From: Candidatus Parvarchaeota archaeon
GTDB taxonomy: Archaea > Nanobdellota > Nanobdellia > WJKC01
Assembly: GCA_030615175.1 (NCBI GenBank)
Contig: JAUWZX010000001.1
Location: 408,029-460,043, forward strand
Length of the DNA stretch: 52,015 nucleotides
Reading direction: 5' to 3'
Shown here: positions 1 through 52,015 of the stretch, one piece after another
How the letters are laid out: the number at the start of each line of letters is the position of its first letter
How positions within the stretch are numbered: position 1 is the stretch's first letter
Notes under the pieces: generated by a model
Told to the model about the DNA's origin: nothing
What the model saw: only the letters and a program-made list of their open reading frames with translations
Database searches by the model: none
Position numbers and translations under genes: made by a program

Positions 1-832
1 CAGCGCTCTTTATTAAATTATTAAATGATAATACACTAATTGCGTTGCACTGCTTGAAAGCTGCCTTGTATATTTCATAACTGCCTGCAAGCGACCCTGT
101 GTGACTGCTCGCTGCTCTCTGACCTGCCTCACTAGTCCCTGCCTTTAATACTAATATTGGTTTTTTTGAATTAATGCATGCGTTCATGAATTTCCTGCCA
201 TGCTTTATTGATTCAATGTATAATGCAATCACTTTTGTTTCCGAATCATTGTTTAATTCATTTATTAATTCATGGAAGCTGATGTCAGCCATGTTGCCAA
301 TGCTTATGAAGTAGCGCAGCCCTATTCCTTCACCTATTGCCCAGTCAAGTATTGCGACTCCAAGGGCTCCTGACTGGCTTATGAAACTAATACCTCCTTT
401 TTTAGGCGTTTCCTTGAAGAATGATGCATTAAAGTAGCCTGGCTTAATTACTCCCAGAACATTAGGTCCTAGTAACCTGACTCCTAATTTTTTTGCTTTC
501 CTTATTAACTTGCTCTCAATTCTTGCTTCACCTGTTTCCTTGAATCCAGCGCTTACAATTATTGCTTCACTTACTCCTTTAACTCCGCATTCACCAATCA
601 CTTTATCAACTAATGATGCTGGAACTACAATTACTGCTACTTCAACGTTTTCTTTTATCTTTGTTACATTTTCATAGCACTTAACTCCAAGAATTCTCTT
701 AGCATTAGGATTCACTGGGTAAACTTTTATTCTTGATTTTTTTAAATTCTTGAAGACTATGTGCCCGACTTTACTTGGATTCCTTGAAGCACCAATCACT
801 GCCACGCTTTTAGGGTTTAGAATCTTTAACAT
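1..832 (-). CDS. acdA: Acetate-CoA ligase (ADP-forming) alpha subunit, runs off the window edge
   Basis: Hand translation from ATG at 832: MLKILNPKSVAVIGASRNPSKVGHIVFKNL, with later LLGPNVLG and ISQSGALG motifs. Not in the ORF track. Confidence 0.9.
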   Translation of the reverse strand, partial: MLKILNPKSVAVIGASRNPSKVGHIVFKNLKKSRIKVYPVNPNAKRILGVKCYENVTKIKENVEVAVIVVPASLVDKVIGECGVKGVSEAIIVSAGFKETGEARIESKLIRKAKKLGVRLLGPNVLGVIKPGYFNASFFKETPKKGGISFISQSGALGVAILDWAIGEGIGLRYFISIGNMADISFHELINELNNDSETKVIALYIESIKHGRKFMNACINSKKPILVLKAGTSEAGQRAASSHTGSLAGSYEIYKAAFKQCNAISVLSFNNLIKSA

Positions 833-933
833 TATGTTTCTATAATTATTCATAGTATAAAAAACTTAACAACTTGTCTTATTTATTATAATATAACAAA
901 CTTTAAATTAATTAAAAGCAATTAAGTGATATT

Positions 934-1281
934 ATGAGTGAGAGTTATATTGATAAAGATTTCGAGGAATTAATTGAATTGGCCAAGAAGAAACCAGCAT
1001 ATAATAAAGTGATTGATAGTAGTCCTGAAGGATTACAGGAATATGAAAATATAATAAAGCGTCTTTACTATCTTGTTAAGGATGGATGGTTAAATAAAAA
1101 TTTTGAAGGACATGCATTGAAAATCCGTGCACAGGCATATGTTCTTTCAATAATGGATATTTTCGATAAAGAGTTTATAGAGAAAACTAAGTATTTATTA
1201 GACAGTGAGGAAGGTAAGGAAAAGCTTGGAAGAATAATGAGCGAACTTGATGATAAGAATATAGAGTCATTATTAAAGTAA
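934..1281 (+). CDS. Hypothetical protein
   Basis: 115-aa ORF with a TATA-like box about 30 nt upstream; no recognised motif. Confidence 0.6.
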   Translation: MSESYIDKDFEELIELAKKKPAYNKVIDSSPEGLQEYENIIKRLYYLVKDGWLNKNFEGHALKIRAQAYVLSIMDIFDKEFIEKTKYLLDSEEGKEKLGRIMSELDDKNIESLLK

Positions 1282-1290
1282 AGTTAGCCT

Positions 1291-1524
1291 TCATCCCCCA
1301 ATCATTTTTGGCAATATCACTATTCTTGAGTTATCCTTTATTTTCTCATTAAGGTCTTGAATGCTTAATCCATTAATCATGATTACGTAATCCTCAAGTT
1401 GCTTGATTTTCATTTTTTTAACAACATCTTTTATTGATGAATCCTTGCTCATGCTTAATATGATTTCTTTCTCTGCTGGCTCATAAGTCTTAACCTTTAC
1501 TTTTATTCTCTGCACACAACGCAT
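1291..1524 (-). CDS. MoaD/ThiS/SAMP ubiquitin-like protein (true start possibly GTG a few codons in)
   Basis: About 75 aa, ends IVILPKMIGG (C-terminal GG); overlaps the E1-like gene. Confidence 0.85.
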   Translation of the reverse strand: MRCVQRIKVKVKTYEPAEKEIILSMSKDSSIKDVVKKMKIKQLEDYVIMINGLSIQDLNEKIKDNSRIVILPKMIGG

Positions 1525-2228
1525 TTAGGATTCCTCCTTATCACTAGTGTATCAAATTTATTATCATGAAGTGAGAATATAGTGATAAATGATTTCTCTG
1601 GCTTAGTCATTCCTGACAATATGTGTATTGCTTGGCTTGCTGATAAACTGCCTGCAACCCCTGGCGCTGGACCAATAACTCCTATTAACTGCTTCTTTTT
1701 TGACTCCTTGTACACGCAGGCAAAGCATGCCTTGCCAGGCATGAAGACCGCACTCACTCCTTTATTCTTCTCTATTGCAGCATGTATGAATGGAATGCTT
1801 AACTTAATGCTTGCCTCATTCATTATGAAGCGGGATTCCATGTTGTCAGTTCCGTCAAGAATTAAGTCACAGTTTTTAGCAAGTCTTAATACACTATCCT
1901 TTGTAATCCTTGCATTCACTGCTTTTAATTTAACATTCTTATTCATTTTTTTCAATTTCTCTTCCGCAACCTTAACTTTAATCTGCCCAATATCCATTTC
2001 ATCATATAAGATTTGTCTTGGCAAATTGCTTAATTCAACAATGTCATAATCAATTATTCTTAATTCACCAATACCTGCCCTTACAAGGTAAGTTGATATA
2101 ATTGAGCCAAGACCTCCAAGCCCTGCCAGTAATGCTTTTGACTTCTTTAATTTTTCCTGCCCCTTTAACCCTATTTCCTTAAAAATTACCTGACGATTAT
2201 ACCTCTCAAGTTCCTTCAATGATAACAT
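1503..2228 (-). CDS. ThiF/MoeB/UbaA E1-like activating enzyme
   Basis: ERYNRQ, GLGGLG, DYDIVELSNLPRQ, DGTDN, and Zn motifs CFAC and CVVC. Confidence 0.92.
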   Translation of the reverse strand: MLSLKELERYNRQVIFKEIGLKGQEKLKKSKALLAGLGGLGSIISTYLVRAGIGELRIIDYDIVELSNLPRQILYDEMDIGQIKVKVAEEKLKKMNKNVKLKAVNARITKDSVLRLAKNCDLILDGTDNMESRFIMNEASIKLSIPFIHAAIEKNKGVSAVFMPGKACFACVYKESKKKQLIGVIGPAPGVAGSLSASQAIHILSGMTKPEKSFITIFSLHDNKFDTLVIRRNPKCVVCRE

Positions 2229-2291
2229 GAAGATATATGATGGATTAGTAATATAAAAAACTTATAACTGAGAACCGCGTAAACATTTTTT

Positions 2292-2600
2292 ATGCCTGAG
2301 TTAAAGGATTATATTGAAAAATTATTAGATATGAGGGAAAAAGACCCTGTTAAGTACGCTGAGACAATGAAGAATTATCAGGATAATTACTCAACTTTTT
2401 ATTCTCAATTAATTAATGCCATGCCTAAGGAGGAGGTTGCAGGCGTTGAAGGGAAAAAAAAATTGGTATTGCCTAAGTATAATTTTAAGAATCGTTTAAT
2501 GGATTTCTTAAGGGCATTCTGGTTTTACTTGATACTCATTAGTGGAGGCTTAATTACTGTTGTTATATTATTAATAATTCTATTTAGTCGTTTAACGTAG
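2292..2600 (+). CDS. Hypothetical tail-anchored membrane protein
   Basis: 102 aa with a single C-terminal hydrophobic segment. Confidence 0.6.
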   Translation: MPELKDYIEKLLDMREKDPVKYAETMKNYQDNYSTFYSQLINAMPKEEVAGVEGKKKLVLPKYNFKNRLMDFLRAFWFYLILISGGLITVVILLIILFSRLT

Positions 2601-2750
2601 TGCTGCGTGCAGTATTATTATAGTGATTATTGTAATGAATGATGCGAATATCACGTAGCCTGGCTTGATTAATACCTTGCTCTTATAGTCACTGAAGTAA
2701 CGCATTATTCCTCCAGTGCTCTGAGGCATCATTGTCTGTTTCTTTGCCAT
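2592..2750 (-). CDS. secG: Preprotein translocase subunit Sec61beta (archaeal SecG)
   Basis: Hand translation: MAKKQTMMPQSTGGIMRYFSDYKSKVLIKPGYVIFASFITIITIIILHAALR (52 aa). GGIMRYF motif followed by Pro and a TM helix. Below the ORF-track cutoff. Confidence 0.9.
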   Translation of the reverse strand: MAKKQTMMPQSTGGIMRYFSDYKSKVLIKPGYVIFASFITIITIIILHAALR

Positions 2751-2805
2751 TAATAATATAAAATGCATTAAACCGTTTATAAATCTTGCGGGAAAAAGAG
2801 AATTG

Positions 2806-3136
2806 TAGTGATTGAGTGTTAGCCCGTTTTCTGTTAAGCCCTCAGCGCATTAACCGCGCTTCATTGACGGCTGCGTGGTTATTCTACTAAGCGTCATCTT
2901 TTGACTTGCACTGCCTTGCGTGCAGCAAGCCGTTTCACACCACTAATCCAAGACCCTCATAATCATAATCATTGGTTGAATTGCCTTGGCGTGGTTGTCG
3001 TCACTGTTCAAGCTGCCAAGCCCTCTCAAGCACTACCCTTACGGGTCGCAAGTTAACGGAGTTGAACCGTTAATAATAGCAGTGAACGGACTTACCTCAC
3101 TCGTTGCCGAGCGTGAAACCACTCACTCAATCACTA
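2806..3136 (-). ncRNA. rnpB: RNase P RNA
   Basis: Perfect 13-bp terminal helix P1 (TAGTGATTGAGTG / CACTCAATCACTA). GAGGUAAGUCCGUU near the 5' end pairs with ACAGAAAACGGGCUA near the 3' end (P4). P2 GUGGUU/AACCAC and the UGAAACGG motif are present. TATA box CTTATAAA about 24 nt upstream. Confidence 0.93.
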
Positions 3137-3170
3137 AATAAAGTAAGTAAATTTACGGATTTATAAGCCT

Positions 3171-3377
3171 TTACTTTTTAATTTTCTTAACTCTTTTTTT
3201 AATGTTTAATACATCAATAAATATTAGTATTATTGTTATCACTAAACTAATGATTATGGAAGTATTCCAGTCAACACTAAAAGTCATTAATAACTGGGTT
3301 AGTACGCTGCTCATTAATGCAACTACGAAAATAATTATGAATGCAAGGATGTTGATTTTAATCTTAGATTTCTTCAT
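3171..3377 (-). CDS. Small membrane protein, two TM helices
   Basis: 68 aa, two hydrophobic segments, basic ends. Confidence 0.55.
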   Translation of the reverse strand: MKKSKIKINILAFIIIFVVALMSSVLTQLLMTFSVDWNTSIIISLVITIILIFIDVLNIKKRVKKIKK

Positions 3378-3455
3378 TAAGTGATAATTAATTCTTTTTG
3401 TTCTTAATTACTTTTTCATTAGATTTTTAAGCACCCATTAAATTAAGCATTTTAT

Positions 3456-3950
3456 ATGAATCTATTATTAACACTCTTTATTTACACGATTTCATTGTAC
3501 GTGACTAATGCGTCATGCACTCTTGCAGTGTTAATTAAGAAAAGACATCCTGTTGATTTTGGCAGGAAGTTAGGAAAGTACAGATTACTTGGTGATGGGA
3601 AAACTATTGAAGGATTACTAATCGGTTTCTTACTTGGCAGTTTCACTTCAATAATCATTTACTTGCTCTGGACTGAATTCATGGTTACTGTAAGCATTAC
3701 TGCTAACGCGTTCGCATTACTTGGTGACGTGACTCATTCATTCATTAAGCGACGACTAGGGATTAAGCGAGGTGATAGATGGTTCCTTGTTGACCAGTTA
3801 GACTTCGTGGTTGCTGCTTACATTTACCTGTCATTTTACCTTGCTATGGATTTATTATCCATTATCATCATGTTTGGATTTACAGTCCTGATTCATCGCG
3901 CTTCAAACATTATTGCTTATCATTTGAAATTAAAGAAGGTGCCATGGTAA
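3456..3950 (+). CDS. carS: CDP-archaeol synthase (DUF46)
   Basis: PVDFG...LLGDGKTIEG, GDVTHSFIKRRLGIKRG, DQLDF and C-terminal LKLKKVPW. Confidence 0.93.
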   Translation: MNLLLTLFIYTISLYVTNASCTLAVLIKKRHPVDFGRKLGKYRLLGDGKTIEGLLIGFLLGSFTSIIIYLLWTEFMVTVSITANAFALLGDVTHSFIKRRLGIKRGDRWFLVDQLDFVVAAYIYLSFYLAMDLLSIIIMFGFTVLIHRASNIIAYHLKLKKVPW

Positions 3951-3951
3951 A

Positions 3952-4515
3952 ATGCTTGCCAAGAATAAGAAGAATTTTGCAGGATTAATTAAGCCGGTTG
4001 TAACAGTAATGGCTAAGACAGGTTTAAGACCTAATCACTTAACAGTGTTAGGGCTCGCGTTAGGAATTATTGCTTTTTTATTCACGAGCATTGATTACTG
4101 GATAACGCTTGCCTTATTCGCGTTAGCATTCAGTCTTGACGCTTTTGACGGCGCCCTGGCGAGGACGACTGGGAATGTTTCAAAGTTTGGAGGATTTCTT
4201 GACTCAGTTTGTGACAAAATTGTTGAAGTATTATTCATTGCGAGCATTGCCTTAAGGACTGGCTTATTCACCATTGCTTTATTCGCTGTCAGTTTATCAA
4301 TACTCATTTCTTACTCCAAGCACAGAGCTCAATGCCTGGGCGCTAAATTCATTCACTCATCCTTTGACCGGGCTGAGCGATTAATTTACTCATTAGTGAT
4401 GATGCTCGTGCATCAATTTAATCAATTATACACTCAGTATTTATTCATTATTTACACGGTTCTCTGCGCGACTGCAATACTGCAGGTTTTTTACAGGGTT
4501 AAGAAACAGTTATAA
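3952..4515 (+). CDS. CDP-alcohol phosphatidyltransferase
   Basis: PNHLT and the signature DAFDGALAR...SKFGGFLDSVCD; directly follows carS. Confidence 0.92.
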   Translation: MLAKNKKNFAGLIKPVVTVMAKTGLRPNHLTVLGLALGIIAFLFTSIDYWITLALFALAFSLDAFDGALARTTGNVSKFGGFLDSVCDKIVEVLFIASIALRTGLFTIALFAVSLSILISYSKHRAQCLGAKFIHSSFDRAERLIYSLVMMLVHQFNQLYTQYLFIIYTVLCATAILQVFYRVKKQL

Positions 4516-5220
4516 TTCATCATAATTTATTATTATATCCCTGATGTCTTGAAAAATATGGATTCTCGGGTTTGACTTATCAATCTCACTGTGTTCATCT
4601 TCATATGCCCATGTCTCGCAAGGAATGTAAATTACTTTTAATCCAACCTCTAATGCTGGATTAACATCTGACCTTATTGAGTTACCAACCTTAAATGTTC
4701 TGTCTTTATCTCTTTTACCAACAATGATTTCTAAATCATTTTTGTTTTTTTCATTAACAATATGAATTTCTTTAAACCAGTATTGAATATGATTAATGTC
4801 AATTTTATGTTGTTGGATTACTTTATCGCCTTTAGTGTAAAGAATTAATTCATCTTCCTTTTCTAAAAGGAAGTTAAGAACTTCTTCAGCTCCATCAATT
4901 AAGCATGGACTTATGTCAAAAGCTTGTTTTCCAATATTATAAACCTCTGTTAATTCCTGATTAGTGAAAGAATAATTTTTTGATTTGCATATAACCTTAT
5001 ATGTTTCCATTAATGAACCCGGAAACCTTTTTCTCGAAAACCCTAATTTTTTAACCCTGTTTTTATCAATTTCAATTTCTAAATTCATAATTGATTGTAA
5101 GTTTGGCGCTTTATAACCCAGCCTGTCAAGGATGTATTCTAGAAAAGCAATTTGTGCATAACCATAATAATGCGTGTTCGGCGCTAAGGTGTCATCATAG
5201 TCAAAAATAAAGGTTTTCAT
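4510..5220 (-). CDS. HAD-superfamily hydrolase
   Basis: Motif I FDYDDTL, motif II YTKGD, motif IV VGNSIRSD; likely start MKTFIFD at 5220. Confidence 0.88.
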   Translation of the reverse strand: MKTFIFDYDDTLAPNTHYYGYAQIAFLEYILDRLGYKAPNLQSIMNLEIEIDKNRVKKLGFSRKRFPGSLMETYKVICKSKNYSFTNQELTEVYNIGKQAFDISPCLIDGAEEVLNFLLEKEDELILYTKGDKVIQQHKIDINHIQYWFKEIHIVNEKNKNDLEIIVGKRDKDRTFKVGNSIRSDVNPALEVGLKVIYIPCETWAYEDEHSEIDKSNPRIHIFQDIRDIIINYDEL

Positions 5221-5264
5221 TATTAACATTTTATTCATGAGGAAAAGCATTATAATTATTTCTA

Positions 5265-5906
5265 TTATGGAGTAATGGTTAAGTTAATCGCGCTGCCTGG
5301 TCCTGGATTAATAATTTTAGTCTTCCCAATCATTACCTGCCTGCCTTCATGTTCATGAACGTGACCGCAGATAACCATTAATGGTTGCTCGCTCTTAATG
5401 AATTCAAGTAATGACTTGCTTCCAGCGTGAATGCCTCTATTCACTTCATCCAAGTAACCGTAAGGTGGGGGGTGACTAATTAATATAAGATTCTCCCTGC
5501 CTTTGAATTTATCAAGCAATTCATTTATTTCTTCCTCGCTATACTCATTAGGAGTGTTAAACGGCGTCTTGTTGCTGCCGCCCAGTCCTGCAAGCGTTAA
5601 TCCCTTGTACTTAACTACTTGACCGCGTAAGTTAATGAAGCCATGTTTCTCACATTCCTTTTCAATTTCATTATTCATTTCATGATTTCCTGGCACCATG
5701 AATACTGGAATCATTGACTTTGATAGCATCATCATCATTTCACTTAATCCTGCTCCGAAGTTTGTTAAGTCGCCGGCGCAGATAATGAACCTGCAATCCT
5801 TGCTCATGGCATTACTAACCGCATTCCTTAACGCTTCAATGCTTCCATGCAAGTCAGTGAAAGCGAAAACGCGTAAGACTCGCGTGACTTTATCTTGATG
5901 CCTCAT
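5265..5906 (-). CDS. Calcineurin-like metallophosphoesterase
   Basis: DLHG, GDLT, GNHE, SHPPP and GHVHE motifs. Confidence 0.92.
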   Translation of the reverse strand: MRHQDKVTRVLRVFAFTDLHGSIEALRNAVSNAMSKDCRFIICAGDLTNFGAGLSEMMMMLSKSMIPVFMVPGNHEMNNEIEKECEKHGFINLRGQVVKYKGLTLAGLGGSNKTPFNTPNEYSEEEINELLDKFKGRENLILISHPPPYGYLDEVNRGIHAGSKSLLEFIKSEQPLMVICGHVHEHEGRQVMIGKTKIINPGPGSAINLTITP

Positions 5907-5931
5907 ACTTTATAGTAATAATTAGTGGTAT

Positions 5932-6666
5932 TTATTTTTTCTTTAATTTAATGCTTAATACATTATTATTGTATACTCTTTCAATTAATTCAGCGTCGCA
6001 TTCAATCTTCTTACTTAAATTAAAATCGTAGCGTGGAAAGTCATCTCTGAAATTAATCTTTAATTTCTTGCCGTCATCATCATATTTTACTTTAATTCCT
6101 TCTTCATTGAACTTGCCGAACCTGTTGCTTAATTGAAATATGATTTCATAGAAGTCATCATATTCATTGAATTCATTATGTGTTACGAATAGTGGCGAAT
6201 TCTTAGTCTTATAATCTCTTGGTTCCTTTATTTCATCAGTAAGTACTAATTTATCATTAAAGATGCTTATAAAATCCTCTATTCCACGCCCGGAGCGCCC
6301 ATCATAATTAATGAATTTAATGAAGTCAGGAAACCTATCCCTGCGAACACGGTTATAATTAAGGAAGCTGTTTAAACGATTTAACATATCCTTAAATGCG
6401 TCTTCAGGGAATACCATGTTATGACCAGAGACTCTTGGCAAATCACTTAATTCCTTTTCAGAGAAACTAAGCAAATCATTTAATCTGTCCGCAGGAAAGT
6501 CATTTGAAAGTCCTTTAAAGAGTCTTAGGAATTTATTCATAACTGGTTCAAACTCTTCTTCAAATCTTTTCTTATCCACTTCATTCCCATCAATGTAGAA
6601 TCGGCCGTTTTTCATATCAAATCTTTTCCTAAATACCTTACCCCCTTCATCATCTTCATACTTCAT
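5932..6666 (-). CDS. Hypothetical protein, possible C-terminal Hsp20-like domain
   Basis: Ends YNNNVLSIKLKK, resembling the Hsp20 YxNGVLxI motif; the rest is unrecognised. Confidence 0.5.
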   Translation of the reverse strand: MKYEDDEGGKVFRKRFDMKNGRFYIDGNEVDKKRFEEEFEPVMNKFLRLFKGLSNDFPADRLNDLLSFSEKELSDLPRVSGHNMVFPEDAFKDMLNRLNSFLNYNRVRRDRFPDFIKFINYDGRSGRGIEDFISIFNDKLVLTDEIKEPRDYKTKNSPLFVTHNEFNEYDDFYEIIFQLSNRFGKFNEEGIKVKYDDDGKKLKINFRDDFPRYDFNLSKKIECDAELIERVYNNNVLSIKLKKK

Positions 6667-6693
6667 AATTTAATAATAAGCATAACTAGTATT

Positions 6694-6751
6694 TAAAAAG
6701 TTAATGGATTAAAAAAAGATAATAAAAATTTAATGGATTAAAAAAAAATAA
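6694..6751. repeat. Two-copy 29-bp tandem repeat containing oligo(T) tracts on the minus strand; likely 23S terminator region
   Basis: taaaaagttaatggattaaaaaaagataa / taaaaatttaatggattaaaaaaaaataa, 27 of 29 identical. Confidence 0.75.
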
Positions 6752-6832
6752 CTGACAACCGTTGCATTAAACCCAATAAATAATTAATTCCATTGTCACA
6801 GGCGACTTAACTAAGTGACCCTTGTCTTAGTT

Positions 6833-9806
<2,974 letters not shown>

Positions 9807-10061
9807 CACAAACTAAGAAAGGGTATATTTTAGTAGTCCCCTGTGAACTACTGGAAATTACTTTACGTCTATTATTTATTGGGCCTATGCAACGGCGTCA
9901 TGAACATGAATGTTTCAGCCAGTCACTCCCTTAAGTCTTTACTCAGGAAGCTCATGTTTCGTGTTAAGCAGCGGTCTACAACTCAGAGGTTGTAAGAAGT
10001 TTTAATGCTTAATTTATTCACTTATCATTTCGACCACTAAATATTAAAAAAAACAAAGAGG

Positions 10062-10069
10062 TTTATAAA
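10062..10069 (-). promoter_or_regulatory. TATA box of the stand-alone 23S rRNA transcription unit
   Basis: TTTATAAA located between the preA stop and the 23S leader. Confidence 0.6.
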
Positions 10070-10089
10070 GGTTGCGATTCATAATGTCA

Positions 10090-11277
10090 TCATTGACTTT
10101 TAGGAATCATCTTTAATGCATTTGAATTGCATGCTGAAACGCAGCTGCCGCAGCCGTCACATTCATCATCATTTATTATTATTCCAACTTCATCCTTTGT
10201 TATTGCATCATAATTGCAGAACGACAGGCAGGTATAACACTTAGTGCATTTATCATAATCAACTTTACTAATCCTTTTAATATTATTAAGACTAAACCAG
10301 TCAGTAATGGAATCAAGCCCGCGTCCCTTAATCTCTTTTAAAACAGTTCCTTGCCTGTTCAAGTAAGATTCTAAATTCTTTATCAAGTCATTAATAACCT
10401 GATAACCTTTATTCATGACTTCAGTGCATACTTGTATTGTTGTTGCACCTAATAATATGTATTCAATCATTGCATTATTATCTGAACTTACTCCACCCAT
10501 AGCACTTACTTGGTGTTTATCATAATCAATGCTCTTGCAAATATTTGCAATACTGGCTCTTGCAAAAGGGCGGATTATTTCTCCTGACATGCCTCCATAA
10601 GTAGTCATGCCGCCAGTATTTAATTCCGGCTTTAAAGTATCAATATTAATCTCGCAAAGCCCTGCTATGGTATTAATGCCGGAGATTCCGTCTGCTCCAG
10701 CTTCAATGCACTTGGATGCAATGTAACCTTCATTCGGGTAGGATGAATTAGTTAGTTTAACAATTATTTTCTTATCATCGACGAGAACGCTTTTCACTGC
10801 CCTGGTTAGTTCACTGCATAAATCAGGCTTCTGTCCGATAACGTATCCTTTTCCTTCATGGTCTGCATGAGGGCATGAGAAATTAAGTTCAAAACCATCA
10901 GTTTTAGTGTTCTTAAATATTCTTGCAGTATTAATCCATTCACTGACTTCTTGGCTGCCAAAAAGGCTTATGTATAATAATTTATCAGGGTATAACTCTT
11001 TTATTTCATTAACAGTGCTAACCCAGTATTCAGGTTCATGAATTGAACCCATCTCATAATTCTGTGAGGCAATAATTTTTCCTTTATATTTTATGTGCGC
11101 TATCCTCGGAGTCTTGTCAATAAGTGGGTTTTCGCAAACACTTTTAGTAATCACGCCAGCCCAACCAGCTTTATAACCTTTAATTATGCTTTCTAAATCC
11201 TTTGTTGGCGGAGCTGAAGCAAGAATGAAAGGATTATCAAGTTCTTTACCTAAGAAATTAACTTTTAGGAGCGACAT
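10090..11277 (-). CDS. preA: Dihydropyrimidine dehydrogenase subunit PreA-like protein (FMN barrel plus 2x4Fe-4S)
   Basis: NPFILASAPPT, GWAGVITKS, ELNFSCPH, INTI, YGGMSG; C-terminal CxxCxxCxxxC twice. Confidence 0.85.
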   Translation of the reverse strand: MSLLKVNFLGKELDNPFILASAPPTKDLESIIKGYKAGWAGVITKSVCENPLIDKTPRIAHIKYKGKIIASQNYEMGSIHEPEYWVSTVNEIKELYPDKLLYISLFGSQEVSEWINTARIFKNTKTDGFELNFSCPHADHEGKGYVIGQKPDLCSELTRAVKSVLVDDKKIIVKLTNSSYPNEGYIASKCIEAGADGISGINTIAGLCEINIDTLKPELNTGGMTTYGGMSGEIIRPFARASIANICKSIDYDKHQVSAMGGVSSDNNAMIEYILLGATTIQVCTEVMNKGYQVINDLIKNLESYLNRQGTVLKEIKGRGLDSITDWFSLNNIKRISKVDYDKCTKCYTCLSFCNYDAITKDEVGIIINDDECDGCGSCVSACNSNALKMIPKSQ

Positions 11278-11334
11278 TATTCTTTTTTTTATAAAATTAA
11301 TTTATTTAAGAATATGCGTGTTCTAAAATTAATA

Positions 11335-11874
11335 ATGGAATACTCGTTTAGTAAGGCGGTTCCAGTTCTTAAGCAGGGTGGAGTAATTATTTATCCTACT
11401 GAGACTTGCTATGGGCTCGGCGCTGACGCAACTAACCCGTTCGCCATCCGCAAAGTGTATAAATTGAAGAAGCGGGGGTTTGACAGGTTATTATCAGTCA
11501 TTGTTGCTTCTAAGGACATGATTGCCCGGTATGCTGAATTAAACCCTCATGCTGAGGAATTAATGAACCGCTTCATGCCAGGACCATTAACTCTGATAGT
11601 GAGAAATAAGTTATTTCCTGAAATATTATGCGGCGAGACTGTAGGGTTCAGGATTAGCAGTCATCCGGTAGCGCATGAATTAGTCAGTAAGTTCGGAAAA
11701 CCTGTTACTGCGACGAGTGCTAATATTTCAGGCGACCCAAACCCTTATGAGTGCCCTCAATTAAGAGGTGTTGATTACAGAATTTGTATTGGTAAATTAA
11801 AAGAAATGCCTTCATCAACGGTTTATGATACTATTGAGAAACGAGTGTTAAGGCAGGGGTTAATTATTATTTGA
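11335..11874 (+). CDS. tsaC: L-threonylcarbamoyladenylate synthase (TsaC/YrdC, single domain)
   Basis: YPTETCYGLG, KKR, PGPLT and TATSANISG; likely start MEYSF. Confidence 0.92.
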   Translation: MEYSFSKAVPVLKQGGVIIYPTETCYGLGADATNPFAIRKVYKLKKRGFDRLLSVIVASKDMIARYAELNPHAEELMNRFMPGPLTLIVRNKLFPEILCGETVGFRISSHPVAHELVSKFGKPVTATSANISGDPNPYECPQLRGVDYRICIGKLKEMPSSTVYDTIEKRVLRQGLIII

Positions 11875-11878
11875 GTGA

Positions 11879-11936
11879 GGATTCCTGCGCCGCGGAGTGC
11901 AGGAATCCCCTCTCACCACAGCAATTTAATGGTGAG
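11879..11936. terminator. Double hairpin between convergent genes
   Basis: GGATTCCTGCGC-6nt-GTGCAGGAATCC (12 bp with one GU), then CTCACCA-11nt-TGGTGAG. Confidence 0.5.
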
Positions 11937-11938
11937 TA

Positions 11939-12220
11939 TTATTGGAACATTGTTCCAGCCTCATTGAATAACCAGATTAAGATGAAATAAACAATTACTA
12001 TGGCAATGCCGAGGATTCCTAATAGTATGCCCAGCATCTTCAGACTAATCTTTGCTTTCTCCTTAATTATTTCAGGCGTTTTAGGCTTGAATTTTTCCTT
12101 TGCGTGCATGTAGCCGGCGTAAACGTCAGGATAATTAGTTATGTACCAGTCCCTGTACTGTTCAATCGGGTACTTGGTTAGGGATTCATTAATAATGTCA
12201 GTTCTGGTTTTTTCTTCCAT
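11939..12220 (-). CDS. Hypothetical tail-anchored membrane protein
   Basis: 93 aa with one C-terminal TM segment. Confidence 0.6.
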   Translation of the reverse strand: MEEKTRTDIINESLTKYPIEQYRDWYITNYPDVYAGYMHAKEKFKPKTPEIIKEKAKISLKMLGILLGILGIAIVIVYFILIWLFNEAGTMFQ

Positions 12221-12279
12221 GCAGTTATTGTTAATACTGAAAACTTTAAAAAACCTTTAGAATTATTCTTTTAATCATT

Positions 12280-12353
12280 GGGCTGGTAGATCAGTCTGGC
12301 AGATCACTTCGTTTGCAACGGAGAGGCCCCGGGTTCAAATCCCGGCCGGTCCA
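12280..12353 (+). tRNA. tRNA-Ala(UGC)
   Basis: Acceptor GGGCTGG/CCGGTCC with G3:U70, anticodon arm CTTCG-TTTGCAA-CGGAG, T-loop TTCAAAT; CCA not encoded. Confidence 0.96.
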
Positions 12354-12490
12354 TTACTTTTTAAATTCTTTATATATTTTATGGAAAGAAAATATTTTTT
12401 GATTACTCTGCTTGGAATCATTATTTATTAATTTTTTTTATAAAGATTTCTATTCAACTGTGATGAGGAACTTTTTAAAATAGTATAAAC

Positions 12491-12679
12491 ATGACTACTC
12501 CTTTAATGGGCGGGCTTGAAAAAATGCTACAGCTTGAGCAGTTAAAGCAGATTATGAAGGCGAATCGCAAGCGTTTCAGGAAGTATGGTAAAGAAGGCAC
12601 CAAAACGTATTTGCAGGCAGTTAGTGATAAAAATGAGGGACAGTATATTACTAAAATTATAAATAATTACATGGCTTAA
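12491..12679 (+). CDS. Small hypothetical protein
   Basis: 62-aa ORF 11 nt upstream of the permuted HAD gene. Confidence 0.45.
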   Translation: MTTPLMGGLEKMLQLEQLKQIMKANRKRFRKYGKEGTKTYLQAVSDKNEGQYITKIINNYMA

Positions 12680-12690
12680 CCTGTTAATTA

Positions 12691-13290
12691 ATGGTTTTAC
12701 GCTCGCAAGTCCATATTATTGGTTCCTCATACATGGCATTAAATGGAGGCTTCAAGCCAGGCATTAACGCTTTTATTAAGTACTTAAAGGAGCATAAAAT
12801 TAAGTCTAAGCGCGTTTTCTTCCTTGGCGACAGATTAGTTGACATGGAATTGGCTGACGCTCTTGCCAATAAATTAAAATTCAAGTATAAAAAGTGCTTA
12901 ATACTGCGCAAAGGAGACCACGGCATCGGCGTGGACCACTGCCATTACCGCGTTAGTAATTTAAGGCAAGCATTCAAGCACTTGAAGAGGTTTAAGCCTG
13001 ACTTAATTCTCTGCGACTTTGATAACACACTTGTTCATAGTTTTTATGATAAGTTATCAGATGATGTTGAGAAAGTCAGGTTCTGGGAACGTTACTGCGA
13101 GAACTGGTTAATAAGATTCATATATGGATTTATAAGCCAGCTTGATTACTTTTTCATACGTCGCAAGTTATTTGACACTGAAAAGGACAATACTGAAGGT
13201 TTCCTTAGAGTGATTGAAACTCCATTAATAATTCACAGCATGAGTCCTGAAACAGTTATTAAAAAGGCGCTAAAAAAGTGCTTTAATTAA
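12691..13290 (+). CDS. Circularly permuted HAD-superfamily phosphatase
   Basis: Motif order is III (FKP), IV (LGDRLVD), I (LILCDFDNTLV), II (IIHSMS). Confidence 0.8.
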   Translation: MVLRSQVHIIGSSYMALNGGFKPGINAFIKYLKEHKIKSKRVFFLGDRLVDMELADALANKLKFKYKKCLILRKGDHGIGVDHCHYRVSNLRQAFKHLKRFKPDLILCDFDNTLVHSFYDKLSDDVEKVRFWERYCENWLIRFIYGFISQLDYFFIRRKLFDTEKDNTEGFLRVIETPLIIHSMSPETVIKKALKKCFN

Positions 13291-13395
13291 ATTAAAGCCT
13301 GGAATCAGGCGGCGTTAATGAATCAGCGAGCATTAAGTTTTTAACTCTAACCTGTGCACACGAACCTGCATTTTTTTTCTCATACAATAAAAAAA

Positions 13396-14924
<1,529 letters not shown>

Positions 14925-15112
14925 TGAATCCTGACTTGATTAATTGTTATTGGGTTAGAGTACTTTTTCCTTTAAGGAAACACCACGGGTGTTCCTTGGA
15001 CTTAATAACACTCTTTAAATCATTAACGCCTATTTCGTAAGAACAATCCTTTAATTGCTTACACATATTACCTGATTGCGTTTCCAGGCAATAATAAGGA
15101 TATTGCGGAGAA

Positions 15113-15120
15113 TTTATAAA
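15113..15120 (-). promoter_or_regulatory. TATA box of the 16S rRNA transcription unit
   Basis: TTTATAAA about 190 nt upstream of the mature 16S 5' end, just past the stop of the UbiA-family gene. Confidence 0.6.
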
Positions 15121-15135
15121 TATTACCCTTTCGTG

Positions 15136-16152
15136 TCATTCCTTTATTCTTATCGTGCCTATTGATAAGTTAATTAGTGCTTCAAGGTCTTTTAAGTCCT
15201 TAATAGGGTAGTCGTATAATGTGTTATTTATTTGAATGAATACTTTAAGTGATTCATTATCCAAGTTTTTAAGTGACAGCGTGCTTAAAGTATCAATTAC
15301 CCTGCCAGTTTCTTCATTAATCTCGCCAACAACTGGCACGTTAAGCAGTAATATGAATACTAATAGCATGAATATGACTAAGTGTATAATTTTTAAGAAA
15401 CCGAAGAATCTTTTAACTTGACTTTTCTCCTTTCTTAAGACTAAAAAGATGAATGATATTGGAATAATTGCTAGTAAAGGAATCTTAAACGGGTAGATTA
15501 TTAATGAAATGAAGAAAGTTATTAGGACTATTGTTGAGAGGGCGATGGATAACTTTAATTTTTTCTTTAAGAATTTAGAAATGTTTGCTATTCCTCTTTT
15601 GTAGATTACGTAACCAAAAATGTATGAAGTGCATAGGCAAGCAATAATCCATGAGGGCAGTAATGTTAAGTTAGTTGTGAATGTGAACCAGCCGCTCGTG
15701 AATTTTAAGAACTGCATTATGAACATGTTGGGGAATAAGTATTTTAAATTGTACTTGAATAACTTTTTAGTTCTTGGAGAACTATGAAGGTAATTCGTTG
15801 CTAGTAATCCAAGCAGTAATAATACGTACCAGCCACCAATCAAGGCTCCAAGCGCTATTCCTGACAGGAATAAGGCAATCATTCTTGAAATAACTTTTTC
15901 CTTAGTCAAGTCGCCTCTTGCCAGCGCCTTATAAGTTCTTTTAATACTGCTCTTCCTGTCCTCTTCATAATCCATTAAGTCATTATAATGGTAGATCGAT
16001 GAGTACGTTAGCAGGAATGCGGTTAAGCCAATAATTAATCTTAATATGTTTAGTTCACCGAATATTATTAAGTAAAAAGAGAATCCTATTAAGTACTGAA
16101 ACGCGTTCTTTGGTAATTGAATCAGGTACGAGTCATTTTTTAATTTCTTCAT
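15136..16152 (-). CDS. UbiA-family prenyltransferase
   Basis: Multi-TM protein with the Asp-rich motif YHYNDLMDYEEDR; substrate not assignable. Confidence 0.8.
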   Translation of the reverse strand: MKKLKNDSYLIQLPKNAFQYLIGFSFYLIIFGELNILRLIIGLTAFLLTYSSIYHYNDLMDYEEDRKSSIKRTYKALARGDLTKEKVISRMIALFLSGIALGALIGGWYVLLLLGLLATNYLHSSPRTKKLFKYNLKYLFPNMFIMQFLKFTSGWFTFTTNLTLLPSWIIACLCTSYIFGYVIYKRGIANISKFLKKKLKLSIALSTIVLITFFISLIIYPFKIPLLAIIPISFIFLVLRKEKSQVKRFFGFLKIIHLVIFMLLVFILLLNVPVVGEINEETGRVIDTLSTLSLKNLDNESLKVFIQINNTLYDYPIKDLKDLEALINLSIGTIRIKE

Positions 16153-16180
16153 TAATTATAAAGAATTGATTTGGTGGTTT

Positions 16181-16405
16181 TTAAGATTTGCGTTTCAAAG
16201 TCATTCTTCTCTCAATTAATTTATTAAAGAATGTCCACGCTAAAAGGTAGAACACCCAGAAACCCAGCGCCCAAAGTAAAACATCTGCTATTAAGTCGAT
16301 TTCCCTGCCTGACATTAATTTTATTAGATTGATGCCAAGAGTAACAGATATAGTAACTGCTGTAGTAATTAGGAATGGATTAACTTTTACTGGCTTCAAC
16401 TTCAT
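16181..16405 (-). CDS. Small membrane protein, two TM helices
   Basis: 74 aa with two hydrophobic segments. Confidence 0.55.
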   Translation of the reverse strand: MKLKPVKVNPFLITTAVTISVTLGINLIKLMSGREIDLIADVLLWALGFWVFYLLAWTFFNKLIERRMTLKRKS

Positions 16406-16421
16406 TGCAAGTGATTAAAAG

Positions 16422-16479
16422 TAATGTGTACTAATAAAGTTAATTATTAATAATGTATATTAATAAAGTTAATTATTAA
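16422..16479. repeat. Two-copy 29-bp tandem repeat just downstream of tRNA-Gln
   Basis: taatgtgtactaataaagttaattattaa / taatgtatattaataaagttaattattaa, 27 of 29 identical. Confidence 0.8.
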
Positions 16480-16486
16480 TGGTGAA

Positions 16487-16582
16487 TAGCCCCGCCAGGA
16501 TTCGAACCTGGGTCGCTCGGTCCAAAGCCGAGAATCAATAGTCTTTCCATTATAGGAAATTTGACCGCTAGACTACGGGGCT
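16487..16582 (-). tRNA. tRNA-Gln(UUG) with a 23-nt intron at non-canonical position 21/22 (intron 16538-16560)
   Basis: Acceptor AGCCCCG/CGGGGCT with A1-U72, anticodon arm CTCGG-CTTTGGA-CCGAG. Removing ATTTCCTATAATGGAAAGACTAT gives a 73-nt cloverleaf. BHB: GGUC/GACU helix with bulges AAA and AUU. Confidence 0.92.
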
Positions 16583-16630
16583 ATATAATGATATAAATAG
16601 TTATAATGTTTTTTAATAGTTTTGGTAGGA

Positions 16631-17263
16631 TTACTTCCGCGTGACTTTTTTCACTGCTTTCTTCTTTGCCTTCTTTTTCACTGCTTTCTTCTTTTTTGGT
16701 TTAATAGTTTCTTCTTTTATGAATTCACGCAGTTCCTTTAATTTGTTAATCTCCATTTTCAATTGATTAATTAATTTCTTATTTTGTATGTTAATCTTTT
16801 TCTCTGAAAAAACTTTCATTGGCTCATAACAATTAGGGCATGAGAAATTATATTCTATTGCAGCGGAGAATAATAATTTCACATCGCACTTCTTGCAATA
16901 GAATTTCTGCTCCTTGGCTGGCGCTTCAAGTTTTGATTTAATTCTTTTAATCTTTAATCTCTTATTTTTGGTTAGGATTTCAAATAATCTGTTTGGGTGA
17001 ATCATCCAGGAGTAAATATACCAGCCCCTGCTCTTCTCCCTTTTCCTAGTGTAACTAACAACTTTGTCCTCATAAAGCTTGTATAATAAGCTTCTGACAG
17101 TGTTAACGTAAATCCCTGAATGCTCGGCCAGGATGAACTCTGATACGTACTTCCTGCCTTTAAGGAGAATCCTGATTAATGCAAGTCCTTCTTCACCAAT
17201 TTTCTGAATGAAGAATTCGCGTGTTGTAGGATTCCCTATTAATTTCTTAAAAACGTCATTCAT
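16631..17263 (-). CDS. tfe: Transcription factor E (TFIIE alpha)
   Basis: Winged helix VRSLLYKLYE...GWYIYSW, Zn ribbon FYCKKC...FSCPNC, Lys-rich tail. Confidence 0.92.
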   Translation of the reverse strand: MNDVFKKLIGNPTTREFFIQKIGEEGLALIRILLKGRKYVSEFILAEHSGIYVNTVRSLLYKLYEDKVVSYTRKREKSRGWYIYSWMIHPNRLFEILTKNKRLKIKRIKSKLEAPAKEQKFYCKKCDVKLLFSAAIEYNFSCPNCYEPMKVFSEKKINIQNKKLINQLKMEINKLKELREFIKEETIKPKKKKAVKKKAKKKAVKKVTRK

Positions 17264-17320
17264 ACAATTAATACTATCATTATAGGGCTTACAGAAATAA
17301 ATACTTTTTTCGTCAGGAAT

Positions 17321-18478
17321 TTATATAATAATGTATGGTCCAATGAGATTCCATAACAGCACTGTTAAGCTGAAACCGTAAATAATGGTTAATACCTTAT
17401 TCAAGTACTTGCCTTTCATTATGTACGCGAGCATGTCATGGACCATTAACCCGCCGTCCAGCCCCCAGACGGGCAGTAAGTTCATTATTCCTACCAGGAA
17501 GTTTATGTTAGCAATCCATAGTAATAATTCAAAGATTATTGTTATGATTGCTAGTAATTGTTCGCTGTACACCATTTTTGTTTCACTTGTGTAGTCCTTT
17601 TCCTGTTTAAGGTATACTCCAATGTATGGTAGTGAATTATTAGCAGGGTTAGGAGCCAGAATGAGGCTTATTTCCTCACCTCCTTTTAGTCTTAGGACTG
17701 CTTCATTACCCACCTTAGCTTTTGTTAGTTCATTGCTAAAGGCAGTGATGTTTAGTGTTTGAACTCCATTAACCCCTATAATCACGTCGCCAATGCTTAA
17801 AGTGGCATTCTCTGCCGGGTAGCCCGGTCTTAGGCTTGAAATCTCAACTCCTGTGTACATCATGTGCTCGTCAAAGAAAGGGATGAATAATTGAGCTAAT
17901 AAGGCGAATATGCAGAAGCTCAGTATTATGTTTGTTCCTGCACCAACACTTGCAATCCTTAACCTCTTTAATTGCCCTGCCTTGTTCATGTCCTCCCTGT
18001 CCGGTTCAACGAAGAATAATGGGAATATGAAGAACATGCCGAACCCTGTGTTCTTAATCCTTAATCCTTCCGTTCTTGCCAGGATGCCGTGAGCGAATTC
18101 ATGGACAATGGCTAGTATTAGGATGCTTGCAATGCCGTAGAATAATGGCACGTATAAAGGGCTTCCGGGTATCCTGATTCCAGGTATTAGCGGTGTTACT
18201 CCTGGCGTTGAACCCGGATTTAATCCTATATTAATTGCGTTATCAATTAATGCGTAGATTAGTATGAACATGAAGTAAAATGTTATTGGTATGCATATTG
18301 TACCGTAAATCTTCCATAGGGTTTTATGCTTTGCTAATTTATCCATCCACTTTATTGGTTTCTTAGTTTTGTAGGCGAGTATTACTTTACCCATTACCGT
18401 GAATTTCTTCCTATTCAAGTAAATAATGACTCCGAGTACTGAGTAAAAAATTATTGCAATAATTAATTCCAAATCCAT
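17321..18478 (-). CDS. Site-2 protease (M50) with PDZ domain
   Basis: HEFAH and NLLPVWGLDGG; likely start MDLELII at 18478. Confidence 0.92.
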   Translation of the reverse strand: MDLELIIAIIFYSVLGVIIYLNRKKFTVMGKVILAYKTKKPIKWMDKLAKHKTLWKIYGTICIPITFYFMFILIYALIDNAINIGLNPGSTPGVTPLIPGIRIPGSPLYVPLFYGIASILILAIVHEFAHGILARTEGLRIKNTGFGMFFIFPLFFVEPDREDMNKAGQLKRLRIASVGAGTNIILSFCIFALLAQLFIPFFDEHMMYTGVEISSLRPGYPAENATLSIGDVIIGVNGVQTLNITAFSNELTKAKVGNEAVLRLKGGEEISLILAPNPANNSLPYIGVYLKQEKDYTSETKMVYSEQLLAIITIIFELLLWIANINFLVGIMNLLPVWGLDGGLMVHDMLAYIMKGKYLNKVLTIIYGFSLTVLLWNLIGPYIII

Positions 18479-18608
18479 CAGGTAATAAACAATAAATGAA
18501 TGGTTATAAATTCTTCTAAAAAATGCAAAGGAATCCTGACGAATTATGCGAGTAATTCTTGGCAAAACTAAAAACTTAATAATTCCTTAATCCTATTTCT
18601 AATTTATT

Positions 18609-20090
18609 ATGGCTGAAGAAGATTTAATGAAAGCAAGGAAGAAGAAGCTTGAAAAATTAAAAGGTTTAGGGATTAATCCTTATCCTAACCGGTATGCTCG
18701 CAGTCATTTAATTACTGACATTATTAAAACATCTAATAATATTAAGCCAGGCATTAAGACCAAGCGCAAGGCAAGTATTGCTGGCAGAGTAATGGCTAAG
18801 CGCGATATGGGTAAAATATTGTTTCTTGATTTAAAGGATGATTCTGGCATGATTCAATTATACATTGATAAGGGCGAAATCACTGAGCTGGACTTTAAGG
18901 TTTTAGAAGAAGTTGATATTGGTGATTTCTTAGGTGTTAAGGGCTTCGTTTACCGCACAAAGAGAAAGGAATTAAGCATCTGGGTTAAGGGTTTATCAAT
19001 GCTTGCCAAATCATTAAGGCCGCTGCCAGCTAAATGGCATGGATTAAAAGACCTTGAGTTACGTTATAGGAAGCGTTATCTTGACTTAATTATGAATCCT
19101 GAAGTTAAGGACAAGTTTGTTAAGAAAATTGGGTTAATTAAATTGTTTAAGGACTGGATGGATGACCATGGCTTCTTGGAAGTGCAGACGCCAATTCTTG
19201 AATTAGTATATGGTGGTGCAATGGCTGAACCGTTCGTCACTCACCATAATGCATTAAATACTGATTTTTATTTAAGAATATCAACTGAGATGTACTTGAA
19301 GCGGTTAATGGTTGGTGGTTTTGAACGCATTTATGAAATTAACACTGTATTCAGGAATGAGGGTATTGATGCTTCTCACTTGCAGGAGATTCCGAATCAT
19401 TTTGAGTTTTACTGGGCTTATCAGACTTATGAGGGCTTAATGAAATTCGCTGAGAACATGATTTCACATGTTTTGAAAAAAGTTTTAGGCACTCTGAAAC
19501 TCAAGTATCAGGGAGTTACTTTTAATTTTAAGATTCCATATAAGCGTGTTAAGTTCAGGGATGTGATATTAAAGGAAACAGGTATTGACATTAATATACA
19601 TAATACTTATGAGAAACTTAAGAAAGAAATAATTAATAAGAAAATTAAGGAAGTTGACCCTAAGAAGTGCCTTCATTATGCTGCATTGCTTGATGAGTTC
19701 TTCAAAAGGATTGTAAGACCTAAAATGATACAACCAGTATTCATAACTCATTACCCCATTGAATTAAAACCATTAGCTAAGCGTAATGAAGTTGATAGGA
19801 CTAAGAGCAATGCATTCCAGTTACTTGTTAATGGATGGGAATTAATTAATGCTTTTGACGAATTGAATGACCCGGTTGAACAGCATGAACGACTGCTTGA
19901 GCAGCGAAGATATTCAGATATGGGTGACAAGGAAGCGCATCCGCTTGACGAGGACTTTATTGGAGCAATGGAGTATGGTATGCCTCCAATGGCTGGGTTT
20001 GGATTTGGGCTTGACAGATTCTGCACTTTAGTGCTTGGTTTTGAGAATATTAGAGGCAGCGTTTTCTTCCCTACACTAAAGCCAGAGTAA
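18609..20090 (+). CDS. lysS: Class II lysyl-tRNA synthetase
   Basis: OB-fold N-terminus, RYRKRYLDL, YGGAMAEPF, FRNEGID, YGMPPMAGFGFGLDR. Confidence 0.96.
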   Translation: MAEEDLMKARKKKLEKLKGLGINPYPNRYARSHLITDIIKTSNNIKPGIKTKRKASIAGRVMAKRDMGKILFLDLKDDSGMIQLYIDKGEITELDFKVLEEVDIGDFLGVKGFVYRTKRKELSIWVKGLSMLAKSLRPLPAKWHGLKDLELRYRKRYLDLIMNPEVKDKFVKKIGLIKLFKDWMDDHGFLEVQTPILELVYGGAMAEPFVTHHNALNTDFYLRISTEMYLKRLMVGGFERIYEINTVFRNEGIDASHLQEIPNHFEFYWAYQTYEGLMKFAENMISHVLKKVLGTLKLKYQGVTFNFKIPYKRVKFRDVILKETGIDINIHNTYEKLKKEIINKKIKEVDPKKCLHYAALLDEFFKRIVRPKMIQPVFITHYPIELKPLAKRNEVDRTKSNAFQLLVNGWELINAFDELNDPVEQHERLLEQRRYSDMGDKEAHPLDEDFIGAMEYGMPPMAGFGFGLDRFCTLVLGFENIRGSVFFPTLKPE

Positions 20091-20097
20091 GAGTTTA

Positions 20098-20883
20098 TTA
20101 CCAGTTCTTGTCAAACATCTGGCTTAGCGCTGTCCCGAATAACCCGCTGTTAAGCCACACGCCAATATCATATTTAGGATGTACTTTCTCGTCATCTAAC
20201 AGCATTAATAATATGCTTTCATCGTCAACCAGCATGAACCTTGCTCTTAACTTTTTAGATTCTTTATGCTCAATCATGCCTACTAATTCATTTACTGCTT
20301 TCTTAACTTCATCATTAATTGGTGACAGTATTTTAATTACCACACCTCTATTCTTAGCCTTCTTTAACATGCTCTTCATTGTTGATAAATTCCTTACTAC
20401 TTCTTTCTCAGTTGTTATTATCTTAATTGTTGACTGGGCTTTCTTAATCATTGACTCCATTTGATTATAAATGCTCTGCCTGCCCCTGAAAGCGCCTGAC
20501 AATTCTGAAGGGCTGTAGAATTCAATGCCTTTCTCGTATAACGCGTTTAATTTCTTAAGAGTTTCAGTTTCCTTTAACTTGTCAAGCATTTTAGTCTTCT
20601 CATCTGCTTTCTTAGTAATTAAATCCTTGAATCTTACAATGACTTCTTCAGGCGGGACTGCAATGTATTGTATTGGCTTGCCTAACTTCATTACTACGAA
20701 TCCCTTCTTCTCAAGGCTTTCTAAAATGTCATAAGCTCTTGAACGTGGGACATTGCTTAAGTCGCTTAATTCTCCTGCTGTTGACACGCCTCTGCTAAGT
20801 AAGTGAACCCAGATATTCACTTCATACAAGTTTAATTCAAACAACCTTCTTAATTCGCCGACTATTTTTTTATCCAAGACCAT
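20098..20883 (-). CDS. TrmB-family transcriptional regulator
   Basis: LNLYE...SNVPRSRAYDILESLEKKGFV HTH plus effector domain. Confidence 0.92.
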   Translation of the reverse strand: MVLDKKIVGELRRLFELNLYEVNIWVHLLSRGVSTAGELSDLSNVPRSRAYDILESLEKKGFVVMKLGKPIQYIAVPPEEVIVRFKDLITKKADEKTKMLDKLKETETLKKLNALYEKGIEFYSPSELSGAFRGRQSIYNQMESMIKKAQSTIKIITTEKEVVRNLSTMKSMLKKAKNRGVVIKILSPINDEVKKAVNELVGMIEHKESKKLRARFMLVDDESILLMLLDDEKVHPKYDIGVWLNSGLFGTALSQMFDKNW

Positions 20884-21030
20884 TACTCTATCAACTCTCT
20901 TTACTACTTGATGATGAAAAAGTGAATCTGAATTTTTATAATTATTGTTTTCATCATGATTTTAACAACTTGAGAGTAATAACATCATCTTATAAATATT
21001 TATATACTGCAGAATATAATTCGCTTAGGA

Positions 21031-22698
21031 TTAACCTTTGATTTTCCCCTGACTTTTATATATACCCTCTACTCTTTCTTTGCTGTCTGGTTCATCCTTG
21101 TCCTGGCGGAAACGGATTAATCGCGGGAAGCGCAGAGCATAACCTGAAGAGTAAGTAGGACTCTTTTGTATTTCTTCATACCCGACTTCAACAATTATTA
21201 ATGGCTTTACTTTAACAGTCTTCCCTTTTTCACTGGTTATTAATGGCTTAAGTTTCTTAGTTATTTCTACGAACTGCTTGTCTGATAGTCCAGTGCCCAT
21301 TTTACCAATACCTAATAATTTGCCGTTACTCTTGCATGCGAGAATGAAGCTTGAAAGCCAGTTAGCGCGCCTGCCCTGACCCCACTCAGCGCCGGTAATT
21401 GTTAAATCAAGAGACTCCATTAATGGCTTAACTTTAATGCCGTAACCAATCCTTGAGCCGGGCTTGTAAGGCATTTCAAGGTTCTTCATCATTACTCCCT
21501 CCTGGTCCTTGCTTAATGCTTTTTTATAGAAATTTTCAGCTTCTTTCTCATCGCCAGTAATTATCTGGTCCACTAATTCAATCTTCCAAGGCACCTGCTT
21601 AATGATTTTCTTAAGAACCTTAATCCTTTCCTTGTAAGGTTTGTTAAAATAATTTTCATCAATGCATTTTAGTATGTCAAAAACATAAAGTACTACTGGC
21701 GTTTCATTCATTAATTCCTTAATCCTGTACTTGCGCTTAATGCGTTTACTAATCTCTTGGAATGGCTTGTAAGACTTAAGTTTAGGATTATAACCCACCC
21801 CCTCGCAGTCAGTAATGCAGTCAACCTTAATTCCTTTTTTAACTGCCTCAACTACTTCAGGGAACATGTTAGTAACATTATCTAACCGTCTTGTGAATAG
21901 CATTACTTTGCTTCCTTTCTTGTGAACTTGAAGCCGTAAGCCATCATACTTGAATTGGATTACGCAGGGCCTGCCAACCCGGTCAAACCCGTTCTTAATT
22001 GTTTTCTCTTTCTGGTAAAGCATTACTTTGACAGGTGAACCGTATGACAGGCTTACATTCTTTAACCCTTTATTACCCTGCTTTGCGCATATTACTGCAA
22101 CTATTGAGTAATCAGTTAATAAATTGTACGCTTTCTCGATTAATTTCTTGTCGCAGTTAAACGCTTGAGCCAGTGCGTCCCTGATAGTGCCTGAACCAAC
22201 GCCAACCCGCAGCGTTCCGAGAATAGTTCTTATAACATATTTTGCTTCTTCAGGGCTTGCCTGCATTAGTAACTCACTAATCAATCCTAATTTTTTGTCA
22301 ATTGTTCCCTTGCCGGCAAACCTGCTCAGGGTTTGCAGGTTATTAATTACTTTGCTCGTTGTTAATTCTTCATGCCTTAACGTGGACTGCTTCTTCTTGC
22401 TTAATGCCTTTTTAGTTGTCAGTCCCAAATCACCTGTTTTCTTCCATGATTTAATAATCTCCGCAGCATTCATGCCTGAAGCGCGGCTTATTGCCTTAAT
22501 CAGCAACTTATTAGCAATTCCTATTACTTCACTGCTGTATTCAGGGAAAACCCTGCCCGTAAGGAGCAGTATTACTTCACTTAATTCATCTTTTCTTACT
22601 TTTTTAAGGAAATTAGTTAATATGCTTGTCATCTCAAGGCGCTTAGTAGTTCGTTCAAGTGATTCAATCATTCCTGCAAGTTCTGAATACTTCATCAA
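21031..22698 (-). CDS. lig: ATP-dependent DNA ligase
   Basis: KYDGLR, EGVMMK, LRVGVG and ALRFPR motifs. Confidence 0.97.
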   Translation of the reverse strand: MMKYSELAGMIESLERTTKRLEMTSILTNFLKKVRKDELSEVILLLTGRVFPEYSSEVIGIANKLLIKAISRASGMNAAEIIKSWKKTGDLGLTTKKALSKKKQSTLRHEELTTSKVINNLQTLSRFAGKGTIDKKLGLISELLMQASPEEAKYVIRTILGTLRVGVGSGTIRDALAQAFNCDKKLIEKAYNLLTDYSIVAVICAKQGNKGLKNVSLSYGSPVKVMLYQKEKTIKNGFDRVGRPCVIQFKYDGLRLQVHKKGSKVMLFTRRLDNVTNMFPEVVEAVKKGIKVDCITDCEGVGYNPKLKSYKPFQEISKRIKRKYRIKELMNETPVVLYVFDILKCIDENYFNKPYKERIKVLKKIIKQVPWKIELVDQIITGDEKEAENFYKKALSKDQEGVMMKNLEMPYKPGSRIGYGIKVKPLMESLDLTITGAEWGQGRRANWLSSFILACKSNGKLLGIGKMGTGLSDKQFVEITKKLKPLITSEKGKTVKVKPLIIVEVGYEEIQKSPTYSSGYALRFPRLIRFRQDKDEPDSKERVEGIYKSQGKIKG

Positions 22699-22732
22699 TA
22701 AATTTATAACAGACTTGTCCTTAAATTCTTTT

Positions 22733-23290
22733 ATGGATGTATTAGAAGCAATACATAACAGGCGTAGTGTAAGGTTCTTTAAGGATCAGAAAGTCAGTGA
22801 TGAAATAATATTTAATGCATTGGAATCTGCTTTGTGGGCTCCGTCAGCAGGCAATGTTCAGGATAAGGAGTTCATAGTGGTTAGGAATGAGGAAAAAATC
22901 CGCAAGTTCGTTGATATTTGTTATGACCAGACATGGGTTGCTAAGGCTCCAGTCATTATTGTAATGGTTTCAAGAATTAACCTGTTAAGGATGAAGTTCG
23001 GTGACAGGGCTGAGCATTACGCGTCCCTGTCAGCTGGCATGGCAGTTGAAAACTTATTATTATCAATTACTGCTAATGGTTTGCAGGGCACTCACGTAGG
23101 ACTCTATGATGAGGATGAGGTTAAGAGGCTTTTAAGAATACCTGAGGACAGAAAGGTTTACAGTATTATAGCGCTTGGCTACTCGCGGGAGGAGACAGTG
23201 GTCCCTAAGAGAGTTAACTTAAAGGCAATAACTTTTTTTGACAAGCATGGCAGGAAGTGGGTTAAGAAAGTGCCAAGGAAGACTTACTGA
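22733..23290 (+). CDS. Nitroreductase-family protein
   Basis: MDVLEAIHNRRSVRFF and WAPSAGNVQ; real start at 22733, not 22187. Confidence 0.9.
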   Translation: MDVLEAIHNRRSVRFFKDQKVSDEIIFNALESALWAPSAGNVQDKEFIVVRNEEKIRKFVDICYDQTWVAKAPVIIVMVSRINLLRMKFGDRAEHYASLSAGMAVENLLLSITANGLQGTHVGLYDEDEVKRLLRIPEDRKVYSIIALGYSREETVVPKRVNLKAITFFDKHGRKWVKKVPRKTY

Positions 23291-23608
23291 CTAATTCATT
23301 AATTTTTTCTCTAATGCAGATAATTCTTTAAATTCTTCTTCAATGCTAATGAAATCATTAACTTTTATGCCTAATTTTTCAGAATCATGAACAAGTTTTT
23401 TTAAAGTATTTAAATAAAATTTACAGAGTCCAATATTAATTTTATCATGACTGCACTCATCATTTATTTTTAATCTGGCTTTATTTTGGTAATATAATTC
23501 AGCAAGTTTTGCGTACTGTTTTGTTAGATTAATCATTGTTACTTGCGAGTTCATAATTAGGTAATAAATCTTTCGTTTATGAAAAAAAAGAAAAAATAGG
23601 AGAAGCAA
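23291..23608 (-). CDS. Hypothetical protein (start uncertain)
   Basis: ORF fills the gap between ftsZ and the nitroreductase gene; no motif recognised. Confidence 0.45.
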   Translation of the reverse strand: MLLLFFLFFHKRKIYYLIMNSQVTMINLTKQYAKLAELYYQNKARLKINDECSHDKINIGLCKFYLNTLKKLVHDSEKLGIKVNDFISIEEEFKELSALEKKLMN

Positions 23609-23645
23609 TTCGTTAAAGTTTGGGGGGGCCTTTAACGAACTGCCT

Positions 23646-24734
23646 CTACCTGATTATGCTTATGCCAAGTTCTTGTGATACTTGGCTCATTCTTTCTTGG
23701 GCGTTTATTTCGTGCTCAATTTTTTCAGGACCAATTATCCATGGCGACTTAACGCCAGTGGATATGAGCATTACGCGAATCCTGCCTGTCATGTCCTCCT
23801 GAATTCTTGAACCCCACATGACCATTGCGTCAGGGTCAAGTGTTTCAGTTATTAACTCACCAACCCTGTTAACTTCTTCAAGAGTCATATCAGGTCCGCC
23901 AGTTATGTGAATTAAGGCACCAGTTGCTCCAGTGTAATCAACCTCTAGTAATGGGTTATTCATTGCTTTCCTAACTGCTTCTTCAACCCTGTTATCGCTG
24001 TCACTCTCTCCAATACCCATGCTGCATACGCTTCCATGAGTCATTATTGCCTTAACGTCCGCGAAGTCTAGGTTAACAAGACTTGGCAGTGCAATAGTTT
24101 CAACTATTGACTTAATCATTGTTGAAACAAGTTCATTGGCAACTGCAAAGGCCTGCTCTACCGGGAGACCTCCAGCAATCTCGACTAATCTGTTATTGTC
24201 AATGACTATTACTGAATTACAGGACGCCCTTAACTTCTGCAGTCCTGCCTCTGCTTTGTCAACGCGGGCTCTTTCAATCTTAAAGGGCATTGTTACTACT
24301 CCAACAACTATTGCTCCTTTTTCTTTTGCCATTTGAGTAATTAAGGGCAGTGACCCAGTTCCTGTCCCTCCTCCAAGTCCTGTTAATGCGAATAGCATAT
24401 CACAGTCCTTAAGGACTTCTTTTAATTCAACGCGGGATTCTTCTACTGCTTGCTCGCCGATTTTTGGATCTCCACCAGCTCCCAGTCCACGTGTTAATTC
24501 CTTGCCTATCAGTACTTTTTTATCAGCCTGGGTAATGTGCAAGTGTTGACTATCAGTATTAATAGCAATTATTTCTGCACCCGTAATTCCTTTCTTGTAT
24601 AACCAGTCTACAGTGTTACTGCCTCCGCCCCCAGCACCAATAACTTTAATTCTGGCCTGCATTGCTAGGCCGTTCATAATTGATTTTTCACTGTTATCAA
24701 CCATTTTCATAGCGCTTTCAACTACAAAATCCAT
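23646..24734 (-). CDS. ftsZ: Cell division protein FtsZ (FtsZ2-like)
   Basis: GAGGGGSN, GGGTGTG, NLDFAD, PFKIERAR; SD GAGGTGAT upstream. Confidence 0.97.
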   Translation of the reverse strand: MDFVVESAMKMVDNSEKSIMNGLAMQARIKVIGAGGGGSNTVDWLYKKGITGAEIIAINTDSQHLHITQADKKVLIGKELTRGLGAGGDPKIGEQAVEESRVELKEVLKDCDMLFALTGLGGGTGTGSLPLITQMAKEKGAIVVGVVTMPFKIERARVDKAEAGLQKLRASCNSVIVIDNNRLVEIAGGLPVEQAFAVANELVSTMIKSIVETIALPSLVNLDFADVKAIMTHGSVCSMGIGESDSDNRVEEAVRKAMNNPLLEVDYTGATGALIHITGGPDMTLEEVNRVGELITETLDPDAMVMWGSRIQEDMTGRIRVMLISTGVKSPWIIGPEKIEHEINAQERMSQVSQELGISIIR

Positions 24735-24937
24735 TTTTTATATCACCTCTACCGAAACCTTTTTATTTTTTAATTGTTTACTATATTCAGTTGATGCGGA
24801 AAACATTTTTTAGGAGCGCGTCAATATTAATGAAGTGACACTTCACAGTGCACATAAAGAATCATAATCGCTTGATTTTTACTAAATTCATTACTAATTT
24901 ATATACCTTTTTCAGAAATTTTTTAAAAAAACCCCTC

Positions 24938-25040
24938 TTCCACACGAAATAAGGGTTATGCCTTTGCGTTTCCAATGGAATTTTTTGTGCTGAAATTCCT
25001 TTTTTTCTTGTTTTTGCCGCTTTTCCACTTGAAGTAAAGG
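24938..25040. promoter_or_regulatory. Three ORB-like boxes, candidate replication origin
   Basis: TTCCACACGAAATAAGGG (+, 24938), TTCCATTGGAAACGCAAAGG (-, 24961-24980), TTCCACTTGAAGTAAAGG (+, 25023), with T-rich and AT-rich tracts between and after. Confidence 0.6.
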
Positions 25041-25157
25041 TTTTTGCTTAATTTGTAGTTTTTTGTCTTATGAATTTTTGCTAAAGTAAGGTTCTTAATT
25101 AAATATACTCTGTGTTTTAATAAAACTTAAATAACCTTTAATCCCTGAACTATTAAA

Positions 25158-25325
25158 ATGGATTTTGATTTATTCTTAGAAGAGATGAAGAAGAGAGTGC
25201 CTAAGGCCAGAAAGTTTAGAAAGATTTCACGAAAGAAGGATAAGGAGCGCGTTGAGAGTGCAGTGCTGGATGATAAGTGCACTGAGATTCCGCAGACAAG
25301 TGATGGGAGGAGGGCTTATAAATGA
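25158..25325 (+). CDS. Unannotated 55-aa protein coupled to minD
   Basis: MDFDLFLEEMKKRVPKARKFRKISRKKDKERVESAVLDDKCTEIPQTSDGRRAYK; its stop overlaps the minD start (ATGA); TATA-like box upstream. Confidence 0.65.
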   Translation: MDFDLFLEEMKKRVPKARKFRKISRKKDKERVESAVLDDKCTEIPQTSDGRRAYK

Positions 25326-26068
25326 CGAGGGTTATTGGAATCTTGAGCGGTAAGGGAGGGGTTGGCAAGACAACTGCAACTGTTAATATTGGTGCAAGCC
25401 TTGCATTTGATTATGGTAATAACGTTGTTGCAATTGATGCTAACACAACCAGTTCAAGTCTTGGATTGTACCTGGGTAATCATAAGTTCCCTGTAACCAT
25501 TAATGAGGTGTTAACAGGCAAGGCATCAATTGCTGACGCGATTTACGCACACCCTTCAGGATTGAAGGTTATCCCGTCAAGCCATGGATTTAATGGGGTT
25601 GTTAACAATAAGAGGATTAAGAGCGTGGTTAATTCCTTAAAGGAGTTCACTGATTTTATCCTGTTAGATTGTCCGCCAACTCTTGGCAGCGAGACTAGGG
25701 CAGGGATTGAAGCTGTTGATGAATTAATCGTGATTGCTAATCCTAATTGGGCAAGCCTGCTTGAAGCTAAGAAGACAATTGAGTATGCTAAGCAGTTGAA
25801 GAAGAAGGTTTTAGGATTAGTGCTTAATCAAGCGGATTTAGAGCCTGAAGAGATTGATAAGATTAAGAAAGCCTTGAAGATTGATATCCTTTCAGTGATT
25901 CCTCTTGATGATAACGTGGTTAAGAGCAGTGATAAGAGAGTTCCTGTTATTCACTTGTATGGCAGGTCAAGGCCTGCAAGGGCTTATAAGAAGTTAATGG
26001 AGAAAATCACTGGCGAGAAATTCCCTAATAGAGGTATTATTGAGCGTATTATTGGCTGGTTTGATTAA
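25322..26068 (+). CDS. minD: MinD-family ATPase
   Basis: Deviant Walker A SGKGGVGKTT, DCPP, and C-terminal amphipathic helix GIIERIIGWFD. Confidence 0.92.
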   Translation: MTRVIGILSGKGGVGKTTATVNIGASLAFDYGNNVVAIDANTTSSSLGLYLGNHKFPVTINEVLTGKASIADAIYAHPSGLKVIPSSHGFNGVVNNKRIKSVVNSLKEFTDFILLDCPPTLGSETRAGIEAVDELIVIANPNWASLLEAKKTIEYAKQLKKKVLGLVLNQADLEPEEIDKIKKALKIDILSVIPLDDNVVKSSDKRVPVIHLYGRSRPARAYKKLMEKITGEKFPNRGIIERIIGWFD

Positions 26069-26159
26069 AGCCATACTCATTCATGGAGGGGTTTCTAGAG
26101 CGCGCGCAAGAACTTTTTAGAAAACCTTTTATTATTTCCTTATCTTAATTCTTTTATTC

Positions 26160-27479
26160 ATGTATTCAAAGAAGATTCAGTTATTACTCAAACGAAGGAA
26201 GATTAGTGTTTACGATTTTGTTGAAGTCACTTCCAAAGGCTTTAAGGTTAAGGGCTGCGTGATGCCCAGGACTGCTGGCAGGCCGGACACGTTAGTAATT
26301 AAAAAAGAGAATGGTTATAATATTGGCATTAAACCTGACTCTGTTAAGAAATTAAGGTCATTAAAGAAAAGGAAGCATACAGGGTTTAAATTCAAGAAGA
26401 ACTTGAACAAGAAGGACGTTGTTATTCTTGCTGCTGGAGGCACTATTGCTTCAAGGATTGATTACAGGACTGGAGCTGTTAAGCCTGCAATGACTGCTGA
26501 TGAAATAATCCGCTTCACGCCAGGCATTAGTGATGTTGCTAACATTAGGGTTCGCGTGTTGTTCCAAATGCTTAGTGAGTGCATGACTCCTTACCAGTGG
26601 AGTATTATTGCAAAAGGCGTTTCCAAAGCAATTAAGGAAGGCGCTGACGGCGTTGTAGTAATGCACGGCACTGACATCATGGGTTACACTGCTGCTTTCC
26701 TTTCATTCGCTCTTCAGGACTTGCCAGTGCCTGTAGTGCTTGTTGGCGCTCAGCGCAGCACTGACCGCGCTTCCTGCGATACTCATGTGAATATTACTTG
26801 CGCTGTTAAGGCAGCAACAAGTGATATTGCTGAAGTCATGGTTTGCATGCATGAAGGATTGAATGATGATTGCTGCATTCTTCATCAGGGAACGCGAGTC
26901 CGTAAGTGTCATACGAGCAGGCGCGACGCTTTCAGGAGTATTGGAGTTAAACCTTTTGCCTGCATTAAGTATCCTGAACTCAGTGTTGGATTCCTGCGTG
27001 ATGATTATGCCCGCGTTGATAAGTCACGCAAGTTAGTATTGAAAGCCAAGTTTGATGACAGGGTTGCATTACTAAAAGTGGTTCCTGGCTTAAAACCTGA
27101 CATTATTAAGTCTTTGAAGAATTATAGAGGTCTTGTTATTGAAGGCACTGGCCTCGGGCACCTGCCAATTACTGGTTATGGTGATAAATACACTGAGATG
27201 AATGTATTGAATTTTAAGGCTTTAAAGGAGTTCTCGGGGAAGGGTGTTGTTTTCATGACTCCTCAGGCAATTAATGGCAGGATTAACATGAATGTTTATG
27301 AGACTGGCAGGGATTTGATTGATATTGGCGTATTAGGCAACTTGTGTGATGTAATTCCTGAAACAGCTTACGTTAAACTAGTCTGGGCGCTCGGTAATTC
27401 AAGGACAGTAAAGGAGGCTAAGGAGTTAATGATGACTAATATTGCTGGCGAATTCACTGAGCGGAGCATGGTTTCATGA
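26160..27479 (+). CDS. gatD: Glu-tRNA(Gln) amidotransferase subunit D
   Basis: ENGYNIG, GGTIASRIDYRTGAV, HGTD, GAQRS and HTSRRDAF. Confidence 0.96.
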   Translation: MYSKKIQLLLKRRKISVYDFVEVTSKGFKVKGCVMPRTAGRPDTLVIKKENGYNIGIKPDSVKKLRSLKKRKHTGFKFKKNLNKKDVVILAAGGTIASRIDYRTGAVKPAMTADEIIRFTPGISDVANIRVRVLFQMLSECMTPYQWSIIAKGVSKAIKEGADGVVVMHGTDIMGYTAAFLSFALQDLPVPVVLVGAQRSTDRASCDTHVNITCAVKAATSDIAEVMVCMHEGLNDDCCILHQGTRVRKCHTSRRDAFRSIGVKPFACIKYPELSVGFLRDDYARVDKSRKLVLKAKFDDRVALLKVVPGLKPDIIKSLKNYRGLVIEGTGLGHLPITGYGDKYTEMNVLNFKALKEFSGKGVVFMTPQAINGRINMNVYETGRDLIDIGVLGNLCDVIPETAYVKLVWALGNSRTVKEAKELMMTNIAGEFTERSMVS

Positions 27480-29272
27480 AATGCGGATTGGAAATTCATC
27501 AAAGGATTTGCCGTCATAAATTATTCTGTAATTGCAATGCAACAGGTAATAAAGGTGAATTGCAGAAGAAGTTCACCCGTTACATGCACGCGGTTGCTGG
27601 TGAGACAGGAGAGGTTGATAAGACAGTCAGGTTTGAAGCAATTAAATCTAATAAGTTCACTTACGAATCATTTGATAATACTTCATGCCTTATTGAAACT
27701 GACAGTGAGCCTCCATTAAAACTAAATGAGGAGGCATTAATCACGGCTTTAAGCATTGCAAAGCACTTGAAAATGTTCATTCCCAGCGAACTTCACGTGA
27801 TGCGCAAAACAGTTATTGACGGCAGTAATACTGGTGGTTTCCAGCGCACAATTATTATTGGACTTGGAACTGACAAGTCTGTCATTAAGACTAGTGAGGG
27901 TTCTGTACGCATCAAGGATTTGGAGTTAGAGGAAGAGTCTGCCAGAATCATTGAGCGGTGGAGTGGAGGAACGCGTTATGACTTGTCTGGTTTAGGCATT
28001 CCATTAATTGAAGTCAGCACTCAGCCTGACATTAAGAGCCCTGAGCAGGCTTATGAGGCTGCATTGAAACTTGGCGAGTTATTGCGCTTAACTGGACGCG
28101 CCCAGAGAGGTATCGGTACTATCAGGCAGGACATTAATATCAGTGTTAAGGGCGGCGCTCGCGTGGAAATTAAAGGATTCCAGGATATCAGGATGATTAA
28201 GAGGCTTATTGAATTAGAAGTTAAGCGTCAGGAGTCACTTATTGCCTTGAAGAGTGAATTAACTGGTTATAAGTTGAGGAAAATTAATGTAACTGAATTT
28301 TTTGAAAAATCAAAATCTAAGGTTGTTAAGGGGAAAAAACTTGTTCTCAGCCTGATTGCTCCTGGTTTTAAAGAATTATTTAAGCGCAAACTTAATGAGT
28401 TAAAAACCCTCGGCTCTGAGATTGCTGATTACGCCTGCGCGCACAGAGTTAAGGGATTAATTCACAGTGATGAGGACTTGAATGATTACGGGCTTGAAAC
28501 TGAATTCATCAGGATGCGGAACGAGTTAGGAGTTAAGAGTAATGATTTAATATTAATCATTGCAGGGGATGGCAGTGAAGTTGAGAGGGCAATGAGGGCG
28601 GTTATGGATAGGATTTACTTATTGAATGACTGCATTCCTGAGGAGACGAGGACTGCTAAGCCGGATGGAACTTCATCTTATGCCAGGCCATTGCCTGGCG
28701 GTGAGAGGATGTATCCTGAAACTGATATTCCATTAATTAATCCTTCCGGATTCATTAAGAGAACTTTTAAAATTGAGTCAAAGGAGTCCAGAGTTAAGAA
28801 GTTAAGGAGGCTTGGACTGCCCGCGCACTTAATTAATTCATTGGTGCTGAGCCAGCGTCTTGAATTATTTTATTTACTCATTAAGTCTTTGAAGAGATTA
28901 AAGCCAGTATTGATTGCAGGCGTTTTAATTGAAGCGCCTAAGGAGGTTAAGAAGCGCTTTAAGCATGACACTTCTGTTTTACGTGATAAGCACTTTAAGG
29001 ACTTGCTTGCGTTATTGGATAAGGGGCTGATTACCAGGCAGGCAGTAATACCTTTACTTAATAATTTATGCGCTGCGCCTGAGTTAAGCGTTAAGGACTT
29101 GGCAGGCGAGTTCAAGGCGTTTAGTGATGCTGAGTTAAAGAAGTTAATTAAAATGGTTGTGAAGAGTAATGAGGGGCTCAAGTTTAAAGTCCTTATGGGT
29201 TTAGTAATGAAGGAAGTTGCCGGCAGGGCTGACGGGAGCAGGGTTTCAAGGATTCTTAAAAAAATCACTTAA
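27476..29272 (+). CDS. gatE: Glu-tRNA(Gln) amidotransferase subunit E
   Basis: GLEIHQ, IDGSNTGGFQRT, GTIRQD and RMYPETD. Confidence 0.96.
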   Translation: MKCGLEIHQRICRHKLFCNCNATGNKGELQKKFTRYMHAVAGETGEVDKTVRFEAIKSNKFTYESFDNTSCLIETDSEPPLKLNEEALITALSIAKHLKMFIPSELHVMRKTVIDGSNTGGFQRTIIIGLGTDKSVIKTSEGSVRIKDLELEEESARIIERWSGGTRYDLSGLGIPLIEVSTQPDIKSPEQAYEAALKLGELLRLTGRAQRGIGTIRQDINISVKGGARVEIKGFQDIRMIKRLIELEVKRQESLIALKSELTGYKLRKINVTEFFEKSKSKVVKGKKLVLSLIAPGFKELFKRKLNELKTLGSEIADYACAHRVKGLIHSDEDLNDYGLETEFIRMRNELGVKSNDLILIIAGDGSEVERAMRAVMDRIYLLNDCIPEETRTAKPDGTSSYARPLPGGERMYPETDIPLINPSGFIKRTFKIESKESRVKKLRRLGLPAHLINSLVLSQRLELFYLLIKSLKRLKPVLIAGVLIEAPKEVKKRFKHDTSVLRDKHFKDLLALLDKGLITRQAVIPLLNNLCAAPELSVKDLAGEFKAFSDAELKKLIKMVVKSNEGLKFKVLMGLVMKEVAGRADGSRVSRILKKIT

Positions 29273-29863
29273 CGCTTTAATTGATATCCTCGTCCATTCC
29301 TCATAATCTTTTTCATAACAGTTTTTTAGTAATTCATTAATTGTTTTGAACTGCACGCTTTCCTTAATGATTTCAGCATCCTTTGATTTAATCATGCTTG
29401 AATTAGTTTTAATGAGGAATAATAATCCGAAGTGAACTTTATCTATTCTGCCCGGTTCATTAATGTAACCAATTAATCCTACAGAGTAATTATTTATCAT
29501 AACTTCTTCACTTAACTCTCTTATTAATGCCTTATGAATAGGGTTATGGTAATGAGCGTCATTTTTCTTGTTAATATGACCTCCAACTCCGCAGGACCAT
29601 TTGCCCTGAAGTCTTTTTTCAGGATAATCTTTGTCTTTAGTTGAGCGCTGGTAAGTGAAAACCATTTTTAATTCAGGATTGTATATTAAGCAGTAAGGGA
29701 TTGGCTGCTTATATTCTGGTTTATGCTCTACTTTACTCCTCTTCTTCCATTTATAATTACTTAGTATTCTTGACAGGAAGTCAACTTCTTTTCTTGGCTT
29801 AAAACCTTCAAAGTAGTCATTACCGAAGAGTTTGTCTTTTTTAATAACCATTATTTTTTCCAT
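29246..29863 (-). CDS. NUDIX hydrolase
   Basis: KQPIPY, GVGGHIN...RELSEE and VHFG. Confidence 0.85.
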   Translation of the reverse strand: MEKIMVIKKDKLFGNDYFEGFKPRKEVDFLSRILSNYKWKKRSKVEHKPEYKQPIPYCLIYNPELKMVFTYQRSTKDKDYPEKRLQGKWSCGVGGHINKKNDAHYHNPIHKALIRELSEEVMINNYSVGLIGYINEPGRIDKVHFGLLFLIKTNSSMIKSKDAEIIKESVQFKTINELLKNCYEKDYEEWTRISIKALSDFFKNP

Positions 29864-29868
29864 TATTT

Positions 29869-30216
29869 TTAGTACCCGTTCTTTATTCTCTGCCTGTTGA
29901 CTTGATTTTTTTCTTTGTATTTTTCATAAAAGTCATTGCTTGTCATGTCAATTGATAATGCCAGATTTATCAGGAAGTGCATGCAGTCAATGATTTCTTC
30001 CTTGAATTTTTCCTTATTGAATTCCTGATTTTTCTTCCAGCTCTTGAATGGTGTTTTCTTTATTGCTTCACCAAGTTCGATGTACAATGCTAGTCCATTC
30101 TCATTTATGTACGCCTGTCTTTCCTTCTCATTCTTGAAAGGAATGTTTTTCCCATAAGCTTCTTGCAGTTCTTTTTGAATTTTAAATAATTCATCTAACT
30201 TATCTTCCAGCCCCAT
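29869..30216 (-). CDS. All-alpha (dimeric dUTPase / MazG-like) nucleotide pyrophosphatase
   Basis: ELGE...FKSWKK...EEIIDCMHF...KNQVNRQRIKNGY. Confidence 0.85.
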   Translation of the reverse strand: MGLEDKLDELFKIQKELQEAYGKNIPFKNEKERQAYINENGLALYIELGEAIKKTPFKSWKKNQEFNKEKFKEEIIDCMHFLINLALSIDMTSNDFYEKYKEKNQVNRQRIKNGY

Positions 30217-30271
30217 AATCCTCTTAATTAATTAATAATACTTTTTAATCATTGTTGTATTGCATTATTCA

Positions 30272-30871
30272 ATGATTAAGTCTCAAAGAGAGTTGTCAAG
30301 GAGGTTGTCAGAAACCATTGGTTTCACAGAGCCGAAATTAAAGCTTAGGCAGTACTTAACGCCTCCTAATATTGCAGCAGCATTATTATGGACTGCATTC
30401 ATGAATGGTGACATTAAGGGTAAAGTAGTGTTTGACTTAGGGTGCGGTACTGGAATCTTAAGTATTGGTGCATCACTGCTCAGTGCTCTGAAAGTTAAGG
30501 GTTTTGACATTGACGCTTCAACTTTAAGCATTGCTGAAAGAAATGCCGCTGGATTAAGTAATGTTGAATTCATTGAAATGGATGTTAAGAAAATTACTGG
30601 TTCCTGTGATACTGTTATAATGAATCCGCCGTTCATGGTTAAGGGAGGAGTTAGTGACAGAGCATTCCTTGATAAAGCGTTCTCAATTGCTAAGAGGATT
30701 TACTCCATTCATAATTTAGGAACTCATGAATTCATTAATAAGTACTCTTTAAGGAATGGTTTTAAGCCAGCAGTCATTGATAGTTATAAATTCCCGTTAA
30801 AGTATAGTTACAAGTTTCATGAAAAAGAAAAAGTGAACTTCATGGTTGGCTTATGGTTTTTCAAAAAATAA
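30272..30871 (+). CDS. METTL5-family N6-adenine RNA methyltransferase
   Basis: LRQYLTP, DLGCGTG, MNPPF and YSIH. Confidence 0.88.
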   Translation: MIKSQRELSRRLSETIGFTEPKLKLRQYLTPPNIAAALLWTAFMNGDIKGKVVFDLGCGTGILSIGASLLSALKVKGFDIDASTLSIAERNAAGLSNVEFIEMDVKKITGSCDTVIMNPPFMVKGGVSDRAFLDKAFSIAKRIYSIHNLGTHEFINKYSLRNGFKPAVIDSYKFPLKYSYKFHEKEKVNFMVGLWFFKK

Positions 30872-31416
30872 TTAATAAAGTATTCCTGTATCATGGTTCA
30901 TGTAATTCTTATTACATTGATGATGAAGTTAAAATCCTGATTGATGCCGGCGTTGACTTGGATAAGAAAATTGACTTGCTAGTCCTTACTCACTTCCACC
31001 CTGACCACGCGTTATTTGCCCGCAGGATTAAGGATAGGACTAATTGCAGGATTTTAATTGGTCACAGGGATTTAGAGCCTTTAAAATTACTTACTAAGGT
31101 CTGGCCTACATGGGAGGGCAAGAAGATTGGTGAAGTATTGCCTGATGGTTTACTAAAGGAAGGTGATGTTATTAATACTGGTTCAATGATTCTTAAGGTA
31201 TTGGAAGTGCCTGGTCACACTATTGGTTCAATAGCCTTTTTCGAGCCTGTTAAGAAGATTCTCTTCACTGGTGATACATTATTTGCTCATGGAGTTACTG
31301 GAAGAATTGATTTCCCTTACAGCGATTCTCAGAGCATGGATGAGAGTGTTGAGAGATTAAAGTCATTAAAAGCTGATATAATACTGCCAGGGCATGGAGA
31401 GATTATTAGAGTATAA
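30853..31416 (+). CDS. Metallo-beta-lactamase-fold hydrolase
   Basis: THFHPDH, PGHT, GDTLF and PGHG. Confidence 0.9.
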   Translation: MVFQKIINKVFLYHGSCNSYYIDDEVKILIDAGVDLDKKIDLLVLTHFHPDHALFARRIKDRTNCRILIGHRDLEPLKLLTKVWPTWEGKKIGEVLPDGLLKEGDVINTGSMILKVLEVPGHTIGSIAFFEPVKKILFTGDTLFAHGVTGRIDFPYSDSQSMDESVERLKSLKADIILPGHGEIIRV

Positions 31417-31450
31417 ATTATTTAAGTGACTAATTAATCATTACTCTTTA

Positions 31451-31744
31451 ATGCCTGTGAAGGGGATTAGTAGGGATGAATTACTGCACGTTGCAGGGAT
31501 TGCGCGGTTAAAACTCACTGGAGAGGAGATTGAATTATTCTCCAAGCAAGTGAGTGATATTATTGAATGGTTTAAGGAATTAAGTAAAATAAAAACTGCT
31601 GGCGTTAAGCCAAGCTTTCATGCACTGGAAACAATTAATGTCACTCGCGAGGACAAGGCAGGTGAGTGCTTCAGTAAAGAGCAAGTCTTTAGTAATACTG
31701 ATAATAAGGAGAAAGGATTTTTTAAGGGGCCTAGAATAGTATGA
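31451..31744 (+). CDS. gatC: Asp/Glu-tRNA amidotransferase subunit C
   Basis: HVAGIARL, REDK and FFKGPRIV; precedes gatA. Confidence 0.93.
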   Translation: MPVKGISRDELLHVAGIARLKLTGEEIELFSKQVSDIIEWFKELSKIKTAGVKPSFHALETINVTREDKAGECFSKEQVFSNTDNKEKGFFKGPRIV

Positions 31745-33123
31745 ATGCTGTTGAATTCATAAGTAAAGCGAGGAGAGGAGAAATTGACTTAAAACGTTTT
31801 TACAGGCAGTTATTCAGTAAACTTCATGATATTAATGATAAGTATGAATGCTTCATAACTATTTGCAGGGATGAAGCATTAAAGCAGTTGAAGAACCTGC
31901 CAAGAGGAAGGCTTTACGGGCTTCCAGTAAGCGTTAAGGATGCTTTATGTACTAAGGGGATTAAAACAACTGCTGGTTCAAGAATACTTGGTGATTACAC
32001 CCCGCCGTTTGACAGTACAGCAGTTGCAAGGATAAAGGCTGAGGGAGGAGTCATTATTGGCAAGACTTGCATGGATGAATTCGGGTTCGGCGGTTTCTCA
32101 ACTAACTGCGCTTATAAAGTGCCTAAGAATCCTCATGACTTAGAGCGCTCGTGCGGTGGTTCATCAGGAGGGGCTGGATGCATTACATCAGTGCTTGATG
32201 AGCCTCATATTGCGATAGGCGAGTCAACAGGCGGTTCAATCACTAGTCCGGCAAGTTTTTGCGGAGTGTGCGGTTTCACTCCTACTTATGGAAGGGTTTC
32301 CCGTTACGGCTTAATTGATTATGCTAATAGTCTTGACAAGATTGGACCAATGGCTAAGACTGTGCGGGAAATTGCGTTAATGCTTAAAGTAATTTCAGGT
32401 CATGACTTAAAGGACCAGACTTCAAGAATGGAGAAAGTGCCTGATTATGCGCGAACAGGTAGTGTTAAGGGATTAAGAATAGGTATTCCAAGAGAGTATT
32501 TTAAAGACGTGCCTGATGATATTTCAAACACTGTTTGGAAGGCAGTTAAGGAGCTTGAAAGCATGGGGGCTAGAGTAAAGAATGTTTCATTAAAGACAAC
32601 CAAGTATTCATTGCCTGCTTATTACGTGACTGCCATGTGCGAAGCATCAACTAATCTTGCAAGATTATGCGGTATGCGTTACAGTCTGGAAGCGCCTCTT
32701 AAAGGAAACTTTAATGAATACTTCAGCAAGATAAGGAGTAAGGGTTTTGGTCAGGAAGCGAAGCGCAGGATAATACTCGGGACTTACGCGCGCATGAGCG
32801 GTTACAGGGATAAATACTATTTGCAGGCATTAAAGGTTAGGACACTTATTATCAGGGATTTTAAGCAGGCGTTCAAGACTTGTGATTTATTAGCAGCGCC
32901 TTCAATGCCAGTGATAGCTCCGCGTTTTGATGAGATAGAGAAGTTATCTCCTTTAGAGAATTATTTGATGGATATATTAACTGTTGCACCTAATCTTGCA
33001 GGCATTCCAATGCTTTCAGTGCCTTGCGGTAAAGTGAATGGCCTGCCTGTTGGTCTTCACTTAATGGCTGACCACTTGGAAGAGCAGAAATTAATTAATG
33101 CAGGAGTAGCTTATCATGGCTGA
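31741..33123 (+). CDS. gatA: Amidotransferase subunit A
   Basis: Amidase signature GGSSGG and STGGSI; RRIILG. Confidence 0.96.
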   Translation: MNAVEFISKARRGEIDLKRFYRQLFSKLHDINDKYECFITICRDEALKQLKNLPRGRLYGLPVSVKDALCTKGIKTTAGSRILGDYTPPFDSTAVARIKAEGGVIIGKTCMDEFGFGGFSTNCAYKVPKNPHDLERSCGGSSGGAGCITSVLDEPHIAIGESTGGSITSPASFCGVCGFTPTYGRVSRYGLIDYANSLDKIGPMAKTVREIALMLKVISGHDLKDQTSRMEKVPDYARTGSVKGLRIGIPREYFKDVPDDISNTVWKAVKELESMGARVKNVSLKTTKYSLPAYYVTAMCEASTNLARLCGMRYSLEAPLKGNFNEYFSKIRSKGFGQEAKRRIILGTYARMSGYRDKYYLQALKVRTLIIRDFKQAFKTCDLLAAPSMPVIAPRFDEIEKLSPLENYLMDILTVAPNLAGIPMLSVPCGKVNGLPVGLHLMADHLEEQKLINAGVAYHG

Positions 33124-34531
33124 GCCTAAGACAATAATAGGGCTTGAAACTCATGTGCAATTAAATACTAATACTAAATTATTCTGTAACTGCCCGACCA
33201 CTGGCCTTGATAAGCCTAATACCAGGGTGTGTGATGTGTGCCTTGGATTCCCTGGAACCAAGCCGCGCTTTAATAGAATGGTTCTTGAGAAGGCAGTTGC
33301 AGTGGCTTTAGCGCTTAACTGCAAGTTTAATAAGTTAATGCCTTGGGCTCGTAAGTCATACTTTTATCCTGACATGAGCAAGAATTATCAGATAACCCAG
33401 TATGATGTGCCGCTTGCTTATAATGGTTACTTGATGCTTGACTTTGAAGGCAGGAAGAAGAGGATTAGGATTAGAAGAGTTCACATTGAGGAGGATCCTG
33501 CAAGGATTATTCATGTTGGAGGGAGCATAATGAAGGCTGATTACGTGCAAGTTGATTATAACCGGAGCGGCATTCCTTTAATTGAAGTAGTGACTGAGCC
33601 TGACTTAAGCAGTCCTGCAGAGGCAAGAGCTTACTTGAATAAGTTAATCAGTATTCTTGAGCACTTAGGCGTTTATGATGCTGCTAATTTTGTTCTTAGG
33701 AGTGATGGCAACGTCAATGTTGCCGGCACTAAACGGGCAGAAGTGAAGAATATTTCAGGAGTTAAGACTGTTGAGAAGGCAATGGCTTATGAAGTCACGC
33801 GTCATAGGAATCTGTTAAGGCGCGGCGCAGCACTTAAGCAGGAGACAAGGCATTATAATCCTAAGACAGGGCTTACTCATTCATTGCGTGTTAAGGAGAC
33901 GGAGGAGGAGTATGGTTACATAATTGACCCTGATCTTTCATGGATTAAACTGAGTAATGAGTTAATAAGCAGGGTCAGGAAGTCACTGCCCGAACTCCCT
34001 GACGAGCGCGCTAAGCGTTTCATTAAGGATTACAAGCTTAACGTGGAGCAGGCAGGTACTTTAATTAATGATAAATCATTGGCTGATTTCTTTGAAGAGT
34101 GCTTGAAAAAGCATAATCCTTTATTAATTGCTAAGTGGATTGTGACTGAGTTAATGAAGTCATTGAATTATCATTCAATTAGTCTGCGAGAGTCAGGCGT
34201 GACTGTTAAAGGATTTCTTGAATTATTCAGTTTAATGGATGATGGAATAATAACTTCCAGGATGGCTAAGGAATTAGTTAAGGATTATGTTGACTTGAAG
34301 AAGACTCCTAAGCAGTTAGTCAGGGCTAAGGGTTTGAAGCGGATTAGCAGGGCTGAGGATTTATTAAGCACTATTAAGAAAGTAATTAAGAACAACTCTT
34401 CTGCAGTTCGTGATTACAAGTCTGGTCAGGGGAGAGCACTTCACTTCCTTATTGGTCAGGTAATGAAGGAGACTGGAGGGCAGGCAGAACCTGGCAAGGT
34501 GCGTGAGTTAATTAAAAAGTCTCTAAAATAG
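33116..34531 (+). CDS. gatB: Amidotransferase subunit B
   Basis: IGLETHVQL, YFYPDMSKNYQITQY and DYNRSGIPLIE. Confidence 0.97.
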   Translation: MAEPKTIIGLETHVQLNTNTKLFCNCPTTGLDKPNTRVCDVCLGFPGTKPRFNRMVLEKAVAVALALNCKFNKLMPWARKSYFYPDMSKNYQITQYDVPLAYNGYLMLDFEGRKKRIRIRRVHIEEDPARIIHVGGSIMKADYVQVDYNRSGIPLIEVVTEPDLSSPAEARAYLNKLISILEHLGVYDAANFVLRSDGNVNVAGTKRAEVKNISGVKTVEKAMAYEVTRHRNLLRRGAALKQETRHYNPKTGLTHSLRVKETEEEYGYIIDPDLSWIKLSNELISRVRKSLPELPDERAKRFIKDYKLNVEQAGTLINDKSLADFFEECLKKHNPLLIAKWIVTELMKSLNYHSISLRESGVTVKGFLELFSLMDDGIITSRMAKELVKDYVDLKKTPKQLVRAKGLKRISRAEDLLSTIKKVIKNNSSAVRDYKSGQGRALHFLIGQVMKETGGQAEPGKVRELIKKSLK

Positions 34532-34535
34532 AAAA

Positions 34536-35165
34536 TTAGAATTCAGGTTCAGGTTCCTTGTGTATGTGTTTTATTGCCTTGGCGAATGAGCCTTCCCTGT
34601 AACCTAAGTTAATTAATTCCTCTGAAGTCATTTCAGCAAGGGTTTTATTACTGCCTTTGGGCTTGAATATAGCGTTATACCAGCCGCCCCACTCTTCTTC
34701 TTCAGGGCTTACCCATAGCGGTCCCTTAATCCACCGTTCTTTATGAGTTATCTCACCTTTTATTTTATGCTTGAATTTCTTAATCTTGCCTTTCTCATTA
34801 ATGAAGACGCAGACGCTTTCCAATTCCGCCTTCCTGTTCTTCATGCCTTCCATCATTGTAAGCAATGCCTTCCTGCCTTCCTTCTTAACGAATTCAATGC
34901 TCTTCAAGCCAGGGAAGCCGTTTAATGCTTTAACTTTGAGGAATGTTTCTTCAGTAACTATTGGTCTTTTAATCTTGCCGTAAATTAGTTTAGCCCCTCT
35001 TAACGCGACGTCTACAGGAGCTTCACCAAGCTTTTCATATTTGGCTAGTGCGCCGAATATGTCTCTTGCTGGCACAATTCTTAAAGGCAGTTTTAAGTAA
35101 TCTGCAACGAATTGCATCTGGTTTAATTTAAACTTATTCCCCGTCGCCAATAACACGCGTTTCAT
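34536..35165 (-). CDS. Divergent HAM1/ITPase-fold protein
   Basis: ATGNKFK, ALNGFPG and TLAEM present, but several catalytic motifs are altered. Confidence 0.8.
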   Translation of the reverse strand: MKRVLLATGNKFKLNQMQFVADYLKLPLRIVPARDIFGALAKYEKLGEAPVDVALRGAKLIYGKIKRPIVTEETFLKVKALNGFPGLKSIEFVKKEGRKALLTMMEGMKNRKAELESVCVFINEKGKIKKFKHKIKGEITHKERWIKGPLWVSPEEEEWGGWYNAIFKPKGSNKTLAEMTSEELINLGYREGSFAKAIKHIHKEPEPEF

Positions 35166-36214
35166 ATTTCATACCTTAATAACAAGGCGATGCCGCCCAT
35201 CTTATGGAATCTTTCGCCCAGTTCGTGAGTTCCGCTTATGAACCCAATCTTTGTATTACTTTGCTCTGCTTTATGTAATACGTCTTCAATTTTTTTAAAT
35301 TCTTTCTTTTCCTTGTATTCTTTTATTAATTCCTCGCTTAATAGGAGCACTTCACCAGCCCCGCTTTCTAATGCCTGATTAACATCTTGATAGCCATACT
35401 TTATAAGTTTTTCTTTTTTTAATCGCAGGAAGAATTCCATTATAAGTTCGGTTTCCTTAATAAGCCTTGATTCTTTTCTAATGCTTTTAATTGCGCCGCC
35501 TTTTATTAATTCATTAATCCCTGACTTTGAAGCAGTGCTTGCTTTTTTAAAATAAGATTTCTTAAGTATTTCTGAATGTTCTTGCTTTATTAATTCCTTT
35601 AAGTCCTCTGATGCGAATCCAGGTCCAGCGAATACTATTAACTCTGCATTATTTTCCTTGAATAAGTTAATTGATTCCTTAATTGTTTTCTTATAGAAAT
35701 TGATTAGTTCCTTATCATAATTTGGCATGTCTTTTCTTGGAAGCCTGCTTGACTCACTGCTTATATGCTTGACTCTTAAGCCTTTCAGTACTGCGTGATA
35801 GTTTTCTCTTGAGTCCGTTAAAGTAATGATGATTGCTTTCTGTTTTGGTTGAACGTTTTTCTTAATAATTGACTTGTCATAAGCACTCCATTTATCTTTT
35901 ACTAATTTTAATCTGCTTCCCTGCTTTAGGCTTATTGAGTGGTGACTTCCTTTTGCAACATCTTCAGGTCCTTTAATAATTACTCCTAATAATCTAAGCT
36001 CGCTGCCATTCCATTCAGTTTTCTTCACCCTTATTTTTAAAGTCATTGGCTTCCTTCTCCCTTCCTTCGCATTCTGTTTCTTAACAAGCCTTGTAGTTCT
36101 TGATGTAATAATGTCATTTGGATTAATTAGTTGATACAAAGCCCATAAGTCTTCATTATCAGTTATTAATAATTTCGCAAACCCTTTTTTATAATCTTTA
36201 TTAATTAGTTTCAT
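35162..36214 (-). CDS. pelA: mRNA surveillance protein Pelota
   Basis: EDLWAL, LRLLGVI, GSHHS, AGPGF and GGIALLLRY. Confidence 0.95.
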   Translation of the reverse strand: MKLINKDYKKGFAKLLITDNEDLWALYQLINPNDIITSRTTRLVKKQNAKEGRRKPMTLKIRVKKTEWNGSELRLLGVIIKGPEDVAKGSHHSISLKQGSRLKLVKDKWSAYDKSIIKKNVQPKQKAIIITLTDSRENYHAVLKGLRVKHISSESSRLPRKDMPNYDKELINFYKKTIKESINLFKENNAELIVFAGPGFASEDLKELIKQEHSEILKKSYFKKASTASKSGINELIKGGAIKSIRKESRLIKETELIMEFFLRLKKEKLIKYGYQDVNQALESGAGEVLLLSEELIKEYKEKKEFKKIEDVLHKAEQSNTKIGFISGTHELGERFHKMGGIALLLRYEI

Positions 36215-36258
36215 TAAAACCTATTTAAGCATTGTTGGGTTAATAATCTTATTATTCT

Positions 36259-37194
36259 TTACTTAAGCACTTCAATTCCATCAATCTTGCCGTCACTATC
36301 AAAGTCAAATCCTTTAATAACTCTTATGAAAGGTATTTCAGTGTTATCATTTAGTATTTCATTAAATTGTTTAGTGAGTCCAATAACGCAGGCTTTAGTG
36401 CCAATCACTCTTAAGCCTGCAAGTATGATTATTACTTTTTCATGGTTAAAAGGGTTCTTAATCTTTGCGATAAGCCCGCATGCGTCATCATTAAATGTGC
36501 TGCCATTAATGTCAAGGCTTGTCCAGTAATTTTCTTTTTTAAAACTTATTGAGAATTTTTCATTAATTTCAAAAATCTTTGCAGTTATTAAATTAGTGCC
36601 TGGACCGCCGATTAGTATTAAGTTTTCATTAAGTCTTTTCTCATTAATGATGTCCGTGTCAAGTCTTATATTGAATTCATCGCTTAATTCAACAAAGTGT
36701 CCTAGGAACATGCTTAAGTATGCTGAGTAATGACCGTCTCTTGAAGTAGTCTTGTTAGGGCCGTGCGGTAATGGGTTTCCGACAACTATTAATCCATTAA
36801 ATTGTTCTCCTAAGAATTCCTTGAAAAATGACTGAATCTTGGGGTTGTCCTTTAATTTTTCGAACCCGCTGAGTTTCACTGGCTTGGTTTCAAATTCTAA
36901 GGCAAAGGCATGGCTTGATAAGCCGTAATACCTTGCTAGAGCGCCTTTAATCTCCTTTTCCTTAACAATCTTGATTAATTTAGCCTTCCTTAACTTCTTA
37001 ATATGGTAGTAAATCTTCTGCTCGTGAATTCCGAGTTTCTTGGCAATTAAGTTAGGATAACTTGGCTCCTTGTTAATTAGTTTTAATATTTTAAGCCTTA
37101 TTGGATGTGATATTGCTTTAAAGCCTTCAGGTCCCAGGATTTTAACTTCTTTACCGTAAACTCCTTTCCTTGTTTTTTCAACAATGTATTTCAT
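36259..37194 (-). CDS. ArsR-like HTH regulator with a C-terminal domain
   Basis: HPIRLKIL...HEQKIYYHIKKL; C-terminal NLILIGGPGTN; divergent from the amino-sugar genes. Confidence 0.8.
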   Translation of the reverse strand: MKYIVEKTRKGVYGKEVKILGPEGFKAISHPIRLKILKLINKEPSYPNLIAKKLGIHEQKIYYHIKKLRKAKLIKIVKEKEIKGALARYYGLSSHAFALEFETKPVKLSGFEKLKDNPKIQSFFKEFLGEQFNGLIVVGNPLPHGPNKTTSRDGHYSAYLSMFLGHFVELSDEFNIRLDTDIINEKRLNENLILIGGPGTNLITAKIFEINEKFSISFKKENYWTSLDINGSTFNDDACGLIAKIKNPFNHEKVIIILAGLRVIGTKACVIGLTKQFNEILNDNTEIPFIRVIKGFDFDSDGKIDGIEVLK

Positions 37195-37337
37195 AAGTAA
37201 TTTAAAAGAAAAAACCATTATAAAAAACTTGTTATTAGTTTTATCCTTTTTTATAAATACTATTATAAAATTATTCATAATGGTTTTGCTGTTTTTTCAA
37301 AAATCATTTTTAATAACGAATTACTTTGTCATTAATC

Positions 37338-37991
37338 ATGAAGGAATTGTTTGATTTGAGTAAGTTCAGGTTCCCTGAATTGTTAGGTGATAACTTATTG
37401 TTTCATGATAGGTTGTCCAGGTTGCTTGCGAAGTTAAGGCGCCATGAATCTTCAATTTTTGTGCGCTTTAAGGAGTCAGGTAAGACCGTGAGTTTTAACG
37501 GCATTACTTTCTACTTGAATGGTGAGTTATTCCTTGGGGAGAATGTTAAGATTAAGCCTGGATGCGTTTTTGAAGGCACGGCATTCATTGATGATAATAG
37601 TGTTATTGGACCATTTGCTTATTTCAGAGGTGAGAATGTTATTGGTAAGAATTGTGGTATTGGACGTAGCGAGGTGAAGTCTAGTTTAATAATGGATGGC
37701 GTTAAGATTCATCATAACTCTTATATTGGGGATTCAATACTTGGCAACCGAGTTAATATTGCTGCTGGATTCGTTGCTGCTAACTTAAGGTTTGATGATG
37801 AGACTGTGAATTTGTATTATCGTGGCAGGAATGACTTTAAATTCATTTGTGATTCTAAGAGAAGGAAGTTTGGTGCAGTGATTGGTGATGATTGTAAAAC
37901 AATGGTGAACACGTATACAATGCCTGGATGGGTTTACCCTAAGGGTTCGGTGATTGCTTATGACATTAATAGAATCATTCAAAAGTTATGA
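37338..37991 (+). CDS. Hexapeptide-repeat acetyltransferase (stand-alone GlmU C-terminal domain)
   Basis: IGPFAYFR, EVKSS, HNSYIGDSILG, ANLRFD and RRKFGAVIGD. Confidence 0.85.
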   Translation: MKELFDLSKFRFPELLGDNLLFHDRLSRLLAKLRRHESSIFVRFKESGKTVSFNGITFYLNGELFLGENVKIKPGCVFEGTAFIDDNSVIGPFAYFRGENVIGKNCGIGRSEVKSSLIMDGVKIHHNSYIGDSILGNRVNIAAGFVAANLRFDDETVNLYYRGRNDFKFICDSKRRKFGAVIGDDCKTMVNTYTMPGWVYPKGSVIAYDINRIIQKL

Positions 37992-39207
37992 CGTTAGGGG
38001 TGTTGGATTAAGTTTTGAGGACGCGGTTAGGCTTGGCAAAGCTTTCGCTAGACTGTACGGTAACGTGGTTTTAGGCAGGGATAATAAGAAGAGTTCTTAT
38101 TCATTGAGCAGGGGCTTCATTAAGGGAGTTTTATCGCAGGGCATGAATGTGTATGATTTAGGTAAAGTGCCTACTGACCTTGTTTCTTTTGCTTCTAAGC
38201 ATTACGGTTTGTGTTCATGCATGATTACTGCTTCTCATTTAGGTTATGAGTATGACGGGTTCAAGTTTAATTACGTTACTGGCGCGAGCTTTATGAGTGA
38301 GGATTTGAATAATCTTCGTGATGCAATTCTTATTGATTATAATGATTCTGGCAGTGGCGTGTGCTTTGAGAAGGATTTAAGACCTGATTACTTTAATTCA
38401 ATGAAGAATTGTTATCATAATTTTTTTGATTATGATTTAAAGGGATTAAGAATAGTTCTTGACTTAAAGGGCGGTGTTTCAATGGCTCCTGAATTATTAA
38501 GTATGCTTAATGCTGATATTATTTCAGTAATTAATTCTAATGGTCCTGATCCTAAAGAAAGTAATTTAAAGGAATTATCATCAGAAGTAGTGAGGCGAGG
38601 AGTTCATTTAGGCATTGCATTTGATTGTGATGCTGACCGGGCTGTCTTTGTTGATGATAAAGGCAGAAAGGTTAATGGTAATCACATTACATGCTTGCTC
38701 GCAAAACGTTATGGAAGCCCTGTAATCGCCAGTATTGATGCTTCTTCAATTATTGAAGGTTTTGCTGAAATCATTTATTCACGTGTCGGTGACCCTAATG
38801 TTCTGGATGCTTTAATTAATACTAATGGAGTGCTTGGAGTTGAGCCTCCTTCAGGTCATTATACTGACCCTAATCACGCTTTATGCAGCAGCGGCGCCTT
38901 GTTTTCTTCAATAATTGCTGGCTTAATTAAGGATGAAAGTCTTAGTTCATTAGTGAGTGAACTGCCTGAAGTCAGGCTTTATGAAACTGCTTTTGAAGCT
39001 GATGATGATAAAAAGGAGTTTTATATGAAGATTGCTATGAATTTAACGAGTATTTATGGATTAATCTCTGATATTGATGGCTTTAAATTTTATTATAAAG
39101 GCATGCCAGCAGGCGCTCGCGGGTCAGGCACTTCTGATAAATTCAGGTTGTGGATTGAGACTGATAATAAGGATTTAATTAATGAATTCATTGGTGAATT
39201 TAAGTGA
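37954..39207 (+). CDS. Phosphohexomutase (GlmM/PMM family)
   Basis: FKSYDVRG, MITASH, FDCDADR and RGSGT. Confidence 0.92.
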   Translation: MLMTLIESFKSYDVRGVGLSFEDAVRLGKAFARLYGNVVLGRDNKKSSYSLSRGFIKGVLSQGMNVYDLGKVPTDLVSFASKHYGLCSCMITASHLGYEYDGFKFNYVTGASFMSEDLNNLRDAILIDYNDSGSGVCFEKDLRPDYFNSMKNCYHNFFDYDLKGLRIVLDLKGGVSMAPELLSMLNADIISVINSNGPDPKESNLKELSSEVVRRGVHLGIAFDCDADRAVFVDDKGRKVNGNHITCLLAKRYGSPVIASIDASSIIEGFAEIIYSRVGDPNVLDALINTNGVLGVEPPSGHYTDPNHALCSSGALFSSIIAGLIKDESLSSLVSELPEVRLYETAFEADDDKKEFYMKIAMNLTSIYGLISDIDGFKFYYKGMPAGARGSGTSDKFRLWIETDNKDLINEFIGEFK

Positions 39208-39887
39208 AGGCTGTTGTGCTTGCTGCAGGCAAGGGTAATCGGATGGGTATTTTAAGCAAGGACATGCCTAAAGTCATGATTAAGTTAAGAGGCAAGCCAG
39301 TGCTTGAATGGGTTTTACAAAGTCTTGTCGGAAGGTTTTCTGAAGTCATTATTGTTGTTGGTTATAAGAAAGAAGTTGTTATGGATTACTTTAAGAATGA
39401 TTTTAAAGGACTTAAAATTCATTACGTTGTTCAGGATGAGCAGTTAGGCACTGCTCATGCTGTTGGCCTTGTTGAAGGATTCATTAGTGACAGGTTCCTG
39501 CTTGTTTACGGTGACTTGTATTATAATCCTGTAGTCATTAATGAATTATTAAGTAATCCGTGCGCTGGCGTAATGACTGTTAAGAAGGTTAGTAATCCTG
39601 AGGATTATGGTGTTGTTGAGTTGCGTAATTCTCGTGTTTTAAGGATTCTTGAGAAGGTTAGTAATCCTCCTTCTAATCTCGTTAATGCAGGTATTTACTT
39701 ATTGCCTGTTGAAGTTTTTCATGCAATTAAGCTTACCCGGCTTTCTTCCAGAGGCGAGTATGAGTTAACGGATAGCATTCAATTACTGATTAATGATGGC
39801 TGGCGTTTCGGTGTTGTAGGAATTGATGACTGGTTTGATGTTGGCACTGAGAACAGGTTCATGCAGGCTTCTGAATTAAGTTTTTAA
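39204..39887 (+). CDS. Sugar-1-phosphate nucleotidyltransferase (stand-alone GlmU N-terminal domain)
   Basis: LAAGKGNRM...PK, QLGTAHA, EKVSNP and SSRGEYELTD. Confidence 0.92.
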   Translation: MKAVVLAAGKGNRMGILSKDMPKVMIKLRGKPVLEWVLQSLVGRFSEVIIVVGYKKEVVMDYFKNDFKGLKIHYVVQDEQLGTAHAVGLVEGFISDRFLLVYGDLYYNPVVINELLSNPCAGVMTVKKVSNPEDYGVVELRNSRVLRILEKVSNPPSNLVNAGIYLLPVEVFHAIKLTRLSSRGEYELTDSIQLLINDGWRFGVVGIDDWFDVGTENRFMQASELSF

Positions 39888-40119
39888 TTGCCTGCCTCAT
39901 GCACTTGCTGCAGTAGTGCCCTCCATATGGTCTGTTAATTGTTTTCTCACTCTTGCTTAATCTTCTTGCATTCCTTGGTATTCCATGTAATTCATTGCCG
40001 CATTTAGCGCATAAAGCCTTTCCTTTCATCTTGCCTTTAACTCTTTTAACCGTCCTGCCTCCAGGCAAGCGCTTGAATTTCCTCTGCCTCTTCGTCGTCC
40101 GGTCACTGGGTTTTGGCAT
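39859..40119 (-). CDS. rpl34e: 50S ribosomal protein L34e
   Basis: RLPGG, CAKC and RPYGGHYCSKC. Confidence 0.95.
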   Translation of the reverse strand: MPKPSDRTTKRQRKFKRLPGGRTVKRVKGKMKGKALCAKCGNELHGIPRNARRLSKSEKTINRPYGGHYCSKCMRQAIKNLIQKPA

Positions 40120-40552
40120 ACTTGTCTCCTAAACGAGTTATTAGTGGTTTTAAAATCATTGAGAATATTAAACTGAATATTATGTAAGTCCCCAGCCAAC
40201 TGATTGCTGGTCCGAATAATGGCAGGTTTACTGGCAGGTTTATTAAATCACCATATGGCTGGTATGCTGACTGCAGTAGGAAGAACATTATCCATAATGG
40301 TGCTATCGTTATTATCATCGGCTTAAAACTTAGTTTAAACATTTTGCTGTTAATCTTCATCATTTCCTCCTGCAACTTAACTACGCCTTTAGGGTTCTTG
40401 ACTGTCCTTATTTGTCTTTGTATTTCTTTTAACCGTTTCTTATGCTTGCGCGTTGCTCCCTGGTCTATTAATTTATAATTAACTATTTGCGTGGCTAAAC
40501 TAGCCCCTAGTGTTATCAGGATTAATGATATTAAAACCCATGGTTCAGCCAT
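40103..40552 (-). CDS. DUF106 / EMC3-TMCO1 (Oxa1 superfamily) insertase
   Basis: TM, coiled coil, FKPMIIT, WLGTYII; conserved position before L34e. Confidence 0.9.
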   Translation of the reverse strand: MAEPWVLISLILITLGASLATQIVNYKLIDQGATRKHKKRLKEIQRQIRTVKNPKGVVKLQEEMMKINSKMFKLSFKPMIITIAPLWIMFFLLQSAYQPYGDLINLPVNLPLFGPAISWLGTYIIFSLIFSMILKPLITRLGDKYAKTQ

Positions 40553-40593
40553 GTGGTTTGAATAATTAGAAAGGGTTTTTAAATGTTATGGAT

Positions 40594-41325
40594 TTACTTT
40601 CCACGCCGTCTGTTCCTTCTGGAGTACTCAATTAAGTCTTGAATAAGCATTTCATTTGTATATTCAGGCCAGTACTTGTCTCTGAATATGAATTCAGCGT
40701 AACTCGCGTCCCATACTAGGAATCCTGATATCCTCGCCCCGTCCTTCATTCCTGTTCGAATAATTAAGTCTAATTCAGGTGAATCCTTTGTGTATAAATG
40801 CTTCTTTATTGTTTCCCTGTTCAGGTCATTGCTTGTTAATCCTTTGTTAATCATTGTCTTTACCGCGTCAACTATTTCGTCCTGCCCGTCGTAAGCAATG
40901 CATAAGTTAAGAGTGAGTTTATCATAGTCTTTTGTTAATTCTTGTGTTTGCCTTATTTCTTCTTGCAATTCTTCTGACAGTAAGTGTGTTCTTCCTATAA
41001 TATTTATTTTAACTTCATCTTCTTTTAAGGTCTTATCCTCTCTTAACTCTTTTAATCCTTTCTTTAATAGTTTGAGTAAGTGTTTGACTTCACCTTCCTT
41101 CCGTTTAAGATTCTCCATTGACAGGCAGTAAATGCTTAAGAATTTAATTCCTGTTTTGAATGTGAACTTAATTATTTTTTTTAATATATCAAATCCTTTT
41201 TCATGACCGTTAAATGCGTTTAAAATATGCTTTTTTGCCCATCGCCTGTTTCCGTCAATAATTATTCCTACATGTAATGGTAATTTAATGCCTTCAAGTT
41301 TTTTAAGCAGTTCATCATCATTCAT
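40594..41325 (-). CDS. uppS: cis-Polyprenyl diphosphate synthase
   Basis: HVGIIIDGNRRWA, SMENLKR, AYDGQDEI, IIRTG and RISGF. Confidence 0.95.
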   Translation of the reverse strand: MNDDELLKKLEGIKLPLHVGIIIDGNRRWAKKHILNAFNGHEKGFDILKKIIKFTFKTGIKFLSIYCLSMENLKRKEGEVKHLLKLLKKGLKELREDKTLKEDEVKINIIGRTHLLSEELQEEIRQTQELTKDYDKLTLNLCIAYDGQDEIVDAVKTMINKGLTSNDLNRETIKKHLYTKDSPELDLIIRTGMKDGARISGFLVWDASYAEFIFRDKYWPEYTNEMLIQDLIEYSRRNRRRGK

Positions 41326-41412
41326 TCTTATAATTCTTAATGAAATAATTGCTTTTTAAACTTTACTTTATTGGATAAATTTATATATTAGTTTTGACAG
41401 GTTCTTCTTTAA

Positions 41413-41874
41413 ATGACTGAGAAATTATTGAGTGTTCCGTTCGTGAAGCAGAAGCCTAGTTACTGCGGTCCGGCAACGTTAGCAATGGTTTTGCAGTACC
41501 ATGGTCATAATATTAGTCAGGATTATCTTGCAGAAAGAATTTCTTGTGTTGAATTTTTCGGGTCCACGATAAGTGAATTAAAGGATTGTGCAGTTAATGA
41601 AGGTTTTAAGGCGTTTTCAAATGAAAGTGATTTGAATGAATTAGTTTCATTTATTAATAAAGGCTGCCCTGTGATTGTTGCTCAGTACAGGAGTCTTACT
41701 GATAAGAGCATTCATTATAGAGTTGTTGTTGGATATGATTCTGATAGAGAACAAGTAATTTATCATGACTCTGAAATTAGTAATGGTGATTACTTAAGGG
41801 TTCCTCAATGGTTATTCTTAAGGGTTTGGCATGCCAATGAGTTCAGTAATCCTGCAGTAATAGTCTTGCCTTAA
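41413..41874 (+). CDS. Peptidase C39-like protein
   Basis: QKPSYCGPATLAMVL and HYRVVVGYD...YHD catalytic residues. Confidence 0.88.
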   Translation: MTEKLLSVPFVKQKPSYCGPATLAMVLQYHGHNISQDYLAERISCVEFFGSTISELKDCAVNEGFKAFSNESDLNELVSFINKGCPVIVAQYRSLTDKSIHYRVVVGYDSDREQVIYHDSEISNGDYLRVPQWLFLRVWHANEFSNPAVIVLP

Positions 41875-41875
41875 A

Positions 41876-43264
41876 TTATTTCTTTAATATTTTCTTTAAT
41901 CCTTCCGGCAGTTCATCGTAATGCTTTCTATAAACTTCTTCGTATAATTGGTAGATAATCATGACTGTTAATAGTATTCCTGTTCCTCTGCTTAATGCTC
42001 CGAGTAAGTCAGCAAGGACTGCGAGGGCGCCTACTGTTGCGCCGCCAAGAATTGTTAAAGGCATTATGTAGCGGTTAAGCAAGCGCTCGAAAATTCGTTT
42101 ATCAGCGCGGAATCCGGGTATTCTCAGGCCAGAGGAGAGTATTTGGTCAGCAACATCGCCAGCACTTTGACCGCCAACATTAATCCATAAAATACTGAAT
42201 AATATTGCACCAATAATCATGAATAATGAGTAGACAATAATGCTGGTGGAGTATTCAGGCAGTAATCCTTGAGTCACTATGTCGCGTAATTCAGGAGGAT
42301 TCAAGTACTTGACTAAGCCGTCCTTAGGCACTTCTTGTAATTGTCCTCCAACATTGATTTGCTCGTAAGTTCCTAGTATGGGTATTCCCATGCGGAATAA
42401 GCTTAAGCCCCAGAACTGCATGCTTGCGATTAGGGCTGCAGTGAAGATTACTGGCATGTTGGAAGTGTAAACGAATTTTAGAGGCCACCTGAATGAGAAT
42501 CCTCTGAACCTGCCGAAGCTTAGAGGTATTTCAACCTTGACTGCTTGAATGTAAACGCTTAATATGAATACTACGACAGTGGCTATTACTGCAATGATTG
42601 GCCATAGAGCTGCTTGCGGTATTCCTTGAAGAGCTAATTGAATGCTTTTAATTAATGAACCACTACTTAGTGTTGGATTCACTGGGTCAGGTAAAGGGTT
42701 TAATGCGTTAATGAATACCTGCCTGCAAACGCCTGCAGCAATGAATAAGCTAATGCCTGAGCCAATACCCCATTTACTTACTACTTCATCAAGGAACATT
42801 ACTAGTAATCCTCCAACGATTAATTGAATGATTATAATCCATATGAATTCAGGGCTTGCTGCTGGCAGGGCGCCTGACATTACGTATAAAGCGTTCTCTC
42901 CGATAATGAATATTATGCTTAGTAATTTTTGCAGTCCTTGGAAAGTTTTGCGTCCTTTGTGAGTTTTAATGTCAATTTTCAGTACGTCAGCGCCAACCAG
43001 TAATTGAAGTATGATGCTTGCAGTAACTATTGGTCCAATGCCCAGACTAATGATTGAGCCGAACTGGGCTGCAAGTAAGATGCTTAGCGTTTCAAATCTG
43101 GCCTGGTAGTTAGGGTCTAAGCCGTATAATGGGATTAATGCTAGTATGTAGTAAATAATTAGTGCTGCGCCAGTCCACATTAATTTTTCCTTGAAAGCGA
43201 TTTTCTTTTTAGGGTGCTCAACTTCTGGCAAGTTGTCCAGTACCCTGTCTATGTTAAACTTCAA
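41876..43264 (-). CDS. secY: Preprotein translocase SecY
   Basis: LGIGPIVTASII, WGIGSGISLFI, YTSNMP and IPGFR; TTG start. Confidence 0.97.
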   Translation of the reverse strand: MKFNIDRVLDNLPEVEHPKKKIAFKEKLMWTGAALIIYYILALIPLYGLDPNYQARFETLSILLAAQFGSIISLGIGPIVTASIILQLLVGADVLKIDIKTHKGRKTFQGLQKLLSIIFIIGENALYVMSGALPAASPEFIWIIIIQLIVGGLLVMFLDEVVSKWGIGSGISLFIAAGVCRQVFINALNPLPDPVNPTLSSGSLIKSIQLALQGIPQAALWPIIAVIATVVVFILSVYIQAVKVEIPLSFGRFRGFSFRWPLKFVYTSNMPVIFTAALIASMQFWGLSLFRMGIPILGTYEQINVGGQLQEVPKDGLVKYLNPPELRDIVTQGLLPEYSTSIIVYSLFMIIGAILFSILWINVGGQSAGDVADQILSSGLRIPGFRADKRIFERLLNRYIMPLTILGGATVGALAVLADLLGALSRGTGILLTVMIIYQLYEEVYRKHYDELPEGLKKILKK

Positions 43265-43265
43265 G

Positions 43266-43658
43266 TTATATCACTACTGCTTGTCCTTTTGCTTTTTTAA
43301 TTTTTGTTTCAGCTTTCTTGGTGAATGATTTAGCAATGACTTTAAGATTTGCTTTCAGTTCGCCTTTGCCGCCGACTTTATCGTATCCTAATTTTTTAGT
43401 GTTCACTTCACTTTTTACTGCATGTTTCTCTAGGTCGCGGACATTAATTATTTTCTGTTTTTTCCTTGTAGGGTTGGTGAAGCCTTGATGTCCTAACTTA
43501 ATTTTTTTTGCAAGGTTTCTTGTTTTCTTCTGGCTTCCTGTTTTTTTTCCCATGCCAGCCATTCCTCTGCCGCCCCTGTTCCCTGCGCCTCTTCTGCGCA
43601 GGCCTGAATGGCTTTCCCTGCCTCTTTTCTTAGTGCTCTTCTTCCTGCGCCGTATCAT
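43266..43658 (-). CDS. rpl15: 50S ribosomal protein L15
   Basis: RGAGNRGGRGMAG and GYDKVGGKG; has its own TATA box at 43683-43690. Confidence 0.95.
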   Translation of the reverse strand: MIRRRKKSTKKRGRESHSGLRRRGAGNRGGRGMAGMGKKTGSQKKTRNLAKKIKLGHQGFTNPTRKKQKIINVRDLEKHAVKSEVNTKKLGYDKVGGKGELKANLKVIAKSFTKKAETKIKKAKGQAVVI

Positions 43659-43715
43659 AAAAAAAGAAGAACAAGAACGCGATTTATAAATATTATCATT
43701 TAAAAAAATTAATTT

Positions 43716-44012
43716 TTAGTTCCTTGCTTTAACGCATCTCCAGTTATGACAGTCAAGCTTGAACGAGCAGTCAACATTAGTTATGCATTCAACGCTGCAT
43801 TCGCCTTTGACTTCGCCCACATCCCTAAACTCTAAGTCCCCGTCAGAGTCCCAGTCCCTGCATTCAAGTAGTGCGTAGCCATTGCAATGCTGTTCCCCGT
43901 CTTCGCAGGCATCGCTAGTAATTATTCTGCCAGTAATGTTGCCAGTGATGTTTGCGTAGCCAAGCAGTAATAACAGTCCGAACAGAGCTAAAATAACGTA
44001 TTTAGTTTCCAT
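43716..44012 (-). CDS. Small secreted Cys-rich protein
   Basis: Signal/TM segment, ITGNITGRII, then 8 Cys. Confidence 0.7.
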   Translation of the reverse strand: METKYVILALFGLLLLLGYANITGNITGRIITSDACEDGEQHCNGYALLECRDWDSDGDLEFRDVGEVKGECSVECITNVDCSFKLDCHNWRCVKARN

Positions 44013-44190
44013 AATGATTTATTTAGTAATACTATTTTATTAAATTTTTGGTTAGTTAAAAACTTTTTAATTAAATACATCTGGAAGGCTTAATTAATAA
44101 ATAAATGGATATCATATATAAAATTTATGGGATTTTCCTATGAAATTCTTTAGTTTTTAGGCTTTTTCTTCTTGTCTTTCTTCTCTTTTA

Positions 44191-44427
44191 TTACCAACAT
44201 CCTGTCTTTTTCTTATTCTTTTTATGAATTTTAGTATGTGTTTTCCGGTCTTTGAAAACATATAAGTTTGAAGGGCTATTATCTTTTTTATCTCTATTTT
44301 TGTGGTGTACTACTTGTTTTTTGCTTAATTTGTGTCCAAATTGTTTTTCTTTAACCCACCTGCTTACAAGTTTTCCAGAATCCTTAAAACGTCTATACCC
44401 TTTTTTATCAATATAAGTTTCTGCCAT
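44191..44427 (-). CDS. Minimal HNH endonuclease-fold protein
   Basis: VVHHKNRDKKDNSPSNL...H motif in 78 aa; very basic. Confidence 0.85.
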   Translation of the reverse strand: MAETYIDKKGYRRFKDSGKLVSRWVKEKQFGHKLSKKQVVHHKNRDKKDNSPSNLYVFKDRKTHTKIHKKNKKKTGCW

Positions 44428-44483
44428 AATTAATCATTATGTATAAGTATTATTTATTTCTTCCTTTTTTAATCCTGCTTTTT

Positions 44484-44636
44484 TTAATATCTCCTTTTCT
44501 TCTTTTTAACTCGTTTTTCAATTTTGCCTGTTAAAGGATTTCTTATTCCTATTGTTTTTGTGTTTGTGTAATGGTCCACTTTTCCTGTAACTGGATTCCT
44601 TACAGCTTTTCTTTTTGTTTTCTTCTTTTTTACCAT
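44484..44636 (-). CDS. Unannotated 50-aa basic protein with two RNPxTGK repeats
   Basis: MVKKKKTKRKAVRNPVTGKVDHYTNTKTIGIRNPLTGKIEKRVKKKKRRY; SD GGAGGTGAT complementary to this genome's 16S 3' end. Confidence 0.8.
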   Translation of the reverse strand: MVKKKKTKRKAVRNPVTGKVDHYTNTKTIGIRNPLTGKIEKRVKKKKRRY

Positions 44637-44669
44637 TTTATCACCTCCTGATTTTTTATTATTTTTTTA

Positions 44670-45131
44670 TTATAAACCACCAAAATCAAATCTTCCAAGC
44701 CCGAATGGGTCTTGCTTTTTTTTCTTTTTCTTCTTAGTTATTTTTTTCTTAGTGCCAGTTGTACTCTTTTTTAATTTTCTTGACACTTTCTTCATTGCTT
44801 TAGTCCTTACTTTTCTTTTAACTACTTTTGTTTTTGAGTATCCTAACATATCTCTTGTTTTTACTCTCTTTACCTGCTTCTTTGTTATTTCACCATGGCA
44901 ATTCTTACAAATTAACCAGCAATTCTTCTGATTAATATCTGCTTCATTACCATTTTTATGATGGAATTCATATCTTCCACTTCCCCACTTTAAGGCCATT
45001 CTACACTCCCTACACTTACTTCCTGCTCTCTCCCATTCAATTTTCTTCGTAGAAATTTTGAATGCTTTACGCTTCTTAATCTTCTTACCAGTAATAAAGT
45101 CATAATTGGAAGAACCCCAACTCCTTGGCAT
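44670..45131 (-). CDS. Zn-binding HNH-fold protein with a Lys-rich tail
   Basis: CREC...EFHHKNG...NCWLICKNCH, followed by a long Lys-rich C-terminal region. Confidence 0.82.
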   Translation of the reverse strand: MPRSWGSSNYDFITGKKIKKRKAFKISTKKIEWERAGSKCRECRMALKWGSGRYEFHHKNGNEADINQKNCWLICKNCHGEITKKQVKRVKTRDMLGYSKTKVVKRKVRTKAMKKVSRKLKKSTTGTKKKITKKKKKKKQDPFGLGRFDFGGL

Positions 45132-45170
45132 GTTAAATAATAATAATTAAAAGAATTTAAGAATTGCTAT

Positions 45171-45302
45171 TTAAAACTTAACTCTTACTCTTCTCTTAGG
45201 TTTCCTTCTGGCTTTAAACTCAACTGTCTTTCCTTTCTTTGTTTTAAATTTCACTGGACGTTTAGTTTTAGTTTTTTTCCTCTTCGCTAAAAACTCAGGC
45301 AT
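45171..45302 (-). CDS. Unannotated 43-aa highly basic protein
   Basis: MPEFLAKRKKTKTKRPVKFKTKKGKTVEFKARRKPKRRVRVKF; fills the gap and is co-oriented with the HNH genes. Confidence 0.7.
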   Translation of the reverse strand: MPEFLAKRKKTKTKRPVKFKTKKGKTVEFKARRKPKRRVRVKF

Positions 45303-45493
45303 GTTATTTTAGAATCAGAACTTGGCTAAAAAACTTAGCTATATTTACTCTATGAAAAAAATTTCAAAGTCGTAAACGCAACCCCACCCTCGCTTACTCA
45401 TTTATCTTTAAGGCTACTTATTTTGATGTCTTTAATTGGTTTCTTGTTTAATGAGAACTCTTTTTAATGAATAAACCTTAGAATAATTTATTT

Positions 45494-46090
45494 ATGTCAG
45501 ATGTGCCCATATTAGCATGTAATTGCGGTAGTGGATTGACTGATTTTGGATTAACTCTGTTGGGAGGTGGTTTAGCGTTTATGGGCGGAATTAGTATTTT
45601 TCTTATAAAAAAATGGACGGATTCTATAATAGAGGAATATAACAACATAATTAAATTGTCCTCTAAATCAAAAGAATTTTTGAGAGATTATATTAATAAA
45701 TGGGAGGATATCTACGAAACAGGCAAGCCGTTATATAGTGTTTACATTAGAACCTTTGTAGAAGGAGAGATACAACTTGTTGATGAAATAATTAAAATTT
45801 TTGAATGGAACAATGAATATTATGGGATTATAAAAAGATTAAGAGAGATAAGAACCATGTTATATGCCTTTCTAACTAATACTCCTATTTATTTTATTGA
45901 AAGTAAAAGCACAAGAGTTGAAAAAAGTGAAATTAAAATTGGAGATGACATTAAAAGCGAGTGTCCCAAGGTTATAGAAGAAATAAATGGTGAGAAACTG
46001 AGATTGTTAAAGAAAAAATTAAGTAAAGAAACTAGGTTTAAAAGACAGTTTCTGAAATTACTAGTTAATGATTTAAAAAGGATTAAATAA
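45494..46090 (+). CDS. Hypothetical protein with N-terminal membrane anchor
   Basis: 198 aa, one TM segment then a helical soluble domain. Confidence 0.6.
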   Translation: MSDVPILACNCGSGLTDFGLTLLGGGLAFMGGISIFLIKKWTDSIIEEYNNIIKLSSKSKEFLRDYINKWEDIYETGKPLYSVYIRTFVEGEIQLVDEIIKIFEWNNEYYGIIKRLREIRTMLYAFLTNTPIYFIESKSTRVEKSEIKIGDDIKSECPKVIEEINGEKLRLLKKKLSKETRFKRQFLKLLVNDLKRIK

Positions 46091-46127
46091 ACCTTATTAT
46101 GGTTCATATATCACGGACTTCGACTGC

Positions 46128-46655
46128 TTAATTTTCGAGTTTATATTTATTTTGTAGAAATTTTACATAAGGATTTAAACACGTTCTTACAAATTTTCTT
46201 ATTCTTGGTTTGTCTGCAATAAAATCAGCAATCGATGGACTTACAAAATAATAGAAACTTACAAAATTTCTTCCAAAAACATTATTGGAAAGAGTTTTAT
46301 CTCTCCAAAATCTTAAAGTATCAATTTCTTTTGCAAAAGGCGTGCCATAAGCAGCAGTTGCTATAAAGCATCCTCCCTTCTTTTTAGGCACGCAAATATG
46401 ACATGCTGTTTTACCTACTTTATCATCTCTCCCCTTTCTTAATTCCCGTTCAGATAATTTTCTTGCATGAGTTGGACAATATATTTTATTACATTCTTCG
46501 CATTTTAAGACACAGTCATCACAAACCCAATCACCACACCCGGTGGATGTACACTTTCCAGCTATTTCTTTTATAGGACGATTTCTTCCACAAACATCAC
46601 ATAAACGATAATCATCAGACTTTCCAACTACATTGTCATCTTTTTGTGTAACCAT
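46128..46655 (-). CDS. Zn-finger protein with a C-terminal CFI-box domain
   Basis: Multiple CxxC/CxxH pairs, then GGCFIATAAYG...LRFWRD...GRNFVSFYYFVSPSIADFI. Confidence 0.8.
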   Translation of the reverse strand: MVTQKDDNVVGKSDDYRLCDVCGRNRPIKEIAGKCTSTGCGDWVCDDCVLKCEECNKIYCPTHARKLSERELRKGRDDKVGKTACHICVPKKKGGCFIATAAYGTPFAKEIDTLRFWRDKTLSNNVFGRNFVSFYYFVSPSIADFIADKPRIRKFVRTCLNPYVKFLQNKYKLEN

Positions 46656-46806
46656 GCAATTTCGTATTAAAAAAGACTTTATAAGTTTAACTATCTATTA
46701 AGTCTTCAACCATGATTCTATAGATTACTTTTTATGGTAAGAAATGTACCAAATAAAATTTTAAACCAAAAATTTAATAAATGTAAATACTTCAAAATTA
46801 AGAATA

Positions 46807-47673
46807 ATGAATGCAAAATTTATCCTTCCAACATGTTTATTTGGTTTGTTGTTAATTGTTGGATGTACAGGCTTAACAGGCGGGGCGGTTACTGGTAAAA
46901 CGATTACTTGCAACAGCCCTTACATACTTGTTGGTGATGCTTGCTGTTTAGATGAGAATCATAATAGTGTCTGTGATAAAGATGAATCAATAACTGAGTG
47001 TATTAATAATGATGGTACTTGTCCAAGCAGTTGTTATGCAACTAATGATAATGATTGTACTAATTGCCCAACTAATCAAGTTTATAGTCAGGGAACTTGT
47101 GTTACTCCAGATTGTTCAAGAAATTCGGATTGTTATGATGGAAATTCTTGCACAAAAGATATTTGCAAAAATATGGAGCAATCTAACGCATACTGTTCAA
47201 ATATAGCAATAATTCCTTGCTGTGGTAATACGATATGTGAAGAAGTAGAAGCATACTCAAATTGTCCAAATGACTGCGAAAAACCAATGCCGATTTTAAA
47301 TATTATGTTTGAAAACTGTGATACTGGTTTTGACCTCTTTAATTTAATGGGAGAAGTAACAAATGTTTATATTAAATTAAAAAATATTGGAAATGCAAAA
47401 GCAACTAATGTTGTTTTAACCGCTTACGCTAATGATGAAGATAACGTTCATCCTGATAAAACAAAAACTGTAGGAATTGTTATGCCAGGAGACGTTATAG
47501 AAGGGATAAAACTTACAGTAGATACATTGTCTAATACTAAAACGACTGTAAGAGTTAGAGTTACAACGAATGAAGGCGTGGGGGGAGAAATAGAAGATAG
47601 TGGTTGTGTAATTGATAAAGACCAAATAACTTTAATTGGAGAACAAATTTGGAAATTGATACCTTTTATTTAA
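46807..47673 (+). CDS. Cys-rich surface lipoprotein with a C-terminal Ig/CARDB-like domain
   Basis: Lipobox IVGC, CNSPYILVGDACCLDENHNSVCD, CGNTICE...CPNDC and LKNIGNAKATNV. Confidence 0.75.
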   Translation: MNAKFILPTCLFGLLLIVGCTGLTGGAVTGKTITCNSPYILVGDACCLDENHNSVCDKDESITECINNDGTCPSSCYATNDNDCTNCPTNQVYSQGTCVTPDCSRNSDCYDGNSCTKDICKNMEQSNAYCSNIAIIPCCGNTICEEVEAYSNCPNDCEKPMPILNIMFENCDTGFDLFNLMGEVTNVYIKLKNIGNAKATNVVLTAYANDEDNVHPDKTKTVGIVMPGDVIEGIKLTVDTLSNTKTTVRVRVTTNEGVGGEIEDSGCVIDKDQITLIGEQIWKLIPFI

Positions 47674-47753
47674 CAATCTAAATGATTTAAATGACAAAAA
47701 TAATGCCTAAAAGAATACCTTTGTCTAAAGTATTGAATTCTTTTAGTTAAGAC

Positions 47754-48185
47754 TTAAATAAATTCGCACTTGTCAAGATTAAGCCCCATTAATGAACTCT
47801 TTATTCTACACGTAAATGAAATTTGGTCATGTTCAGAAAGTGAAAGTAACTGTTCTGAATAATCATCATCGAAATACAATGTTACAAACATAAAAGCATA
47901 TTCATTGGTTGGGTCTCTTAAGGTTACATAATAAGTGTCCCATATTGATTTATCAACTCCTTTTATGATACCAGTCCCGTTTATCCACTTTCCTTTATTA
48001 TTATCAACAATATTTTCTTTTTGTAAGTCAGTATATGTTGATTCCAACCAAAAATATCTTTCAAGAGTGTTCCAAGATATAGATGTATAAGTTTTTTTGC
48101 TTCCTTGTGAAGAATAAGCAGACCTGCCTGTTGTGCAACCAGCTAATAATACTATTCCTAAAATCATTAGGTAAACTTTTTTCAT
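47754..48185 (-). CDS. Lipoprotein with probable OB fold
   Basis: Lipobox LAGC; KGKWINGTGIIKGV...DQISFTCRI pattern. Confidence 0.7.
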   Translation of the reverse strand: MKKVYLMILGIVLLAGCTTGRSAYSSQGSKKTYTSISWNTLERYFWLESTYTDLQKENIVDNNKGKWINGTGIIKGVDKSIWDTYYVTLRDPTNEYAFMFVTLYFDDDYSEQLLSLSEHDQISFTCRIKSSLMGLNLDKCEFI

Positions 48186-48208
48186 AATATTCTCACGTCA
48201 CTTATTAT

Positions 48209-48415
48209 TTACTCATTTTTTGGTACTACAGCAATTACTATTAATCCTAAAAAACCTAATAACGTGCCTACGATAAACCATCCAAATTGACTTCTGTTTT
48301 TAGTTCCTGCTATATATGCGCAAATTATTCCAAATATGAACCACGCTATTACAACGTAAATAAAAATGGATGAAATAAATCCTACAGTTACCATACCAAT
48401 AATGTCTGTGGTCAC
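48209..48415 (-). CDS. Small membrane protein
   Basis: IAGTKNRSQFGWFIVGTLLGFLGLIVIAVVP; GTG start. Confidence 0.7.
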   Translation of the reverse strand: MTTDIIGMVTVGFISSIFIYVVIAWFIFGIICAYIAGTKNRSQFGWFIVGTLLGFLGLIVIAVVPKNE

Positions 48416-48744
48416 AATTTCTTTAAATAATTACTTGCATTTAAATATTTACCGGTCTTTTTAGATAGTGTCTTCAGAACTCCACAGACAAATGCTAAAG
48501 CAATTCGCGATTGCATATGGGATTCTGAAACGTCTAGCAAGGTCGCAATACTGAGAAAACGGGTTACTTTAATTAAATAAGTTAAGGTATCTATTTATGT
48601 TAAAACATTCTATTAGGATAGCGTTTTTTATGCTCTATTAGGAAACTTGATTTTTGCCAATAAAAGTGATGATTTTTATAAAATCCAGGAAAAATTTTAA
48701 TTAATCGCAAAGTATTTATAACAGAGTTTTTACTTTAAAGCAAT

Positions 48745-49338
48745 ATGAATAAGGCATATTTAGTGCTTTTAGGATTAGTAATTCTTGTAGGCTGTACTGG
48801 TATAACAGGTGAATCTATTAAAGAAGATTGTCCTGCTTGTGATAGTTGCTGTCCTCAAGACACCACGCCATACACTTCATGTGATAGTTGTTGTTCTGCT
48901 TGTGAGCCTGAAATCTTATATAAATATGTTTGTATAAATAGAAGTATAGTTTACAATGAATCGGATTGTTATTCAATTTTTAATCTTAATAGAGCAAAAA
49001 TAGACATTCCTTCATTATTAGTTGATGGATATTCTATTAAATCAGTAAATAAAATAATTTATAGTGATGGCTTATTTGAGATAGAAATTAGTTATGGTAA
49101 TTGGGTGATGAGAATTCTTAAGGAAGGTATGTTTACTACACTAAAAGAACTAACTAATTACTTAAATACAAAAGATATTGATGTTCAAAATATAAAAATC
49201 GTTTTCATTACTCCTATGGGTGGAGTATTAAGAGGCATAACCACTTGGAACACTGCCTTAGATATACTTGCATTAAATATAGGTTATGAAGATTGGACTG
49301 CCATTGCAATCTTTGAATCAAAGGATATTAGTGTGTAA
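48745..49338 (+). CDS. Lipoprotein with a duplicated CDSCC motif
   Basis: Lipobox LVGC, CPACDSCC...SCDSCCSAC. Confidence 0.7.
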   Translation: MNKAYLVLLGLVILVGCTGITGESIKEDCPACDSCCPQDTTPYTSCDSCCSACEPEILYKYVCINRSIVYNESDCYSIFNLNRAKIDIPSLLVDGYSIKSVNKIIYSDGLFEIEISYGNWVMRILKEGMFTTLKELTNYLNTKDIDVQNIKIVFITPMGGVLRGITTWNTALDILALNIGYEDWTAIAIFESKDISV

Positions 49339-49525
49339 ATGATAAAAAAAGGAATTTCTGCGTAAGATTTAGTAAATCATTCTTAAACTTGGTTATTTGA
49401 TTGTGGCTCTATAAAACTTAATTAGACGGCTCGGAATTAGGTTTTAACCCTCATTTTTTTGAGAAATCAATGAAACTGGTTGAAAAATAAAAGGTTTATA
49501 ATATGAAACAATCTTCATTTTTAAT

Positions 49526-49888
49526 ATGGATGACATAGTTTCCGCCGATAAGGAAATCATTGGTAATGGAGTTTTTATTACATTTAATGAAGAACCTTGC
49601 ACAATTATACTTGAAAAACATAAAAATGTAAAGATTGAAATCCATTTTGCAGAAGATGATTCTAAAGAACAAAAAGTTTCTTGGGGGGGTAAGAATAATA
49701 ATTCGGTGTTAAAGATTAAATTTTTAAATTTTAATAACGTTTTTGGAAATAGTTCAATTGAACATTTAAATTTGGGGGTTTTGAATAACAGAGCATTCTT
49801 TGGAAGGTTTATAGTTTCTAAGTTACCTAAGGGTTCCTTTTATGAAGTAATATACACATTCTATTTAGGTGATAACGTTGGTCATTAA
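49526..49888 (+). CDS. Hypothetical all-beta protein (resembles DUF6864, unverified)
   Basis: NFNNVFG...R...YTFYLG pattern recalled from that family. Confidence 0.55.
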   Translation: MDDIVSADKEIIGNGVFITFNEEPCTIILEKHKNVKIEIHFAEDDSKEQKVSWGGKNNNSVLKIKFLNFNNVFGNSSIEHLNLGVLNNRAFFGRFIVSKLPKGSFYEVIYTFYLGDNVGH

Positions 49889-50156
49889 GTTGTCTAAAGG
49901 TTCTGCTGTTAGTGCGAGTGATTTAAAAGACTTAAAGAAAATTGAAGCAGGGCAATTAGGAAAATTTTTTGGATGTGGTGTTGATTCTGTTAAGAATATA
50001 CTGGGTCTTGTATTAATTTCTTTTTCCGTTACAATTCTTATAATAATATTATTAGTAACAGAATTTAATGAGAAAATTGAATTAATAAAGACTTTAAGTC
50101 CTATAATTGCCCTTATTATTGGTTACTTGGCTGGGAAAAAAATGAGTGAAGTTTAA
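49878..50156 (+). CDS. Two-TM membrane protein coupled to the upstream gene
   Basis: SD AGGTGAT before TTG at 49878; GQLGKFFG, two TM helices, IGYLAG. Confidence 0.65.
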   Translation: MVIKLSKGSAVSASDLKDLKKIEAGQLGKFFGCGVDSVKNILGLVLISFSVTILIIILLVTEFNEKIELIKTLSPIIALIIGYLAGKKMSEV

Positions 50157-50236
50157 CAAACCAATATAAACAAGGGTTAATTTCTAATAAGCAAACCTTC
50201 GCGGTTTAATTAAAAAGTCTTTTTTATATTTTTGGT

Positions 50237-50680
50237 TTAAATCATTTTCAGTAGTAATTCATTAATTTTTTCTCCGCGCGGTCCTAACGCTCCTCTCGGG
50301 TAATCAAACTTGATTCCGAGTTTCTCAAATCCTTTCTTAGGAGGCTTGAGCCTGAACACGAGTTTAATACCTTTATCAGGCAACTTTGCCTTGCCGGCAA
50401 GGAAGTCCTTAACGAATTCATCTAATTCCTTATCAGTCATTAAGACTCGTTTATTGCCTGAAAGTCTGCCGCGCTTAATGATTAATTTCTTAAGCACTGC
50501 TTCATTAATGAGTCCGTAAGTAACCCAGTGACGAACCTTATTAATCATTCCTTTATTCACCGGAGAGTCATTAAGGAATACTAAATGATTCCTTCTATGC
50601 AACCTTAACATTGCAAGAGTATCCTTATGCTCCTTCCTAATCTTGAATCCGCCCCTAACTCTAATAACAGCAATCATCAC
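50237..50680 (-). CDS. rpl30: 50S ribosomal protein L30 (uL30)
   Basis: IAVIRVRG, TLAMLRL and FRLKPPKKG. Confidence 0.96.
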   Translation of the reverse strand: MMIAVIRVRGGFKIRKEHKDTLAMLRLHRRNHLVFLNDSPVNKGMINKVRHWVTYGLINEAVLKKLIIKRGRLSGNKRVLMTDKELDEFVKDFLAGKAKLPDKGIKLVFRLKPPKKGFEKLGIKFDYPRGALGPRGEKINELLLKMI

Positions 50681-51363
50681 TTATCACAACCAGACTTCTT
50701 CATGAATTCATCAGTAATAATAGTGCTTTGAAGACTTTTTAAAGCCTTAATAGTAGCGTAAATCAAGTTAATAGCAGTTCTAGTCTGACCCTTAGACCAT
50801 GACCACACGTCCTTAATGCCTGCAAGGTTAAGAATTTTCTTAACTTCACCATGAATGCATAAGCCAACGCCCTTAGGTGCAGGCATTAATTTAATAACAG
50901 TGCTCCCTGTCTTCCCAGTAACTGTGAATGGAATGGAATGACGCGCACCGCAACCGCACTCCCAACTACCGCACCCCCGCCTAACCTTGAAAATTGATAA
51001 TTTAGCATTACGCAAAGCCTTCTCGCGTGCAGGAACTGTTTCCCTGCTCTTGCCAATCCCAACGCCTATAATTCCATTCCTATTACCAACCACTGCCATT
51101 GTGGAGAACTTCATTCTATGACCATCCTTAGTTTTCTTCTGAGTATTCCTGAAAGCCCTTCTCTTGCCTCCGCCGAACTTCCCTTTGGCTTGTCCAATAA
51201 GAATTAAATCAGATTCAAGGTCAGGAAGCAACTTGTTAATTATTTCAACTTCCTTAATCTGAATTCCCTTATCAATTATTTCATTAATATCCTTAATCTC
51301 GCCTGCCTTAACTTTCCGCCCAATAATAGTTTTAGGCATCCATTCAATTCTTTCCTCAATCAC
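50677..51363 (-). CDS. rps5: 30S ribosomal protein S5
   Basis: WMPKT, RRGCGSWEC and PAPKGVG. Confidence 0.97.
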   Translation of the reverse strand: MIEERIEWMPKTIIGRKVKAGEIKDINEIIDKGIQIKEVEIINKLLPDLESDLILIGQAKGKFGGGKRRAFRNTQKKTKDGHRMKFSTMAVVGNRNGIIGVGIGKSRETVPAREKALRNAKLSIFKVRRGCGSWECGCGARHSIPFTVTGKTGSTVIKLMPAPKGVGLCIHGEVKKILNLAGIKDVWSWSKGQTRTAINLIYATIKALKSLQSTIITDEFMKKSGCDK

Positions 51364-51845
51364 TTTTTAACACCTCCAATCATACTCTTCTTGGCTTTGT
51401 TGAAAGAGTCTTTTAAGCGCTCTCCCTCAACGCGTTCAACTGATGGCAGTATTTTCTTATCATGACGAATCCTTACTCCTGAATCAATGAATCCTTTAAG
51501 AGCTGCATACATCCGGCCGCCTTTTTGAGTAGTATGTAATCCAGTGTCAAGCACTGCTTCCTTAACACCATTCTTCTTAGCGATTAATCCGCATTCGAGG
51601 CCGGCAAGGTAAGCGCTAGGCAAGTTCTTGCCTCCTTTAAAGCCATACTTGCTTAACTTCTTTGAATTAAAAGCGCTGATTGTTAAATCACCATTAACCT
51701 TGAACTTAATTACTTGACAGTTAACATATTTATTGCTAATCCTTACAATGAATCGCGGCTTGCCTGAACTAACAAGTCTAAACCTTTTACTGTAATTAGT
51801 CCTGCCCTGCCTGCGCCTCTTGTAAGGAACTCTTTTTTGAACCAT
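51360..51845 (-). CDS. rpl18: 50S ribosomal protein L18
   Basis: RRRQGRTNY, NLPSAYLAG and LDTGL. Confidence 0.96.
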   Translation of the reverse strand: MVQKRVPYKRRRQGRTNYSKRFRLVSSGKPRFIVRISNKYVNCQVIKFKVNGDLTISAFNSKKLSKYGFKGGKNLPSAYLAGLECGLIAKKNGVKEAVLDTGLHTTQKGGRMYAALKGFIDSGVRIRHDKKILPSVERVEGERLKDSFNKAKKSMIGGVKK

Positions 51846-52015
51846 TACTTCTTCACCTGCTTCTTAATATATAATTTTAAGTGAGCCCGGCTCCTGAAGA
51901 ATCCTGCCTTGGCAAGATTATAAAGTTTTCTATACAAATGAGGAGTTAGTACTTTCTTATCTTTTAAATGCCTTAATAATTCTCTTTGAGGTCTAATCTT
52001 ATTAATCCACGCCCT
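51845..52015 (-). CDS. rpl19e: 50S ribosomal protein L19e, 3' part
   Basis: Hand translation WINKIRPQRELLRHLKD...YRKLYNLAKAGFFRS; position before L18. Confidence 0.93.
   Translation of the reverse strand, partial: RAWINKIRPQRELLRHLKDKKVLTPHLYRKLYNLAKAGFFRSRAHLKLYIKKQVKK

Follow-up and report, generated by a model that had tools for sequence, protein, structure and literature searches.

In all 13 other genomes in which we found the gene for a hyperbasic 43-aa peptide, here called A, a nuclease-type gene adjoins it or lies one gene away. The pair is likely an undescribed, recurring two-gene unit for binding and cutting DNA. In the Candidatus Parvarchaeota archaeon studied here (archaeal assembly size 1.0 Mb), A leads a row of four co-oriented minus-strand genes, A to D (Table 1), within the 52,015-nucleotide stretch of contig JAUWZX010000001.1 that we analysed (the window, whose coordinates are used unless stated otherwise). 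The four-gene cassette has been put together locally around the two-gene module, and in full it was seen only here.

Table 1. The cassette genes and the insert that holds them
Feature	Position	Strand	Description	Basis
D	44191..44427	-	78-aa HNH_3 mini-nuclease without CxxC (H41, H42, N50, N54, H64, H68)	Pfam
C	44484..44636	-	basic 50-aa peptide carrying RNPxTGK twice	ribosome-binding site, motif
B	44670..45131	-	153-aa Zn-HNH; tail basic, ends rich in aromatic residues, Gly and Pro; variable pair member	motif, model
A	45171..45302	-	43 aa, hyperbasic; a long beta-hairpin is predicted; constant pair member	homologs, codon pattern, AF2
Insert	43660..50236	.	low-GC variable insert (~6.6 kb) holding the cassette	GC, gene order

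An earlier note on this DNA, made from the letters alone, had described four co-oriented hyperbasic reading frames, and this description holds: lysine plus arginine make up 49% of A, 32% of B, 40% of C and 32% of D, and isoelectric points are 10.4-12.0. Of the genome's ATG-initiated ORFs of at least 35 aa, 37 of 3323 reach at least 30% K+R, and A-D are four of these; the remaining 33 include, judged by eye, many ribosomal proteins and shadow frames. The same note's remarks on signal peptides and on methylase and integrase genes agree with what we see: by eye, none of the four proteins shows a hydrophobic signal stretch, and a Pfam scan of 13 insert proteins found no methylase or integrase.

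The insert has a GC content of 30.2%, versus 39.7% and 41.2% in its flanks, and is placed in a ribosomal protein operon, between uL30 (assigned by TIGR01309) and a gene that we take to be uL15 from gene order and its motif. The uL30-uL15 gap is a variable insertion site in the family. It holds ~14 genes in the window and one unrelated gene each in two other genomes (G002, G003), and in G001 two unrelated genes stand upstream of uL15, close to a contig start. Searches of these three genomes returned neither A nor B, and D was not found in G001. No meaningful repeats or terminators were found, and the insert gave no Rfam RNA. Also in the insert are a gene for a Cys-rich protein with a CFI-box-CTERM domain (46128-46655, minus strand; NF041770, E 2e-25) and, downstream of D and co-oriented with it, a 98-aa gene (43716-44012, minus strand) that combines an N-terminal hydrophobic stretch with an acidic Cys-rich domain and has no homologs in 176 tested loci. 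Elsewhere in the window, the 23S and 16S rRNA genes (6826-9816 and 13397-14924) are ~3.6 kb apart, with protein genes and a tRNA between them.

Peptide A has no match in Pfam, PHROG, NCBIfam or PADLOC and no significant match in the PDB. Searches returned 26 further homologs, 67-90% identical to it, two of which come from records labelled Nitrosopumilaceae and Nitrosotalea. A set of 1.84 billion proteins gave 28 clusters at 50% identity. Across 2770 codon pairs from 12 genes, codon positions 1, 2 and 3 differ at 26, 27 and 56%. This concentration of differences at third positions indicates that selection acts on the A protein, and it marks A as a conserved coding family under purifying selection, so that the small frame taken for a gene in the earlier note is real. 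The AlphaFold (AF2) model (pLDDT 83, pTM 0.38) has four strands and a long beta-hairpin. Fold searches with it gave no match (best Z 2.3), a 43-aa hairpin being too small for a firm search, and eL39 matches look compositional. ESM Atlas matches for A and C all score ≤0.85 and are leads only. Neither A nor C has cysteines or other zinc ligands. Charge and the predicted hairpin suggest that A binds nucleic acid; histones are present in all five genomes tested, so A is not a histone substitute.

Genome searches recovered A in 6/401, 9/401, 11/351, 0/151 and 1/131 genomes, in samples that overlap; the first two counts include the archaeon's own genome, and the 0/151 comes from a Bathyarchaeota-centred phylum sample. 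A is patchy, occurring in 2-3% of the genomes searched, and its loci span at least 10 families and two phyla. The set of 13 other genomes was reached after removing two false matches, one that we take to be a ribosomal protein (L182) and one that is partial with two stops (L188), and after setting aside two divergent loci (L189, L203). In one genome of the set A is split across two contig ends (L204, L205). Two loci from genomes of the same genus, L180 and L181, have nearly identical HNH ends with A in opposite orientations beside them, and the L180 copy of A carries an internal TGA. The loci set aside (L189 1498-1626, L203 1492-1629) belong to a distant subfamily, A', of the RRVRKRVSF type, which also includes P0063, P0065, P0067 and P0069-P0071, with P0064 as its tandem-repeat form. 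In both loci (2/2), A' lies directly upstream of a gene that we presume to be PIN-like from its motif; Pfam PIN models gave no match for these genes.

The nucleases beside A are of two kinds: tailed Zn-HNHs in 9/13 genomes and PD-(D/E)xK-like proteins, a weakly assigned class, in 4/13. One small membrane gene intervenes in L201. The HNH partners have the build of B, with basic tails and aromatic/Gly/Pro-rich ends, and are 131-149 aa long where complete (in L180 and L185 the contig ends inside the gene). Six of the nine exceed the Pfam HNH cut-off and all nine match a profile made from 18 HNH loci without A. With this profile from non-A loci, an HNH lies within 1 kb in 9/13 A loci versus 1/70 control D loci, each of the latter flanked by 1 kb or more on either side. 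L236 was scored as a miss from its ORF list, and the Fisher p of 2e-8 is overstated because kin are not independent. In five A genomes that were picked for having an HNH partner, PF01844 is rare, with only eight matches, five of them beside A, and the match beside A is the sole one in three genomes. Within the pair the peptide stays constant: identity among A homologs is 50-88%, and among partner HNH cores 12-35% outside one clade of three (67-86%). In two of the nine partner HNHs (L200, L201), Arg replaces the catalytic His in the alignment.

Dependence within the pair seems to run one way. None of the 13 genomes has A without a neighbouring nuclease. From a search that returned 30 HNH loci, seven were training loci, and none of the remaining 23 has A within ~1.5 kb; at least nine of these share the short tailed build. 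The tailed-HNH profile matched 81/351 genomes, mostly through generic HNHs, in a tally that alone includes the unpublished G667 and G694. As tailed HNHs often occur without A and A was always found beside a nuclease-type gene, A seems nuclease-dependent and the nuclease not A-dependent. In several loci, tailed nucleases adjoin genes for tiny membrane proteins of ~30-54 aa (L201 1641-1802, L219 1105-1260, L221 1352-1501, L236 ~585-671).

B, which starts 39 nt downstream of A, carries the motif CxxC..HH..N..CxxCH (C40, C43, H57, H58, N70, C75, C78, H79) in a core of about residues 22-87. It matches the PHROG HNH (E 4e-6) and PADLOC ZorE (E 1e-7) profiles weakly and no Pfam HNH model at E ≤ 1. 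Its predicted structure resembles the HNH domains of Cap5, McrA and IscB (Z 6.9-7.0 over residues ~13-87). The model thus places B in the HNH fold, with the His/Asn/His and [CxxC]2 signatures of the superfamily, in line with the zinc-HNH assignment made from the letters. Its catalytic set looks intact, and the nuclease is presumed active. B has one close homolog among 1108 candidates. Its core is 12-20% identical to those of other partners, and it matches the independent HNH profile at E 0.006, values that mark it as an HNH subtype distinct from the other A partners. A second, longer HNH-like frame occurs elsewhere in the genome (G000 C4:19162-20064, E 4e-4).

Three of the four PD-(D/E)xK-like partners form one basic family, A7 (41-53% identity to the first); the fourth, in L178, is acidic and unrelated to them. 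E40, D62 and E82-V-K84 are invariant in 3/3 aligned A7 proteins, and the assignment presumes the E..(P)D..(D/E)xK motif. Database matches of these partners are weak (VRR_NUC E 0.08, HSDR_N_2 E 0.06, PDB 2eo0 E 0.48). A7 was found in 0/121 genomes of one sample, which lacked a positive control. None of the four genomes with a PD-(D/E)xK-like partner has a tailed-HNH match, which fits partner replacement.

Peptide C is preceded by a GGAGGTGA ribosome-binding site, and the reading of C as an RNPxTGK-repeat peptide stands. A search covering its own genome, the D loci (tblastn), viral contigs and the ESM Atlas returned no full-length homolog. The NPxTG motif itself recurs, fused to the C-terminal end of the partner HNH in 4/9 cases (L180 and L181, of the same genus, L201 and L205), and this fusion ties C to B-type nucleases. 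It is also found at the C-terminal end of a solo HNH in L235, and an HPLTG occurs inside one PD-(D/E)xK-like partner (L236). C is likely a stand-alone or detached copy of a hairpin motif that elsewhere is fused to partner HNHs, and it may bind DNA. An identification of C as a 2-cysteine adaptor (PF08793) was rejected: residues 13-19 alone align, at E 0.07 and with no Cys.

The second nuclease of the cassette, D, passes the curated cut-off of Pfam HNH_3 (PF13392) with 33.1 versus 24.8 bits, in agreement with its earlier reading as an HNH, and is a member of these free-standing endonucleases. Its subfamily differs from other HNH_3 proteins in being a bare 70-100-aa domain, usually with a Trp end, found mainly in cellular genomes. 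Fifteen of 16 candidates are close homologs, and the closest named match (81%) is from Nanoarchaeia. A D profile gave 169 loci. Of these, 65 are from genomes and 24 are viral, the latter mostly longer generic HNHs; the other 80 are the best of 322 metagenome matches. The cellular matches are in DPANN, Asgard, Methanosarcinales, Dehalococcoidia, Treponema and Patescibacteria, and among 126 full-length loci no neighbour is conserved across lineages. By tblastn, A, B and C are beside D in 0/169 D loci, and A is also absent there by profile; D occurs in 0/13 other A genomes (completeness 83-100% where given), and A in 0/10 D genomes. On this distribution, D classes as an independent, widespread, free-standing mini-HNH that is unlinked to A elsewhere. 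In three loci (L012 3800-4000, L013 133-315, L078 305-469) a 54-66-aa gene that by eye looks ribbon-helix-helix-like stands directly before the D homolog, possibly as a toxin-antitoxin-like pair. In four others (L011, L018, L019, L051) large genes that by eye look restriction-modification-like abut D homologs downstream.

The earlier note had proposed an undescribed system in which mini DNA-binders alternate with HNH proteins, and among the things that would refute it, it had named the genes never being found together elsewhere. A and a nuclease-type neighbour do co-occur in 13/13 other A genomes, and C's motif is fused in four loci, which supports an undescribed module around A and a B-type nuclease. 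The alternating four-gene arrangement, by contrast, falls with the distribution of D (0/13 and 0/169).

We prefer the reading, with a probability of roughly 40%, that small nucleases which can be exchanged for one another act on foreign DNA and that A helps them, optionally, by binding DNA. A would be a separately encoded DNA-binding arm that a minimal nuclease receives in trans; the small, swappable partner would cut foreign DNA; and the two together would form a compact conflict module. The one-way dependence, the constant peptide with its variable partner, and the hairpin motifs that occur both fused and free fit this helper-arm model best. Adjacency suggests that A works with the nuclease, and the island setting and toxin-antitoxin context point to foreign DNA as the target. 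Against a specific helper interface, one peptide accompanies two unrelated nuclease folds. In a more ambitious version, which we consider doubtful, A is the constant piece of a plug-in DPANN nuclease system, gripping nucleic acid and recruiting the neighbouring small nuclease through shared aromatic/basic tails and NPxTG hairpins; the partners would then comprise at least four HNH subtypes plus a resolvase-like PD-(D/E)xK enzyme. Such a system, if true, would arm the smallest cells against foreign or host DNA with a weapon that can be swapped in.

The arrangement of the pairs bears on a different reading, addiction. Nine of the 13 pairs are convergent, two are A-first as in the window and two are nuclease-first, so most pairs are not one operon; six meet tail to tail, either separated by 0-1 nt or overlapping by 4 nt. 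Pair neighbours are housekeeping genes, or RelE/ParE, MazEF, PIN, AbiEii and integrase genes. Two small genes with a patchy spread (A in 11/351 genomes), toxin-antitoxin neighbours, frequent tail-to-tail placement and, by eye, a TATA-like box ahead of A in most loci are reminiscent of type II or type I toxin-antitoxin systems. A toxic nuclease might be checked by A, through coating of self DNA or antisense read-through from a convergent A, or A might itself be a toxic condenser of DNA or RNA. We regard this as unlikely, since tailed HNHs without A occur in many genomes, pair orientation varies, A matches no antitoxin family and is basic rather than hydrophobic, and the four co-oriented pairs (4/13) mean that antisense is not general. 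Immunity proteins of colicin-type HNHs are acidic, unlike A. A strict type II system, with the toxin always accompanied by its antitoxin in one operon, was rejected because 9/13 pairs are convergent and 0/23 other HNH loci carry A.

Variation in partner identity and orientation, together with the decay of some partners, would also be expected of selfish hitch-hiking, with A a minor nucleoid peptide and homing-type nucleases inserting beside or carrying it without shared biochemistry. Sul7d, Cren7 and MC1 are small, basic, beta-rich archaeal nucleoid proteins, and A is likewise small, basic and beta-rich. No sequence or fold match of A to them was seen, in searches for which a hairpin of this size is too small to be firm; A differs from them in occurring in only 2-3% of the genomes searched and in its tie to nuclease genes. 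Free-standing HNH nickases can mobilise their neighbours, as PMC3592412 describes for mobE. A peptide as rare as A is nevertheless a poor homing target, it was never found alone (0/13), 56% of third codon positions differ in its DNA so that no conserved DNA target is evident, and histones are present in 5/5 genomes tested; we find hitch-hiking improbable.

A host-directed or salvage function, in which cationic peptides and nucleases are exported or placed at the host contact and condense nucleic acid of the host or the environment and break it down as a source of nucleotides, would suit a DPANN-type archaeon with a genome of this small size, and small membrane genes do stand beside several loci. 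A C-terminal aromatic residue after a basic stretch is found in 20/26 A and 59/67 D proteins versus 9.5% of genome ORFs, and in many partners too, and is possibly an export or degradation signal; shared ends within a family reflect homology and are not independent evidence. With no signal peptide visible by eye, no secretion genes found beside A, and A also in records named for Nitrosopumilaceae and Nitrosotalea, which are free-living, we judge this function very unlikely. That small basic genes have gathered in variable islands by chance holds for D and suits the variable insert, but for the pair it is highly improbable given 13/13 adjacency versus 1/70 for the island-gene control, in a set spanning at least 10 families and two phyla. 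The viral core-protein remnant that the earlier note had offered as its alternative finds no backing: searches of viral contigs found no relatives of A, B or A7, searches of phages and plasmids found no A, and the single viral match of C is a fragment of an unrelated 306-aa protein.

Returning to the helper-arm reading, the nearest precedent, by analogy, would be the small zinc-ribbon genes beside phage HNH nickases, which Xu and Gupta (PMC3592412) propose, as speculation, to be mini-specificity subunits. There too, according to that paper, a minimal [CxxC]2 HNH has a small neighbour that is fused to it in some cases and is a proposed specificity subunit or regulator. The A pair differs in that A and C are without zinc ligands, no terminase or portal genes are nearby, the pair is cellular, and the partner can be PD-(D/E)xK-like. 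B shares its predicted HNH fold with the defence effectors Zorya ZorE, CBASS Cap5, Septu PtuB and McrA at the domain level only; it has 153 aa, scores 24 versus the 600-bit ZorE cut-off, and has no sensor domain. The PADLOC check proposed earlier yielded an HNH-domain match but no known defence system, and partner genes of Zorya II, CBASS, Septu or restriction-modification were not among the insert proteins scanned. Literature listings and the openings of abstracts showed no description of the A-nuclease pair, and the two-gene module is apparently undescribed. 'HNH' is absent from the main texts of PMC12988326 and PMC6393860, whose supplementary family lists may hold A as an unnamed cluster.

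According to PMC12988326, DPANN archaea have little restriction-modification and CRISPR-Cas, while compact candidate systems are enriched in them. Here, a 43-aa gene below the usual annotation limits marks small nucleases of two folds, a concrete and cheap-to-test candidate and a handle for finding further compact nucleases. If A is a common helper of unrelated nucleases, it would represent a new way of building a modular nuclease.
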